From Candidatus Neptunichlamydia sp. (GTDB lineage: Bacteria; Chlamydiota; Chlamydiia; Chlamydiales; Simkaniaceae), in contig OZ247587.1 in the NCBI GenBank assembly GCA_965233865.1, positions 32,001 to 96,000 of the forward strand: 64,000 bases of DNA, read 5' to 3'. The notes under the pieces are model-generated. The model was not told where the DNA came from, did no database searches, and worked only from the letters and a program-made list of their open reading frames with translations. Both the position numbers and the translations under genes were made by a program. Of the stretch, positions 1-64,000 are shown one piece after another. Every line of letters begins with the position of its first letter. The stretch's first letter is position 1.

Positions 1-690
1 CGCATTTACTTTAGCGTTAATCCGAGTCCCTTCTCTAAGGTTGTGTTGAACCCAGCGTTTCTTAGTAAGCTCATCTTGTAGCTTTTTTCGGTCCTCGGGC
101 TTAAGAGCGATCGGGCTACTGTTAAGGATTTCATGCAACTTTCCAATACTAGCATCTAGATCATCGATCTGAGTATTTGCCACTTTTATTTGCTGGCTCC
201 AGTATGAGGCCATTCCTGCAAGATTCCACTCTCTTTGAGACCATTTAGAAGTTCCAGGCTTTTCTTGAAGCTTTGTTTTAAGCTTTTTGGTCGATGTTGC
301 ATATCCTTCATAGGTTTTGGCTTTTGCTTCAGCTTGATTTTGAAGATCTTTGTAGTAAGAAAAAATTTTGTTTTTAACAATGGTTTTATAGGTTCCCGCT
401 CCGAAGATAAATATTGATATAGAAGCGATAGTTGCAGTAATCGGATTAGAAATAAGGATAGCTACAGCCACTATGGTACCTGCAAAGGTGGCTAAACCAA
501 TCGCTAGCGCTACATATGCTTTGATCTTGTAATTTTTAGCATTAGATCTTTCAAAAGTATTTAATTCAGAAATGTTTAAGTATTCGTATCGATTTCGAGG
601 TGTATCAGCTTGGAATGAGCTTATCTCAGGCCTATGAATATTTGTTGTGCTTACTGGTAGCTGTTCCACACCAATCCTTATTAATTTCAT
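1..690 (-). CDS. Hypothetical membrane protein, Inc-like bilobed hydrophobic domain plus coiled coil (3' end runs off the window)
   Basis: Manual translation gives an open frame from ATG 690 (or GTG 669, preceded by AAGGA) to position 1: ...KIKAYVALAIGLATFAGTIVAVAILISNPITATIASISIFIFGAGTYK...QIKVANTQIDDLDASIGKLHEIL...; absent from the ORF track because there is no stop in the window. Confidence 0.7.
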   Translation of the reverse strand, partial: MKLIRIGVEQLPVSTTNIHRPEISSFQADTPRNRYEYLNISELNTFERSNAKNYKIKAYVALAIGLATFAGTIVAVAILISNPITATIASISIFIFGAGTYKTIVKNKIFSYYKDLQNQAEAKAKTYEGYATSTKKLKTKLQEKPGTSKWSQREWNLAGMASYWSQQIKVANTQIDDLDASIGKLHEILNSSPIALKPEDRKKLQDELTKKRWVQHNLREGTRINAKVNA

Positions 691-898
691 ACTATTAATA
701 GGTATATTATAACATAAAATTATATAAAACTATATTATTAAATAATTAATATATATAAATATCTTTAATGATGAATTCTTTTTACATATAATAAATTTTT
801 TACTTTGGAATAATTGCTGTCTCTATTAGAATCTGCCTGTTCCCACTCCATGTTGGGATGTGTTGACAATTTTTTACTGATATTGAATAAGAGAAGAT

Positions 899-1117
899 AT
901 GCCTAAAGAAGATACGATTAAGATTGAAGGGAAGGTCGAAGAGCTCCTCCCTAATATGACATTTAGAGTTAGCTTAGAAAATGGAATGACCGTCCTAGCT
1001 CATCTTTGTGGAAAAATGAGAATGCGAAATATCCGAGTTTTTGTGGGGGATACAGTTAAGGTGGAAATGTCACCTTATGATCTTTCGAAAGCAAGAATTA
1101 TTTATCGTCAAAGATAA
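899..1117 (+). CDS. infA: Translation initiation factor IF-1
   Basis: [19 protein letters not shown]...GKMR...[21 protein letters not shown]. Confidence 0.98.
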
Positions 1118-1537
1118 TTTAACAATCACCTCCCCTTTTTTCTCATAGAAGATCTCTTACTACCCCTGCATACAATCAGGGGTAATATTCAATTTTCAGA
1201 TCCCTTTCATCTCATATTAAAGAGTCTTTTGCATTCCATCATTCTTACTGCTCTCTCATTTTCGATCTTTTTAAGGTAACTAAAGTAATCAAAGTGGATG
1301 TAAGTAGCGACGTAAAGTGATTTGGGGGTGTCGTTTTGATGGTATCAATTTTTATGAAAATTTTCCTGTGTTTGGTAGAGAATCTAGAAGAAATTTTACC
1401 TTCTTATATAAATTGGTGTTGCTTTTTTTTTAGTTGATAGCTAAGCTTTAATGCATTCGCTTGAGAACTGTAAACGTGTGTGCCATTTCACATCTCTTTT
1501 ATTTAAGAGAAAAGGCGCTAACCTTTACGTTGAAAGC

Positions 1538-1609
1538 GCCCAGATAGCTCAGGGGTAGAGCATTTGCATGGTAAGCAAAAGGTCGTAGGTTCAATTCCTA
1601 TTCTGGGCA
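1538..1609 (+). tRNA. tRNA-Thr(GGT)
   Basis: GCCCAGA/TCTGGGC acceptor stem, anticodon arm TTTGC-ATGGTAA-GCAAA, T-loop GGTTCAATTCC; usual position upstream of tuf. Confidence 0.95.
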
Positions 1610-1659
1610 TCACAAAAGAATATAGAAACTGACTCGACCCTAAGCGGAGGATAACTACG

Positions 1660-2844
1660 ATGGCTAAGGAAACATTTCAAAGGAATAAGCCCCACGTTAA
1701 TATCGGGACTATTGGACACGTCGATCACGGGAAGACAACACTAACCGCAGCAATTACAAACTATCTTGCTAAGAAAGGTGGTGCAAAATTCCGTGATTAC
1801 GCTTCTATCGATAATAGCCCTGAAGAAAAAGCACGTGGGATTACTATTAATTCAAGTCACGTTGAATACGAAACAGAAAACAGGCACTACGCACACGTAG
1901 ATTGTCCGGGACACGCCGACTATGTCAAGAACATGGTTACAGGTGCTGCCCAAATGGATGGAGCTATTCTTGTTGTAGGTGCAACTGATGGGCCGATGCC
2001 TCAAACGAAAGAGCACGTTCTTCTTGCTCGTCAGGTAGGGGTGCCTTCTATCGTTGTATTTTTAAACAAAATGGACCAGATTGGTGCAGGTGACGAAGAA
2101 CTCGTTGACCTCGTAGAAATGGAGATTTCCGAGATGCTTGAGGCGCAGGGATACAAAGACTGCCCTATCATCCGCGGTTCTGCATTAAAAGCCCTTGAGG
2201 GAGAAGCTGAATGGGAAACTAAGATCGATGACCTGATGAAGGCTGTTGATGAAAAAATCCCAACTCCTGAACGTGAAGTTGACAAACCATTCCTAATGCC
2301 AGTTGAGGATGTTTTCTCGATTTCTGGACGAGGAACTGTTGCCACTGGACGTGTAGAAAAAGGAATTATTAAAATTAACGATAAGATTCAAATCGTTGGT
2401 CTTCGGGACACTCGTGAGAGCGTTGCTACAGGTCTAGAAATGTTCAATAAGCTCCTTGATGAAGCTCGTGCAGGAGAGAACGTTGGTGTTCTTCTTCGTG
2501 GAGTAGACAAGAACGACATTGAGCGTGGAATGGTACTTGCAGCTCCTGGGACCTGTAAACCTCACATTAAGTTTCAAGGGACGGTTTATATCCTTAAAAA
2601 AGAAGAAGGTGGACGACACAAGCCATTCTTTACTGGATATCGACCTCAGTTTTACATCCGCACCACTGACGTAACCGGAACAGTCACTCTGCCTGAGGGC
2701 ACTGAAATGGTCATGCCTGGTGATAACGTAGAAATAACTGGTGAGTTAATTAGCCCTGTTGCAATGGAAGAAGGAATGAGATTTGCGATTCGTGAAGGAG
2801 GCCGAACTATCGGTGCTGGAACTGTTTCGAAAATCATTCAGTAG
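1660..2844 (+). CDS. tuf: Elongation factor Tu
   Basis: [14 protein letters not shown] and NKMD motifs; full length. Confidence 0.99.
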
Positions 2845-2860
2845 CCGAAAGGTGGATTTA

Positions 2861-2886
2861 TAAGGGAGCTCTAATGAGTTCCCTTA
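2861..2886 (+). terminator. Stem-loop after tuf (processing/stability hairpin or weak terminator)
   Basis: TAAGGGAGCTC-TAAT-GAGTTCCCTTA; no clear U-tract. Confidence 0.5.
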
Positions 2887-2914
2887 AGGCTCTTTCATAA
2901 AGGAAGAGTCATTT

Positions 2915-2987
2915 GGGTGTGTAGCTCAGTTGGTAGAGCATCGATCTCCAAAGTCGACGGTCGGGGGTTCGAATCCCTCCGCACTCG
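2915..2987 (+). tRNA. tRNA-Trp(CCA)
   Basis: GGGTGTG/CGCACTC acceptor stem, anticodon arm TCGAT-CTCCAAA-GTCGA, GGTTCGAATCC. Confidence 0.95.
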
Positions 2988-3009
2988 GATAGAAATTAGA
3001 TTAAAATCA

Positions 3010-3276
3010 ATGAAAAAAAAACCAGATATGTCGGTCTCACAGAAAGTAGCAGCACTAAGCATGGCGAAAAAGAAAGCCAAAAAGACGGATTTCCTCTATA
3101 ATATGAAAGAGGAAATGAAAAAAGTCTCCTGGACGACTAAAGACGAGCTTCGCACATGTGGGAAGATTGTTATTGGAGCTATCTTTTTTCTGGGTCTTGG
3201 GATCTATTTGGTTGATTTGTTGATTCGCCTTGTTCTGAACGGAATAGGCAACCTAGTGCGATTAATAGGAGCTTAA
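3010..3276 (+). CDS. secE: Preprotein translocase subunit SecE
   Basis: EEMKKVSWTTKDEL plus one TM helix, between tRNA-Trp and nusG; start moved downstream of the tRNA (3010 or 3028). Confidence 0.92.
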   Translation: MKKKPDMSVSQKVAALSMAKKKAKKTDFLYNMKEEMKKVSWTTKDELRTCGKIVIGAIFFLGLGIYLVDLLIRLVLNGIGNLVRLIGA

Positions 3277-3283
3277 ATTAGAT

Positions 3284-3835
3284 ATGGAAGGTCAGTGGTT
3301 TGTCATTCAAGTCATGTCAGGACAAGAGAAAAAGGTAAAGAAAAGCCTTGAGGAAAGTCGCTTAGCGGCTGGAATGATTGATATCGTTCAGGAGATTGTT
3401 GTTCCGACAGAAAATGTAGCTGAAGTGAAACGTGGTGAACAGAAGATTAGTGAAAAGCGTCTTTGGCCTGGGTATGCTTTGGTTAAGATGATTCTCACTG
3501 ATGATTCATGGATGTATGTTAAAGAGACAAACGGTGTTATTGACTTTCTTGGTGGAGGAAAACCCGTTCCTTTGTCGACATCCGAAGTAGGGGAGATTCT
3601 TCAGGATCTCCAATCTCGAAAAGGTGAAGTGGCCTACAAGCACAAATTGCAGGCGGGAGAAAATGTAAAAATTATTGACGGTGTTTTCGTGAACTTCATC
3701 GGAACAGTCATAGAAGTTAATCACGAGAAGGGAAGATTAAGCGCAATGGTCTCGATTTTTGGCCGGGATACTCGGGTGGATGACTTAGAGTTTTGGCAAG
3801 TAGAAGAAGTGACAGAAGACGTAGGAGTTGAATAA
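3284..3835 (+). CDS. nusG: Transcription termination/antitermination factor NusG
   Basis: WFVIQVMSGQEKKV, LWPGY, KOW domain ending VSIFGRDTRV. Confidence 0.98.
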   Translation: MEGQWFVIQVMSGQEKKVKKSLEESRLAAGMIDIVQEIVVPTENVAEVKRGEQKISEKRLWPGYALVKMILTDDSWMYVKETNGVIDFLGGGKPVPLSTSEVGEILQDLQSRKGEVAYKHKLQAGENVKIIDGVFVNFIGTVIEVNHEKGRLSAMVSIFGRDTRVDDLEFWQVEEVTEDVGVE

Positions 3836-3844
3836 GGAAGCGAA

Positions 3845-4273
3845 ATGGCTAAAAAATTTAAAAAAAAGATCAAATTACAAATTCCAGCAGGAAAAGCAAG
3901 TCCAGCGCCACCAATTGGCCCAGCGCTTGGTTCTGCAGGGGTGAATATCATGGCTTTCTGTAAAGAATTTAATGCGAAGACTCAAGATAAGGCTGGAGAA
4001 ATTCTACCCGTTGAAATTTCTGTCTTTTCTGACAAAAGCTTCACGTTTATTACAAAGCAACCTCCTGTTGCGAGAATGATCCTTAAAGAAATAGGGATTG
4101 AGAAGGGATCGGGAGTTCCTAACCGTGATAAAATAGGGAAACTTACAAAAGAACAAGTGAAAAAAATTGTAGATAAAAAACGCCCTGATTTAAGGGTCCG
4201 ATCCGATGAAGCCGCTGGCCGCATTGTTGAAGGGACCGCTAGATCCATGGGAGTGGATATCATAGAAGGTTAA
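3845..4273 (+). CDS. rplK: 50S ribosomal protein L11
   Basis: [20 protein letters not shown]...FCKEFNA...GTARSMG. Confidence 0.99.
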
Positions 4274-4278
4274 TTGAC

Positions 4279-4977
4279 ATGGCACACAGAAGTAAACGAT
4301 ACAAAGAAATTCAAAAGCTTGTTGATAGAGACAAAAATTACGGACTGGGCGAAGCTGTCGAGGTTCTTAAAACATCTCCTGTTGCAAAATTTGATGAATC
4401 GATAGAAGTCGCTCTTCGTCTTGGGGTTGACCCTAAGAAGTCCGACCAACAAGTTAGAAGTACGGTTTTCCTACCACATGGAACTGGTAAAACAATCCGA
4501 GTCGTTGTCTTGGCTAAAGGTGATAAGGCTAAGGAAGCCTTAGATGCTGGAGCTGATGAGGCTGGAGATAAGGAACTGATTGACAAAATTAAGGGTGGAT
4601 GGATAAACTTTGATGCTGTCATCGCAACTCCTGATATGATGCGCGAAGTTGGGAAATTAGGAAAAATTTTGGGTCCTCGTGGCTTAATGCCTGCTCCCAA
4701 GGCTGGAACAGTAACTACTGATGTTAAGAAAGCTGTAGAAGACTTGAAGAAAGGTAAAATTGAATTCAAGGTTGACAAGAACGGTGTGATTAACAATTTC
4801 GTTGGTAAACTCTCGTTCTCCAAGGAACAAATTGTAGAAAATATTGAGTCCTTAATTGACGCTATTTCAAAAATGAAGCCTCCAACTGCCAAGGGGAACT
4901 TTATGCGCTCTCTATTTGTTTCATCGACGATGGGCGCTGGGCTGAAGATCGAATTAAATTCACTCTCTCTTAGTTAG
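4279..4977 (+). CDS. rplA: 50S ribosomal protein L1
   Basis: KFDESIE, LPHGTGK, LGPRGLMP, SSTMG. Confidence 0.99.
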   Translation: MAHRSKRYKEIQKLVDRDKNYGLGEAVEVLKTSPVAKFDESIEVALRLGVDPKKSDQQVRSTVFLPHGTGKTIRVVVLAKGDKAKEALDAGADEAGDKELIDKIKGGWINFDAVIATPDMMREVGKLGKILGPRGLMPAPKAGTVTTDVKKAVEDLKKGKIEFKVDKNGVINNFVGKLSFSKEQIVENIESLIDAISKMKPPTAKGNFMRSLFVSSTMGAGLKIELNSLSLS

Positions 4978-4991
4978 GAATATAGAAAAGT

Positions 4992-5516
4992 ATGAGAAAA
5001 GAAAAGCAATTTCTCTTAGATGAGATTAAGGAAAAACTGAGCGAATCAGCCTCATTTGTTCTTACGAGCTATTTGGGGATGAATCCGAATACAACTTCGG
5101 ATTTCAGGACCTCTGTTGTTGATAGTGGAGGGCTCTTTTGTGTCGTTAAAAAGCGAGTATTTTTAAAGGCTGCGGAAGAGGCAGGTCTTGCTATCAACAA
5201 AGAGATGCTTTCGGGACATATTGGTATCGTCTACTCCGGAGAAGATACCATTGCTACGACAAAAGCAGTCTATGATTTTAAGAATAAAAACGACAAGCTT
5301 CTCGATGTACTTGGCGGCCTTTTTGAAGGCAAGATGTGCTCTCCTGAAGATCTTAAAGAGATCTCCAAGCTCCCAAGTCAAGAAGAAATGAGAGCTCAGT
5401 TCTTAGGAGTTCTTGAAGCACCTATGTCAGGTGTGGTTTCTGCTATGGAAGCTACCATGTCAGGTGTCGTTAGCTGTATGGACCAAAAGGTTCAAAACGA
5501 AGAATCAAAACAATAA
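4992..5516 (+). CDS. rplJ: 50S ribosomal protein L10
   Basis: Position between rplA and rplL; VVKKRVF, KLPSQEEMRAQFLG. Confidence 0.95.
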   Translation: MRKEKQFLLDEIKEKLSESASFVLTSYLGMNPNTTSDFRTSVVDSGGLFCVVKKRVFLKAAEEAGLAINKEMLSGHIGIVYSGEDTIATTKAVYDFKNKNDKLLDVLGGLFEGKMCSPEDLKEISKLPSQEEMRAQFLGVLEAPMSGVVSAMEATMSGVVSCMDQKVQNEESKQ

Positions 5517-5535
5517 CGCAAAGGGGAAAATAACC

Positions 5536-5934
5536 GTGCCCACACAAGAAGCAAACATTGAAAAATTAGTAGATACGCTAAGCGAACTTACTGTTCTAGA
5601 TATTTCTAAACTTAAAAAAGCCCTCGAAGACAAGTGGGATGTTAAAGCTGCGACAGGTGGACCTGTTATGATGGCTGCTCCTCCTGCTGGAGATAGCGCT
5701 GTTGAAGATGAAGCGACAGACTTCCAAATCATGCTTGAAGAATTCCCTGTTGACAAGAAGATTGCAGTTATTAAGATTGTTAGAGAAGTTACAGGACTTG
5801 GTCTGAAAGAAGCGAAGGAACTCGTTGAAGGATCTCCTAAGGTAGTGAAGGATAGTGTTCCTAAGGCTGAAGCTGAAGAGATTAAGAAGAAGCTTACTGA
5901 CACAGGTGCGAAGGTTGCACTTAAAGGTGTCTAA
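5536..5934 (+). CDS. rplL: 50S ribosomal protein L7/L12
   Basis: GTG start after AAGGGG; KKIAVIKIVREVTGLGLKEAKELVE. Confidence 0.97.
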   Translation: MPTQEANIEKLVDTLSELTVLDISKLKKALEDKWDVKAATGGPVMMAAPPAGDSAVEDEATDFQIMLEEFPVDKKIAVIKIVREVTGLGLKEAKELVEGSPKVVKDSVPKAEAEEIKKKLTDTGAKVALKGV

Positions 5935-5962
5935 GAGCTGCTAAATTAGGCAATTAGGCTGC

Positions 5963-5994
5963 AAGCAGAAATCTCATTTGAGGTTTCTGCTTTT
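5963..5994 (+). terminator. Intrinsic terminator/attenuator between rplL and rpoB
   Basis: AAGCAGAAATCTC-ATTT-GAGGTTTCTGC followed by TTTT. Confidence 0.7.
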
Positions 5995-6070
5995 GCGCAT
6001 CTATAAAAAATTTAAAGTATAAAGACTCAAAAGCGAGTTAAAGAATCAACCATTTCACGGAGGCATTTGC

Positions 6071-9000
6071 ATGCTAAAAAGACCCCCAGAAAGGGTGAGT
6101 TTTAGAAGCCGAGAAGAAATTATCGATCTTCCAAACTTAATTGAAATTCAGGTTAAATCTTTCCGTCAGTTTTTCCAAGAAGATAAACTGCCCCATGAAC
6201 GTGAAAACATGGGACTAGAGGAAGTTTTTAGAGAGATTTTCCCTATCAAGTCTTATGATGAGAAAACTGTTCTGGAGTATCTTTTGTATAACTTGGGCGT
6301 CCCTAAATACTCTCCAGAAGAATGTATTAGACGTGGAATCACTTACAATGTCACATTGAAAGTGAAGTTTCGACTCACCGATGAAACTGGGATCAAAGAA
6401 GAAGAAGTCTACATGGGAACAATTCCTGTTATGACTAACCAAGGGACGTTTATTATTAATGGTGCTGAACGAGTGATTGTTTCCCAACTTCACCGCTCAC
6501 CTGGGGTCTCTTTTGAACAGGCTAAACATGCGAAAGGAAACATTTTGTATTCTTTCCGTATTATTCCTTATCGAGGAAGTTGGCTTGAAGCCTCTTTTGA
6601 TATTAATGACCTTATCTATATCTATGTTGACCGGAAAAAGAGACGCAGAAAAGTTCTTGCGACGTCCTTTATCCGTACTTTGGGATATTCCTCTGATTCT
6701 GATATTATTGAAGAGTTTTTTAACACCTATCGTGTGAAGATTAAATCAGATAAGGATTTTCCTAAGCTTGTTGGTAAAATTCTTGCTGAAGATATTCTTG
6801 ACGAAGACACAGGGGTGATTTTTGGTAAAGCATCTGAAAAACTCACAACTGCGATGCTTAAGCGGATGTTTGATGCAGGAATTAAAGCTGTCCGAATTGC
6901 TGAAGACGCGGACGAAACAAGTCCTATCATCAAGATGCTAGCAAAAGATCCGACTGATTCATATGAATCTGCGTTGAAAGATTTTTACCGAAAAATTCGT
7001 CCTGGCGAACCTGCAACGCTTTCAAATGCTCGTTCGACGATTATGAGACTTTTCTTTGATCCTAAACGCTATAATCTTGGTCGTGTAGGTCGCTATAAGC
7101 TTAATAGAAAAATTGGAAGAGAAACGACTGATGAGGATCTTGAGGTCGTCACCTTGAAGAAGGAAGATCTTGTAGACGCTCTGAAATATTTGATTAAGCT
7201 GAAAGAAGGAAATGAAGATGTTCATATAGATGATATTGATCATCTTGGAAATCGACGTGTACGTTCGGTAGGTGAATTGATCCAGAATCAGTGCCGAATT
7301 GGTCTGGCTCGGATGGAGAAAATTATTAAAGAGAGAATGAATCTTTTTGATTTCTCCTCAGATACTTTGACTCCAGGTAAGTTAGTTTCGGCAAAAGGAC
7401 TTGCTGGGGTCTTGAAGGACTTTTTTGGACGTTCTCAACTTTCTCAGTTCATGGATCAAACAAATCCTGTTGCGGAGTTAACCCATAAAAGGCGTCTTTC
7501 GTCTTTAGGGCCCGGCGGTTTAAACCGTGAACGAGCAGGCTTTGAGGTTCGAGATGTTCATTCGAGTCATTACGGGCGCGTTTGTCCGATTGAAACACCT
7601 GAAGGTCCAAACATTGGTTTAATTACATCTCTTTCCTCTTTTGCTAAGATTAACGAGTTTGGGTTTATTGAGACCCCTTATCGCATTGTTCGCGATGAAG
7701 TTGTTACAGAAGAGATTGAGTATATGACAGCTGATCAAGAGGAGAAGTGTATCATTGCTCAGGCTTCAGCGGCACTAGATGATCATAGTATGTTTGAAGA
7801 GCCAATTATTTGGGCTCGTTATCGGACTGAGGCACTCAAAATTGAGTCAAACAAAGTCACTCATATGGATGTTTCATCAAAGCAGCTTGTTTCGGTTGTA
7901 ACTGGTTTAATTCCATTCCTTGAGCATGATGATGCTAACAGGGCCTTGATGGGATCTAATATGCAACGCCAAGCAGTGCCACTGTTGAAGACAGATGCAC
8001 CTCTTGTAGGAACGGGTCTTGAAAAGAGAATTGCTCGAGACTCTGGCGCTGTTGTAATTGCAGAAGAAGATGGAGTTGTTGAGTATGTTGATGGCTACAG
8101 AATCATAGTTGCTTCTAAAGCAAACAGAATGAGTAAGAAGACTTATCTTTTAAATAAGTTTATGCGTTCAAATGCTGGGACTTCGATAAACCAAACCCCT
8201 CTTTGTAATGTTGGGGATGAGGTGGTTGCTGGAGATACCCTTGCAGATGGCCCTGCGATAGACAAGGGAGAGGTTGCTCTTGGAAAAAATGTTCTTGTAG
8301 CTTTCATGCCTTGGTGTGGTTACAACTATGAAGATGCGATCATTATGTCGGAAAAACTCATCAAAGAGGATGCTTATACCTCTGTATATCTTGAAGAGTT
8401 TGAGCTCACAGCCCGAGATACCAAATTAGGTAAAGAAGAGATTACGCGAGATATTCCGAATGTTTCTGAAGAAGCACTTGCAGATCTTGGTGAAGATGGA
8501 ATTATTCGTATTGGCGCTGAAGTTAAGCCTGGCGATATTCTTGTTGGTAAGATTACTCCCAAATCAGAAACTGAACTTTCTCCTGAAGAGCGTCTATTAA
8601 GAGCAATCTTTGGTGAAAAAGCAGCAGATGTTAAGGATGCTTCTTTAACTGCTCCTCCGGGAACGGAAGGTGTTGTCATGGATGTGAAAGTCTTTAGTCG
8701 ACGTGACCGTTTATCTAAGACGGACGATGAGCTTGTCGAAGAAGCAACACGCATTAAAGATGTTCATCGCGAATTTAAAGAGAAAGAATCTGATATCCTG
8801 ATGCAATTTCATGAAAAACTTGGAGCACTTCTTCTTGGAGAAGAAGCGCCTGAGCCTATTATGCATCGCATTACAGGGGATGTTCTCATGAAGAAAGGGG
8901 ATAAGATCACTCAAGAAATGCTTGAAATGCTTGAATCTGAAAATCCTGATCATTTGATCCTCCCTCAAAATGATACCTATGAAGTGCTTCGTACAATTCT

Positions 9001-9838
9001 CCGTGATTATGAAACGGCTGTACAACATCTTTATATGGAACACAAATCAGAAGTGGAATACATGCGCAAAGGGGATATAGAACTTGATCCCGGCATTATC
9101 CGCCAAGTAAAAGTCTATGTTGCTACCAAGCGTAAATTGCAGGTGGGTGACAAGATGGCGGGGCGTCACGGTAACAAGGGGGTTGTTTCGAATATCGTCC
9201 CTGTTGCTGACATGCCATATCTTCCTGATGGTCAGACAATTGAAATCATTCTTAACCCTCTTGGTGTGCCCTCTCGTATGAATATGGGTCAGCTCCTTGA
9301 GACGCATTTGGGTCTTGTGGCTCGTAGAGCAGGTATCTATGTAAAGAGTCCCGTTTTTGAAGGGTTTCCAGAAGATCGCATTTGGGAGATGATGAAAGAA
9401 CAAGGTTTTTCTGAGACAGGAAAATCCTATCTCTATGATGGACGTAGCGGCGAGCGTTTTGACAACCCGGTTGTTGTCGGGTATATCTACATGCTCAAGC
9501 TTTCTCATTTAGTAGCCGATAAGATTCACGCAAGAGCAATTGGACCTTATTCACTTGTCACTCAGCAGCCGCTTGGTGGTAAGGCTCAGATGGGTGGTCA
9601 GCGTTTTGGTGAGATGGAGGTATGGGCTCTCATGGCTTATGGTGCTGCCCACCTCCTCCAAGAGATGCTCACAGTGAAGTCGGATGATGTATCTGGAAGA
9701 ACGCGAATTTATGAGTCTATTGTCAAAGGTGACAATACGCTTAAAGCGGGAACTCCTGAGTCATTTAATGTCCTAGTGAAAGAGATGCAAGGTTTATGTC
9801 TTGATGTCCGCGCCGAATGCGCAGAAGAAGAAATATAA
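6071..9838 (+). CDS. rpoB: RNA polymerase beta subunit
   Basis: [33 protein letters not shown]. Confidence 0.99.
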
Positions 9839-9865
9839 TTTATAGGAGCTCCCTGGAGAAATTTC

Positions 9866-12800
9866 ATGCAAGAAGATGAATTTCATGATTCTCAATTTGA
9901 TAAACTAACGATCAAAATTGCGTCTGACGACGTTGTACGCAACGAATGGTCACGTGGTGAGATTAAAAAACCCGAAACGATCAACTACCGAACGTTTAAA
10001 CCGGAGAAAGGTGGCCTTTTCTGTGAAAAGATTTTTGGGCCTACCCGCGACTGGGAATGTGCGTGCGGAAAGTACAAAAAGATTAAGCATAAAGGCATTA
10101 TCTGCGACCGATGCGGTGTTGAGGTGACCTTGTCAAAGGTTCGCAGAGAAAGGATGGCTCATATAGAGCTAGCTGTTCCTGTAGTCCATATTTGGTTTTT
10201 CAAAACTCAGCCTTCTCGGATTGGTAACATTCTTGGAATGTCTGTTTCAGACCTTGAAAGAATTATCTATTACGAAGAGTATGTCGTGGCTGATCCCGGT
10301 TCTACAACGCTTGAGAGAAAGCAGCTCCTGAATGATCATGAATTTCGTGAAGCTCAAGAGAAGTGGGGGCTAGATGCTTTTAAAGCAAATATGGGAGGAG
10401 ATGCAGTCCGTGAACTCCTTGAAAAAGAAGATCTCGTAACTGTAATTGCCGAGCTTAAAGAAAAGCTCCGAAAAACTCGATCGATGCAAGCAAGAATGAA
10501 ATTGGCCAAGCGCCTCAAAATTATTGAGAATTTCGCTTCTTCCCCTAATAATCCCGATTGGATGGTAATCTCTTGTGTTCCTGTGATCCCACCTGATTTG
10601 CGCCCCCTTGTTCCTCTTGATGGAGGTCGATTTGCAACATCAGACCTGAATGATCTTTATCGTAGAGTGATCAATAGAAACAACCGTTTGAAGTCGATCC
10701 TTAAACTCAAGACACCTGAAGTTATTATTCGAAATGAGAAGCGCATGCTTCAAGAGGCTGTTGATGCTCTCTTTGATAACGGACGTCATGGGCATCCAGT
10801 GATGGGAGCAGGAAACAGGCCTCTTAAAGCTCTTTCAGAGATGTTAAAGGGTAAGCAGGGACGTTTTCGTCAAAACCTCCTTGGTAAAAGGGTAGACTAT
10901 TCAGGCCGTTCTGTAATTATTGTCGGTCCTGAGCTTAAGTTTAACCAGTGTGGTCTTCCAAAGAAAATGGCTCTTGAACTCTTCGAACCTTTCATTGTGA
11001 AACGATTGAAAAGCCGGGGACTTGTCTACACGATTCGTTCTGCAAAGAAAATGATCCAAAGAGGGGACCCTGAAGTTTGGGATGTTCTCGAAGAAATTAT
11101 TAAAGGACATCCAGTTCTTTTGAACAGAGCGCCCACGCTTCATAGATTAGGAATTCAGGCTTTTGAACCAGTCTTAATTGAAGGAAAAGCGATTCGTATT
11201 CATCCCCTTGTTTGTACTGCATTTAATGCGGACTTTGACGGGGACCAAATGGCTGTTCATATTCCTCTGTCTGTAGAGGCTCAACTTGAGGCAAAAATCC
11301 TTATGATGGCACCTGATAATATCTTCTTGCCATCTTCTGGAAAGCCTGCTGCTGTACCTTCACAAGACATGATTTTGGGTCTTTATTACCTTATGCATGA
11401 TCCAATTTATTTCCCGGAAGAGCATAGGCTGAAGACAAAAGTCTTTGGCTCATCAGAAGAGGTTCTTCACGCTCTTTACGCTGCTGGAAGCTATAATTGG
11501 TTTGGCAAAGATAAAGTAAGTGAGGGGCGACGAGACGATTACGGACTAGGTCTTCATATTCATGAAAGAATCAAGCTTCGTCTTGATTCTGGAATTATTG
11601 AAACGACTCCAGGCCGAGTAGTCTTTAATACGATCGTTCCAAAAGAGCTTGGTTTCCAAAACTATGCTCTTCGTAAGAAGAAGATGAGTGAACTTGTTCT
11701 CAATACCTATAAAAATATAGGTTTGGAGGCAAGTGTTCGCTTTCTAGACAGTCTAAAGAGTCTTGGATTCTCTCATGCAACAAAAGCCGCCCTTTCTATG
11801 GGAGTAAAAGATATTGTGATTCCTGAAGGTAAGCAGAAAATGATTCAAGATACCCAAAAGAAAGTAGCAGTTGTCATTAAACAATATGAAGATGGTGTCA
11901 TCACTGAAGGAGAGAGACATTCCAAAATTATTAGCATTTGGACAGATGTCTCTGAGATTCTTGCTGATCAGCTCTTTAAGATGATCTCGGAACCAAAAGG
12001 TACGATGCTTAACCCGCTTTTCCTGATGATGGACTCCGGTGCTCGGGGTAACAAATCTCAGGTCAAGCAGCTTGGAGCTCTTAGAGGACTGATGGCTAAG
12101 CCATCTGGGGAGATTATTGAGTCACCAATTACCGCGAATTTCCGCGAAGGATTGAGTGTTCTCGAGTTCTTCATTTCTTCTCATGGAGCCCGTAAAGGTC
12201 TTGCTGATACGGCACTGAAGACAGCCGATTCGGGATACCTCACAAGGCGTCTTGTTGACGTTGCTCAGGATGTTTTAGCTACCGAAGAAGATTGTGGAAC
12301 CCTTAACGGAATTGAAGTTTCATCCATCAAACAAGGACAAGAAGAGCTACTTCCTATTAAGGACCGAATCTATGGTCGTACCATTTGTGATGATGTATAT
12401 GTTCCAGGAGATCAAGCGAGTCTTCTTGCAAAAACCGGGGACACTCTCACAACTAAGCAAGCAGAAGCTATTGATGATGCCGGGATAGAGACGATCCGGA
12501 TGCGCTCTGCCCTTACGTGTGAGGCAAAACGTGGGGTTTGTTCGAAGTGTTATGGCATTAATCTTGCCAATGGCCGCCAGGTTGCACTTGGAGAAGCTGT
12601 TGGGGTCATTGCCGCGCAGTCAATTGGTGAGCCCGGAACACAGCTCACGATGCGTACCTTCCACTTGGGGGGGATTGCATCTGCGCACGCAACACCTGAC
12701 TTGATTGCAGAACACGATGGAATCCTGGTTTATACCGATCTTCGTACGGTGCAGAACCAAGAAGGAATGCACTTAGCGCTCAATAAGAATGGATTTATTC

Positions 12801-14032
12801 ACGTTGTTCGTGATGAAGGACGTTCTATGGATGAATATAAGAAACTTCTTAGTACAAAATCGATTGAATCTCTTCAAACCTTTACCATTGAGCTGGGGAC
12901 ACAGATTGCTCTTGCAGATGGTACGAAAGTGAAGAAGAAAGATCGAGTGGGACAATGGGAACAACACAATATTCCAATCATTTGTGAAAAACCTGGATTT
13001 GTCAAGTATGAAGACTTAGTTGAAGGGATTTCAACCATTCGCAATGTGAGTAAACAAACCGGACAAACCGAGCTTGTCGTTCGGCAACATCGCGGTGAAT
13101 TACACCCACAAATTGTTATCTATGCTGATAAAGAGTTTGAAGAGCTTGTAGGAACCTATGCGATTCCGTCGGGAGCTATTATTTCAGTTAGCGAAGGAAA
13201 TCAAGTTGACGCTGGGGATCTTTTAGCGAGATTGCCACGAGGAGCGATCAAAACAAAGGATATCACTGGAGGTCTTCCTCGAGTAGCAGAGCTTGTTGAA
13301 GCTAGACGTCCTCGCGATGCTGCTGAGATCGCAAAAATTGATGGTGTAGTTGATTTTAAAGGTGTGCAGAAGAGCAAAAGGATCGTTGTTATAAAAGACG
13401 AAGATACTGGCATGGAAGAGGAACATCTAATCCCTCTTACCAAGCATTTAATCGTTCAAAGAGGCGATACCTTAGTGAAAGGCCAGCAGTTGACTGATGG
13501 TTTAGTTGTGCCTCAAGAAATCCTTGATATTTGTGGGGTACGAGAACTTCAAAAATATCTTGTGAACCAAGTCCAAGAAGTTTACCGCCTTCAAGGGGTA
13601 GACATCAACGATAAGCATATTGAGATTATCGTTCGTCAGATGCTTCAGAAAGTGCGTGTTACCGACCCTGGTGACACAACCTTCCTATATGGTGAGAATG
13701 TTGATAAAAAGATCTTTCATGAGCAGAACTCTAAAGTGGTTGACGAGGGAGGAAAGCCTGCGCAAGCAGCGCCAGTCCTTCTTGGGATTACTAAAGCTTC
13801 ACTTGGTACTGAATCATTTGTTTCTGCGGCATCGTTCCAGGAAACAACTCGAGTCCTTACCGATGCGGCTTGTGAAGGGAAGACAGATTACCTTCTTGAC
13901 TTCAAAGCCAACCTCATTATGGGTCATATGATCCCTGGAGGAACCGGTTTCCAAGATTACGAGCAGCGGGTTAAAAAGCTTGTTGATTCTGAAGAAGAGG
14001 ATGTCCTCGACTTCGCTTTCTCAAACTATTAA
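9866..14032 (+). CDS. rpoC: RNA polymerase beta-prime subunit
   Basis: NADFDGD catalytic motif, N-terminal Zn-binding Cys cluster. Confidence 0.99.
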
Positions 14033-14044
14033 TCTTGATTCTTA

Positions 14045-14074
14045 TAAGGGGCTGTTTTCAGCCCCTTAATTTTT
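14045..14074 (+). terminator. Intrinsic terminator of the rpoBC operon
   Basis: TAAGGGGCTG-TTTT-CAGCCCCTTA then ATTTTT. Confidence 0.8.
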
Positions 14075-14154
14075 GAACGATTGCGGGGAAATCCTTCGGT
14101 TGCAACCGAAAGAGGACTTCTACGCCTAAATCACCATAGGCAACAACTTCAGAT

Positions 14155-14347
14155 TCTATAGATAAAATATTTTATTTTAGTTATACTCCTTGAATGACGT
14201 ATTTGTTAGATTTTAGAAAAAAGTTCTATCAATCCGAAGCAAAGAAAAATTAAGCTTTGCCCAAGTAGTAAAGCGCTTTGGTATAAGTCTAAATAACGTG
14301 AATGCGATAGCTGGCATAACTAAAAATAATTCACTTTATCTATTAGA
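14155..14347. repeat. Long imperfect palindrome (~190 bp) between rpoC and tal
   Basis: Ends TCTATAGATAAAATATTTTATTTTAGTTAT and ATAACTAAAAATAATTCACTTTATCTATTAGA are near reverse complements; central GCAAAG...CTTTGC hairpin at the midpoint. Confidence 0.6.
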
Positions 14348-14351
14348 AAAG

Positions 14352-15302
14352 TTAAAGCATAGACTGGATAAGCTTTTCGAGCTTGACTGTATCCTTTGCA
14401 AAGTTGCGAATTCCTTCAGCAAGTTTTTCTGTGGCCATTGCTTCATCGTTAAGCATCCAACGGAAGGTTTTTTCGTCTACATGGATTTTTTTAAGATTAG
14501 CTTTAGAGGCTTTGTCAGCACAGAGTTTTTTAGGGACAGTTCCTTCTGATTCGGTAAGCTCTTTGAGAAGCTTAGGAGCAATCGTCAGGAGGTCAGAGCC
14601 TGCAAGTTCAAGGACTTCGTCAATATTGCGAAAGGATGCTCCCATGATTTGCGTATTATAGCCAAATTTTTTGTAATAATTGAAGATAGAGGTAACTGAA
14701 AGAACTCCAGGATCTTCATCAGCTGGATAAGACTCTTTTCCTTCAGCTTTTTTATACCAGTCAAGGATTCTTCCAACAAATGGTGAGATGAGAGTGGCTC
14801 CGGCTTCAGCACATGCGACAGCTTGACCCAGGCCGAACATGAGGGTCATATTGCAATGGATTCCTTCTTTTTCTAGCTCAGAGGCGGCAAGGACCCCTTC
14901 CCATGTCGAGGCGAGTTTGATAAGGATGCGTTCTTTCTCAATTCCTGCTTCCTTATAGAAGGCAATATACTCATGAGCTTTTTTTAAGCTCCCTTCTACG
15001 TCAAAAGAAAGTCGAGCGTCGACTTCTGTCGAAACCCTACCTGGAATATGCTTGAGAATTTCGGCTCCAAAATTCACGAAGATTTTGGTGATAATCAGCT
15101 CAAGAGGGTTTTGTCCTCCTTTGGATTTTCCATACTGAATGGCCTCTTCGATAAGAGGCTTATACTCTTCAATTTCTGAGGCCTTCAGAATCAGAGAAGG
15201 GTTTGTAGTTGCATCTGTGGGGTGGTATTTTTTAATCTTATCAATTTCACCGGTGTCTGCAACAATGACCGTGTGCTCTTTTAACCCTTCAAATTTGTTC
15301 AT
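14352..15302 (-). CDS. tal: Transaldolase
   Basis: [41 protein letters not shown]. Confidence 0.98.
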
Positions 15303-15352
15303 ATACCAACCTTTGTGCGTTTTTTGCCTTTAAAGCACTATATAACAGAAAA

Positions 15353-15850
15353 TCAATAAAATTCAAAGTTGATCATGTTTTGGGGAAGGATGCGACTTGG
15401 TTCTCGGAGGAGGGCATCATAGTGTCTCCTGAAGTTAGAGGCATCAAGGATTTCAGAAAAATGACCAGAAGTGAGGATCACAGAGGATTTAAGTTCTAGG
15501 GTTTGAAGAAGGTAATCCAGGCATGTGTCAGAGAGTTGAGCTCGTTGGCCTCCTTCAAAAAGAGGAATGACAAAGGTTTCCGAGGCGAAATTAGTGGAGA
15601 TTGTAATGGTGGTAGCGTGGATATCTTCATCAAAAATTGGGAGCTCGAAGGAGTGGACATTAATATACCCATGAATTTCCTTTCCATAGCGGGTAAGTTC
15701 TAGCTCAAGGCCATCGGTTGATGAGATAGGTGAGTGAGAAAGTTTAGCTATGTCATAATGAGCATTCCCATTCTGTATTGAAGTATGCTGCCATCCATCT
15801 CTATGGCAGCCAGAGACTATGAGGAGAAAAAGAGGAAGCAGATACTTCAT
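15353..15850 (-). CDS. Hypothetical lipoprotein
   Basis: MKYLLPLFLLIVSGC lipobox; overlaps the upstream gene by ATGA. Confidence 0.75.
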   Translation of the reverse strand: MKYLLPLFLLIVSGCHRDGWQHTSIQNGNAHYDIAKLSHSPISSTDGLELELTRYGKEIHGYINVHSFELPIFDEDIHATTITISTNFASETFVIPLFEGGQRAQLSDTCLDYLLQTLELKSSVILTSGHFSEILDASNFRRHYDALLREPSRILPQNMINFEFY

Positions 15851-16140
15851 GAAGCCTTTTTATCTAGGAGCTCAGTAGATTTTATGTGCTTTCCGGTATT
15901 GGAACCACTTAAGAGAAGTCCAATAGTGATTGCAGCAATTGTCCCAACGACTGCAAAAGCGGCCTTTTTAGTGTTAGAAATCTCGAGTTTTTCAGTGTGG
16001 TCTCGAAAAGGAGCATCAGGAGCTGCATATAAAGAAGAAGAAAGATCTGGAGGGATTTCGGTATCGGTGCCCTCAATAGGTGGGGTTGTAGCAAGAAGAG
16101 GAGATGTCGCTACGGCAAGGATCAGAAGGAGTTTTTTCAT
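15847..16140 (-). CDS. Small exported protein with a C-terminal TM helix
   Basis: MKKLLLILAVATSPLLA signal peptide; AAFAVVGTIAAITIGLLL; ATGA coupling on both sides. Confidence 0.7.
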   Translation of the reverse strand: MKKLLLILAVATSPLLATTPPIEGTDTEIPPDLSSSLYAAPDAPFRDHTEKLEISNTKKAAFAVVGTIAAITIGLLLSGSNTGKHIKSTELLDKKAS

Positions 16141-16853
16141 AGAGCGTTCTCCGATAATAGGGTTTCTTGAATGTGTTTGATGGCAAGGAATTGCCAGCAT
16201 ATGCCCTTAGATTCTAAAGCGCTTTCTATATAATTTACAAACGGTTTCCAGTGGATATTTTGAAAAAATGAGGAGGCAAAAAGAGATTCTTTATCATTTT
16301 TGGAACTTAGGCAGAGGTTTCTCCAACATTTTGTCACTTCTTCAATCCTCTTTTCGAGAGAAAATTCACTGCAGGAGGCTAAGATGGACGGTGTTGTTTG
16401 GAGCGACTTAAATGACTTTAAATAGGTTTCATGAAGCTCAAGGAATTCTTTTTTAAGACATGCTCCTGTTTGAATAAGAGCAAAGTTTTTGTATAAAGTG
16501 ATAGATTGAAGGATTCGAATGGCTCCCCATTGATTCTTTCTATCGATTTGAAAAAGGTGAGCTATTCCAACGGAAGTTTTAAAAGTTCCAAGCTCTTGGA
16601 AGTCATCTCTGCGATAGATTTTTTCTAGTGCCTTTGTATACTCCGCAATAGAAGCATTTCCAACATATTCAATTGTAAGGGTAAGTGAGGGAGTAAACAC
16701 CTTCTTATCGGAGGCAATAAAAACCACCTTGACCCCATCTTCATATTTTGAAGGATCGGTGAAAAGCCATCCTTTTGGAGGGTCAATAACAGTAAAAAAT
16801 GGTTCGTAAGCAATAAGCATGAGAGGAAAAAGAAAAAAAGCCAACCATCTCAT
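16137..16853 (-). CDS. Exported hypothetical protein (possibly PsbP/DcrB-like fold)
   Basis: Signal peptide; PPKGW...FTPSLTLTIE pattern; conserved chlamydial position between tal and the V-ATPase. Confidence 0.7.
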   Translation of the reverse strand: MRWLAFFLFPLMLIAYEPFFTVIDPPKGWLFTDPSKYEDGVKVVFIASDKKVFTPSLTLTIEYVGNASIAEYTKALEKIYRRDDFQELGTFKTSVGIAHLFQIDRKNQWGAIRILQSITLYKNFALIQTGACLKKEFLELHETYLKSFKSLQTTPSILASCSEFSLEKRIEEVTKCWRNLCLSSKNDKESLFASSFFQNIHWKPFVNYIESALESKGICWQFLAIKHIQETLLSENAL

Positions 16854-17149
16854 GATGATGAGCCACCTGAAGTCCCATTGTTGTTGCTGCCGCTATGAGT
16901 TGCAACACTTTGATGGAGCACACCGGCAACAATGGCAATTGCTATGGCAAGTCCGAGTCCCCAACCAACCATTGATGCATTGATTGCGGAATGCGATGCT
17001 TTGGATGAACCATATCCTAGAGGCTCACATTTTTCATATCCACCATTGACACCATACTCACAATCGGAAAATGCTTTATCATTAGCGTAAGAGGGAGTAT
17101 TCAAAAGCATAAAAGATAGGGCTACGAGGACCGTAAAGGCTCTTTTCAT
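16850..17149 (-). CDS. Small exported protein with two Cys, a C-terminal TM helix and a Ser/Gly tail
   Basis: MKRAFTVLVALSFMLL...SYA signal; WGLGLAIAIAIVAGVL. Confidence 0.7.
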   Translation of the reverse strand: MKRAFTVLVALSFMLLNTPSYANDKAFSDCEYGVNGGYEKCEPLGYGSSKASHSAINASMVGWGLGLAIAIAIVAGVLHQSVATHSGSNNNGTSGGSSS

Positions 17150-17660
17150 TAAGATATATACCATCTAGATGATTATGTAAGACTGCTGATCTTACCGAAA
17201 ATATTCTTTATCGCCAAGAGTTTTTTATCCTTTTTAAAGATTTTCTATAAATCGTACCATTTCCCTTATTATGATATTTGAAGATTTATGTTTGAGAGAA
17301 CCCACAGGGTTCAGCAGATACCCTATTTTGGAAAGTTATGTAAGTTCATACTAATTATATAAGCATGTTATTGCAACATCTATGCAGTTTCTGCGCTGTT
17401 TTCTTTGGCAAAGAAAAGGTTTTATTGCTATCAGCCTCAAGCTTGGAGTGAATGGCGTCCTGAAGTTAACAGAATGATACGGATTGGTTTGATGACATTC
17501 ATATGCCAGAGCCTTCTTTTGCACTTAATAGAGTAGAAATTGGTGTTGTTGGTCACGTTGGGGTAATACCTTCTCCTTCTGTTTTTGACACCCTAAAAAC
17601 CCTTATGCCTTGAAAATTTAATCTTTTTTGTCTACATTCTCCATAAGCAACGTGAGGTAC

Positions 17661-18293
17661 ATGATGAAATCTGTCGATACTGGTAAAGAAAAAGTCAAAA
17701 AGATCTGCGAAGTTCTGCGAAAGGAAACCATCGACCCTGCCAAGAAAGAAGGGGGCCAAATTATTGCTAAAGCGCGAAGTGAAGGCGAAAAGATTGTGAT
17801 CAATGCAAAGCAAGAAGCGGCGCGCCTTCTCGACGATGCGAAAAAGAAAATTGAAGAAGAGCGCAATGTCTTCCAAGCGTCTGTCAACCTTGCATGCAAA
17901 AAGAGCATTGGCATCCTAAAGCAAGAGATTGAGAAAAAACTGTTTAATCCACAGCTTAAGGCCTTTGTAGGTGAAAGAATGAAGAATCCAAAGGTTGTTG
18001 CTGAACTCATCACAGCCATCATCAAAGGTATTGATAAAGAGGGCATTAATGGAGATCTTCGAGCCATTGTTTCCAAAGCAGTGAATGTGGAAGCAGTAAA
18101 CAAAGAGCTTTCTAAAGGCATTGTGGAACAACTTGAGTCAAAGAGTGTTGAGATAGGGGAGATAGAAGGGGGAGCTCAAGTCAAAATTGTTAACCAAAAC
18201 CTTACAATCGATATATCAGATGATGCTTTGAAAAACCTTTTGGCGAGCTTTGTTAGGGATGACTTTCGTTCGGTAATTTTTGCATATGGGTAA
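17661..18293 (+). CDS. atpE: V-type ATP synthase subunit E
   Basis: GKEKVKKICEVLRKETIDPAKKE, helical N-terminus; first gene of the V-ATPase operon; SD GAGGT. Confidence 0.92.
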   Translation: MMKSVDTGKEKVKKICEVLRKETIDPAKKEGGQIIAKARSEGEKIVINAKQEAARLLDDAKKKIEEERNVFQASVNLACKKSIGILKQEIEKKLFNPQLKAFVGERMKNPKVVAELITAIIKGIDKEGINGDLRAIVSKAVNVEAVNKELSKGIVEQLESKSVEIGEIEGGAQVKIVNQNLTIDISDDALKNLLASFVRDDFRSVIFAYG

Positions 18294-19065
18294 ATATTTC
18301 TTTTTAGGAAGTGTCCTTCCTCCTCTCAAAGTAGGAAACGAGCCTGAGATTATTTTTGAAGATTTGATGACTCTTTTTAGGGAGAACATGAGCGCTGCCG
18401 ATCTTGAAAAGGTCAAAGCGATTTTGATCTATATTGATATCAAAAATGTCCAGTCCTTGCTTAAGAAAGAGAAAATTGATCGGAGAGGAAACCTAAATGA
18501 GAAGGAACTCGATGAAGCGATTGTGAATCAATCGGGGCTTCCAGAGTATGTTTTTGAACACTTGGAGGAAACTGAATCAGTTCAAGAGCAGCTGCGTCAC
18601 TTTTCAAAGGTACTTATCGCCTATTTTAAGGAAATGGGGAAAAAATACCGGGGGTTCCTGAAAGGTTATTCTCGCTTCGAACACGAATGGAGAATTCTTC
18701 TTACAGGATATCGAGCAAAGAAGCTGGGAATAGAACCAGGGATAGAGCTGCAACATGAGGATTTTCATGACCCTATTGTTGCTCAAGTACTAGCGCAAAA
18801 GGATGCCTCTTTTTTTGAATTTCCTTTTGAATATGTTGATCTCGGTGAGAAGCTAAAGGATGCTTGTGGAAAGCCAAAAGTGCAGTATGGGGTTATGGCA
18901 AACTACCGGTTTAGTCGAGTTGGTAACGAAGTGCAAGATGCTCCTTTTTCTGCGGACTATCTTTTTGGTTACTTGGTGCAGTTAATGATTGTTGAAGATG
19001 CATATGCCTTGGATGAAAAGCAAGGGAATCGAATGTTAAGTGAAATTGTGAAAGGATCGATATGA
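18286..19065 (+). CDS. V-type ATP synthase subunit C-like protein (DUF2764 type)
   Basis: YFFLGSVLPPL N-terminus; position between subunits E and A. Confidence 0.85.
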   Translation: MGKYFFLGSVLPPLKVGNEPEIIFEDLMTLFRENMSAADLEKVKAILIYIDIKNVQSLLKKEKIDRRGNLNEKELDEAIVNQSGLPEYVFEHLEETESVQEQLRHFSKVLIAYFKEMGKKYRGFLKGYSRFEHEWRILLTGYRAKKLGIEPGIELQHEDFHDPIVAQVLAQKDASFFEFPFEYVDLGEKLKDACGKPKVQYGVMANYRFSRVGNEVQDAPFSADYLFGYLVQLMIVEDAYALDEKQGNRMLSEIVKGSI

Positions 19066-20825
19066 TTAATGCAACTGGAAAAGTCGTGAAGGCTTTTGGA
19101 AACCTTCTTCACGTAAGGTTTGAAGGGAATGTGCGGCAGGGGGAGACGGCAATGGTCAAGATTGATGAGGTCTCCGTAAAGGGAGAAGTCATCGAAATTG
19201 CTGGCGATGTTGCAAAGCTCCAAATCTTTGAAGATATTTTGGGAGTAGAACTGGATTCTGAGGTAACCTTTACAGGGCATCTCCTTGAAGCGGAGCTCGG
19301 ACCTGGATTAATTAGCGCAATTTTTGATGGCCTGCAAAGTCCATTGGAACGTGTTGCCGATGCTTCAGGACTTTTCTTGCAAAGAGGCGTGCATCTTCCA
19401 TCACTTGATCGGCAAAAGCATTGGGATTATCAGTCAGTTGCTAAAGTTGGTGATGTTCTTGAGCGGGGAGACACTATTGGTACAACAATGGAAGGTCGGT
19501 TCCATCACTTTATTATGCTCCCTTTTGCAATGAGGGGAAAACATACGGTTTCATGGACTATTGATGCAGGGGCCTACACAATTGATAAGGTTGTTGCAAA
19601 GGTAAAGGATGAAAAAGGGAAGGAGCATAAGCTGACCATGGTGCAGCGCTGGCCGGTAAAAATACCTCTCACTCAGGGAAAGAAGATTAAAGCCTCTAAA
19701 ATGATGGATACTGGTGAGCGGGTTATTGATACTCAGTTTCCCATCCTGAAAGGAGGGACTTTCTGTACTCCAGGTCCTTTTGGAGCTGGAAAAACGGTAC
19801 TTCAACACCACTTATCGAAATATTCTTCGGTTGATATTGTTATTATTACGGCTTGTGGAGAAAGAGCGGGAGAGGTTGTTGAAGTTCTCAAGACGTTTCC
19901 TCACCTAACAGATCCGCATACGAATGAATCGCTCATGAGCAGGACAACGATTATTTGTAATACTTCCTCAATGCCAGTATCAGCGCGTGAAGCCTCGGTT
20001 TATATGGGAGCAACGCTTGCTGAATACTACAGGCAGATGGGGCTTGATGTTCTTCTCCTCGCTGACTCGACCTCTAGATGGGCGCAAGCAATGCGAGAAA
20101 TGTCAGGGCGCTTAGAGGAAATTCCTGGTGAAGAAGCTTTTCCTGCCTATTTAGGTTCACGAATCGCTGCTTTTTATGAGCGATCTGGTGTGATTAAATT
20201 GAAGAATGGAAAAGATGGGTCGTTGACGATTGCTGGAACGGTCTCTCCTGCCGGAGGGAACTTTGAAGAACCCGTGACGCAGGCAACGCTTGCTGTAGTG
20301 GGAGCCTTTTTGGGACTTTCGCGAGCTCGTTCAGATGCCAGACGTTACCCAGCCATTGATCCACTTATCTCATGGTCAAAGTATATTGAAGATGTGAGTG
20401 TGGATCTTGAGGGTAAAGTCACGCAGTGGGATAAAAAGAATCAAACTGCCTTCCAATTCATTAAGGAGGGAGATGAAATTGGGAAGCGGATGGAAGTTGT
20501 TGGAGAAGAGGGAATCACAATTGACGATCTTGTGGTTTATCTAAAGGGAGAACTGTATGACTTTTCATACTTACAGCAAAACGCTTTTGATAAGGAAGAT
20601 GCTTACTGTCCTCTTGATCGACAGATTCTTCTTTTCGAGCTCATTCAGCGTGTTTTTCATGCAAACTTTAGCTTTAATGGACACGATGAAGCACGAAACT
20701 TCTTCTTAACCCTCCAGAGTGACATAAAAAATATGAACTTTATGCCTTTTGAATCTGATGGATACCATAAGGCTCATGACTCGATTATGCATCGTATCGA
20801 AACTGCTACAGGGAATAATGTATGA
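19062..20825 (+). CDS. atpA: V-type ATP synthase subunit A
   Basis: [39 protein letters not shown]. Confidence 0.98.
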
Positions 20826-22120
20826 ACAAGATTTACGATAAAATTATCGACATCCGTGGAAACTTGATCACCGTCATCGCCAGAGGTGTGAAGATGGGAG
20901 AACTTGGTAAAATCCACCGACAATCTGGTGATACAACCCTTGCTTCGGTTTTGAGCATTGACGGAGAAAAAATCACACTACAGGCGTTTGCGAACCCGCG
21001 AGGAGTTTCGACCGGAGATCGCGTGAGCTTTTTAGGACATGCAATGCAGGCAACGGTAGGAGAATCTCTAATGGGACGCCGCTTAAATGGCAGTGGTGAA
21101 CCTATTGATGATGGTCCTGAAGTTGTTGGAAAGAAGCTTCCAATTAATCAACCCTCATTTAACCCTGTGAAGCGGATTGTTCCTCACCAAATGGTGAACA
21201 CAAACATTCCGATGATTGACGTTTTTAATTGCCTTGTGAAATCTCAAAAAATTCCTATTTTTTCGATTGCTGGAGAGCCTTATAATCAGCTACTCATGCG
21301 GATTGCAAACCAAACCGATGCAGACATTGTTATTATCGGAGGGATGGGACTTAGGTATGATGATTACCAAGCTTTTATTGATAACGCTGAAAAATCGGGG
21401 TCGATGGAGAAAACAGTGATGTTTATCCATAAGGCAACCGACCCAGCTGTTGAATGTTTGCTAGTTCCAGATATGGCTCTTGCTTGCGCTGAGCAGTTCG
21501 CCATAAAAGATAAGAACGTTCTCGTTCTTTTAACAGATATGACTGCCTTTGCAGACTCGATTAAAGAGATCATGATTACGATGGACCAAGTTCCCTCAAA
21601 CCGGGGATACCCAGGCTCTTTGTATTCAGATTTGGCCTCCCGATATGAAAAGGCTGTTGATATCGATGGCAGTGGATCTATTACACTGATTTCTGTGACA
21701 ACAATGCCTGGTGGAGATGTGACGCATCCTATTCCTGATAACACCGGATACATTACAGAGGGTCAATTTTACCTCCATGAAGGAAAAATTGACCCTTTTG
21801 GATCTCTTTCCCGTCTTAAGCAACAGGTGATTGGAAGTGTGACTCGAGAAGATCATGGAGATATTGCCAACGCCCAGATCCGTCTCTATGCAGAATCGAA
21901 AAAGGCACGTGAGCGACAGAGCATGGGGTTTCGCCTCTCTCTCTGGGATAGAAAGCTGCTTGAATATTCCTTTCTTTTTGAGGATAGGATGATGGATCTA
22001 GAAGTGAACATTTCCATTGAAGACGCCCTTAATTTAGGATGGAAAACTCTTGCGGAATGCTTTGACCCACATGAAGTGGGTATTAAGCAAGATATGATCA
22101 ACAAATACTGGCCCAAGTAA
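20822..22120 (+). CDS. atpB: V-type ATP synthase subunit B
   Basis: [34 protein letters not shown]. Confidence 0.98.
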
Positions 22121-22126
22121 GAAGTC

Positions 22127-22747
22127 ATGACTCAAATCAAATTGACTAAAATGGAGTTAAGAGATCAGCAATATAAGCTTAAGCAACTCCAAAAATATCT
22201 CCCAACTCTTCAATTAAAGAAGGCGATGCTTCAGACAGAGGTGAATCAAGCTATTTATGAAATTGAAGGCCTTACTCGAGAATTTTTTGAGCAAAGAAAA
22301 GCGTGCGAAGTATTTCAATCTTTGCTCAGTGATCCTAACTCTGATCTTTTGTATGGAGCTTCTCACGTGAACGAAGTCGGAAAACGGTATGAGAACATTG
22401 CGGGTTCAGAAATCCCCTTCTTTGAAAAAGTGATTTTCAAACCTCATGACTACTCACTTTTTGAATCTCCCCTTTGGGTCGACTCTGCAATGGAGCAAGT
22501 TAAACTGCTTGTTGTTGCTAGAGAGAAAATCGAAGTGGTGAAAGAAAAGAAAAAGATTTTAGAGAAAGAGCTTCGTGAAGTTTCGATTCGGGTGAATCTT
22601 TTTGAAAAAATATTGATTCCCCGCGCTCAAGCCAATATTAAAAAGATCAAAATCTTTTTGGGAGATCAAGAGCTTGCCTCAGTTGCTCAAGCAAAAGTCG
22701 CTAAGGGTAAGATTGAAAAGAGAAAAGAAAAGGAGGCTTTAGTTTGA
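22127..22747 (+). CDS. atpD: V-type ATP synthase subunit D
   Basis: LPTLQLKK, RVNLFEKILIP. Confidence 0.96.
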   Translation: MTQIKLTKMELRDQQYKLKQLQKYLPTLQLKKAMLQTEVNQAIYEIEGLTREFFEQRKACEVFQSLLSDPNSDLLYGASHVNEVGKRYENIAGSEIPFFEKVIFKPHDYSLFESPLWVDSAMEQVKLLVVAREKIEVVKEKKKILEKELREVSIRVNLFEKILIPRAQANIKKIKIFLGDQELASVAQAKVAKGKIEKRKEKEALV

Positions 22748-24666
22748 CGATCATCAAAGTGAAAAAATATCTCTTTATTGGTGTTAAAGAAGATGTTGAT
22801 ACTTTTTTTACGAGAGCTCAAGAGAAAGGCTTTGTTGAGTTTTTATCTACAAAGGTGCGAAGAGCTCTTGCCTATCCTGAGAATGTTCAAAAATTTATGA
22901 CAGCCTTAGCGATTTTGCGCAAACAACCTGTGTTAAAAATGGCGGAGCTTACAAAAGATCTTGATGCTCAAAAACTAGCCCATAGTGTTGTGGAGAATGC
23001 GCAATGGCTCGAGAGGTTAGAAGAGGAAAAGAGACTCCTTGCAGCTGAAATTTCAAGGATTGAACCTTTGGGGGATTTTTCGTTCGAAGAAATTCGAGAA
23101 ATTGAGAGAGACACAGGGCGCCTGGTTCAATTTTTCTGCGTAAAAAAAGCGAAGCTTAAAACATTTGAGCTTGATGAAGTTATGATCTCTATTGGCTCAG
23201 AATATGACATGGAATACTTCATGACAATAAGTCATCAGGTGGAGAGCTTTCAGGGAATAATCGAAATGCATTTTGAAAAATCCCTCTCCCAACTTAAAAA
23301 TGAGCTTGAGATTGCAAACCTTAAGATGGAGCAATGCGCTAAGGAGCTTAAAGAAGATGCGGCATATATTGATTTTTTGAAGGAGCATTTGACCCATGCC
23401 TTGAACCATTATCACCTGGTAAGTGCTTCTGATGATGTCACCACCCATATAAATGACAATTTGTTTGCGATTGAAGGATGGATTCCAGAGAATCGTTTGC
23501 ACGGTCTTTTTCCCTTGCTAGAGGGCTTGGGAATCCACGCAGAAGAAGTAGCCATTGAAGAGGGAGAGAAAATTCCCACTTATATGGAAAACAAAAGTTA
23601 CGGAAAAGTTGGTGAGGACCTCGTTCATATTTTTGACACTCCCGCAACGGGGGATAAAGATCCCTCGAGTTGGGTGTTTTGGGGCTTTGCCGTTTTCTTT
23701 GCGATGATTATTTCTGATGCAGGGTACGGAGCGATCTTTTTAGCTTTAGCACTCTTCCTTCGTAGGAAGTTTAAACATATAAACCCGACAGGAAAACGTT
23801 TTTTACATCTTTTTACAGTTCTTTCATCCTTTTGTATTGGTTGGGGTATTCTAACAGGATCGTACTTTGGTCTTGAGCTTTCACCAACAAATCCATTAAA
23901 CAGAATCTCAGTTATTAACTATATGGCCGATAAAAAGGCTGATTATCACATTAATAAGAGGGACGAAACCTGGAAAGAGAGTGTCCAAAAATTCCCAGAC
24001 CTTGAATGCATTTATGATGGAGCGGAGTTTTTACAAGCAGCAAAAGTGAAAAAAGATGGGTTTACCAAATATATTGTTTTAGATGAGTTCAAAGATAGCA
24101 TTTTTATGGAAATTTCTCTCCTTGTTGGAGTGATTCACATCAGCCTTTCTTTGCTTCGCCATACGAGGCGTCATTGGGCTGGACTTGGCTGGACCTTTGC
24201 TTCTGTTGGAGGATATATGTTCTTTCCAAAAGTTTTAAGTGCGACTTCAATCATTCATTTTATGGGTATTGTCCCAAGGGTAGAAGCTTTTGAAGTAGGA
24301 CAACAGCTCTTTTGGGGGGGGATTGTCCTAGCCCTTATCTTAGCGTTCATTCAAAATAAATGGGCAGGTCTCATTGAGCTTAGCAAACCCATTGAGCTTT
24401 TTGCAGATATATTATCCTATCTCCGTCTCTATGCCTTAGGGTTAGCTGCAATGATATTGGCTGGAACATTTAATGATATTGGGATGCGCCTTGGCTTTGC
24501 TGCAGGGTTCTTCGTCATCTTGATGGGCCATATTGTCAATATTACAGTTGGAATTATGGGAGGAACAATTCATGGCCTTCGTCTCAATTTTATCGAATGG
24601 TATCACTACTCCTTTGAGGGAGGCGGAAGACTTTTTAACCCACTAAAACTATTAAAACCTAAGTAA
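22744..24666 (+). CDS. atpI: V-type ATP synthase subunit I
   Basis: EGWIP, DAGYG, DILSYLRLYALGLA, HGLRLNFIEW. Confidence 0.97.
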   Translation: MTIIKVKKYLFIGVKEDVDTFFTRAQEKGFVEFLSTKVRRALAYPENVQKFMTALAILRKQPVLKMAELTKDLDAQKLAHSVVENAQWLERLEEEKRLLAAEISRIEPLGDFSFEEIREIERDTGRLVQFFCVKKAKLKTFELDEVMISIGSEYDMEYFMTISHQVESFQGIIEMHFEKSLSQLKNELEIANLKMEQCAKELKEDAAYIDFLKEHLTHALNHYHLVSASDDVTTHINDNLFAIEGWIPENRLHGLFPLLEGLGIHAEEVAIEEGEKIPTYMENKSYGKVGEDLVHIFDTPATGDKDPSSWVFWGFAVFFAMIISDAGYGAIFLALALFLRRKFKHINPTGKRFLHLFTVLSSFCIGWGILTGSYFGLELSPTNPLNRISVINYMADKKADYHINKRDETWKESVQKFPDLECIYDGAEFLQAAKVKKDGFTKYIVLDEFKDSIFMEISLLVGVIHISLSLLRHTRRHWAGLGWTFASVGGYMFFPKVLSATSIIHFMGIVPRVEAFEVGQQLFWGGIVLALILAFIQNKWAGLIELSKPIELFADILSYLRLYALGLAAMILAGTFNDIGMRLGFAAGFFVILMGHIVNITVGIMGGTIHGLRLNFIEWYHYSFEGGGRLFNPLKLLKPK

Positions 24667-24819
24667 AAACCTATGAATATTTATCTGAATTTTTCTTTTT
24701 CCTCAGCTTCAAAGTGGCAAAACCACCTCTACCTGACTAAAGTATTAGGTGATTTTCCTACTTTGAACCTGAAAAAAATTTAAAATCATCTAAACATCCC
24801 AAGGCCGTTACTTGGGTTT
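24655..24819. repeat. Long imperfect palindrome (~165 bp) between atpI and atpK
   Basis: AAACCTAAGTAA / TTACTTGGGTTT ends and inner TCAGCTTCAAAGTGGCAAAACCACCT / AGGTGATTTTCCTACTTTGAACCTGA arms. Confidence 0.75.
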
Positions 24820-24841
24820 ACAATCTAGAGGAGAATAACTT

Positions 24842-25264
24842 ATGAACTTTTCAATGATAGGTCCAGCTATCGTTCTTGGCCTTGCCTGTTTAGGGAGTGC
24901 TATTGGATGCGGAATTGCTGGGATGGCATCCCATGGGATCATGGCTCGCGTTGATGAAAATCACGGTAAATTTATTGGTATGTCGGCGATTCCTTCATCA
25001 CAAGCGATTTATGGATTCGTCCTTATGCTGCTTATGAAAAAAGCTATTGTAGCGAATACCTTAACAGCATGGAATGGAATTGGAATTGGGACTTCTATTG
25101 GCTTAGCAATTATGCTTTCTGCGATTTATCAAGGAATGTGTGCGGCGACAGGAATCCAAGCCTCAGCTAAGCAGCCTGCTATTTATGGTAAGTGTTTAGC
25201 AGCCCTTGGGATTGTGGAATCCTTTTCTCTTTTTGCATTCGTATTTGCATTATTATTAATTTAA
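24842..25264 (+). CDS. atpK: V-type ATP synthase subunit K (proteolipid)
   Basis: Four hydrophobic helices; PSSQAIYG; GIVESFSLFAFVF; SD GAGGAG. Confidence 0.96.
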   Translation: MNFSMIGPAIVLGLACLGSAIGCGIAGMASHGIMARVDENHGKFIGMSAIPSSQAIYGFVLMLLMKKAIVANTLTAWNGIGIGTSIGLAIMLSAIYQGMCAATGIQASAKQPAIYGKCLAALGIVESFSLFAFVFALLLI

Positions 25265-25280
25265 GCAGTATACAGCAAGT

Positions 25281-26669
25281 ATGAGGGAAGAAAAAGACTC
25301 GCTGGGGACCATTGAGGTTCCTGAGGATAAGTATTGGGGTGCTCAAACTGAGCGTTCCCGGCAGAATTTTTCTGTAGGGGGGGAGAAGATTCCCATCGAA
25401 GTGGTGTATGGCCAAGCCATTGTCAAAAAAGCTTCCGCGATTGTTAACAATGAGATGGGACTCCTTCCTAATGACAAATGCAATATGATCAAGGATGCTG
25501 TTGATGCTATTTTGAGAGGCGGGCTCGATGAGCATTTCCCTTTGGTTGTATGGCAAACGGGATCTGGTACCCAGACTAACATGAATGTCAATGAGGTGGT
25601 CAGTAATTATGCCATCAAAAAGGCAGGAGGGGTTATGGGATCTAAACAGCCCATTCACCCTAATGATGATGTCAATAAATCGCAGTCTTCCAATGACACT
25701 TTTCCGACAGCAGCCCATATTGCAGCGATCCTCAAAACTAAAAAGCTTCTTCTTCCAAACCTTCAAATCTTTTTGAATGGACTGAGGGAAAAAGCTGAAG
25801 CCTTCAAAGATATTGTGAAAATCGGGAGGACACATCTGATGGATGCTGTTCCCTTAACGCTCGGCCAAGAGTTTTCGGGCTATGCGGCAATGATTGAATA
25901 TGGAATCCGCTCTATCGAGAATGCTATCCCTCATCTTTCAGAAATTGCTCTTGGAGGAACTGCTGTAGGAACGGGGCTTAATGCCCCAAAAGGATTTTCT
26001 GAAAGAGTTGCTGAGGTGATCTCTGAGCTCACAGGAGTTACATTCACGACAGCCCCGAATAAGTTTGAAGCAATTGGGGCTGATGATGGAATGGTAGAAA
26101 TAAGTGGAGCTCTCCGAATGCTTGCAGGTTCTCTTCTCAAGATTACCAATGATATTCGTTGGATGGCATCTGGTCCAAGGTCTGGGATTGGAGAACTTAT
26201 CATCCCGAGTAATGAACCCGGGTCTTCCATTATGCCTGGAAAAGTCAATCCTACTCAATGCGAGTCTCTATCTCAAATCTGTATCCAGGTGATGGGAAAT
26301 GATATGGTTGTTGGAACGGCTGGATCTCAGGGAAATTTCGAGCTCAATGTCTACCGCCCTGTGATGATATATAACCTCCTTCAATCAATGCAACTTCTTG
26401 GAGACAGCACAAAGAACTTTTACGATCGTTGCTTGAAGGGAACAGAGGCTAACCTGGACCAAATTGATATCCTTGTTAAACGCTCTCTTATGCTTGTCAC
26501 TGCCCTTAACCCTGTGATTGGTTATGATAAGGCAGCTGAGATCGCAAAAAAAGCCCACAAGGAAGGAAAGACCCTTCGCGAAGTGGCGTTAGAACTAGGG
26601 TATTTGTCGGCTGAAAAGTTTGACGAAGTGATGGACCCTAAAAAGATGACATATCCACTAGAAAATTAG
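25281..26669 (+). CDS. fumC: Class II fumarate hydratase
   Basis: QTGSGTQTNMN, GRTHLMDA, GSSIMPGKVNP. Confidence 0.98.
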   Translation: MREEKDSLGTIEVPEDKYWGAQTERSRQNFSVGGEKIPIEVVYGQAIVKKASAIVNNEMGLLPNDKCNMIKDAVDAILRGGLDEHFPLVVWQTGSGTQTNMNVNEVVSNYAIKKAGGVMGSKQPIHPNDDVNKSQSSNDTFPTAAHIAAILKTKKLLLPNLQIFLNGLREKAEAFKDIVKIGRTHLMDAVPLTLGQEFSGYAAMIEYGIRSIENAIPHLSEIALGGTAVGTGLNAPKGFSERVAEVISELTGVTFTTAPNKFEAIGADDGMVEISGALRMLAGSLLKITNDIRWMASGPRSGIGELIIPSNEPGSSIMPGKVNPTQCESLSQICIQVMGNDMVVGTAGSQGNFELNVYRPVMIYNLLQSMQLLGDSTKNFYDRCLKGTEANLDQIDILVKRSLMLVTALNPVIGYDKAAEIAKKAHKEGKTLREVALELGYLSAEKFDEVMDPKKMTYPLEN

Positions 26670-26696
26670 GCCCGCTGTAAGCGGACCTGCGTAAGA

Positions 26697-27053
26697 TTAC
26701 TTCTTTTGAGAAATATCGTAACCGAACCTTAATAGCTCAGCAAGGTCAACTTTGACGTAGAAACGCCCGTCTCTAAATGCTTGGACCGTTGCAACTCCAG
26801 TTGCAGTAGTTGTTACAACTGCAAGGATATAAAGAGGAGCATCTCGTTTAGTAGCACCAGAAGTGACTAGTAGTGCACCCGTTCCGGCTGTGATAGAAGC
26901 TGTCATTTTATCCATGTCAAAAAAACTCTTTCCAATTCCAGCGGTAGCAAGTGCTGCAGCACCTAAAACCAATAGCATAGCTCTAACATCACCGTTTTTA
27001 AGATGTTCATTTTCTTTTAGTCTGTTGGTAATAATAGCATCAACTAAAGTCAT
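26697..27053 (-). CDS. Small hydrophobic hypothetical protein
   Basis: 118 aa, three Ala/Gly/Thr-rich hydrophobic segments, SD AGGAG. Confidence 0.65.
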   Translation of the reverse strand: MTLVDAIITNRLKENEHLKNGDVRAMLLVLGAAALATAGIGKSFFDMDKMTASITAGTGALLVTSGATKRDAPLYILAVVTTTATGVATVQAFRDGRFYVKVDLAELLRFGYDISQKK

Positions 27054-27147
27054 TTTTTTCTCCTATTTCCCTATTTGGATGGTTAATTTTGCAAGAGTAT
27101 ATCTGGTGAGGAGATTATTTGTCTCAAATTATTGACTAAAAAATAAT

Positions 27148-27657
27148 TTAATCATTGATGTGAAGCCCTAAGCGGGCCAGGATGAAGCGTAAGACCAGGA
27201 TAGGATGCATAAAAAATTGTTTCAATAGATTAAGGTAGGTGACGCTGTGAATTCTTTTTTTGACTAGCGGAGCATCCTTTTGGCAAGCATCGGAGATCCA
27301 ATCAGGATACGGGGGAGGGAGAGGAGGAATCTCCTGCAGGGGGAAAAAAGAAACTCCTTGAGTTTCTGCTGTGAGTATAGGGGAGCCGGAAGTAATTTGA
27401 CATTCAAAGAAGTGAGTGAAACGAGCTAAGCGGTTGAGAGGAGTGTATTCTGCAATTTTTCGAACAAGAGTGACGGTGTACCCAGTCTCTTCTTCCATTT
27501 CTCGAAGGACGGCGTGCTCGGGTGTTTCATTAGCATCGATCCCTCCTCCAGGAAGGGCCCAGATCGGAACATCTCTTCGTTTAATTAAGAGAATTTCTCT
27601 TCGGTCTGGAGAAAAAACGATTCCATTGACACTTTCTTCTTGATAGCTTTTTGACAT
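27148..27657 (-). CDS. NUDIX hydrolase
   Basis: GGGIDANETPEHAVLREMEEETG Nudix box. Confidence 0.93.
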   Translation of the reverse strand: MSKSYQEESVNGIVFSPDRREILLIKRRDVPIWALPGGGIDANETPEHAVLREMEEETGYTVTLVRKIAEYTPLNRLARFTHFFECQITSGSPILTAETQGVSFFPLQEIPPLPPPYPDWISDACQKDAPLVKKRIHSVTYLNLLKQFFMHPILVLRFILARLGLHIND

Positions 27658-27680
27658 ATAAGATAAATTCTACAAGTGTT

Positions 27681-28109
27681 ATGCGTCTGAGTCAATGTTT
27701 GATTTTTCTTTTTCTTTTCTGTTTTAGCTGTGAGAAGTATTATCTTTCAGTGAAGAGGGAGGCTGTGGACCGAATGAAACTTGCAAGTACTTTTGTAGGA
27801 AGTCCCGATCCTCTTCAAAAAAACCCACCGAAGGGGCAAGAGCTCATTTTAGAATGGCGTTTTCCTGAGGAGGCTCTTCAAGAAGAGCTTGTGCTGGTCC
27901 TTAGTGTTATCTATAAAAACCATACCGAAGAAAAAATCTGTTATCCGATTGACCGTCGTCGAGGTGTAATCACCTATTCTGTTCTTGGCAGTGATTACAA
28001 AGAAACTGATGGTTTCTTGACCTACAAAGCCGAGATCCTTAACAAGGATAATGCCGTCATCAAACAGTGGAAACAGCAGCTTTGGACAAATCTAATTGTG
28101 ATTGACTAG
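27681..28109 (+). CDS. Hypothetical lipoprotein (conserved chlamydial neighbour of valS)
   Basis: MRLSQCLIFLFLFCFSC lipobox; LASTFVGSPDP...TYKAEI...W..QLW. Confidence 0.75.
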   Translation: MRLSQCLIFLFLFCFSCEKYYLSVKREAVDRMKLASTFVGSPDPLQKNPPKGQELILEWRFPEEALQEELVLVLSVIYKNHTEEKICYPIDRRRGVITYSVLGSDYKETDGFLTYKAEILNKDNAVIKQWKQQLWTNLIVID

Positions 28110-28155
28110 TTGTAGCTTTGGCGTTGGTTGCAGAAGATTTCTTTTGATTGCGGCA

Positions 28156-30924
28156 TCAAAGCCCTGATAACTTGGTCTCTGAAGAGTTCAACTTTTCTTG
28201 TGTTTCTTTGAGAGTTGTTTTTGTCTTTTCGACAAGCTCTGGTGGGGCTCTTTCAACAAAATTGGGATTTTTAAGTTGCTTTTCAAAGGAAGTGATTTGG
28301 CCTTTCAGCTTTTCTTGCTCTTTTTTGAGGCGTCCTTTCTCTTTTTCAATAAGCTCTTTTGGAAGAGGAATTGTAATTTTTACCTCTTTGACGAGCGCTG
28401 AAGAGCTGAATCCTGAAGGTTTTTCCTCTGGGTTAAAAGAAAGAGTGTTGATACGGACTAAAGAAGAAATAATGGCGCTATGAAGCTCTATATCTTGAGT
28501 TTCTCCTTCTAAGATGACGTCGGTTGCAGCTGAAGGGGGGAGTTGCATTTCAGCTCGAATATTGCGGATGGAATAGACAATTTCATTGAGAAAAGCAAAG
28601 GACTTTTCAATGTCTGGGTTGATTGCATTTTTATCAATAACTTTTGGATAGGGGGCGGTGATGCAGGCTGGAGATCTTAAGGCATTAATGGCCTCTACTG
28701 TATAGGGGTCGGCCTTTGATTCTTTGAAATGAGGAAAATGTTCTTTTAATTTTTGAAAGATCTCCTCGGTAATAAAGGGAGCTATTGGGTGCATCAAACG
28801 GATAGAGGCAAGCAGGACAATTGTTAATACCCGTTGCTTGTTGATGGTGTTTCCACCCTTCCCAAAAAGGGTGGGTTTGGCCATTTCCACATAGTAAGCA
28901 CAAAATTCATCCCAGAAGAAGGTATAGGAGCGCATTGCTGCCCGATCGAAGTAGTATCCTTCGAGGTGGGTATTCATCTCTTCTATAGTGCGATTCAGAA
29001 CGGAAAGGATCCATTCATCATCCAATGTTAGCGGGCCTAATCCTTTTTCAAAATCTTCAGAAGAGATCTTTAGATTCATGAGGACAAAGCGCGAACCATT
29101 CCACACCTTATTCGTAAAATTCTTGAACTCTTCAAAGCGGCGGCGATCGAGATCGATTTGAGGGGAATGAGTGGCACTTGCAGCAAGGGCCATTCGCATC
29201 GCGTCTGCCCCATAGGTGTTAATAATCTCAATGGGATCGATTACATTTCCTTTTGACTTTGACATCTTTTCCCACTTAGAAAAGGCCTCTTTTTCTGTCT
29301 CGGCCTCTTTTTCTGAGAGGTAGGTGATTCCGCCATTTTTATTTTCTTTCCAGAAAGATTTTCCAAAGATAAGTCCCTGTAGAGAGGTCTCAGCAAAGGG
29401 GACTTCTCCAGTGATGTATTCTCCCATCATGATCATCCGGGCTACCCAAAAAAAGAGAATGTCATGTCCCGTAATCAGTGTTGTGTTGGGGTAAAACTTT
29501 TTCAATTCATTTGTTTTGTGAGGCCACCCAAGCGAGCTAAATGGCCAAAGAGATGAGGAAAACCACGTATCTAACACGTCAGGATCTTGGGTCCATCCTT
29601 TAGGATCCTTTTCAACTTCAGGAGGGTTGCCTTCTCCCTCATAACAAAGTATTTTGCCGGATTCGTGGTACCAGATAGGAATCCGGTGGCCCCACCAAAG
29701 TTGTCTTGAAATGCACCAGTCTCGAAGGTTGTTGATCCAATGGAAGTAGGTGTTTTCCCAGTTTTTAGGGATAATTTTGACTTTTTCAGATTTTACAGCA
29801 TCGATCAGCTTTTCCTTAAAGGGCTCCATCTTGATGAACCACTGTTTTGATAGGAATGGTTCAATGATCGCTTTTGAACGATATGAGACACCCACTCTAT
29901 GAGTATAAGGGACAATCTTATCTAGGTGGCCGAGCTCTTCCATCCGTTTGACGACATGACGGCGAGCTTCTTCCATTGAGAGCCCCTCGTACTCTAGTCC
30001 GTTTTCATTGAGGGTTCCATCGGGATTCAAAATGTTAATGAGAGGGAGGTCGTGTCTTTTTCCCAGCTCCCAGTCGTTGGGATCATGTGCGGGGGTGATT
30101 TTAACTACTCCAGTTCCAAACTCTGCGTCGACGTAGTTATCAGCAATAATCGGAATTTTTCGACCAACAATTGGCAGGATCACGTTTTTTCCAACGAGTG
30201 GTTGATAACGTTTGTCTTTTGGAGATACAGCGACAGCAACATCTCCTAGGATTGTTTCAGGGCGAGTGGTAGCAATGGTTAACTCTCCACTGCCATCCTC
30301 TAGAGGGTAGCGGAAATGCCACAGATTTGTTTCTTTTTCTTCGTATTCGACTTCATCATCAGCAAGAGCTGTTTCGGTCACAGGATCCCAATTTACAAGG
30401 TAGTCTCCCCGATAAATGAGTCCTTCGTCAAACATCTTCTTGAAGAGCGTGCGGACAGCGAGATTAGCATCCTTATCCATTGTAAATCGCTTGCGCATCC
30501 AATCAGATGAGCAGCCCAGTTTTTTTAATTGGTCAATGATTCGCCCTTCTGATTTTTCTTTCCATTTCCAGACATGTCCTAAAAACTCTTCACGATCGAA
30601 ATCAGAGCGTCTTTTCCCTGTCTTGGCAATGAGGTGTTTTTCGACGACTGTTTGTGTTGAAATTCCTGCATGATCTAGACCTGGGAGCCAGAAAGACTCG
30701 TACCCAAGCATCCTTTTCCAACGAATCATCACGTCTTGGAGCGAATTAATAAGAGCGTGCCCCATATGGAGCACCCCCGTCACATTAGGGGGTGGCATCA
30801 CGATGCAGTAGGGTTTCTTATCGGAAAGAGGGTCAACATGAAAGAACCCTTTTCTTTCCCAAAAGTGGTACCATTTTTCTTCAACTAAATCGGGGCTATA
30901 CGCCTTCGGAAGCTCTTCATCCAT
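28156..30924 (-). CDS. valS: Valine--tRNA ligase
   Basis: PPPNVTGVLHMGH, DWCISRQLWWGH, KMSKSKGN, C-terminal coiled coil. Confidence 0.99.
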   Translation of the reverse strand: MDEELPKAYSPDLVEEKWYHFWERKGFFHVDPLSDKKPYCIVMPPPNVTGVLHMGHALINSLQDVMIRWKRMLGYESFWLPGLDHAGISTQTVVEKHLIAKTGKRRSDFDREEFLGHVWKWKEKSEGRIIDQLKKLGCSSDWMRKRFTMDKDANLAVRTLFKKMFDEGLIYRGDYLVNWDPVTETALADDEVEYEEKETNLWHFRYPLEDGSGELTIATTRPETILGDVAVAVSPKDKRYQPLVGKNVILPIVGRKIPIIADNYVDAEFGTGVVKITPAHDPNDWELGKRHDLPLINILNPDGTLNENGLEYEGLSMEEARRHVVKRMEELGHLDKIVPYTHRVGVSYRSKAIIEPFLSKQWFIKMEPFKEKLIDAVKSEKVKIIPKNWENTYFHWINNLRDWCISRQLWWGHRIPIWYHESGKILCYEGEGNPPEVEKDPKGWTQDPDVLDTWFSSSLWPFSSLGWPHKTNELKKFYPNTTLITGHDILFFWVARMIMMGEYITGEVPFAETSLQGLIFGKSFWKENKNGGITYLSEKEAETEKEAFSKWEKMSKSKGNVIDPIEIINTYGADAMRMALAASATHSPQIDLDRRRFEEFKNFTNKVWNGSRFVLMNLKISSEDFEKGLGPLTLDDEWILSVLNRTIEEMNTHLEGYYFDRAAMRSYTFFWDEFCAYYVEMAKPTLFGKGGNTINKQRVLTIVLLASIRLMHPIAPFITEEIFQKLKEHFPHFKESKADPYTVEAINALRSPACITAPYPKVIDKNAINPDIEKSFAFLNEIVYSIRNIRAEMQLPPSAATDVILEGETQDIELHSAIISSLVRINTLSFNPEEKPSGFSSSALVKEVKITIPLPKELIEKEKGRLKKEQEKLKGQITSFEKQLKNPNFVERAPPELVEKTKTTLKETQEKLNSSETKLSGL

Positions 30925-30989
30925 AGGCGACAATTATATCTTGGATACTTTGTGAAATCCAGAAAAATCCGCACAATCTGCTTTTCTCC

Positions 30990-33821
30990 CTAGATGAAGT
31001 TGAGAGGAATGGCAGCTTTGGTGAACTCTTTGTCGATGAGAGCTTCATATTGAGCGGCTTTACGAGGTTTATCGAGACATGTGTAGTATAGGGAAAGCTG
31101 GCGGTAGAGCTGTAGTTTTTCCCAGAGGAAGGATTGATTAAACCAAGGCCCTTTGATGTCAATATGCCCTTTGAGAAAGTGTGCAAGGAGTGAGGGGGTA
31201 AAAGGGAAGGTTGCTTCCAGAAGGGGATCAAAGTGTTTAAGGGCAGCATCCTCTCCTTTTGACTGGGCTAGATGGCATCCTTCTAACATAAAGTAGATCG
31301 ACGACTGGTTGTTTATAGGTTTTTTTTCGAGAAGTTTTTCGATTGCTTGTTTCTTTCCTGATAGGAGGAGAGCCCAGATGTGCTGAACCTCAAACTTAGG
31401 AGTCTTGTCGAAGTATGGAAGAAGTTTTGAAGCTTCTTTAATTGTGAGACCTTGGTTGAAAAGGGTAGCTACAAGTTGCTCACTCCCCTTGGCTAGGAGT
31501 CTATCGAGTTTTTGAGTAAGAGTTGTTTCTTCATTAATTGCTATTTCAAACGATTCTTTCAAGAGGACAAAATCTTCATTGCGGTACTTTACAGAGAGGA
31601 TAAAGTCGATAAGTTTAGGGTAGCGAAGTTCAAAAAGTGCTAAGAGGCCGTTTTGAAGAAGAAGCTCTCGATGCTTATATTCTTTAGGAATAGATTGAAC
31701 GAGCTCATAGAGGATGTTGGGGCGCGCTAACCAAAAAGTGAGTTGCATAGAGAGTTGAAGGTGTTCTTCATTTTCGTCAGAAAAATTTATGGGGGTAGTG
31801 ATAAAAGGAAGGTCTTCCCAGCTCACTGTAAGGTTTTTGGTTAGGCGGTTGGTTTCTTTTAAGTTGTAAATTTTTGGGATGTGACGGAGAGTCAGTAGGG
31901 TATATGCATAAGCTCCAATCCGGTCTTTTTGAGCCGTTTCATGCAAGCGAAAAAGGATATGTTCATCTAAGACATAGCGGAGTGGGTGCTTGGGAAATTT
32001 TCTTACTCCCAGCTCTAAACATTTAAGCTCCTCCTCCAGATTATTTTCGGCCTGATAGACAAGGGCTTTCCCAAGATACTCAATTGGAGCTCCAGAGGTT
32101 TGGTGAAGGGTTTCGAACTCGTCGAGGGCTTTTTGAAAATATTCTTTCGACTGGCTCTTGTTGTCCTGGGCCTGTTTGATCAATGCATATCCTGCACGGA
32201 ACACGGCTTCTCTTCCCTCAGGGCGTCCTCTAAACGAGTTTGCAATTCGTCTGTACTCTGTAATTGCTCGATCGAAATCCTTATTCAAAAGGAAAGCATC
32301 AGGGACAGCTAAACAATTGACGAGAACATTTTGACTTCCTGATGAAAGCTGAATAGGGGAGATTTCAAACTCGACGTCTTTTGAAACAATTCCAAAATGG
32401 CCACCCACAAGTGGAGTATGGCTCATGTAAACCATTTTTTGTACGCCGTTGATAAGAAGTCGGACAAAGTTATCTTGTCTTTCCACAGCAATATTATAAG
32501 CTTCCCCAGGTTCTAAGAAAACATCGTCAATGCGTGTAACTTCAACATTGTCACGGAAAAGTTTACATCCTGGGGTTTCCTTTGAGCCAATCCATACGAG
32601 AAATCCTTTTTGCAAACTTTCTCGACGGCTATCATCGGGGATACATAACATGATACCAATCCCTCCGTTGTTTTCTAGTGGACGGACAAGGGCTTGGGCT
32701 TGGATGTTTCCGGAGTAAGACTCTTTTGAAAGCATAATCAAGACCCATTCCATCAGTCCTGCGTAACGGAAAATTGCCATTTGTTTGGTTAACATGACAC
32801 TTTCTTGGAATTCCCAGTCTATAATTCGGTTAATATCAAGTTGCTGCATGGGGATCCAGTCTGGGTGTCCTTGAATATAGCGCTGCATTTCCGTGATGAT
32901 TTCTTTTACTGAGTCATAACGTTGTTTAGGGTCAGGTTGGAGACTTTTGAGAGTAATGCGTGTAAGTTGTTGAGTGATTTCTCGAAAGGGAGCAACCGCT
33001 TGAGGATTGATAGGGGGCTCAAATCCGCTGTCTCGAAGTTGTTTCCTCCATTCTTTGAGCTCTCGAGGGCGTCTATAGGGAACTTGCAAAGTTAGCATAA
33101 AATGAAGTATGACTCCAAGGGAATAGATATCACTTTTAATGGTTGCAGGTTGACGAAATGCCCGTTCAGGGGCCATATAGTCAATCGTTCCAGCTGCGGC
33201 TCGGATGTTGGGTTGGTCTTTTCCCGGAGCGTTACCTTCTTCATCTTCTGCTTCACTGCCACTGATGATCTCAGTGGCAACGCCCCAATCAAGAATGGTG
33301 ACTTCGTTGTACTCTCCGACGATAATGTTTTCAGGTTTGAGGTCACGGTGAAGGAATCCTTTCGAATGAGTGTGCTCTATCGCCTGACAAATATTGAGGA
33401 AAGCCAGCATTAAAGAGGGAATAGATCCTCCCATGATATGAGGAGAGAGGCCATTGTCATTGGATATTCGTGTTTTAATGAGGATCATCCGAAGCGTTTC
33501 ACCCTGAAGGTAGGGCATCGTATAGTAGAGATTATTTTCATCTTCATGGAGGTCATAGATTGGAACAATGGTTGGGTGTGCTAGCTGCGCTGCAATCCGC
33601 ACCTCTTTTTTGAATCGATCGCATGCTTTTTCTTTACTCTTTCGCTTAGGCGTAATTCTTTTGAGAGCAACTTGACGGCCACAGATAGGGTCATCGGCGA
33701 GAAAGACCTCCCCCATCCCCCCCATCCCAATCAATTTTAGGATGGTATAGCGCCCAATCTGAAAAGGGTATTCATACACGGGAATTTCGTCTTCGTCTTT
33801 TGATTTTTTCTCTCGTTCCAT
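30990..33821 (-). CDS. pknD: Ser/Thr protein kinase PknD (chlamydial type)
   Basis: [32 protein letters not shown]; long C-terminal region with TPR-like helices; adjacent to valS. Confidence 0.92.
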
Positions 33822-33916
33822 TTTTGCTAGATTTTGTTTTGAAAATGTCTCTTTCTTACACAATAGCAAACTTTTTCTACTTTCTCCAAAGAAAAAATCA
33901 TGATACACTGAACTTT

Positions 33917-34942
33917 ATGACAAAAAGACACACCATTCTAACGGGAGACCGTCCTACAGGCCCGCTTCACTTGGGGCACTTTGTAGGATCATTGAGAGCT
34001 CGTGTAGAGCTTCAGGAAAGATGCGATCAATACGTAATGATTGCTGACCTCCAAGCTTTGACGGATCACGCCAAAAATCCAGAAAAAGTGCGCGAAAATG
34101 TTCTTCAAGTTGTTTTCGATTATCTTGCAGTAGGAATTGACCCTGCAAAGACCACAATTTTTATCCAGTCTCTCATTCCTGCTCTTTCTGAACTGACAAT
34201 GTATTACCTCAATTTGGTTACATGGAATCGCCTTAAGCATAACCCGACTGTGAAACAAGAAATTGTTCAAAAGGGGTTTGGAGAAAGCGTTCCTGCAGGA
34301 TTTATGACGTACCCTATTTCTCAGGCTGCCGACATCACAGCTTTTAAAGCGGATCTGGTTCCTGTTGGAGAAGACCAAAAGCCGATGATTGAGCAGACCA
34401 ATGAAGTTGTCCGCGCCTTTAACCGCACTTATAACACCAATGTTTTGGTCGAAGCAAAAGCACAAATCCCCAAAATAGCTCGGTTGCCAGGAACTGATGG
34501 ACAATTAAAAATGGGAAAATCGCTCAATAATGCCATTTATCTTTCAGATACCCCAGATCAGGTTTCTAAGAAGGTCAAAAAAATGTACACCGATCCGAAT
34601 CACCTTCAAATCCAAGACCCAGGAAAAGTTGAAGGGAACCCTGTATTTAGCTATCTCGATGCTTTCGGCACTGACCTTGATAAAATTCATGAGCTAAAAG
34701 CTCACTATGAAAGAGGTGGACTTGGAGATGGAACCGTCAAAAAGTATCTTCTAGAGGTTCTCTTAGAGTTTCTTGAGCCTATCCGCCAAAGGCGGGCCCA
34801 ATTTGGAGAAGATAAAAACGCAGTCATGGATATCCTTAGAAGAGGAACTGAAATAGCTAATGAAACAGCATCTCAGACCCTTCAGGAAGTACGTGCTGCG
34901 ATCGGAATCAACTATTTTAAATCCGCTTCTCTCTCTTCATAA
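33917..34942 (+). CDS. trpS: Tryptophan--tRNA ligase
   Basis: [34 protein letters not shown]. Confidence 0.98.
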
Positions 34943-35113
34943 AGAATGGTTAGAGATCTATTTGATCATCAAAAATCGGCCTGAGCTTGAAAAGCTATCG
35001 TTTATTGATCGGAATTTAAAAGATCTTATGCTACAGCTAATGGAGCTGAATTCCATGGATCATCTCTCTCTCCAAAAGAAGCCTTACATCACCAATTTTT
35101 CTCACTTTAGTAT

Positions 35114-35467
35114 CTAGGAGTCTTTATCTTTTTCATCACTTGGGGTTTCCTCATCGTCACCTGTAGATGTGTTTACCCACTCTTTGCAGAGGACATAGAT
35201 CGCTGCCATAGTGAAGAAGATTGGAACAAGGACTTTCCATGAGATGTTGAATTGGGCAATAATAAAGAAGCCTACAAAGACAAAAAGGCTGATGACTGCG
35301 TCGTTAAAGCGCCCTGTCAAAAATTGTTTTAGAGATAGGGGGATACCAATGATAATCATAACAGCAGGCCACCAGTCATCGAGGAAGAACATAATAGCTA
35401 TCCCAAGAAGCAATAGTGAAGTCGAAAGGGCTTTAGCTTTATTCTTTGCAATCAGGGGTTTTGCCAT
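35114..35467 (-). CDS. Small multi-TM membrane protein
   Basis: Four hydrophobic segments, WWP motif, acidic tail. Confidence 0.75.
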   Translation of the reverse strand: MAKPLIAKNKAKALSTSLLLLGIAIMFFLDDWWPAVMIIIGIPLSLKQFLTGRFNDAVISLFVFVGFFIIAQFNISWKVLVPIFFTMAAIYVLCKEWVNTSTGDDEETPSDEKDKDS

Positions 35468-35476
35468 ATTGATCTC

Positions 35477-36715
35477 CTAGTGCAGCAGTTTATATTTCTT
35501 CTTCGCAGCTTGCTTTTGTTTTGGAGAAACAAAAGAGCTTTTATGTGCCGAAACGATTGCTTTAGGGTAGGCGCGCATCTTCTCAATCGTTGTTTCTGGA
35601 AAGAACTCAGAAAGAATTTTCGGTGCATCATCGCCTCGCTCAGCCATCTGCTTTGCACTATAGAGGCACAAACCAACACCTGGCCCTTTTCCATACCCCT
35701 CAAAGACGGCAATATTTCCCTTGATGCATACGCTAAAGTCGTTGCTTTTGAGTTTGTTGCTTCCAATCTCCTTTTGAAGCGTCATAAAATCGACGTCCTC
35801 TTGATGGGTTCCGTCATGCAATCGAGCGGCATAGACTCGCCCAGAAAAATGATCCACAAAAAGATCAATTCCAGTCACACGGTTGGTTTTCACAACTTTC
35901 GCAAGCTCCTGAGTATTGATGGTCAGAGACCAATAAGTGTCGGCGCGGCATTTCATGGAAAAAGGAGTCTCTACACCACTTGGAGTAGAAGTGTTTTTTC
36001 TAAAAATGGAGGCATAACTGGCTGTTCTCCCTCCAGAATTCTCAGTCCAACTTCCTGGAAAGGGTTGCTGCTCATAAGTCATAACAAGGTAGCGAGTATT
36101 ATCGACGGCTTTATCGATATCTAAATTCTGCAGGGTGAGACCTGTACCATGATAGTTTACTTCTTTTGCGAGTACATGCCAAAAAGCATCGTAATTCATG
36201 AGGGCTTTATAATAGGCGTCGGTTCGAGAAATAATTGCGATCGAATCCACCACATTAGGAGGTAAATTGTTCCCACTAAGCTCTTCCGTTAGGGTGGCTT
36301 TCACATAGCTTTCCACATCGACTTCGTTAATAACGCTGAGTTTTCCTTCGATATGGTAAATTTCGATTGCCCCCCGGTATTGTACGCCATCTACCAAAAA
36401 AGTGGTATTAGCACTTGTTGGAGCAATTTGCAACTGGAAGATCCCTAAAAAATTCTCTCCCCATTTGATTCCTTCTTCATGAGGGTAGAGATAAAATCGT
36501 TTACCACTGCGTCCGGAGCTTATTTTTTTTCCATTTTCTGGATTGTAGATAACAAAAGGTCCTCGCGCTTCAAGCAAGATTCCATCAGAATCTCTTTGGA
36601 GTAAGACTTTGATTGTTGCGGGTTTTACCGTTTCTACCTCAGAAATTTTTACACTCTCTTTGCAAAAGACAAAGAGGGGAATTAAAATAAAAAGCAAAAT
36701 ATGCTTAACTTTCAT
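35477..36715 (-). CDS. SpoIID/LytB-domain protein
   Basis: YRGAIEI, INEVDVESYV, GYGKGPGVGLCLYSAKQMAERG...ILSEFFP. Confidence 0.88.
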   Translation of the reverse strand: MKVKHILLFILIPLFVFCKESVKISEVETVKPATIKVLLQRDSDGILLEARGPFVIYNPENGKKISSGRSGKRFYLYPHEEGIKWGENFLGIFQLQIAPTSANTTFLVDGVQYRGAIEIYHIEGKLSVINEVDVESYVKATLTEELSGNNLPPNVVDSIAIISRTDAYYKALMNYDAFWHVLAKEVNYHGTGLTLQNLDIDKAVDNTRYLVMTYEQQPFPGSWTENSGGRTASYASIFRKNTSTPSGVETPFSMKCRADTYWSLTINTQELAKVVKTNRVTGIDLFVDHFSGRVYAARLHDGTHQEDVDFMTLQKEIGSNKLKSNDFSVCIKGNIAVFEGYGKGPGVGLCLYSAKQMAERGDDAPKILSEFFPETTIEKMRAYPKAIVSAHKSSFVSPKQKQAAKKKYKLLH

Positions 36716-37739
36716 TGAGCATTTCTCCAGGAATTTGGTTAGTCACAGGCACGCGACCAAGATGTTGATAGGCGAGTTTTGTTACTTCTCTTCCCCGCTG
36801 TGTACGGCGAATAAAGCCTTGCATGATGAGGAAGGGCTCATTAACCTCTTCTAGAGAAGAGGGTTCTTCTCCTAATGCAGCAGCGATAGTTCCTATGCCG
36901 ACAGGACCTCCCTCGTGGTGGTCAATAATATGTTCAAGCATTTTCTTATCCATTTCATCGAGCCCGAGGAAGTCAATATCTAGCATTTCTAAAGCATTTC
37001 GCGTTGAGACTTTGTCTAGTTTACTGTTGGTTCTCATTTGAGAATAGTCGCGAACCCATTTCAGGAGATTATTTGCAATACGCGGCGTTCCTCTAGCCCG
37101 TTTGGCGATCTCAAAAATTGACTCCTCGTTGATGTCAACATCAAGAATCAAGGAAGAACGGGAAAGAATATTTGCTACGAGATTGGAAGGGTAATAATCG
37201 AGCCGGCAGGTAAATCCAAAACGGGAGCGCAATGGAGCGCTCAAAAGGCCCATACGAGTTGTTGCTCCAACCAATGTAAAATGGTTTAGCTTTACCTGAA
37301 CACTTCGAGCTTGAGGGCCTGAATCAAGCATAAGGTCAAGGGAAAAGTCCTCCATTGCAGGGTAAAGATATTCTTCGACAGTTCGGTTAAGGCGGTGGAT
37401 TTCATCAATAAAGAGAATATCTCCCTCTTTTAGGTTGGTAAGAATTCCTGCTAAATCGGCAGGTTTGTCAATAGATGGGCCTGAAGCAACAATTAAGTCT
37501 GTACCCATTTCCTGAGCAATGATATGACCCAAAGTGGTTTTGCCTAGACCTGGGGGGCCGTAGAATAAAGAGTGGCCTAGGGCCTCACCCCGTTTTTTGG
37601 CAGCACCTACAAAGACGTCTAGTTTTTCCCGTACTGCAGGTTGTCCAATAAATTCACCTAGAGATCCCGGGCGCAGCTTGAGCTCAAGTTTCTGGTCTTG
37701 TTTTGTCCAAGACGACTGTACAAATGGTGGTTTCGTCAT
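36705..37739 (-). CDS. ruvB: Holliday junction helicase RuvB
   Basis: LRP, GPPGLGKTT, FIDEIHRL, GATTR, RGTPRIAN. Confidence 0.99.
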   Translation of the reverse strand: MTKPPFVQSSWTKQDQKLELKLRPGSLGEFIGQPAVREKLDVFVGAAKKRGEALGHSLFYGPPGLGKTTLGHIIAQEMGTDLIVASGPSIDKPADLAGILTNLKEGDILFIDEIHRLNRTVEEYLYPAMEDFSLDLMLDSGPQARSVQVKLNHFTLVGATTRMGLLSAPLRSRFGFTCRLDYYPSNLVANILSRSSLILDVDINEESIFEIAKRARGTPRIANNLLKWVRDYSQMRTNSKLDKVSTRNALEMLDIDFLGLDEMDKKMLEHIIDHHEGGPVGIGTIAAALGEEPSSLEEVNEPFLIMQGFIRRTQRGREVTKLAYQHLGRVPVTNQIPGEMLNES

Positions 37740-37902
37740 AATTTTATGTTTCCTAAGATGCATGCCATATGAGAAAATAGTAGCAAGAAAAGGAATTCAA
37801 GCGCTATATCTAAAGTGCAAAACATAAAAAAAGCTTCTGTCCAAAGGTGTTTTTATTTATCAAAGCGTGCTAGGGACAGTTCTTTCGAAAATAGGTGGTT
37901 AA

Positions 37903-38469
37903 ATGAGTTTACAAGCAGATAAATGGATTAGAAAAATGGCTCTTGAAGAAGGGATGATTGAACCTTTTGTTGATTCCCAAGTCAAGATCATCGAAAATCA
38001 TAAAATCGTCAGCTATGGCCTTTCAAGCTATGGATACGATGTTCGGGTGGGTAATCATTTTAAGGTGTTCACCAACGTTCATAATTCGATTGTTGATCCA
38101 AAAAAATTCACAGAGGATGCCTTTGTTGACATTGAAGGGGATCATTGCATTATTCCACCGAATTCTTTTGCTTTAGCCTCTACAATAGAATATTTTCGCA
38201 TTCCTAGGAGTTGTCTCACTGTTTGTTTGGGGAAATCAACCTATGCTCGTTGCGGAATCATTGTCAATGTTACCCCATTTGAGCCAGAATGGGAGGGACA
38301 TGTAACGATTGAAATTTCTAATACTACTCCTTTGCCAGCAAAAATCTACTCGAATGAGGGAATAGCTCAAGTTCTCTTTTTTGAAGCAAAACAAGTGTGT
38401 GAAGTTTCCTATGCTGACCGTGCAGGCAAGTACATGAAGCAAAGAGGAATTACTGTCCCATCGGTATGA
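37903..38469 (+). CDS. dcd: dCTP deaminase
   Basis: [28 protein letters not shown]. Confidence 0.98.
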
Positions 38470-38608
38470 ACCTATCCCACTGTTATAAACAACGCCTTTT
38501 TGGGGCGTTGTTCCCAAAGTTTGATCCCTCTTTTTACCCTATTTTACTAAGAGAAGCATGTAAAGAAGAATCAAATTCTAACATATATAATATTGGGATA
38601 GATTCATG
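38466..38608. repeat. ~140 bp element bounded by 22-bp imperfect inverted repeats (MITE-like)
   Basis: ATGAACCTATCCCACTGTTATA vs reverse complement of the right end ATGAATCTATCCCAATATTATA (19/22); internal hairpin AACAACGCC/GGCGTTGTT. Confidence 0.65.
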
Positions 38609-38887
38609 AGGCTTCATCTTATGTTACTTAAGAATTGGTGGGTCATTGCGTTCATTTTGATGGCAGGGGCGATTTATATCCAGGCGATTCACAAGAAAAA
38701 TCAATTAGTTGTTACACTGCAGGAAAGGGTAAGTACCCTTGTCACAGCAAAAATGGACGCAATGGAGAAAAAAGAAGAGCTTTTACTTCGAATAAATAGC
38801 CAAAATGATCCCGATTTCGTTGAGCTTATTCTGAAAGAAAAGCTTGGTGTAACGGCTGAAGGAGAACTAAAAGTGGTATTTCAATGA
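38606..38887 (+). CDS. Septum-formation-initiator (FtsB/DivIC-like) protein
   Basis: N-terminal TM helix, coiled coil, DPDFVELILKEKLG..EGE. Confidence 0.75.
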   Translation: MRLHLMLLKNWWVIAFILMAGAIYIQAIHKKNQLVVTLQERVSTLVTAKMDAMEKKEELLLRINSQNDPDFVELILKEKLGVTAEGELKVVFQ

Positions 38888-40143
38888 CGCTGCCAATTCT
38901 CATTGCAACTCTTGTTGTCTTAAGCTTTACATCTGGTTTCCTTTCTGCTTCAGAAACAGCGCTTTTTTCCCTCTCTTCGATGAAGGTACGAGCCTTTCGC
39001 CTGGGGAAAGACCCACGTGGGCACCTCATTGCGCGCCTCCTTTCTGAGCCTAGAAAACTTCTTGTCACAATTTTAATGCTAAATGTAGTGATGAACATCT
39101 TAGTTCAAAATGTGGTGTCTGGAATTTTTGGGACGTTTACTAGTTGGGTATTAACTGTCGGTGTACCACTTGCACTAACGCTCATTTTTGGAGAAGTCAT
39201 TCCCAAATCGATTGCCTATCCCAAAAACACCTGGATTGCTTACCGCGTCTCTCCCATCATCCGAGGCGTTGAGATTTTTTTAAAGCCACTTCGCGACGCG
39301 ATCACATTTATCACAACAGGAATTTCAAAGTTCTTTTTCTTTTATCTTCGAAAGGAGAGCGATATTGAAATTGAAGAGCTGAAAATTGCTCTGCGCAGTT
39401 CTCAAGAAACAGGAGCAGTGAGCAGTGAGGAAGCGAAGCTTGTCCGAGGATATCTTAACTTAGAAGAAGATCTTGTAAAAGAGTTGATGTGTCCTAGGAG
39501 CGAGGTTTTGTTTTTTAATATTAATGGCTCCCTTTCAGACCTTATTCGCCTTTTTGTTGATGAAGAGTGTACATGTATCCCAGTGTGTAATGGGTCAATT
39601 GAAAATGTTTTAGGAATTATGACAAGTGGGAGTTTCTTTCTCCACCGCAGCCACTTAAAGTCAAGCCACGACATCATACCGTTCTTGAGGAAGCCAAATT
39701 ATGTCCCAGAGTCAATGCTTAGTAGGGCACTTCTTGAGCATTTTTACAAATTGCAAGAAACAATGGTTATGGTTGTTGATGAGTATGGATCTGTTTCGGG
39801 GCTTATTACCCTTGAAGATCTTGTAGAAACTGTTATTGGACAGATCGCGGATCGGCGGGATGAAAAAAGCCATTATACTAGGGCTTCCTCTGATATCATT
39901 ATAGCCAATGGCAAGTTTGAACTCCTCGAATTTGAGGAGATTTTCGACTATCACTTAGAAAGCCCAAATAACATGGCGACAATTGGAGGGTGGATTACGG
40001 AACAACTCGGAGATATTCCGAAAAGTGGAACCAAAATCGAGCGCCACGGTTTTCTTTTTCATGTCTTAGCCTCAGACAATAATCGTATTCGACGTGTCTA
40101 TATTCGTCATCTTAAACCTTCTAAAAGGAAAAAAGATGGCTAA
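38884..40143 (+). CDS. CNNM/DUF21-CBS-CorC domain protein (TlyC/hemolysin family)
   Basis: SASETALFS, FGEVIPK, VVDEYGSVSGLITLEDLVE. Confidence 0.93.
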   Translation: MTLPILIATLVVLSFTSGFLSASETALFSLSSMKVRAFRLGKDPRGHLIARLLSEPRKLLVTILMLNVVMNILVQNVVSGIFGTFTSWVLTVGVPLALTLIFGEVIPKSIAYPKNTWIAYRVSPIIRGVEIFLKPLRDAITFITTGISKFFFFYLRKESDIEIEELKIALRSSQETGAVSSEEAKLVRGYLNLEEDLVKELMCPRSEVLFFNINGSLSDLIRLFVDEECTCIPVCNGSIENVLGIMTSGSFFLHRSHLKSSHDIIPFLRKPNYVPESMLSRALLEHFYKLQETMVMVVDEYGSVSGLITLEDLVETVIGQIADRRDEKSHYTRASSDIIIANGKFELLEFEEIFDYHLESPNNMATIGGWITEQLGDIPKSGTKIERHGFLFHVLASDNNRIRRVYIRHLKPSKRKKDG

Positions 40144-41365
40144 TTGGACCCTTTTTCTCCTTCTTATCGTTGTATCCTTGATTGTCCAAGGGTTTTACTC
40201 AATGCTTGAAATGGCTGCCGTTTCTTTTAATCGAGTCCGCCTCCAATTTTATGTGAGTCAGGGAAATAGACGGGCAAAGTGGCTCAGCAAACTTCTTAAT
40301 AATCCGACGAGACTTTTTGGGACTACGCTTATAGGGATAAATACTGCAATGCAGTTTGGTTCTGAGTGTGCACGCCGTTTTTACTCCTCACTTGACCTCA
40401 GTCCTGATTGGGCGCCGATCACCCAGATTTTTATAGTCCTTATTTTTGCTGAACTTGCGCCAATGTTTGCAGCTCGCCGCTATGCTGAACATGTGTGTAT
40501 GTTGGGGATCCCTATTTTGCACCTAACATCTTATATTCTTCGTCCCATTGTTTTTATCCTTGATTTCATTTGTCGCTTCATCAATTTCCTTTTTGGAGTG
40601 AAGAGTCGCTCAGGTCTATACTTATCGCGAGAAGAGCTTCAGAAGGCTATTGAAGAAAGAGATGAGACCCTTTCAGAAGAGCTTGATCCGGTTCTGATGA
40701 ATATTTTCTCATTAAAAAACAAGACAGCAAAGGATCTCATGGATCCTATCGAGGAGATGAAATGCATTCCTTCAGAGAAAAAGATTGGAGATCTTAAGCA
40801 GCTTCTTGATCGTCAACCTTTTCCATTCATTCCGGTCTATCATAAAAGTCCGAAGAATATCGTTGCTATTGCTTACCCCCGGGATCTTCTCCGTCACGCG
40901 GATGATACGCGCCTGTACGCTTACTGTCGCTCTCCATGGTTTATCACAGAGACCAACTCAATTCTCGAAATTATAAAAGAGTTTCGACAAAACAATCAGA
41001 GTTTAGCTATTGTTTTGAATGAAAAAGGAGAGGCCATAGGAAGTCTTGCCCTTGATGCTGTAGTGGATGAAATTTTTGGGCACCGTGATGATTGGATTTC
41101 ATTTGGAGAGTATATTCCTGAGCAGCGAAAAGTCCTTGTTGATCGATCATTCCCAGGAGATACCTCCATTGCTGATATTAACAAATGGCTTCACATCTAT
41201 CTTCCTATTAAGGAAGATAGAGAAACCCTTGAAGATCTTATGGAGCTTTCGCTCGGGCGTCGCCCCGATCTGGGTGATTCTGTGCGCATAGACTTTTTTG
41301 AGCTTTCAGTCGAAGAAACTTCTTTTATCGCGGGTCGCACTATTCTTATTAGCTCTGTCTCTTAG
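40136..41365 (+). CDS. Second CNNM/DUF21-CBS domain protein
   Basis: YSMLEMAAVS, FAELAP, CBS pair; tandem with the preceding gene. Confidence 0.9.
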   Translation: MANWTLFLLLIVVSLIVQGFYSMLEMAAVSFNRVRLQFYVSQGNRRAKWLSKLLNNPTRLFGTTLIGINTAMQFGSECARRFYSSLDLSPDWAPITQIFIVLIFAELAPMFAARRYAEHVCMLGIPILHLTSYILRPIVFILDFICRFINFLFGVKSRSGLYLSREELQKAIEERDETLSEELDPVLMNIFSLKNKTAKDLMDPIEEMKCIPSEKKIGDLKQLLDRQPFPFIPVYHKSPKNIVAIAYPRDLLRHADDTRLYAYCRSPWFITETNSILEIIKEFRQNNQSLAIVLNEKGEAIGSLALDAVVDEIFGHRDDWISFGEYIPEQRKVLVDRSFPGDTSIADINKWLHIYLPIKEDRETLEDLMELSLGRRPDLGDSVRIDFFELSVEETSFIAGRTILISSVS

Positions 41366-41523
41366 ATAACACTTCAGATTACCCAACGAGATGCCAAGCA
41401 ATTTATTTACTTAAAAAATGAGTCCTCTTTACTAAGCGTTCCGCGGCTCGTAGGCGGTGTCTGAAAATAATTTATTGTAGTTAGAGCAAATGAAGCTGTT
41501 TAGAACCGAGGAGTTTTAGAGGA

Positions 41524-41652
41524 CTAAGGCTTGGCACGTTTGTCACCGCAGATGAAACTACACCCACAGCTCTTACATTTATAGCGTTATTCACCTCTGA
41601 TATGACCATTTTTAACTAACTCTTGTCCACTGCACTTTTTACAACAATTCAT
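41524..41652 (-). pseudogene. IS1-family-like transposase zinc-ribbon remnant
   Basis: MNCCKKCSGQELVKNGHIRGE*RYKCKSCGCSFICGDKRAKP*; internal TAA at 41587-41589. Confidence 0.7.
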
Positions 41653-41819
41653 CTCGATACTCTCAATCTTCAATTATAAAAAAGTTCAGAATCTCATACA
41701 TCGCTTTTCAGGTAAACACTCTCAAAATTTCATCGTAACAATAAGAGATGGTTTCTATTTGTGGGATAGGTTTTTCTGGAATGGTTTCAACTCTAGGCTG
41801 AACCTGCGGGTAAAATGTT

Positions 41820-42143
41820 TCAGAGGCCTTTGCCCATTTTTTTAATTTCTCTAGAACAGAGATAGACTCTTTGCTGTGAAAAAGTTTGTTTTTTCTTCAT
41901 TGGAGGGATTCTTAATATCCACTCAATTCCAACATTTTTAGACGAAACCCTTTCTTTAGCGAGTTTTCTTATAGTTCTATTTCCAAAAACTCCAAAACCA
42001 TGCTTGGAATTCGGTTTCCACTGAAGTTGAAGTTCATAGTGGTTAAATGGCGATCTCCATACAAAGCATTTGATTAAAATAATTTTTAATCTTTTATGAT
42101 AAATAGCTTTTGTCATATTATGGCAGACAACAGGCTGCCCCAC
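41820..42143 (-). CDS. Hypothetical ORF or degraded gene
   Basis: 107-aa ORF in an AT-rich gap next to the IS remnant; no recognisable motif. Confidence 0.25.
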   Translation of the reverse strand: MGQPVVCHNMTKAIYHKRLKIILIKCFVWRSPFNHYELQLQWKPNSKHGFGVFGNRTIRKLAKERVSSKNVGIEWILRIPPMKKKQTFSQQRVYLCSREIKKMGKGL

Positions 42144-42300
42144 GGTCTTATAATCGAAGGAGCGGACTAGTAGGATTTCAAGTAGCTTTGATCACCCCGC
42201 AAAGAAAATAAATTTAAAAAAAAATGTCATGAACCGCTATTCAGGGAACGATGCTATTGCTAACTGGGCACAAAAGTCCCACCAGAATCTAAGAAAAACG

Positions 42301-43680
42301 CTAAATGAGCGTTTTATAAGCGTTTCGAGCAGCATTTCGGACGATCTCTGGAAGTGCTGGATGAATGTAAATCATTTCAAGTAGATCGTGGAGGGTAGAA
42401 TCCATTTGGATCGCTAGAATGAGCATGTGAACCATGTTGGAAGCTTCCTCACCAATAATATGAGCCCCAAGGAGTTTTAAAGTATGTTTTTCAAAGAGGA
42501 GTTTGACGAAGCCAGTCTCAGAAAGAAGAGCCATTCCGCGCGCACTCGCGGCATAAGTATTTTTCCCAATGATATAGGGGATTTTTGCTTCTTTGAGCTC
42601 GCGCTCCGTTTTCCCAACACTAGCGATTTCCGGAGAAGAGAATACAGCGTGAGGAATCCCCTTATAAGTGATCGGTTGGGGCGTCTTCTCATGAAAAAGT
42701 GTTTGGAATAAGTACTCCCCTTCAAAATTGGCTGAGTGACGGAAGAGGAAATTCCCTACACAATCTCCCAAAGCATAGACATTTTTCTGTGTAGTTTGAA
42801 GGTAGTCGTTGACCTTCACAAATCCTTTTTCATCGACCTCAATATCGGTTTTTCTTAAATTTATGGAATCACTCCAAGGTTTAATTCCTGTTGCAACAAT
42901 GAGAGCATCACCTTCAGCCTTATGAAAGTTTCCCTCGCCATCTTTGTAGCTCACTATGATAAGACCATTCTCATAACTTACCTCTTGAAAATCACATCCT
43001 AGGCGGAGTTTCACCTGTTTAGAAAAAGCCTCTTGAAAAGATTCCCTGACATCATCATCTTCAGAGCGAAGTAAAATACTTCTCACCAGAAGCTCCGTTT
43101 CGACGCCAACTGCCGAATAGAAGTATCCAAGTTCAGTGGCAATAAAGCCGCCTCCAATTACAATCAATTTTTTTGGTTTTTTAGTATTGCGAAGAGCCTC
43201 CTGGTAGGTCATGTAGGGGACTTTATCGAGACCTGGAATTTTTGGAATTGAGGCACGAGCGCCTATTCCAAGGATGATTTTGTCACCCGTAAATCGAACT
43301 CCTCCCGCTTCAACAGTCATTTTATCAACAAAATGCCCCTCATGAGGATAGTAATCAATATTCGAATTTTCCTCGTAAAGGGTCGCGATGCTTTCAGATT
43401 CTGCATCAATAGTATGATTGACTCTCTTCACCAAATGCTCGAAGTCAATATCAAAATTTCCTTTAAAATTGATTTCAAATCGTTTTGCATCTCTAATGAG
43501 TGAAGCGAGCTGAGCAGTATGGATAAGCATCTTGGAGGGAATACACCCCTTATTGAGACAAGTTCCTCCAAGCGGGCCCTTCTCGATGATAGCGACTTGC
43601 TTGCCAAGTTTGGCAACGGGAGTTACAAGTTTTGTTCCTCCTCCCGATCCGATGACAATCACATCGTACTGCTTTTCCAT
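42301..43680 (-). CDS. Flavoprotein disulfide reductase (dihydrolipoamide dehydrogenase family, mycothione-reductase-like)
   Basis: IGSGGG, GGTCLNKGCIPSK, GGGFIATE, HPALPE. Confidence 0.9.
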   Translation of the reverse strand: MEKQYDVIVIGSGGGTKLVTPVAKLGKQVAIIEKGPLGGTCLNKGCIPSKMLIHTAQLASLIRDAKRFEINFKGNFDIDFEHLVKRVNHTIDAESESIATLYEENSNIDYYPHEGHFVDKMTVEAGGVRFTGDKIILGIGARASIPKIPGLDKVPYMTYQEALRNTKKPKKLIVIGGGFIATELGYFYSAVGVETELLVRSILLRSEDDDVRESFQEAFSKQVKLRLGCDFQEVSYENGLIIVSYKDGEGNFHKAEGDALIVATGIKPWSDSINLRKTDIEVDEKGFVKVNDYLQTTQKNVYALGDCVGNFLFRHSANFEGEYLFQTLFHEKTPQPITYKGIPHAVFSSPEIASVGKTERELKEAKIPYIIGKNTYAASARGMALLSETGFVKLLFEKHTLKLLGAHIIGEEASNMVHMLILAIQMDSTLHDLLEMIYIHPALPEIVRNAARNAYKTLI

Positions 43681-43899
43681 AGGCCATTTAATTTCTATAT
43701 TAACACCAAAAGCCACGAATAAAACTATAGCCACCAGAAGTCAAGTAATTATAACTTATTTTGCTTAATACAGGACGTTTTTTAACAGATCCAATATTCC
43801 TCGAAGCTTATCAAACCCATATCTAAAAATTCTCTTCCTCAAAGATAATTTGATTACTCAAACCACGATATAAGTATCAATCAAAATTTTCACTCCCTC

Positions 43900-43928
43900 T
43901 TGCTTCACTATTCCTGCTAGGTTATAAT
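43900..43928 (+). promoter_or_regulatory. Sigma66/70-type promoter
   Basis: TTGCTT-17 nt-TATAAT, 26 nt upstream of ATG 43955. Confidence 0.65.
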
Positions 43929-43954
43929 CGAGAAAAAAATAAGGATCAAAAATA

Positions 43955-44494
43955 ATGAAAAAATGGTTATTTGTTTTTTTAACTCTTAGTGGTCTTGCCT
44001 TTGCAGATAAAAAGGAAGAAAGGGCACAAAACCTTTGCAGCTTCACTGGGGATATCTTTGAAATTTTGAGTGAAGAATCTCGCATTGTCGATGAGGAGAA
44101 AATAGCTGTAGCCTATAGTGCATTCATCGGTAGACTCCATCAGTATAAAAAAGATTCTAATCCAGAAATTGTGGATCTTGCGGAAAAATTTATTGCCTCC
44201 TTCAAACTCAAAAAAGAAAGCAAAGAGGGGATTGGCGATGCTGTTTCATCGCTTGGCCGACTGGTAAAGTGTTCCGTAGATGATGAGCATTATCGGTACG
44301 ACACCTCCTACCTTCTCCATAAGGGAGATATTGAAAAAGAACTTTCCCATATGGAAGCCCGACTAGGGGAGCGCATCCCACAAGGGAAAAGCCTCAATTA
44401 TCACAAGGTAATGATTGAATCTTTGGCTGATCAGGAATATGACCTTGCTCTCTACTCATATCTGAAAATTGCAGAAACTCGCTGCCAAAAATAA
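43955..44494 (+). CDS. Exported hypothetical protein
   Basis: MKKWLFVFLTLSGLAFA signal peptide; own promoter, SD AAGGA and terminator. Confidence 0.8.
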   Translation: MKKWLFVFLTLSGLAFADKKEERAQNLCSFTGDIFEILSEESRIVDEEKIAVAYSAFIGRLHQYKKDSNPEIVDLAEKFIASFKLKKESKEGIGDAVSSLGRLVKCSVDDEHYRYDTSYLLHKGDIEKELSHMEARLGERIPQGKSLNYHKVMIESLADQEYDLALYSYLKIAETRCQK

Positions 44495-44518
44495 ACCTAT
44501 TGAGTCCTATATTATCGG

Positions 44519-44546
44519 GGGAGCAGCTTAAGCTGCTCCCTTTTTT
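44519..44546 (+). terminator. Intrinsic terminator
   Basis: GGGAGCAGC-TTAA-GCTGCTCCC-TTTTTT. Confidence 0.85.
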
Positions 44547-44741
44547 CTTGGTTTTTTTCAATAAATTTATAACCGAATGAGTGAAAAAAATCGTATTACT
44601 TGTTATTTAGATTGAGATCGCTCTCACCCTCGCGCCGCTACTAGTACCAGAGCCTTCACTTTTGTAAAATAAATTTTAATTAATATAGATGAAGGAATAA
44701 GACTATTTATTTAGAGTTTGGAATTTGAGCAAAGAAGGGAC

Positions 44742-45221
44742 TCAATCGTCGTCGTAAGCTTTTCCTCGGATCTTCTTCTTCCATTTCATCCAACCAGGAA
44801 GGCGGTACATGGAAAGGAAGGAAAGGATCATTACCGTTGAGGAGACAGCTAGGATATACATTTTATTTGCAACGGCAAGTCCAATTGATGCAGTGGCCCA
44901 CACTGTCGCTGCTGTCGTGAGGCCTCGGATACGTCCCTTATCACGAAGAATTACACCTGCCCCCAAGAAACCGATACCACTGACAATTTGGGCGGAAATC
45001 CGTGAAGGATCAGCTGCTCCTGTCATCGTATTTGAAAAGCTAGGACCGGTGACATTCATAGAAATAAACCCAAATAGACAAGATCCTAAAGCGACAGCGG
45101 CATGGGTCCGGATTCCAGCAAGCCCTACGTGACGCTCTCTCTCGAGCCCGATTACAGCTCCTAAGAATGCAGCTAGTAGAATGTGCCCAGCAAGTACCAA
45201 TTCTTCATGGTATTCAATCAT
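44742..45221 (-). CDS. MgtC/SapB family membrane protein
   Basis: IGLERE, AGIRTH, DPSRISAQIVSGIGFLGAG, GLTTAA. Confidence 0.95.
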   Translation of the reverse strand: MIEYHEELVLAGHILLAAFLGAVIGLERERHVGLAGIRTHAAVALGSCLFGFISMNVTGPSFSNTMTGAADPSRISAQIVSGIGFLGAGVILRDKGRIRGLTTAATVWATASIGLAVANKMYILAVSSTVMILSFLSMYRLPGWMKWKKKIRGKAYDDD

Positions 45222-45307
45222 AATTTTTATTTACCGACTTCCTAATGAATTGTAAATGAAAAAATTATCTTTTTTTGGAAGAGGTTTTCTGGTATCCTTC
45301 CGGAGTT

Positions 45308-45757
45308 ATGGTTGTCCCTCAAAGAAAGTTTAGAGAAATCGTCTTCCAGATGGTTTATAGTCGTGATCTCAATGATGAAGCTGATGCGAAGGTCCTTTCT
45401 TCCATGCTTGATCAACTTGTGGTTACACGGAAGGTGCTCCATCATGCTTTTGCAAAGGTGGAGGAAATTTTCGGAATCGTAGATGAGATTGATACCTTGA
45501 TTTCTAAATTTTCAAAGGATTATGATTTCAAAAGGATCTCCTGTGTCGAGCGTAATATTTTACGCCTTGGCGTTTTTGAATTAAAATATGAAGGAGAGGT
45601 CCCCCCCAAAGTGGCTATTGCTGAAGCAATTCGACTCAGTCGAAAGTTTGGAACCCCTGAGGGAGGAGCGTTTGTTAACGCTGTATTAGATGCAATCTTT
45701 CAATCAGAGGACTCCCCGTGTCTATCGAAACCCGTATTGAATTCAACAAGCCTTTAA
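45308..45757 (+). CDS. nusB: Transcription antitermination factor NusB
   Basis: VERNILRLGVFE, VAIAEAIRLSRKF, FVNAVLD. Confidence 0.96.
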   Translation: MVVPQRKFREIVFQMVYSRDLNDEADAKVLSSMLDQLVVTRKVLHHAFAKVEEIFGIVDEIDTLISKFSKDYDFKRISCVERNILRLGVFELKYEGEVPPKVAIAEAIRLSRKFGTPEGGAFVNAVLDAIFQSEDSPCLSKPVLNSTSL

Positions 45758-46590
45758 AGGGACTCTCGACATTTGGAATCGGGGGGGAAGCTCGCTATTT
45801 TATATCTATCCAGACAGTAGATGAGATGCAAGAGCTTAGGATGTTTCTTAACCGAGAAAGCATACCCTATTGGGTTGTTGGAAAGGGCTCTAATTCCCTT
45901 TTTAGTGATCGTGGGTTTGATGGGATGATCATTCTCAATAGAATTGATTTTTTTGAATTCGATGAAGGGTCTCTTCATGTGGGGGCTGGATATTCATTTT
46001 CCCTTCTAGGAGCGCAAATGGCGCGAAAAAAATGGAGCGGTCTTGAGTTTGCCTCAGGGATCCCTGGGTCTGTCGGGGGAGCTATCTATATGAATGCCGG
46101 CGCCAATAGGAAAGAAACCTGTGATACACTAACCCATGTTGGAGTGATTAATAAGGGTGGAGAGTACAGAGAAATGGCAGACCCTGTATTCTCGTATCGT
46201 ACCTCTCCTTTTCAAAATAATGAGGACATCATCGTTTCAGGACGATTTCAACTCGTAAAGCATGAACAGGCCCGAAAAAATCAACTCGAGATTATCGAAT
46301 ATCGAATGCGGACACAACCGTATGGCGAAAAAAGTGCAGGGTGCATCTTTCGTAATCCTGATGCTGCAAAGGTTGGCGCACTAATTGAAAAATGCGGTTT
46401 AAAAGGAAAGAGTATAGGGGGCGCCGAAGTTTCGACTCTTCATGGAAATTTTATCATCAACCGGGGAAGAGCTACGGCTTCAGATGTTCTAGAGTTGGCC
46501 AAATGTATCAAAGAAACAATAAGGAAAAAAACAGGGCATGAACTTGAAATGGAAATACGCCCCATTCCTTATAATATTGGAGAGTACTGA
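45718..46590 (+). CDS. murB: UDP-N-acetylmuramate dehydrogenase
   Basis: FGIGG, GKGSN, GLEF..GIPGSVGGA.YMNAGA, SAGCIFRNP, HGNFIIN. Confidence 0.97.
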   Translation: MSIETRIEFNKPLKGLSTFGIGGEARYFISIQTVDEMQELRMFLNRESIPYWVVGKGSNSLFSDRGFDGMIILNRIDFFEFDEGSLHVGAGYSFSLLGAQMARKKWSGLEFASGIPGSVGGAIYMNAGANRKETCDTLTHVGVINKGGEYREMADPVFSYRTSPFQNNEDIIVSGRFQLVKHEQARKNQLEIIEYRMRTQPYGEKSAGCIFRNPDAAKVGALIEKCGLKGKSIGGAEVSTLHGNFIINRGRATASDVLELAKCIKETIRKKTGHELEMEIRPIPYNIGEY

Positions 46591-47396
46591 TGTATCGCGC
46601 TGACCTTCATTGTCACTCCACCTGTAGCGATGGAACGTGCAGTCCTAGTGAGTTGCTTATATTAGCAAAAAAGAAAGGGCTGAGTGGTCTTGCTATTACG
46701 GACCACGATACTCTGGATGCTTACACGGAAAATCTCTTTGGTGAAGCAAAATCTCTTGGGGTCAAGCTGTTTGTAGGGGCAGAATTTTCAACACGCCATG
46801 AGGGGTATCCTGTTCATCTCCTTGGATACGGGGTAGAAAAAACCCCAGAAATCCTTGATTTTTGCAAACAACATCAAGAAAGGCGTCTCTACCGCAACCG
46901 GAGCATCTTAGAAAAGCTTAAGCGACTCTCAGTTATTGTTGATGAGGAAGAACTTGGCAACCCGAAGGATCGGACAGTAGGACGTCCCCATATTGCACAA
47001 CTCTTGCTGGAAAAAGGAATTGTTTCCTCAATTCAAGAAGCGTTCGATCGGTTCATTGGGGAAGGAAAGCCCTGTTTTGAGCCCGGTGAGAGCGTCAAAC
47101 CCGAAGAAACCATTCAGATTATTCAAAATGCCGGAGGAAAGGCCTTTATTGCCCACCCCCACTTGGTGAGAAAAGGAGCGGTTTTAAATGCTCTTCTCTC
47201 AATGCCTTTTGATGGGATTGAATGCTATTATGGGCGTTTCAATAACCATGAAAAACGGTGGCTTTCTGTGGCTAAGAAACATGGGTTTCTTGTAAGTGGT
47301 GGTTCGGATTTTCATGGAACAGTGAAACCTCATATCGAGCTCGGCTGTTCCTGGGCAGGAGAGGAAGAAGTCTTGAAACTTTTTGGAGAAAGATGA
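46590..47396 (+). CDS. PHP-domain metal-dependent phosphoesterase
   Basis: DLHCHSTCSDG, AITDHD, GRPH, AHP, GGSDFHG. Confidence 0.95.
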   Translation: MYRADLHCHSTCSDGTCSPSELLILAKKKGLSGLAITDHDTLDAYTENLFGEAKSLGVKLFVGAEFSTRHEGYPVHLLGYGVEKTPEILDFCKQHQERRLYRNRSILEKLKRLSVIVDEEELGNPKDRTVGRPHIAQLLLEKGIVSSIQEAFDRFIGEGKPCFEPGESVKPEETIQIIQNAGGKAFIAHPHLVRKGAVLNALLSMPFDGIECYYGRFNNHEKRWLSVAKKHGFLVSGGSDFHGTVKPHIELGCSWAGEEEVLKLFGER

Positions 47397-48475
47397 CCCG
47401 GTATCATGAGCTTACGGATTTTTTATTTTCGTTAAACCGATCAAAAGAACTTAAAACTGACCTATCCACGCCCCTTGATTTAGCTGAAAAATTGGATCAT
47501 CCAGAGAAGGACTTTCCGCTAGTTCATATTGCTGGGACCAATGGGAAGGGAACCGTTGCTTTGAAGCTATCTGCCGTCCTTCAGGAAAATGGTTACCGAG
47601 TGGGGCTCTTTACCTCTCCTCACCTCTATACTTACTGTGAACGGATTCAAATTAATGGCAAAATGATTTCAGAAGAAGATGTTGTTTCAGGCCTCGAAAA
47701 AATCCTCCCTCTTGCAAAAGACCCTAAATTTTTTGAGATTACTACACTGCTTGCTTTTCATTATTTTGCGCGCGAGGAGGTTGATATCGCCATCATTGAA
47801 GCGGGGCTTGGCGGAAGGCTTGATGCAACAAACATTATCGACCCAATTCTCTCAATCATTACATCAATTGATATTGACCATTCCTCAATTTTGGGGGGAA
47901 CTCTTGATGCAATTGCTAAGGAAAAAGGAGGGATTATTAAAAATAACACCCCTGTTGTTTTAGGGGAGTCAGCTGCTAGAAAACCTATTTTTGATATCGC
48001 TGATGAGAAGAATGCACTTGTGATTCTTTCTAGAGAGGGGAGCCTGAATATTGCTCGAAAAGCGCTAAAGCACCTTCCCTTTGACACTGAAAGTACCAAC
48101 AGCTTGGTGCAGCGACCTCCTTGTCGCTTTGAAAAGAGAGGAGATATGCTCCTAGATGTGGCGCACAACCCTGCGGCCTTTACCCGTCTTTTTGAGAAAA
48201 TAAAAAAAGAATACCGAAGAAAAAAGATTCATGTCCTGCTTGGCATGGCAAAGGATAAGGATGTTGAAGGGTCTCTCAAAGTCATAGAGAAGTATGCGGA
48301 CCACATTGCTCTACTGCCTTCAAATCACCCTAGGCTTCTTCCTCAAAAGAGCTTTAGGGTAGGGACACCTATGACCCTTGATGAGGCGCTTGCTTATGCG
48401 AAGAAAGAGAAGGCTCTGCCAGTCGTAACTGGATCATTTTACATTATGCCACAGGTGGGGCTTCTGCAAACATAA
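47393..48475 (+). CDS. folC: Folylpolyglutamate synthase/dihydrofolate synthase
   Basis: HIAGTNGKG, TSPHL, EAGLGGRLDATN, LDVAHNP. Confidence 0.95.
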   Translation: MTRYHELTDFLFSLNRSKELKTDLSTPLDLAEKLDHPEKDFPLVHIAGTNGKGTVALKLSAVLQENGYRVGLFTSPHLYTYCERIQINGKMISEEDVVSGLEKILPLAKDPKFFEITTLLAFHYFAREEVDIAIIEAGLGGRLDATNIIDPILSIITSIDIDHSSILGGTLDAIAKEKGGIIKNNTPVVLGESAARKPIFDIADEKNALVILSREGSLNIARKALKHLPFDTESTNSLVQRPPCRFEKRGDMLLDVAHNPAAFTRLFEKIKKEYRRKKIHVLLGMAKDKDVEGSLKVIEKYADHIALLPSNHPRLLPQKSFRVGTPMTLDEALAYAKKEKALPVVTGSFYIMPQVGLLQT

Positions 48476-49229
48476 TCTCAATCTCTTTCTGAGAGGGAGA
48501 ATATCCATCCTTACGCACTATTTGCATACCCATGGTGACCATTTCACGGATATACTTAGCTGAATGATCAACAGGCCCTAGTTCTTTTTGAACATCTTGT
48601 GGAAGTTGGCGAAACTTTATAATTCCTTTAGGGTGTTCTTGATGAATAAGTTGTGCAACTTGTAAAATTTCAATAGAAAGCTCGGCTTCTTCCCACTCAG
48701 GGGTAACAACCGCTCCAATAACTTCAGATTCTGGTAACATTTCCTCGTCCTCAATAAAGTTGAGTTGAGAATGGTGTACCATATCATCTATTTTTGAAAA
48801 AGGAGTTTGACCAGAAAGTTCTGCAAGTTTCAATGAGGCTATTCGAAGAAAGTTTGAATTATCTCTTGAAAGAGAATTATTGCTCCAAATATCAGCCATC
48901 ACTTCTTTGAGGGTTTGTGTGCGATGGACTAGCTCTTCAGAAGAGGTGTACGCGCCACTACCCAGCGCAGTCGCTTCTTCATAGATTGCATCAACCATAT
49001 GATTTACATTCAAAGTATGAACTCGACCACAGAGATTTTGAAACTTGTTCCGAGTTTCTTCAGGAAGGTTTGAAACATCAATGTTATTTACTCGTTGGAT
49101 GATACCAAAGAGATCTTTTCGATTATAAGTCTCCTGTCTATGAACTACATCATAGAGTTCTTCAACAACGTCAGATTGGCGTTCTTGAAAAAAGATTGGA
49201 GAGGTATCGACAATTTTTTTTAATTCCAT
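48444..49229 (-). CDS. Hypothetical helical protein
   Basis: 261-aa ORF, convergent 32-nt overlap with folC. Confidence 0.7.
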   Translation of the reverse strand: MELKKIVDTSPIFFQERQSDVVEELYDVVHRQETYNRKDLFGIIQRVNNIDVSNLPEETRNKFQNLCGRVHTLNVNHMVDAIYEEATALGSGAYTSSEELVHRTQTLKEVMADIWSNNSLSRDNSNFLRIASLKLAELSGQTPFSKIDDMVHHSQLNFIEDEEMLPESEVIGAVVTPEWEEAELSIEILQVAQLIHQEHPKGIIKFRQLPQDVQKELGPVDHSAKYIREMVTMGMQIVRKDGYSPSQKEIEIMFAEAPPVA

Positions 49230-49380
49230 ACTTTACTTTATTCATTTTATGACTGTTTATTAACAGTTTATTAAAATCCCACATGTATTTATTATACTAA
49301 ATGTTTAATTCTCAGACAATTCATAATCATTTCTTACTCATATAGAAATCGATTGAATTGCGTAAAGTATAAAATATTTT

Positions 49381-49911
49381 CTATGTTGTTTTTTGGATGA
49401 GGAGCAGTGAAGGCGCTTTAGAGCGGTTGACTGACTGGTGATGAGAAATCTGAAATTTTTTCGGAGAAAAGTTTGCAGTTAGACTAAGGAGAGCAGCCTC
49501 CTCCCTAGATCCCTCAGAATGACCGGGGTAGATCATGCAGCTGATGAGGCCTCTTGGGTTGAGGAGGATTATGCCGGTTTCGATGCTTTTAAGAGTTGTT
49601 TGTACGTTGGTTGTAAGAGATTTATCTCCTCTAGGGAGATACCCAAGATTGTAGACAATAAGATCAACGGGATTCTTGACGGAAGCAAATGCAGAGTGAC
49701 ACTCTAGGTGGTAAGAAATATTTTTATCTTCTCCAACCCGAGATTTTGTTGAATTCAGCGCCTTTTTTTGAATATCAAACACATACAAATGAGTAAGATC
49801 CAAATGTGCGAGTACTTCGGTATCGTATCCGTTGCCACACGTTGCATCGATTGCAAAGTTGCCAGGTTTTAAATGGTCCTTCCAAACTTGGTGTGCGAGC
49901 TTAAGAAACAT
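49381..49911 (-). CDS. Class I SAM-dependent methyltransferase (YtqB/MnmM-like)
   Basis: IDATCGNGYDT, FDIQ, NLGYLPRGD, YPGH..G..E. Confidence 0.9.
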   Translation of the reverse strand: MFLKLAHQVWKDHLKPGNFAIDATCGNGYDTEVLAHLDLTHLYVFDIQKKALNSTKSRVGEDKNISYHLECHSAFASVKNPVDLIVYNLGYLPRGDKSLTTNVQTTLKSIETGIILLNPRGLISCMIYPGHSEGSREEAALLSLTANFSPKKFQISHHQSVNRSKAPSLLLIQKTT

Positions 49912-49946
49912 TGATTCGATTTTCCAGAAACCTTATGGTAGCCATC

Positions 49947-51479
49947 ATGATAACAGAAACAAACATTTTAATCATAGGAGGGGGAGTAGCAGGGCTGGTT
50001 GCTGCTTTGGAGCTTGGAGATCGAGGAATCGATGTGGTAGTAATTTCTTCAGGAAAAGGATTAAGCTCTGTCAACTCCTACCGAGCACAAGGAGGAATAG
50101 GGTATAAGGCTCCACATGAGCCTGAGGGGCTTTTTAAAGCTGACATCATGAATGCTGGAGCAGGTCTTTGCAATGAACAAGCAGTGGATCAACTCGTTCA
50201 GCTTGGCCCTAAAGCGATTGAAGAAAACCTCAGAGGGATTCCCTTTGAAAAAGAAGAAAGTGGAGAATGGAAGCGTACCCAAGAAGGAGCTCACTCCATT
50301 CCTCGGATTCTTTTCTACGGAGATCAAACAGGAAAAGTTATTATGGAGGGAGTATATCAAAAAGTCACGAATCATCCCCGTATTACTCTTCTGTATAACC
50401 AGAGCGCTATCGATTTAATTACCCTTTCTCATCATTCAAAAAGAGTGGCTGATATCTATCAACCTCAGACATGTGTTGGGGCCTACATTCTGAGCCATCA
50501 AACAGAAGAAGTATATGCGCTGTTTGCGGAGGAAACGATCCTTGCAACAGGGGGGGTAGGAGAATGTTTTCTTCATACAACCAACGGTAAGGAAGCGCGG
50601 GGGGATGGCATTGCAATGGCTTATCGCGCGGGTGTGCGGATTATGAATATGGAGTATGTTCAGTTTCATCCCACAGCCCTTTATACAACCGGAGAGCCGC
50701 GCTTCCTTCTATCAGAAGCTCTGAGAGGGGAAGGAGGGAAAATTTTGTCTCATAAAGGAAACATCTTAGTCGATCCACTTTCTTCACGAGACGTTGCATC
50801 GCGAGCCATTTTTGAAGAGATGGTTAGAACTAACCAGCCCCATGTATGGCTTGATATTCAGTTTAAAGGAAAAGAAGCTTTGCAGAAACGGTTTCCAACA
50901 ATCTATCAGCATTGCAAAGATCGAGGGTGGGAGATGGATAAACACCCCCTTCCCGTTGTCCCGGCCGCTCATTATAGCTGCGGTGGGGTGGCAGTGGATT
51001 TAGAGGGGCAGACAACCATGCGGGGTTTAAGAGCTATTGGGGAGGTAGCTTGTAGTGGTTTGCATGGAGCCAACCGTCTTGCATCAACAGCACTTCTTGA
51101 AGGGATTGTTTGGGCAAGAACTTGCAGTCGATCGATTCACATAAAAAAGGTTAATTTTCCTGAAATTGAGCCCTGGAAAATGGGAGTCGAAAAAATTGAT
51201 AAAGCCCTGATTCAACAAGATTGGATGACCATCAAACAAACCATGTGGAATTATGTGGGTCTTTTGAGAAATTCTTGGCGCCTTAAAAGAGCAAATAAAA
51301 TGCTAAGCGAACTTAAATGGGAAATTGACTCTTTTTATGAAGAAGCTCTGCTAACTCCAGAACTCCTTGCTCTTCGAAATGGATGCGAAACAGCCCTTCT
51401 TATTACTCAAGGAGCGTTTCAAAGCCCGCGTTCTCGAGGATGTCACTATATCGTTGATGAGAAATTAGCTTTCATATAG
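49947..51479 (+). CDS. nadB: L-aspartate oxidase
   Basis: GGGVAGL, SYRAQGGI, EGAHS, QFHPT, SEALRGEG, HYSCGG, GLHGANRLAS. Confidence 0.93.
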   Translation: MITETNILIIGGGVAGLVAALELGDRGIDVVVISSGKGLSSVNSYRAQGGIGYKAPHEPEGLFKADIMNAGAGLCNEQAVDQLVQLGPKAIEENLRGIPFEKEESGEWKRTQEGAHSIPRILFYGDQTGKVIMEGVYQKVTNHPRITLLYNQSAIDLITLSHHSKRVADIYQPQTCVGAYILSHQTEEVYALFAEETILATGGVGECFLHTTNGKEARGDGIAMAYRAGVRIMNMEYVQFHPTALYTTGEPRFLLSEALRGEGGKILSHKGNILVDPLSSRDVASRAIFEEMVRTNQPHVWLDIQFKGKEALQKRFPTIYQHCKDRGWEMDKHPLPVVPAAHYSCGGVAVDLEGQTTMRGLRAIGEVACSGLHGANRLASTALLEGIVWARTCSRSIHIKKVNFPEIEPWKMGVEKIDKALIQQDWMTIKQTMWNYVGLLRNSWRLKRANKMLSELKWEIDSFYEEALLTPELLALRNGCETALLITQGAFQSPRSRGCHYIVDEKLAFI

Positions 51480-51482
51480 AAT
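51454..51482 (+). promoter_or_regulatory. Putative sigma66/70 promoter for tRNA-Val and downstream genes
   Basis: TTGATG-17 nt-TAGAAT. Confidence 0.55.
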
Positions 51483-51504
51483 GTTGGAAATTAAAATTCC
51501 AAAT

Positions 51505-51578
51505 GGGGTATTAGCTCAGTTGGTTAGAGCGCCACGTTGACATCGTGGAGGTCAGCTGTTCGAGTCAGCTATATCCCA
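51505..51578 (+). tRNA. tRNA-Val(GAC)
   Basis: GGGGTAT/ATATCCC acceptor stem, CCACG-TTGACAT-CGTGG anticodon arm, AGCTG-TTCGAGT-CAGCT T-arm. Confidence 0.95.
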
Positions 51579-51589
51579 ACCATTTTATT

Positions 51590-52675
51590 TTGAAAGATTA
51601 TCATAATTTCCAGATTTGCCAGACGGCCACAGCAGTCCTTGGGGCTGCTTTATCGGACCTCATTCCCCAAGGATACCTTTTAAAGGGAGGTGCTGCAGGC
51701 TCCACCTTTTACTATGATATTGTCATGGGAGAGGCTCTCACAGAGGTGATGCTTCCACATCTAGAAAATCGGATGAGGGAGATCACATTAAAAGATCACC
51801 CCGTTAAGCTTCATGAGATGATTCCTTCGAATGCACTCGAGTTTTTTCGTCATAATCGCCGCTACTATCCCGCACATTTTGTTCAGCAAGCTCAAGGCCC
51901 CCTAGTGCAGGTAGTTCAAATCGATGCTTTTATTGATCTTGTAGAAGGGGAGTTTTTGGAAAAAACAGGTGAGCTAAGTCCTTTTAAACTCATAAAAATT
52001 GAAGAACGACTACCCCTACGTTTTCGGAAACAAGAGAAGCTAGTCTGTCGTGTTATAGGGCAGCTTAAAGTAGATGAGAAACGTCCTGTAAACCCCTTTA
52101 AGTTAGGAGAAGAACTAGGTCTTTTCGATGTTAGTATTAGTCGTGGCGCCGATTTCCTTGAAAAAAACAACCTATGTTGGAGAAAAAGAGGCGAAGCTTT
52201 ATTTTTCGAGCTGTATAAAAAGTGGCGAAAAGCTCATTTACAAGAGGGATTTGAATTAGTGGTTGGAGGGGCTTTAAGCTCAGGGCTCTCTGCAGAGTTT
52301 TTTCGTTCAAAGGAATGTCACTTTGACTTAGTGACGACAGTTTGTCTAGAAAAAGATTTACTCCTTTCTTTTCAAAAATGTATGAAAATTATTGAAAAAC
52401 TTTCTCTCATAGAGGGGGAGTGGAATGGGACTAGCCCCGAAACATTTCAAGAAACGTTTCGGGCGCTCAAAGTGGAGTGGAAAAAGGGAAAAGAGATCAG
52501 GATTGAAAGAAAAAAATCTTTTTTAACCGCGCAAAAAAACAAGGGATCCTATACTATAGTGCACTCAGTTTTCCCCTGCATGCAGCAGATGGTACTGCAT
52601 GTTTTAGCAGATAGTGAAAAAGATCTATCGCAAAAAAAAGAGTTATTGAGTATAGTGGCCGTTTGTGATGAATAG
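51590..52675 (+). CDS. Degenerate threonyl-tRNA synthetase-like protein (editing domain plus eroded catalytic domain; active residues absent)
   Basis: TFYYD, LENRMREI, DLVEGEF, FKLGEELGLF and WRKRG align by eye with ThrRS; located directly before infC; TTG start after the tRNA. Confidence 0.75.
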   Translation: MKDYHNFQICQTATAVLGAALSDLIPQGYLLKGGAAGSTFYYDIVMGEALTEVMLPHLENRMREITLKDHPVKLHEMIPSNALEFFRHNRRYYPAHFVQQAQGPLVQVVQIDAFIDLVEGEFLEKTGELSPFKLIKIEERLPLRFRKQEKLVCRVIGQLKVDEKRPVNPFKLGEELGLFDVSISRGADFLEKNNLCWRKRGEALFFELYKKWRKAHLQEGFELVVGGALSSGLSAEFFRSKECHFDLVTTVCLEKDLLLSFQKCMKIIEKLSLIEGEWNGTSPETFQETFRALKVEWKKGKEIRIERKKSFLTAQKNKGSYTIVHSVFPCMQQMVLHVLADSEKDLSQKKELLSIVAVCDE

Positions 52676-52686
52676 GATGAAATCAT

Positions 52687-53193
52687 TTGAGAGTTAACAG
52701 AGAAATACGCGCTCCACAAGTTCGACTGATAGGAAAAGATGGGAAGCAAGTAGGCGTAGTTACGATAGATCAAGCACAAACGCAAGCAAAACAAGATGGA
52801 CTCGACCTCGTTGAGATTTCTCCGAATGCGAAACCACCTGTTTGCAAAGTTATAGATTATGGAAAATTCCGCTACCAAATGACAAAAAAAGAGCGGGAAA
52901 GTAAAAAAGCACAGCACCAGGCCAAGCTTAAAGAAGTAAAGGTCAAACCGAACATTGACGAGCATGATCTTCAAGTGAAGATTAAAAGGGCCCGAGAATT
53001 TATAGAGAAAGGGAACAAAGTACGCGTCACCTGTATGTTTCGCGGAAGAGAGATGGCTCACCAAGAATTGGGTCAGAAGGTTGCTCTTAGAATCGCTGAG
53101 GAACTCAGCGATGTCGCGCAGACCGAATCTCCTCCAAAGCAGATGGGTCGAAACTTTAGTTTGGTGCTCGCCCCATTGGGCAAGAAGAAGTAA
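52687..53193 (+). CDS. infC: Translation initiation factor IF-3
   Basis: [39 protein letters not shown] start. Confidence 0.98.
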
Positions 53194-53209
53194 CAATCGG
53201 AGAAGAAAC

Positions 53210-53404
53210 GTGCCTAAAATGAAAACCAAGAAAGCGATCCGAAAGCGCTTTAAGAAGACAGGAACAGGGAAACTCATGCGGACAAAGCAGGGTCGCCGAC
53301 ACATCCTAACAAAGAAAACTTCGAAGAGGAAACGGCAGCTTAAAAAGCAAACTGTGTTGAGCGAAGCCTTTTCAAACAAATATAAGCGCTTAGCGTGCAT
53401 GTAA
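53210..53404 (+). CDS. rpmI: 50S ribosomal protein L35
   Basis: GTG start; [20 protein letters not shown]. Confidence 0.97.
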
Positions 53405-53420
53405 AAGGAGAAAGGGAATT

Positions 53421-53780
53421 ATGGTAAGAGTAAGAAGTAGAGTCGCTTCAAGAAAGCGTCGCAAAAGATTATTAAAGAGAGCAAAAGGGTTTGTTGGAGA
53501 CAGAAAAAATCACGTCCGACTTACTCAAGATGCAGTGATGAAAGCCATGGCCTTTAGCACCATGCACAGAAAGAAAAAGAAAGGGGACTTTCGTCGCCTG
53601 TGGATCACCCGTATCGGAGTGGCTGCAAAGGCTCAAGGGATTTCCTATAGTCGCCTGATTAACGGACTGACCAAAGCGGGAGTCTCTATCGATCGGAAGA
53701 TGCTTTCTGATATCGCCATTCGTGACCCCAAAAGTTTTGCGGCGGTTGCGGATACTGCAAAAGTAGCACTCGCCTCATAA
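53421..53780 (+). CDS. rplT: 50S ribosomal protein L20
   Basis: KRAKGF, FRRLWITRI, DRKMLSDIA. Confidence 0.98.
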   Translation: MVRVRSRVASRKRRKRLLKRAKGFVGDRKNHVRLTQDAVMKAMAFSTMHRKKKKGDFRRLWITRIGVAAKAQGISYSRLINGLTKAGVSIDRKMLSDIAIRDPKSFAAVADTAKVALAS

Positions 53781-53820
53781 AAACATTCTAAAGCCCCCGA
53801 TATTCGGGGGCAAGTTACCT

Positions 53821-54843
53821 ATGAAACAAAAAATCGAATCTCTCAAAAAATCTTTCAAATCTGAAATTGAAAATGCGACTGTTGCAAAAGATTTAGAGCA
53901 GATCCGTATCAAATATCTTGGAAAGAAAAGCCCTATTCAAGCCCTTATGCAAGACCTGAAGAATTGCACCGCTGAAGAGCGTCCCGAAATGGGAAAACTG
54001 ATTAATACCTTGAAGCAAGAAGTTTCAAAGGAGATTGATATCCACTACGAAACGTTTCAATCAAAAGAACTTTCTCTTAGACTGGTAGCGGAAAAAGTTG
54101 ATGTGACACTTCCTGGGCGTCGCTCAAATTCAGGTGGAATGCATCCTATTTCTCAAATGCTGACGGAAGTCACAGAGATTTTAATAGGGATGGGATTTTC
54201 TGTTCAGGAGTGCCCAGAGATTGAAACTGAATACTACAACTATGGAGGACTTAACTATCCTCCTGACCATCCAGCAAGAGATATGCAGGATACCTTCTAC
54301 ATTACCCCTGATATTCTCCTTCGCTCTCACACCACTTCGATTCAACAGCATATGATGGAGAATGTCCAGCCCCCCATTAGGATTCTATCTCCTGGAAAAT
54401 GCTACCGCAATGAGACCATTACCTCTCGTTCCCATGTTTTTTTTCATCAGGTTGATGTCCTTTATATAGATAAAGACGTGACTTTTTCCGACTTATTAGC
54501 AACAAAAGAAGAATTCTATACAAAAATATTTAAACAGAAAATTGATCTTCGAGTCCGACCGAGCTACTTCCCTTTTGTTGAGCCGGGGATGGAAATTGAT
54601 ATTAAATGTACCAGCTGTGCAGGAAGCGGGTGCGTGCTTTGCAAGCATACGGGGTGGCTTGAGGTTGCTGGAGCTGGGATGGTCCACCCAAAAGTCTTAA
54701 GAGAGGGAGGGATTGATCCTGAAGTTTACTCCGGCTATGCCTGGGGGGGGGGGATTGAAAGACTTTTTATGCTCCGCCATGGGATCAATGATATCCGTCT
54801 TTTCACCGAGAATGATAGCCGTTTTCTCTCCCAATTCAGATAA
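53821..54843 (+). CDS. pheS: Phenylalanine--tRNA ligase alpha subunit
   Basis: HPARDMQDTFY, LLRSHTT, FHQVD, YFPFVEP, GIERL. Confidence 0.98.
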   Translation: MKQKIESLKKSFKSEIENATVAKDLEQIRIKYLGKKSPIQALMQDLKNCTAEERPEMGKLINTLKQEVSKEIDIHYETFQSKELSLRLVAEKVDVTLPGRRSNSGGMHPISQMLTEVTEILIGMGFSVQECPEIETEYYNYGGLNYPPDHPARDMQDTFYITPDILLRSHTTSIQQHMMENVQPPIRILSPGKCYRNETITSRSHVFFHQVDVLYIDKDVTFSDLLATKEEFYTKIFKQKIDLRVRPSYFPFVEPGMEIDIKCTSCAGSGCVLCKHTGWLEVAGAGMVHPKVLREGGIDPEVYSGYAWGGGIERLFMLRHGINDIRLFTENDSRFLSQFR

Positions 54844-54875
54844 GCCATAAAGAATAAATTTTTAATAAAACTTTC

Positions 54876-54905
54876 TTGCCATTTAGAGCCGGTAAAGATT
54901 ATACT
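54876..54905 (+). promoter_or_regulatory. Sigma66/70 promoter of tRNA-Ser
   Basis: TTGCCA-18 nt-TATACT with an AT-rich upstream tract. Confidence 0.65.
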
Positions 54906-54929
54906 CCCATCTCAACAATTGCGTATTAT

Positions 54930-55014
54930 GGAAGAGTGGCAGAGTGGCCGAATGCGTCTGTCTTGAAAACAGAAGTCCTGCAAGGGACCGGGGGTTCGAA
55001 TCCCTCCTCTTCCG
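54930..55014 (+). tRNA. tRNA-Ser(TGA)
   Basis: GGAAGAG/CTCTTCC acceptor stem, TCTGT-CTTGAAA-ACAGA anticodon arm, long variable arm GTCCTGCAAGGGAC. Confidence 0.96.
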
Positions 55015-55341
55015 TTTCTTAAATCTATCCATAACACATTCTCCCTTCAGCGTTTGCAATTAAAAAGCATAAAAAATATTGCTGCGTTGCTCTGCTTTAA
55101 AATGGAAAAAATGCCAAAAAAAGCACATTTTAAGCACAGCAATCATTTAGAGATGCTTTTATAAGGAGCTTTTGGAAAAAACATCTTGAGAAAGTCCCTC
55201 CATTGCATCAAGGGAAAAGGGGACCTATCCGATAGATGGTCCTTTGCCTCTTTCTGCTCATTAATGTTCTTTTATAAATGGCATTGAATATATTTGAAAA
55301 CCATTATAGAGTGAAAAATTGAGATAGAATGAAGGAAAATC

Positions 55342-55781
55342 ATGAAGCGACTTGAGCCCGGCATCAAAAAAATCCTGGGAAAAAGAGAGATTACTACAGG
55401 GTACAGATTCGACTTAAAGGACATAAGCACCTGTCAAGAAATTTTGATAAATATCAAGATGCAAGGAACTAGCGCTATGAAACAATAGAGGCAATGCAAT
55501 CTCACCGTCCTTATGAGACAACTCAAATGCGTCGAATGACCCTTGGGGATTTAATCGATAGATATATTGCTTCAGAAATGGATGAAGAGTCGAGTAACTA
55601 TCAAACACGGCTTGGACAGCCTCAGTGGTGGAAAGAGGAGATTGGTCACCGTAGGTTAACACAAGTCACAGAAGACCTTATCTGTCAGTGTCGGGATAAA
55701 TTACTCAAGATGAAAGACCAATTTGGTCGGTTTCGCTCAAAACCCATATGTATAGTCACCTTGTTTTGGACCAATCGATAG
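55342..55781 (+). pseudogene. Phage-type tyrosine integrase, N-terminal remnant
   Basis: MKRLEPGIK / frameshift at the A7 run 55366-55372 / YYRVQIRLKGHKHLSRNFDKYQDARN*(TAG 55470)...TLGDLIDRY...WWKEEIG; no catalytic domain. Confidence 0.75.
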
Positions 55782-55903
55782 AAGCTATTAATCGTTTTGG
55801 AGACTTCTTATCCGGCGAGGTATCAGTGTTCATTTAAATTTAGTATTGATAAAATTAGGGCAGTAATGTATGTCTAAAATTTATAAGAAAAAATGGTGAT
55901 AAT

Positions 55904-56875
55904 ATGACTCAATCTCCAAACCTAAAACTCCAAATTGAAGAGCTATCAGGGCTCTTTTTCAAAAGAGATAGTGAAATCAATCGCATTAGACATGAGTGGA
56001 ATGAGGCTCTTCTTGCACGACCTCTGGAACTTATCATAGATTTTTGGATTGAGCAGGTAACAGAAAAGAAAAAACTAAGCAAAGAAACGGCTCACAACTA
56101 CCAAAGATATTTAAAAGATCTTCGAGCAAAGGGAATCCTACCAAAAAACGTTGAAGACGGCTCTCCCTTTACCTTGGAAGTGTTTAAATCGAACAGTCAA
56201 ACTGTCTTCAAAGCACTTTTAAATTATCCAGATCTTACTCAGCAGGAAAAACGATTCCGTCTAAATGCCCTCACATCCTTTGTAAACTTTTTAAATGAAA
56301 TCACCACTGGGGTCATCCGTAAACTCTCGATCCCTAAAGAGCTGGAGCTTAAGAAAACGGTACGCTCTACGGCTCCAAGAGTTCTTACTTTGACAGAGTG
56401 GCATCAGTTTTGGACTGCTTTAGAAAAGATCTCTTTCAGAGATTGTCTAATAGCAAAGATCATGCATTTCACAGCCCGTCCTCTTCTAAGGGTGCTTGAG
56501 TTAAAGACGACCAATTTAAAATATGAAGCAAATGTACAAGTTACCTTTAATAAAACTGATGGTCGTGATTGCGTGATACAGCTCGATTCAAAAATGAAAG
56601 ATGATCTTGAAAAATATCTCGAAAGCACCAAGAGTGCTCGTCTAGGAAACGATCAAACCCTTTTTATCACTTCACAAGGAAAACCGATCTATCGCACTCA
56701 TCTGACTCAAGTCTTTAAAAGAGCTAGCTTAGAAGCAGACCTTGGATTTTTTGTAAGCGCGAAAATGATTCAATGGTCACACGTCTACGATATGTTAAAC
56801 AGAATGAACTTCAGTAAAGCGCTGATTACTGAAAAATTGAAATTAAAAAATTTATCTAAACATTTGGAGGTTTAG
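55904..56875 (+). CDS. Tyrosine-recombinase-fold protein resembling chlamydial plasmid integrases Pgp7/Pgp8, probably inactive
   Basis: LSKETAHNY, RLNALTSFVNFLN, EWHQFWTALEKISFRDCLIAKIM..TARP...VLEL, LFITSQGKP; no HxxR motif and no C-terminal Tyr. Confidence 0.75.
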   Translation: MTQSPNLKLQIEELSGLFFKRDSEINRIRHEWNEALLARPLELIIDFWIEQVTEKKKLSKETAHNYQRYLKDLRAKGILPKNVEDGSPFTLEVFKSNSQTVFKALLNYPDLTQQEKRFRLNALTSFVNFLNEITTGVIRKLSIPKELELKKTVRSTAPRVLTLTEWHQFWTALEKISFRDCLIAKIMHFTARPLLRVLELKTTNLKYEANVQVTFNKTDGRDCVIQLDSKMKDDLEKYLESTKSARLGNDQTLFITSQGKPIYRTHLTQVFKRASLEADLGFFVSAKMIQWSHVYDMLNRMNFSKALITEKLKLKNLSKHLEV

Positions 56876-57207
56876 CAATAAAAACAGGAGAAAAAGGAAT
56901 GCCCGCATGCGCCAACATACGGGCAAACTGGAAGTAGTTATTCTAGGCTCTTTCTCTCCCCAATTACCCAACATAGATCTATTAGAGTCAAACACAATGT
57001 GTATTGATTTTAGTCGATCACGGTGTTCTTTTTGCTAAGCCTCCTTAACAAAGGAGAATTCCATTCGCTAGTTACTTTACAAGCAGCCAGAAGGCCTGGA
57101 AGAATGCCTTGTCAGGCTATCAAACAGAATTTTTATTAGAGAGAGGGAATTTTTTCATTTTCTCTCTTTCCAAGGCAAAACAAATCCAATCGAGAGGGAG
57201 TAGAGTT

Positions 57208-57519
57208 ATGTACACAACAGATAATATGCAAGAGCTGTGGAAGCGAGAAATTTATAACGCACTTCCTGAACACTTGAACGAGAAAGATCTTGTGGCCTGG
57301 GGGTTTTATAAAAGTTTGCATGCTCTGCGCCAAGACCGGCAGGAAGGATTTAGCCCTCTTTTTAGAAGAAATGAAGAAGGTCAAAACATCTATTTAAAGG
57401 ATGATCTCGTTAGGTGGTCAGAGGTGTCTTCTAAACCAGGCCGAATCCTTTCCTTTCCAAAACAAGAAAAGAAAAAATATCAAAATAAGGAAGAAGTGCA
57501 GCTCACCTTTTTTGATTAG
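57208..57519 (+). CDS. Excisionase/AlpA-like HTH DNA-binding protein
   Basis: LPEHLNEKDL...SLHALRQDRQEG.SP.F...IYLKDDLVRW; SD GAGGGAG; position before the primase. Confidence 0.7.
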   Translation: MYTTDNMQELWKREIYNALPEHLNEKDLVAWGFYKSLHALRQDRQEGFSPLFRRNEEGQNIYLKDDLVRWSEVSSKPGRILSFPKQEKKKYQNKEEVQLTFFD

Positions 57520-57577
57520 AAACGGAGCGTTGGAGCACTCTTTCAGCGCCTAAATTTAATCGTCAATAAATAGCAGT

Positions 57578-59869
57578 ATGGAATTTAACATGTTTATAGC
57601 CAATGGAACTGACACACAAGATAGAAGAGATCTCGAAATGAAAGGTGCAGCTTTTTATGAGTTTACTCAACAACCTCTCTGAGTTATCAGCGCAAAAACA
57701 GGAGAGCCCAAGCAGCTCAATGGTAAGTATGCTAAATCCAACGATTCAACAACTTGGCATAGTCACTCTGAAGTTCTTAGCAAATGTTCAAAAGAAGAAT
57801 TTCCAGCACTCGCATTACAAAAGGAGTCTCATCTGGTTTTTATAGATTTGGATAATGTCCGTAATCCAGATACTGGCCACATTCTTCCATGGGCTGATGA
57901 GCTCATTAGACAATTAAATAGCTACACTGAAATCAGCCGTTCGAATTCAGGCATCCATATTTTCCTGTATGGACAAGCCCCCCTTTTAGAAAATGAAAAG
58001 TTGCGTTGCAAAGCATCAAATATCCTAGGGACATGCCCTGATTTCGAAATATTTTTTAAAAATAAATTTGCAACGATTACCGGAAACATTCTTGTCGATC
58101 AACCAATTCGTCAAGTGGCGAAAAATGAAATCCTTCAAATTTACCGAATGTTTTTCCCAAAAGATACATTCGAAGACATATCTGCTCAAAAACTAGAAAA
58201 CAGCCCGAGCATGACGAATGAAGAATTGCTGGAGCGGGCACGCCATGCAAAGAATGGTCGACGCTTTAGCGACCTTTATGATCGCGGCAGCTGGAATAGT
58301 CGTTACAGTAGCGCATCAGAGGCAGATATGGCATTGACTGGTATGCTGGCATTTTATAGTCAGAAAGAAGAGCAGTTGATAGAGTTGCTGATGGCATCAG
58401 CGCTTTATCGAGAAAAATGGAAAGAAAGAGAGAACTACCTTCCAACTCTCGTTCAAAAAGTGTTAAGCACAGCTCAAGGAACCTTCCAATCTCCTTCAAT
58501 ACGCATCAAGATATTAGCAAAAGAAATTTTGAAAGAGGAAAATCCTTGTAAAGATTTTAGCTTGGGTCTTTTCCCATCCTGCGTAAAAGAATACGTGTGC
58601 TCTATAACAGAGCACTGTGAGGCGCATCCCATTACGACACTAGGATCTGTTTTAAGCATAACCTCAAGTTATGGGAGTCGATGCTATGTCGATTACTTTA
58701 GGAAACTCTTTCCCAACACTTATCAACTGAATTTAAAAGCTTCAGGAGGAGGCAAATCAACTGCACTCAACAAAGGAGCACACTATGCTCTGATTAGAGA
58801 ACAAGAAATCGCTAAGGATCTCAAAATCCGCATTGATAATGCCGCTGCACAAGAAAGTAAAAAAGACGAACAGAAACAGATCAAAGAAGCGCTTAAGCAG
58901 CGCGCTAACCTCTCAAGACTTATGCCTTCACGAACAACTGCCCAAAGATTATTTACAGACCTTGGAAACGGTCATAGAGGAGTCGTGCTTCTATCGGAAT
59001 TTAGTGGATGGCTTGATGATTTAGAGGTTAACTATAATGCTACGATAAAAGTCACATTAACAGAGCTTTATGACTGTCCAGAGTTCTTTGAAGTTAGGCT
59101 TAAAAGTAACATTCAGGCTCCTGAGATCCTGATTAATCCTTTTTTCGGGATTATGGGGGTCTGTACCCCAGAATGGATTGAAGGGAAGCTAAAATCTGAG
59201 GATATTTTTAAGGGCTTTCTGGCTCGGTTTTTGCTTTTTTGGATAAAAGATAAGCCCAAAAAGCCAAGAGCTTTGTCCGGCAGTAAATGGGTTCCCCCAG
59301 AATCATTAAAAAACGCCCTTGAAAAGGCAGAGCAATTTGAAGGGGAATATTTTCTCCGAGAAGAAGCTGAAATCGTATTTGTCATGATCTACGATTATCT
59401 TTGGGATAGCCTTTTAACCGATTTCCCTCTTGAAGAGCAGTTTGCTATTATTGAACCTTTTCTAAAACGATGGATTCTATCAATTTTGAAAATAGCCTTA
59501 GCATTTCATCTGCTCGAAGAACCAGAAAATCGTAACATTGCAGCCCGGCATGTTCAAGCAGGTGCCTATTATGTCGGATTTGCCATTAGTAGTACTCTTC
59601 ACATATTAAAAAGTGGACTCTTTGGTAGCCAATTTGATAGAGACTGTCAATCAGTGATAAAATTTTTCGCTGAAAGAGGGGGTTCTGTAATGCGAAAAGA
59701 TATTCTAAAGGCAAAGCGACTCAAACAAGGAAGGAAGTATGCTGGTGTGCAGACTTATGATGACATTCTTGACTTCCTGTTAGAGAGCGGGCAACTTGCA
59801 GTTAAAGAGTGCCAAGCAAAAAGTAAGAGGACCTATAGACTCAGCGTTGAAAAAGGGAGTGGAAAATGA
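57578..59869 (+). pseudogene. Prim-pol (NrS-1-like) fused to a DUF3987/YfjI-type P-loop helicase, with one in-frame TGA
   Basis: ATG 57578, TGA at 57680-57682, then AKSNDSTTW, VFIDLD, YTEISRSNSGIHIF, SASEADMAL, ASGGGKST, LLSEFSG, GFLARFL; the downstream ORF 57848-59869 is in the same frame. Confidence 0.8.
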
Positions 59870-59879
59870 GGAGCATCGT

Positions 59880-60142
59880 TCGAAAGCAATCGAAACGCTT
59901 TTCGATTCAACATGACAACCCCATAGTTCTTATTTTCAACAATATACATCCTATTCAATTAGAAGATCGAAAAGTCGAAAGGGTAGAGAGCATTTTTTTC
60001 ATTTTCAAACTTTTCTTAAACCTATCCGCATTTCGATTTTTCGATCACCATAAAATTTCTTTTTCTTTCATATCATACAATCTTGACTATCAAAAAATTA
60101 ACGAACTTTTCATTAGTCGAAATAGGCTTCGATTGCTTTCGA
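59880..60142. repeat. Nested inverted repeats of TCGA iterons, candidate replication origin
   Basis: Perfect 15-bp IR 59880-59894/60128-60142 and 15/16 IR 59965-59980/60031-60046; ten TCGA cores arranged 3+2/2+3. Confidence 0.8.
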
Positions 60143-60170
60143 TTCCTTTCCTTCAAGGGGAACTTTCTCT

Positions 60171-61746
60171 ATGACATGGACACTTACAAATTATTCCAAA
60201 TTCTTAAGAAGTCTCCGCACAGAAAAGCTCTCCTCTACAACGAGTGTTGATCTATTGACTCTTTTTATCTATGAGGACGCAAAATCGATCTTACAACGGT
60301 TTAAGATCAATATACGCTTCGTTGACTCACTTGAAGCTGCTCGACAAGCGATCAGTGATATAGCTGAGCAAAAAGACGTTATTGGATGTGACATTGAAAC
60401 CACTCCATATTGAATTACCTAAAGAGCTCCAGACGTCCGACTGGTCTAAAAATACTCTCTCGTCTGAACAGATTGCTTATGCGGCCTTGGATGCTGCTGT
60501 AGTGAAAATCCTTTCCGAGGATTTATTAAGCGAGCTTGGAAAGCGAGATATGCTTCCCATTACCGCTATTATTCAAAAAGCAATCCCCGCTGTTGCAGCG
60601 ATGGAGCTTGCAGGGATTCCTTTTGATTGGGAATGCCACCAAGCTCTTGTCGACGAATGGAAACAGGAAGCAAAAGCTTTAGCTCATTCGATTCAATCAA
60701 ATTTGAATATTAACGATCTATCAAGCACAAAAAAAATCCAGCAGCAATTTGGGAACTATTTTGAGAAACGAGATTTTACAGTTGCCAAAGACAAAAGTGG
60801 ACGTCCTAAGCTCGGTAAACAAGAGCTTGCTCAATTTAAGGAAGACCCTTTAGTGGCAAATTACCTCGATTACACCTGTCTCAAAACCCGTCTTTCTACC
60901 TTTGGGGATACTCTACATGCTCGTGCCAACCCTGTGACAGGCAGAATTCATCCGACGTTCCTGCATGGGCGTGCGAGCACAGGCCGCTTCGCCACAACTA
61001 ATCCCAATACGCAAAATTTCCCCAGGGGTTCTTTTAAACACCTCATTAAACCTGTGGAAGGACACGTTTTTGTGGTTGCCGATTACAGTCAAATAGAGCT
61101 TCGACTCATCGCCATTGTTGCTGAAGAAGAAAACATGCTAACAGCTTACAGATTAGGAAAATATCTCCACAGAATGACAGCGTCAAAAATATTATACATT
61201 CCTCCCAGTGAGGTTACTCCAAAGCAAAGAACCTGCGCAAAGGCGGTCAACTTCGGGTTTATTTATGGGCAGAGAGAAGGTGGATTCATCAGAGTCGCTA
61301 AAAACGATTACGGGTTAGAAATCGATTATAACGAAACCAAGAAGTATCGAAGCGCTTTTTTTCATGACTACCCAGCAATCGCCAGCTGGCATCAAAAAAT
61401 AGCTCACCAAATACAAGCAACAGGGAAAACTCGAACGATGAATGGGTGGGAAAGAGATTTCAACAAAGAAGTCAAAAAAATGATCAATAAGAAAGAAGAA
61501 TCCTTCCAGAAAAAAACCATAAAATGGGATATCCAAAAAGCGAAAATACAAAGCGAGGAGAAAATTTTAGAGGGTCATCGGAAACGCGCAAAATTGCAAC
61601 CCACCCGTTTGCCTTTACAAGAGCGTTTAAAGAAAAAAGAAATCTGCATAGACGAGCTAAAGAACAAACACCGCCTTCTAGAGCGAGAATGTTCCCTCTT
61701 AAATACTCGTATTTTACAGGCAAAAAACCAAGAAAAGAATTGCTGA
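60171..61746 (+). pseudogene. Family-A DNA polymerase with a partly deleted 3'-5' exonuclease and no motif C
   Basis: ExoI GCDIETT (ORF 60171-60413), frame change, ExoIII YAALDA, TGRF...PNTQNFP, motif A ADYSQIELR, motif B KAVNFGFIYG; no VHDE. Confidence 0.85.
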
Positions 61747-61800
61747 AAAGAGCGATGCTTAGCATATCAGTCGGGTTATTTCTTCTCTTATCATCCGTTT

Positions 61801-62100
61801 TTATTTCCAGTCTCTTTGCTCAATATCTTTGAGAATCAAAGGAAAGAATCCTCCGGTTTGAGGAAGGACTTCCATAAAGGACCACTTGAAGAAGAAGGAC
61901 TCAAGGTCTTGAAGGGCTGATGGAAAGATTTTCTCTCGGGATAGCCAATCAAACAAGGGGAAGAAATAGAGTTGTTCCGCCCGTCTTAGCGGGGTTAAGT
62001 GAAGGTAGTCAACCCCTTCTTCCTTCCATGGATCTTTTTCTGTGTATTGGCTTAAGACTTCCTTGCCGCTTTTTTCAACGATCTTTTCGATTGCATTGAT
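61801..62100 (-). pseudogene. 5'-truncated gene fragment (about 99 open codons)
   Basis: INAIEKIVEKSGKEVLSQYTEKDPWKEEGVDYLHLTPLRRAEQLYFFPLFDWLSREKIF...QRDWK*; no start codon, and its upstream end abuts the IS200 hairpin. Confidence 0.55.
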
Positions 62101-62101
62101 T

Positions 62102-62276
62102 CCCCGCAGCTTGCTGCGTAAAAGCTGAACAAGTATAGTTTTTTGGCATGAGTGAACATATTCATAAAAGTCATAATGTCTCAGTTTTGATGTACCACAT
62201 AGTTTGTCCGGCCAAACACAGGAAAGCGGTATTTGACAAGAGTGTTGATGAAGAAATTAAGGTCATATGCCTATAA
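62102..62276 (+). mobile_element. IS200/IS605-family remnant: left-end hairpin plus truncated TnpA (62148-62276)
   Basis: CGCAGC-TT-GCTGCG hairpin; MSEHIHKSHNVSVLMYHIVCPAKHRKAVFDKSVDEEIKVICL*. Confidence 0.85.
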
Positions 62277-62468
62277 CTAAATTATATCAAATTAGCTATA
62301 TGGTCCCTAAATGAAACACGTTAGCGGAAAGATTATTAAAATATATGAAAAAGAAATTAAGTAAATAAAAAATACTATATTTTTAAATTAAAACTAACTA
62401 ATAAAGCTTTTTTACAATTTACAGGAAATTATCCTTCGTTTATGCTGGATTAAAGAGGAGCAAAAATT

Positions 62469-63140
62469 GTGAAGCTATTTAAAGATAAACTTCCTGAAAT
62501 TTTAATAACAGGTGTAAACCGAGGGCTAGGAAAGTATTTTTTCACAAATCTTTCCTCTGATTATAAAGTGATTGGGACCACACGCAAGGAGTATGATAAT
62601 CACTTTTATTTAGACATGTGGAAAACACATCTGTTTGAAAAAGAGGTTGAGAAAATTTTTAAGTCAAATTCTCCAACGGTTTTAATTCAAAATATCGGAG
62701 TAGGAGGGATTGGTCTCCCTTCTGATTTTTCTAGAGATCAACTTGAAGACTATTTCATAGTAAATTGTATTGGACCCCTCCTTTTCATAAACGAATTTTT
62801 GAAACAGTCTGTTGCAAAACCAAAAGTGATAATCATTTCATCGGAGGTTACCAAAAAATATTATCCTTATTTAGGTGTGTACACAGCTGCTAAAATTGCA
62901 TTAGAAAAATGTTTACTGGACCTTCGAAAGGTTGAAAAAATTTCTATTAGTATCATTCGACCAGGACCACTTCAACCTTCAAATGAACTATCGCCTATGA
63001 AAATGGAAGAAGGAGAAGTTCGTAATTTTTCAAGCTATGGAGGTTCGGATAAACTGAATTTAAAATGGGGCTCCCCACAAACGGTTTTAACGTCTATTCT
63101 TGATATCATCAATTCCATTAAACCTAAATTATACTATTAA
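62469..63140 (+). CDS. Short-chain dehydrogenase/reductase (SDR)
   Basis: ITGVNRGLG, IISS, YTAAK, IIRPG; SD GAGGAG; AT-rich. Confidence 0.88.
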   Translation: MKLFKDKLPEILITGVNRGLGKYFFTNLSSDYKVIGTTRKEYDNHFYLDMWKTHLFEKEVEKIFKSNSPTVLIQNIGVGGIGLPSDFSRDQLEDYFIVNCIGPLLFINEFLKQSVAKPKVIIISSEVTKKYYPYLGVYTAAKIALEKCLLDLRKVEKISISIIRPGPLQPSNELSPMKMEEGEVRNFSSYGGSDKLNLKWGSPQTVLTSILDIINSIKPKLYY

Positions 63141-63156
63141 AACATAAATAATACTT

Positions 63157-63192
63157 AAACATTCATTTAATTTTTAAATTAAATGAATGTTT
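63157..63192. repeat. Perfect 17-bp AT-rich inverted repeat
   Basis: AAACATTCATTTAATTT-TT-AAATTAAATGAATGTTT. Confidence 0.8.
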
Positions 63193-63261
63193 CGTAATTA
63201 ATTTATTTCCTATTTTTGCTATATTTATATATAGTATTAGCAAAGACACCGGAATGATCTT

Positions 63262-63813
63262 TTGAATTTCCCATCCTTTACGGCAATCAGAAATATTCCC
63301 AACCAGCTATCTGTTGATTCGAAAAACTTTTATACAATGAACGATCTCAAGGTTGCACGCAATGCACTCTTCATGGCGAACCTCATCAAACTCTTTGGAC
63401 TGGCTTTATTCTTAGGAGAAGTGAGTCGCATTCTAAAAATAGACCCCAAGATTAAGCTGAGGGCTCCCATGACCAAGCTTAAATGGCTGAAGTTTTTTTG
63501 GGTCTCAATTCTATCTAGAGAGTGTCTGATTATTGGGGATAATGTTTTTGAACTCTATGGCAGACGGCCCGCAGGAGCAACCATTTTTCTTCATGAATCG
63601 AAGATGCAAGAATTAGCTGATAAAAAGTTTAAGGATTGGTCGTTGTCTTATTTGTGGGATATTGCTGTGAATACAGGTAAAGCAGCCTTTTCGACTGCGA
63701 CTCAACCGGAAGAAGTCGCACTGATTAAGCAGATTGCATTCATTTTCCAAAACTCTACAACTGAAAAAGCATTTCAAATTTGGCATGAGCTCTCTAAGAA
63801 TTTTAAAAAATAG
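63262..63813 (+). CDS. Hypothetical protein
   Basis: 183-aa ORF, no recognisable motif; start uncertain. Confidence 0.5.
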   Translation: MNFPSFTAIRNIPNQLSVDSKNFYTMNDLKVARNALFMANLIKLFGLALFLGEVSRILKIDPKIKLRAPMTKLKWLKFFWVSILSRECLIIGDNVFELYGRRPAGATIFLHESKMQELADKKFKDWSLSYLWDIAVNTGKAAFSTATQPEEVALIKQIAFIFQNSTTEKAFQIWHELSKNFKK

Positions 63814-63814
63814 T

Positions 63815-64000
63815 TCAAGAATCGCCTTTTTCCTCAATAGCGGGGTTTAAGAAATTTGAAGCACTGACAACTTTGCGACCACTCTTTTCTTCTAGCTCCT
63901 TCCTCGCATTCCCAGCAATTGCCCCTCTAGCTTTTGCCGCTTTTTTGTTCTCCGTAAATCCTTGTGCATCGTTTTGAACCGCAATTTCAGTTGTGGTTAC
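63815..64000 (-). CDS. C-terminus of a Bro-family (phage antirepressor-type) protein; 5' part outside the window
   Basis: TTTEIAVQNDAQGFTENKKAAKARGAIAGNARKELEEKSGRKVVSASNFL. Confidence 0.75.
   Translation of the reverse strand, partial: VTTTEIAVQNDAQGFTENKKAAKARGAIAGNARKELEEKSGRKVVSASNFLNPAIEEKGDS

Follow-up and report, generated by a model that had tools for sequence, protein, structure and literature searches.

A decayed integrative element with its own primase-helicase, iteron and family-A polymerase sequences at a tRNA-Ser gene of Candidatus Neptunichlamydia

Introduction

What kind of element lies behind a tRNA-Ser gene of Candidatus Neptunichlamydia sp., where remnants of integration genes are followed by a primase-helicase gene, a repeat array and a DNA polymerase gene, and can this copy still move or replicate? 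The DNA studied is a window of 64,000 nt (GCA_965233865.1, contig OZ247587.1, positions 32,001-96,000 of the forward strand); coordinates in it carry the prefix w, and the source genome is designated G000. An earlier note on this DNA proposed a possibly undescribed chlamydial element combining a satellite-like module, a dedicated polymerase and a plasmid gene, now decaying. Every feature that it listed is present and in the order that it gave, and our literature searches found no published description of such an element.

Results

The island is about 9-9.1 kb long and runs from tRNA-Ser(UGA) to a 51-nt repeat of the 3' half of that tRNA (Table 1), the direct repeat that the note had proposed to look for on the right. 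Between the two lie, in order, an integrase stump, rec323, a hairpin, two HTH genes, a gene for an AEP prim-pol with a DUF3987 helicase, a TCGAAA array, a family-A polymerase gene (PolA), cargo and a Bro stump. The 3' half of attL is element-derived from about w54967, with the variable arm CCTGCAAGGG and the trailer GTTTCTT, and aligns, trailer included, with the attL of G333, a genome from another chlamydial family, as the same element type. The ancestral variable arm and trailer are kept in attR, which is 88% identical to attL over the 51 nt. On the evidence of these alignments, the element entered the 3' half of tRNA-Ser(UGA), swapped in its own copy and displaced the original to attR. Three same-genus genomes (G045, G032 and G034) have an empty site, the tRNA passing into the right flank within ~12 nt. 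The island is present once in its own genome. The tRNA-Ser island of the earlier note is bounded on both sides. To the right of attR, where phage structural genes would have marked an ordinary prophage, we found host genes and no phage genes; likewise, family profile searches with the 13 island proteins gave no match to capsid, terminase, tail or conjugation families, in agreement with what had been said of the window. In contigs of two read runs the depth of the island equals that of its flanks and no attL-attR joint is present, although rare excised forms could escape such contigs.

Table 1. Features of the island in window coordinates (w); w64054-64104 corresponds to G000:C1:96054-96104.
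Feature	Position	Strand	Basis or remark
tRNA-Ser(UGA), attL; anticodon tga	w54929..55015	+	ARAGORN; alignment with G333 attL and with the tRNAs at the empty sites of G045 and G032
Tyrosine integrase remnant	w55323..55736	+	tblastn with G333 int367; translation
rec323, open, 323 aa, homologue of chlamydial plasmid Pgp7/8-type recombinases	w55904..56875	+	
Hairpin, 11-bp stem	w56900..56925	unstranded	directly 3' of rec323
Pseudogene of first small excisionase-type HTH gene	w57054..57182	+	comparison with G333 94-aa ORF; translation and sequence
orf136, open, 136 aa	w57109..57519	+	directly upstream of prim-pol
AEP prim-pol with NrS-1-type HBD and DUF3987 helicase	w57590..59869	+	profile matches; comparison with G333 and L029
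Putative origin, 9 TCGAAA/TTTCGA words	w59880..60142	unstranded	between prim-pol and PolA
Family-A polymerase pseudogene, two frames (w60306-60407 and w60373-61746)	w60306..61746	+	
Ankyrin-repeat gene fragment (3' end)	w61816..62087	-	84% nucleotide identity to G000:C1:289436-290620
IS200-type (Y1 transposase) 5' fragment	w62096..62272	+	98-99% identity to 9 other genomic copies
Cargo: open short-chain dehydrogenase/reductase (SDR) gene	w62469..63140	+	low-GC stretch (0.33)
orf183, open	w63262..63813	+	
Bro-family C-terminal stump	w63818..64000 in window, continuing to w64024	-	
attR: displaced ancestral tRNA-Ser 3' half and host trailer	w64054-64104		54-104 nt past the window's last base

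The integrase is indeed a remnant: only its N-terminal third is left, 45% identical (tblastn) to residues 11-144 of the 367-aa G333 integrase; it is interrupted by two in-frame stops, and its catalytic domain has been deleted. The open rec323 matches 114 of 72,556 plasmid records (tblastn), all of them from Chlamydiota and with 25-27% identity among the 25 matches listed, and its predicted fold is that of Xer/Cre/lambda-Int proteins (Foldseek top hits E 1e-7; model mean pLDDT 72). It has AKMIQW where HxxR is expected and is without the GH..Y segment that holds the tyrosine; five other proteins share 57-71% identity with it. Because HxxR and the catalytic tyrosine are missing, rec323 is probably not a recombinase despite its tyrosine-recombinase fold, and the real integrase of the element is the separate tRNA-type enzyme; what had been described as a plasmid-type, Pgp7/8-like recombinase is thus homologous to plasmid recombinases but catalytically degenerate. 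The hairpin that follows is terminator-like on the minus strand. The first HTH gene is a pseudogene, 58% identical to residues 41-83 of the G333 94-aa ORF and interrupted by TAA and TAG stops. The product of orf136, conserved in the G333 element (34-37%), has no Pfam match and an Atlas lead only (Phage_Cox, 0.88); its place in the gene order and inspection by eye suggest an AlpA/Xis-like HTH protein.

The replication kit of its own that had been claimed for the island, with prim-pol/helicase, iterons and PolA, is present. The prim-pol matches NrS1-1_pol-like_HBD (3e-11), DUF3987 (4.9e-8) and a PHROG DNA primase (8.9e-37). Its codon 31 has changed from TGG to TGA (w57680-57682), the G333 and L029 proteins having Trp there, and the first start after this stop, at w57848, is already beyond AEP motif I (FIDLD). 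The array directly behind it holds 9 of the 77 TTTCGA/TCGAAA sites of the window within 263 nt, with ~0.3 expected at mean window density, and forms nested inverted repeats (26-nt arms, 85%; 16-nt arms, 94%) flanking an AT-rich 50-nt spacer. Its symmetry had been noticed before; element-specific symmetric arrays, each with its own words, occupy the same position in eight relatives (L029, L030, L031, L032, L033, L034, L081 and L039). PolA matches DNA_pol_A (8.4e-53), with 'bifunctional 3'-5' exonuclease/DNA polymerase' as its best NCBIfam match. By comparison with the 764-aa PolA of L081, a separate metagenome contig, it is missing residues 1-79, 114-202 (the exonuclease core) and 657-764 (motif C); an HMM built from the C-termini of seven relatives and run at maximum sensitivity over all frames of w61000-64110 finds no match beyond positions 1-75 of its 170. 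The L081 protein, a complete member of the clade, scores 217 bits with the Plasmodium PREX polymerase, 139 with Klenow and 131 with Taq, and the bits of the truncated window PolA are non-discriminating (8jrb 145, Klenow 136, PREX 133).

At the right end, orf183 has no family match in profile searches, and the 'Bro gene' of the earlier note is Bro-family sequence but a C-terminal stump only, with 55-69 codons left and the Bro-N domain missing; it is 80% identical to residues 222-276 of the 287-aa Bro-N protein of L081. Read depth is high over the bin with the IS200 fragment. The genes for the integrase, one HTH protein, prim-pol and PolA are broken, IS200 and ankyrin-gene debris has been added, and the frames still open are those of rec323, orf136, the SDR gene and orf183 only. 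The copy is decaying, as had been supposed, and judged from these lesions it is unable to excise or replicate.

The module is found elsewhere in the phylum. Prim-pol is present in 13 and PolA in 10 of 400 scored Chlamydiota genomes, both counts including G000, and in all nine other PolA-positive genomes a primase stands beside PolA or is fused to it: six have a prim-pol on the PolA strand, 2-3 kb upstream, and the other three have an adjacent AAA_25 primase-helicase or a fused Toprim primase. This recurrence, for which the earlier note had proposed a search, includes a syntenic copy in G333 with open frames at the same tRNA-Ser (tRNA-Ser, int367, rec310, HTH94, orf158, primpol792, iterons, PolA). 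None of 14 sampled same-genus genomes has prim-pol or PolA, which leaves us without a closely related intact copy; the nearest copy with open frames (G333:C14) stops at a contig edge inside PolA, and the full G333-type element is therefore known only by stitching to L081, whose PolA is 92% and prim-pol 75% identical to those of G333.

The relatives differ in what follows PolA: TerS alone in L029 and L036, TerS with TerL in L033 and L034, and in L081 a Bro-N protein, a cI-like HTH_3 protein and RecT with YqaJ. Because of these genes the family is, by its gene content, phage-related. No capsid, portal or tail genes were found beside any PolA-bearing relative, the TerL-bearing contigs ending there; a same-genus contig (G148:C102) has TerL, portal and major head genes. 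The L029 element, of ~12.6 kb, lies within a split MatE gene, and L035 is a 9.5-kb relative with perfect 53-bp repeats and open integrase, primase-helicase and PolA frames, in which no packaging genes were found. In L029, L033 and L088, which also have prim-pol and PolA, ParA adjoins a canonical Pgp7/8-type recombinase. Four contigs of 8.8-12 kb with relatives are without terminal overlap, and a circular form is for this reason undocumented.

Discussion

Several known systems share parts of this layout. SaPIs have an integrase at the att site, HTH regulators, a primase and helicase, and then an origin of two iteron sets about an AT-rich spacer, and the present element resembles SaPI/PICI elements in all of these, as do some relatives in having TerS only; it differs in its own family-A polymerase, in having as its primase an AEP prim-pol joined to DUF3987, and in a host phylum that is obligately intracellular. 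P4 likewise has a tRNA-targeting integrase, a small AlpA/Vis-type HTH gene ahead of a primase-helicase fusion, and an origin with iterons, but its alpha protein is a Toprim/D5-type enzyme, it relies on host polymerase, and equivalents of its psu, sid and delta are absent among the island proteins. Pipolins and casposons are integrative elements with their own DNA polymerase, and pipolins also share the tRNA site and tyrosine recombinase; theirs are family-B polymerases (primer-independent or protein-primed), with Cas1 in casposons, whereas the present element combines a family-A polymerase with an iteron origin and a separately encoded AEP primase-helicase. By bit scores, the L081 PolA is a candidate relative of the 'Hot Spring 1 / Aquificae-like' polymerases (cluster 8, including apicoplast PREX; PMC10201439). 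That paper reports for them an 'unknown role in prokaryotes' and, in Verrucomicrobia and Planctomycetota, AEP prim-pol domains fused to the N-terminus, and the string 'chlamyd' does not occur in it; the prim-pol and PolA described here are, in contrast, separate genes with the origin between them, within integrative elements. The NrS-1-type phage prim-pol and the AgaPP/AgaPH modules of integrated mobile elements share the NrS1-1_pol-like HBD and DUF3987, with integrase and tRNA alongside, and 5'-3' helicase activity in cooperation with PrimPol has been demonstrated for a DUF3987 protein (PMC11724360); in AgaPP elements PrimPol itself serves as replicase and pAgo is the cargo, whereas here a dedicated PolA follows.

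Since the terminase and early-phage genes of its relatives make the family phage-related, the window copy could be a deleted prophage. A reading in which a complete temperate tailed phage lost its late genes right of Bro by deletion, its early and replication region being left between the att sites, has in our estimate somewhat less than an even chance. L081 continues the G333-type element, and its genes after PolA are a typical temperate-phage early region; two relatives have TerS and TerL after PolA, head and portal genes occur in the genus on G148:C102, and there have been at least three deletions, because Bro is cut 30 nt from attR, the PolA 3' end is lost beside IS200 debris and the 3' two-thirds of the integrase are gone. 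Yet no capsid, portal or tail genes have so far been seen in a PolA-bearing relative, and a deletion from within Bro to 30 nt short of attR that spared attR would be a coincidence. The compact L035, with open replication frames and zero packaging genes, also speaks against a tailed phage, and with its perfect att repeats it is one of the points in favour of a PICI/SaPI- or P4-type satellite, self-replicating after induction and packaged in a helper capsid, which we regard as unlikely. Integrase, HTH, primase-helicase and, immediately after the helicase gene, an iteron origin follow one another as in SaPIs and P4, TerS without TerL is found in L029 and L036, and tailed-phage genes occur in the genus; but we recognised no genes for capsid morphogenesis or remodelling, for interference with a helper or for derepression, a helper is not known, TerL and RecT/YqaJ occur in some relatives, and we know of no described satellite family with its own DNA polymerase, a literature search on this point having listed only work on PICMI and AgaPP. 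Of the combination proposed earlier, the replication kit, the dedicated PolA and the plasmid homology of rec323 hold, and the word 'satellite' is unproven, given relatives with TerS, TerS and TerL, or RecT/YqaJ.

An integrated plasmid from the chlamydial plasmid lineage appears quite improbable. Its recombinases (Pgp7/Pgp8) are 23-27% identical to rec323, which among plasmids matches those of Chlamydiota only, ParA (Pgp5) and a canonical recombinase accompany prim-pol and PolA in three relatives, and the nearest non-chlamydial PolA relatives among the matches listed are on cyanobacterial plasmids, some of only 12-17 kb. No chlamydial plasmid is, however, among the 25 listed plasmid records that match PolA, no ParA was found among the island proteins, the small contigs of relatives do not overlap at their ends, and the element has a separate tRNA-type integrase and clean att sites, the 3' half of the tRNA having been replaced. 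Chlamydial plasmids also differ from it in that rec323 is without HxxR and Tyr, in the replication genes, which are prim-pol and PolA here and include one for a DnaB-like helicase in the C. pecorum plasmid examined, and in its integration at a tRNA through a different integrase.

We consider it likely that these 9.1 kb represent a dead copy of a once self-replicating, site-specific integrative element, from a phage-related family thinly spread across Chlamydiota. Domain content and synteny suggest how intact members would work. A tRNA-type tyrosine integrase, assisted by one or two small HTH proteins of the excisionase type, would insert and excise the element; the AEP prim-pol/DUF3987 helicase would bind the element-specific iterons directly behind its own gene, two inverted sets about an AT-rich spacer, melt the DNA and prime; and the element's own proofreading family-A polymerase would extend the primers. 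The conserved and catalytically dead rec323 would probably be a site-specific DNA-binding accessory or regulator. As no capsid or portal gene was found beside PolA in the relatives, the manner of spread is inferred from terminase genes alone; with TerS, or TerS and TerL, directly 3' of PolA in relatives, these elements would probably spread by phage-type packaging.

Borders of the Island and State of the Window Copy

The source genome of the window is a single contig of 1.83 Mb that carries the island once. The earlier note proposed looking to the right for a direct repeat of the tRNA-Ser 3' end, and it is present 54 nt past the end of the window, as a 51-nt attR with 88% identity to attL (see table). 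In the three closest genomes of the same genus (G045, G032 and G034) the tRNA lies about 12 nt or less from the right flank, and because the two directly adjoin there the site is empty in these genomes. With an att repeat and an empty site in relatives, the island is a tRNA-site integrative element; its GC content is as low as 0.33 in the cargo part.

The two borders differ in origin. The attR has the ancestral variable arm CCTTCACGGG and, by alignment, the trailer of the empty sites, and attL, the working tRNA, has a different arm (CCTGCAAGGG) and the trailer GTTTCTT, both identical to those at attL of the G333 element (G333:C14), a syntenic copy with open frames at the same tRNA-Ser in another chlamydial family. 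The element therefore supplied its own tRNA 3' half.

The genes rplT and pheS are the left neighbours of the tRNA, and the genes listed right of attR are two unknown membrane-type ORFs, an ion-channel gene and a CBS gene; further right are genes with a PAPS_reduct and then a GTP_EFTU domain, which we read as a cysD/cysN-like pair, an MFS transporter and ferrochelatase. The two membrane-type ORFs are paralogous, and the first has a C-terminal run of TEDTENKG-like peptide repeats. The earlier note named phage structural genes further right as an observation that would overturn it; no phage genes of any kind are found in the 9 kb covered beyond attR.

Coordinates of features in and beside the island (window positions)
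Feature	Position	Basis or remark
tRNA-Ser(tga), attL	54929-55015	ARAGORN
rec323, Pgp7/8-type recombinase homologue	55904-56875	open frame
prim-pol/DUF3987 gene, start of homology to relatives	57590	
First usable start after the prim-pol TGA	57848	past AEP motif I
Iteron array	59880-60142	263 nt
IS200-type element, 5' fragment	62096-62272	177 nt
attR, second copy of the tRNA-Ser 3' half	64054-64104 (G000:C1:96054-96104)	genome search with the tRNA region
First membrane-type ORF right of attR	64284-64931 (locus L004, 10285-10932)	
Second membrane-type ORF right of attR	65232-65651 (locus L004, 11233-11652)	

Current mobility would require an intact integrase, and what is left of this gene corresponds to residues 11-144 of the 367-aa G333 integrase (45% identity), with two in-frame stops and without the catalytic domain. 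Three sequencing runs of one study contain the island stretch almost entire; in the two of them that were compared the depth of the island equals that of its flanks and attL is bridged by contigs, and a run of another study has identical pieces spanning attL at low depth. Neither an attL-attR joint nor a circle joint occurs in the contigs of these four runs, a comparison of contigs that rare forms may escape, and four small contigs carrying relatives (L033, L034, L036 and L037) have no terminal overlap. The window copy of the element is a dead remnant.

Decay is also seen behind the polymerase gene, where a 3'-end fragment of an ankyrin gene lies on the minus strand (an ankyrin gene is likewise convergent with PolA in the relative L035), together with the truncated IS200-type element, which has nine near-identical copies elsewhere in the genome. 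At least ten near-identical copies of this Y1 transposase element are present on G000:C1, for example at 210417-210912, 243318-243813 and 822161-822656. No tblastn match to TerS or to the ORFs that follow PolA in L081, a metagenome contig continuing the G333-type element, was obtained in window positions 61750-62470. Among the cargo, an SDR gene and orf183 have open frames, and the Bro gene is reduced to its last 55-69 codons, which share 80% identity with the C-terminal end of the Bro-N protein in L081 and end 30 nt from attR.

A Recombinase Homologue without Key Catalytic Residues

The description of rec323 as a plasmid-type recombinase stands as regards its ancestry but probably not its activity. 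A tblastn search matched 114 of 72,556 plasmid records, and Chlamydiota account for every one (by genus label Chlamydia 109, Candidatus 2, Chlamydophila 1, Simkania 1 and Criblamydia 1), with 25-27% identity among the matches listed, and the predicted structure (mean pLDDT 72) has XerA, XerH, Cre and lambda Int as its top Foldseek matches (E about 1e-7), so that a two-domain Xer/Cre/Int fold is predicted. The protein keeps Arg I (TAR). In an alignment with five plasmid-type homologues, however, the HxxR position reads AKMIQW in rec323 and AKTLQW in rec310, its counterpart in the G333 element, and both lack a 15-residue GH..Y segment with the Tyr nucleophile that all five homologues possess; with Pfam, rec323 scores 19.1 and so does not reach the cut-off of 27.1. 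Thus rec323 is probably not a recombinase. Five more proteins, with 57-71% identity to rec323, share its degenerate C-terminus, and because this is kept we take rec323 to be under selection; it seems to be a conserved, catalytically dead tyrosine-recombinase homologue retained for another task.

A hairpin with an 11-bp stem lies directly 3' of rec323. Of two small HTH genes, the first contains TAA and TAG stops and is thus a pseudogene, and the second, orf136, is open and has 34-37% identity to orf158 of the G333 element. From its position and from inspection by eye we read orf136 as AlpA/Xis-like; it has no match in Pfam, PHROG or NCBIfam, and its Atlas matches, all below 0.9, serve as a lead only.

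The Primase-Helicase and a Candidate Origin

The next gene contains the AEP motifs FIDLD and SGIHIF as well as the Walker A sequence GGGKST, and matches HBD (3e-11) and DUF3987 (4.9e-8). Its codon 31 is TGA, at a position occupied by Trp in the proteins of the G333 element and of the relative L029, and these features identify it, by motif and profile, as an AEP prim-pol fused to a DUF3987 helicase and interrupted by one TGA. Recoding of the in-frame stops was considered and rejected, because TGA, TAA and TAG are all present and table 11 leaves the host genes open. DUF3987 has been demonstrated to be a 5'-3' helicase (PMC11724360), and PMC5862659 describes families of AEP that have DUF3987 together with a winged helix at the C-terminus, the latter a proposed origin reader. 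The N-terminal part of the protein is nearest to the G333 element (45-47% identity); the helicase/C-terminal part (positions 58490-59869, compared with loci L039 and L038) instead matches other elements (G101 and G333:C3), at 30-33%, and not the G333:C14 protein. This suggests domain shuffling within the gene, and the iteron word differs as well.

The iteron array begins 11 nt after the stop codon of this gene and holds nine of the window's 77 TTTCGA/TCGAAA sites, with about 0.3 expected at mean density. It is built of nested inverted repeats, with 26-nt arms (85% complementarity), 16-nt arms (94%) and an AT-rich 50-nt spacer. Equivalent arrays occupy the same position in eight relatives, with words that vary from element to element: GTTGGCA then TGCCAAC in L032 and L081, ATGACA/TGTCA in L030 and L031, CGCGAC/GTCGCG in L029, GAGACTA/TAGTCTC in L033, CTTACAC/GTGTAAG in L034, and GGTTGA/TCAACC in L039, which is without PolA. 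L038 has no clear array at that position, and the comparison left out L035, L036 and L037. Clustered repeats beside an initiator gene with an AT-rich stretch fit an iteron-type putative origin, and the comparative evidence for one is stronger than the clustering in the window's own array: a conserved position with element-specific words is as expected if each element's own initiator reads its putative origin.

A Decayed Family-A Polymerase and Its Relatives

Motifs A (DYSQIELR) and B (RTCAKAVNFGFIYG) are kept in the window PolA. The gene is divided between two frames and, set against the complete PolA of L081 (764 aa), is missing residues 1-79, 114-202 and 657-764; of the exonuclease profile it matches just the final 44 positions. 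A maximum-sensitivity C-terminal profile of seven relatives matched at positions 1-75 of 170 only, in all frames of window positions 61000-64110, and motif C is therefore lost. Judged by these motifs and gaps, the gene is a pseudogene of a genuine family-A member. Its best NCBIfam match is 'bifunctional 3'-5' exonuclease/DNA polymerase', and the best plasmid matches among those listed are cyanobacterial. The complete L081 PolA reaches 220 bits with 8jrb and 217 with the Plasmodium PREX polymerase, compared with 139 for Klenow and 131 for Taq, and the scores of the window's fragment (8jrb 145, Klenow 136, PREX 133) are non-discriminating. In IMG/VR, PolA matches seven loci at no more than 32% identity and the prim-pol is without any match. 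PREX is grouped with Aquificae- and cyanobacteria-type PolAs in PMC10201439, which also reports AEP prim-pol fusions in Verrucomicrobia and Planctomycetota; the word 'chlamyd' does not occur in that paper.

Recurrence among the Chlamydiota

Among 400 scored genomes of the phylum, G000 included, the prim-pol (E<=1e-10) is found in 13 and this PolA type (E<=1e-45) in ten; neither is present in any of 14 sampled genomes of the same genus. The prim-pol lies 2-3 kb upstream of PolA on the same strand in six of the other nine PolA-positive genomes, an AAA_25 primase-helicase adjoins PolA in G157, and in G373 and G075 PolA carries a fused primase domain of Zn-ribbon or Toprim type. The co-occurrence of the module elsewhere, on which the earlier note depended, is thus borne out by a primase upstream, adjacent or fused in all nine and by synteny with the G333 element, which has the order tRNA-Ser(tga), int367, rec310, HTH94, orf158, primpol792, iterons, PolA, with all frames open. 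That element stops at a contig edge, and neither attR nor the PolA C-terminus is found elsewhere in G333. L081 continues the type (PolA 92% and prim-pol 75% identical to G333), with three small ORFs, Bro on the minus strand, a cI-like HTH_3 gene, RecT, YqaJ and a beta-lactamase-fold gene after PolA.

Other relatives differ in content and site. L035 holds a 9.5-kb element at tRNA-Met with perfect 53-bp repeats, open int, primase-helicase and PolA genes, and no packaging genes. At this locus (G157:C1:336000-355999) the tRNA-Met 3' repeat, 53-55 nt long, occurs three times (3079-3133, 6524-6578 and 16092-16144), which indicates tandem islands at one tRNA, one of 3.4 kb with an integrase fragment and the other the PolA element. 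In L030 (G208:C2, 210-9267) and L031 (G152:C6) genes for a P-type ATPase, a multicopper oxidase and an OEP/HlyD/AcrB efflux set, which may be metal-resistance cargo, directly adjoin a PolA element integrated near tRNA-Phe, the far border of which was not found. L029 (G318:C1:774000-793999) has a non-tRNA site, where a MatE transporter gene (2451-2834 and 15469-16704) is apparently split by an element of about 12.6 kb containing ParA, a canonical Pgp7/8-type recombinase, YhcG nuclease, TerS, PolA, iterons, prim-pol and HTH_17. The fused PolAs of L036 (G373:C14, 7918-10878) and L037 (G075:C75, 5002-7971), 986 and 989 aa long, have the primase domain at the N-terminus, a primase-exonuclease-polymerase chain reminiscent of apicoplast PREX, and have series of genes for GNAT acetyltransferases and APH-type kinases after them.

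Discussion

The island combines int, regulators, replication genes and a putative origin without capsid or tail genes, as a phage satellite (PICI/SaPI, P4) would, and has neither the ParA nor the DnaB of a chlamydial plasmid, nor a depth distinct from its flanks. It is not a tailed prophage as it stands, for no capsid, portal, terminase or tail genes lie within its att borders or in the next 9 kb, and its relatives have terminases only: TerS alone follows PolA in L029 and L036, and TerS with TerL in L033 and L034. The window copy has no genes for helper-dependent induction or for the redirection of packaging, but in a decayed copy missing genes weigh little. Searches with the G148 portal protein, PF05065 and PF04860 were blank in five genomes bearing TerL or PolA; the two Pfam families are blank also in G148, which has portal and head genes, and hence are uninformative. 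The element family is phage-related, and its members may be satellites, small phages or integrative plasmids. We suggest only tentatively, as a reading we hold rather doubtful, that the island is the fossil of an unrecognised Chlamydiota lineage, one of temperate dsDNA phages or of phage satellites, with its own kit of AEP prim-pol/DUF3987 helicase, element-specific iteron origin and PREX/Aquificae-type proofreading PolA.

A 35-kb contig of the window's genus (L062, G148:C102:15000-34999) encodes RusA, a large terminase, a portal protein (phrog_156, 7e-85), a major head protein (phrog_1357), an O-like replication initiator and an exonuclease, with no island-type PolA or prim-pol, and has the look of a genuine tailed phage or prophage. 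Relatives of the L034 large-terminase gene lie amid helicases, a DnaB-type helicase, SSB and serine recombinases in L060/L061 (G227:C1:2147000-2186999) and L063 (G196:C145), with no PHROGs portal or capsid within 13-40 kb.

The earlier observation holds as a whole, and the family of primase-helicase, putative origin and dedicated PolA is real and, as far as we have found, undescribed: the main texts of the literature yielded no description of a chlamydial prim-pol and PolA island. PMC7846284 reports that some chlamydial plasmids carry a set of genes derived from phages, and the word 'primase' does not occur in that paper; PMC5010888 reports a terminase-bearing island at tRNA-Thr in Protochlamydia and notes that little is known of the phages of amoeba-resisting bacteria.

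The picture of the chlamydial mobilome would be broadened by an integrative element that recurs, brings its own primase-helicase, origin and polymerase, and in some genomes is linked to terminase genes. The mobilome of obligate intracellular chlamydiae is thought to be very small, consisting of plasmids, a few islands and microviruses, and if the reading as a phage or satellite lineage is true, the phylum would possess a mobilome of the tailed-phage type in addition to the microviruses known from Chlamydia. The window copy, being dead, is of no use as a genetic tool; from intact members one could take a defined integrase/att pair and a compact origin-replicase set, possible tools for environmental chlamydiae. 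Finally, the PREX/Aquificae-type PolA, whose prokaryotic role is given as unknown in PMC10201439, gains a concrete mobile-element setting, and the same reading, if true, would assign a role in mobile-element replication to a polymerase subfamily whose nearest solved relative is the apicoplast replicase.
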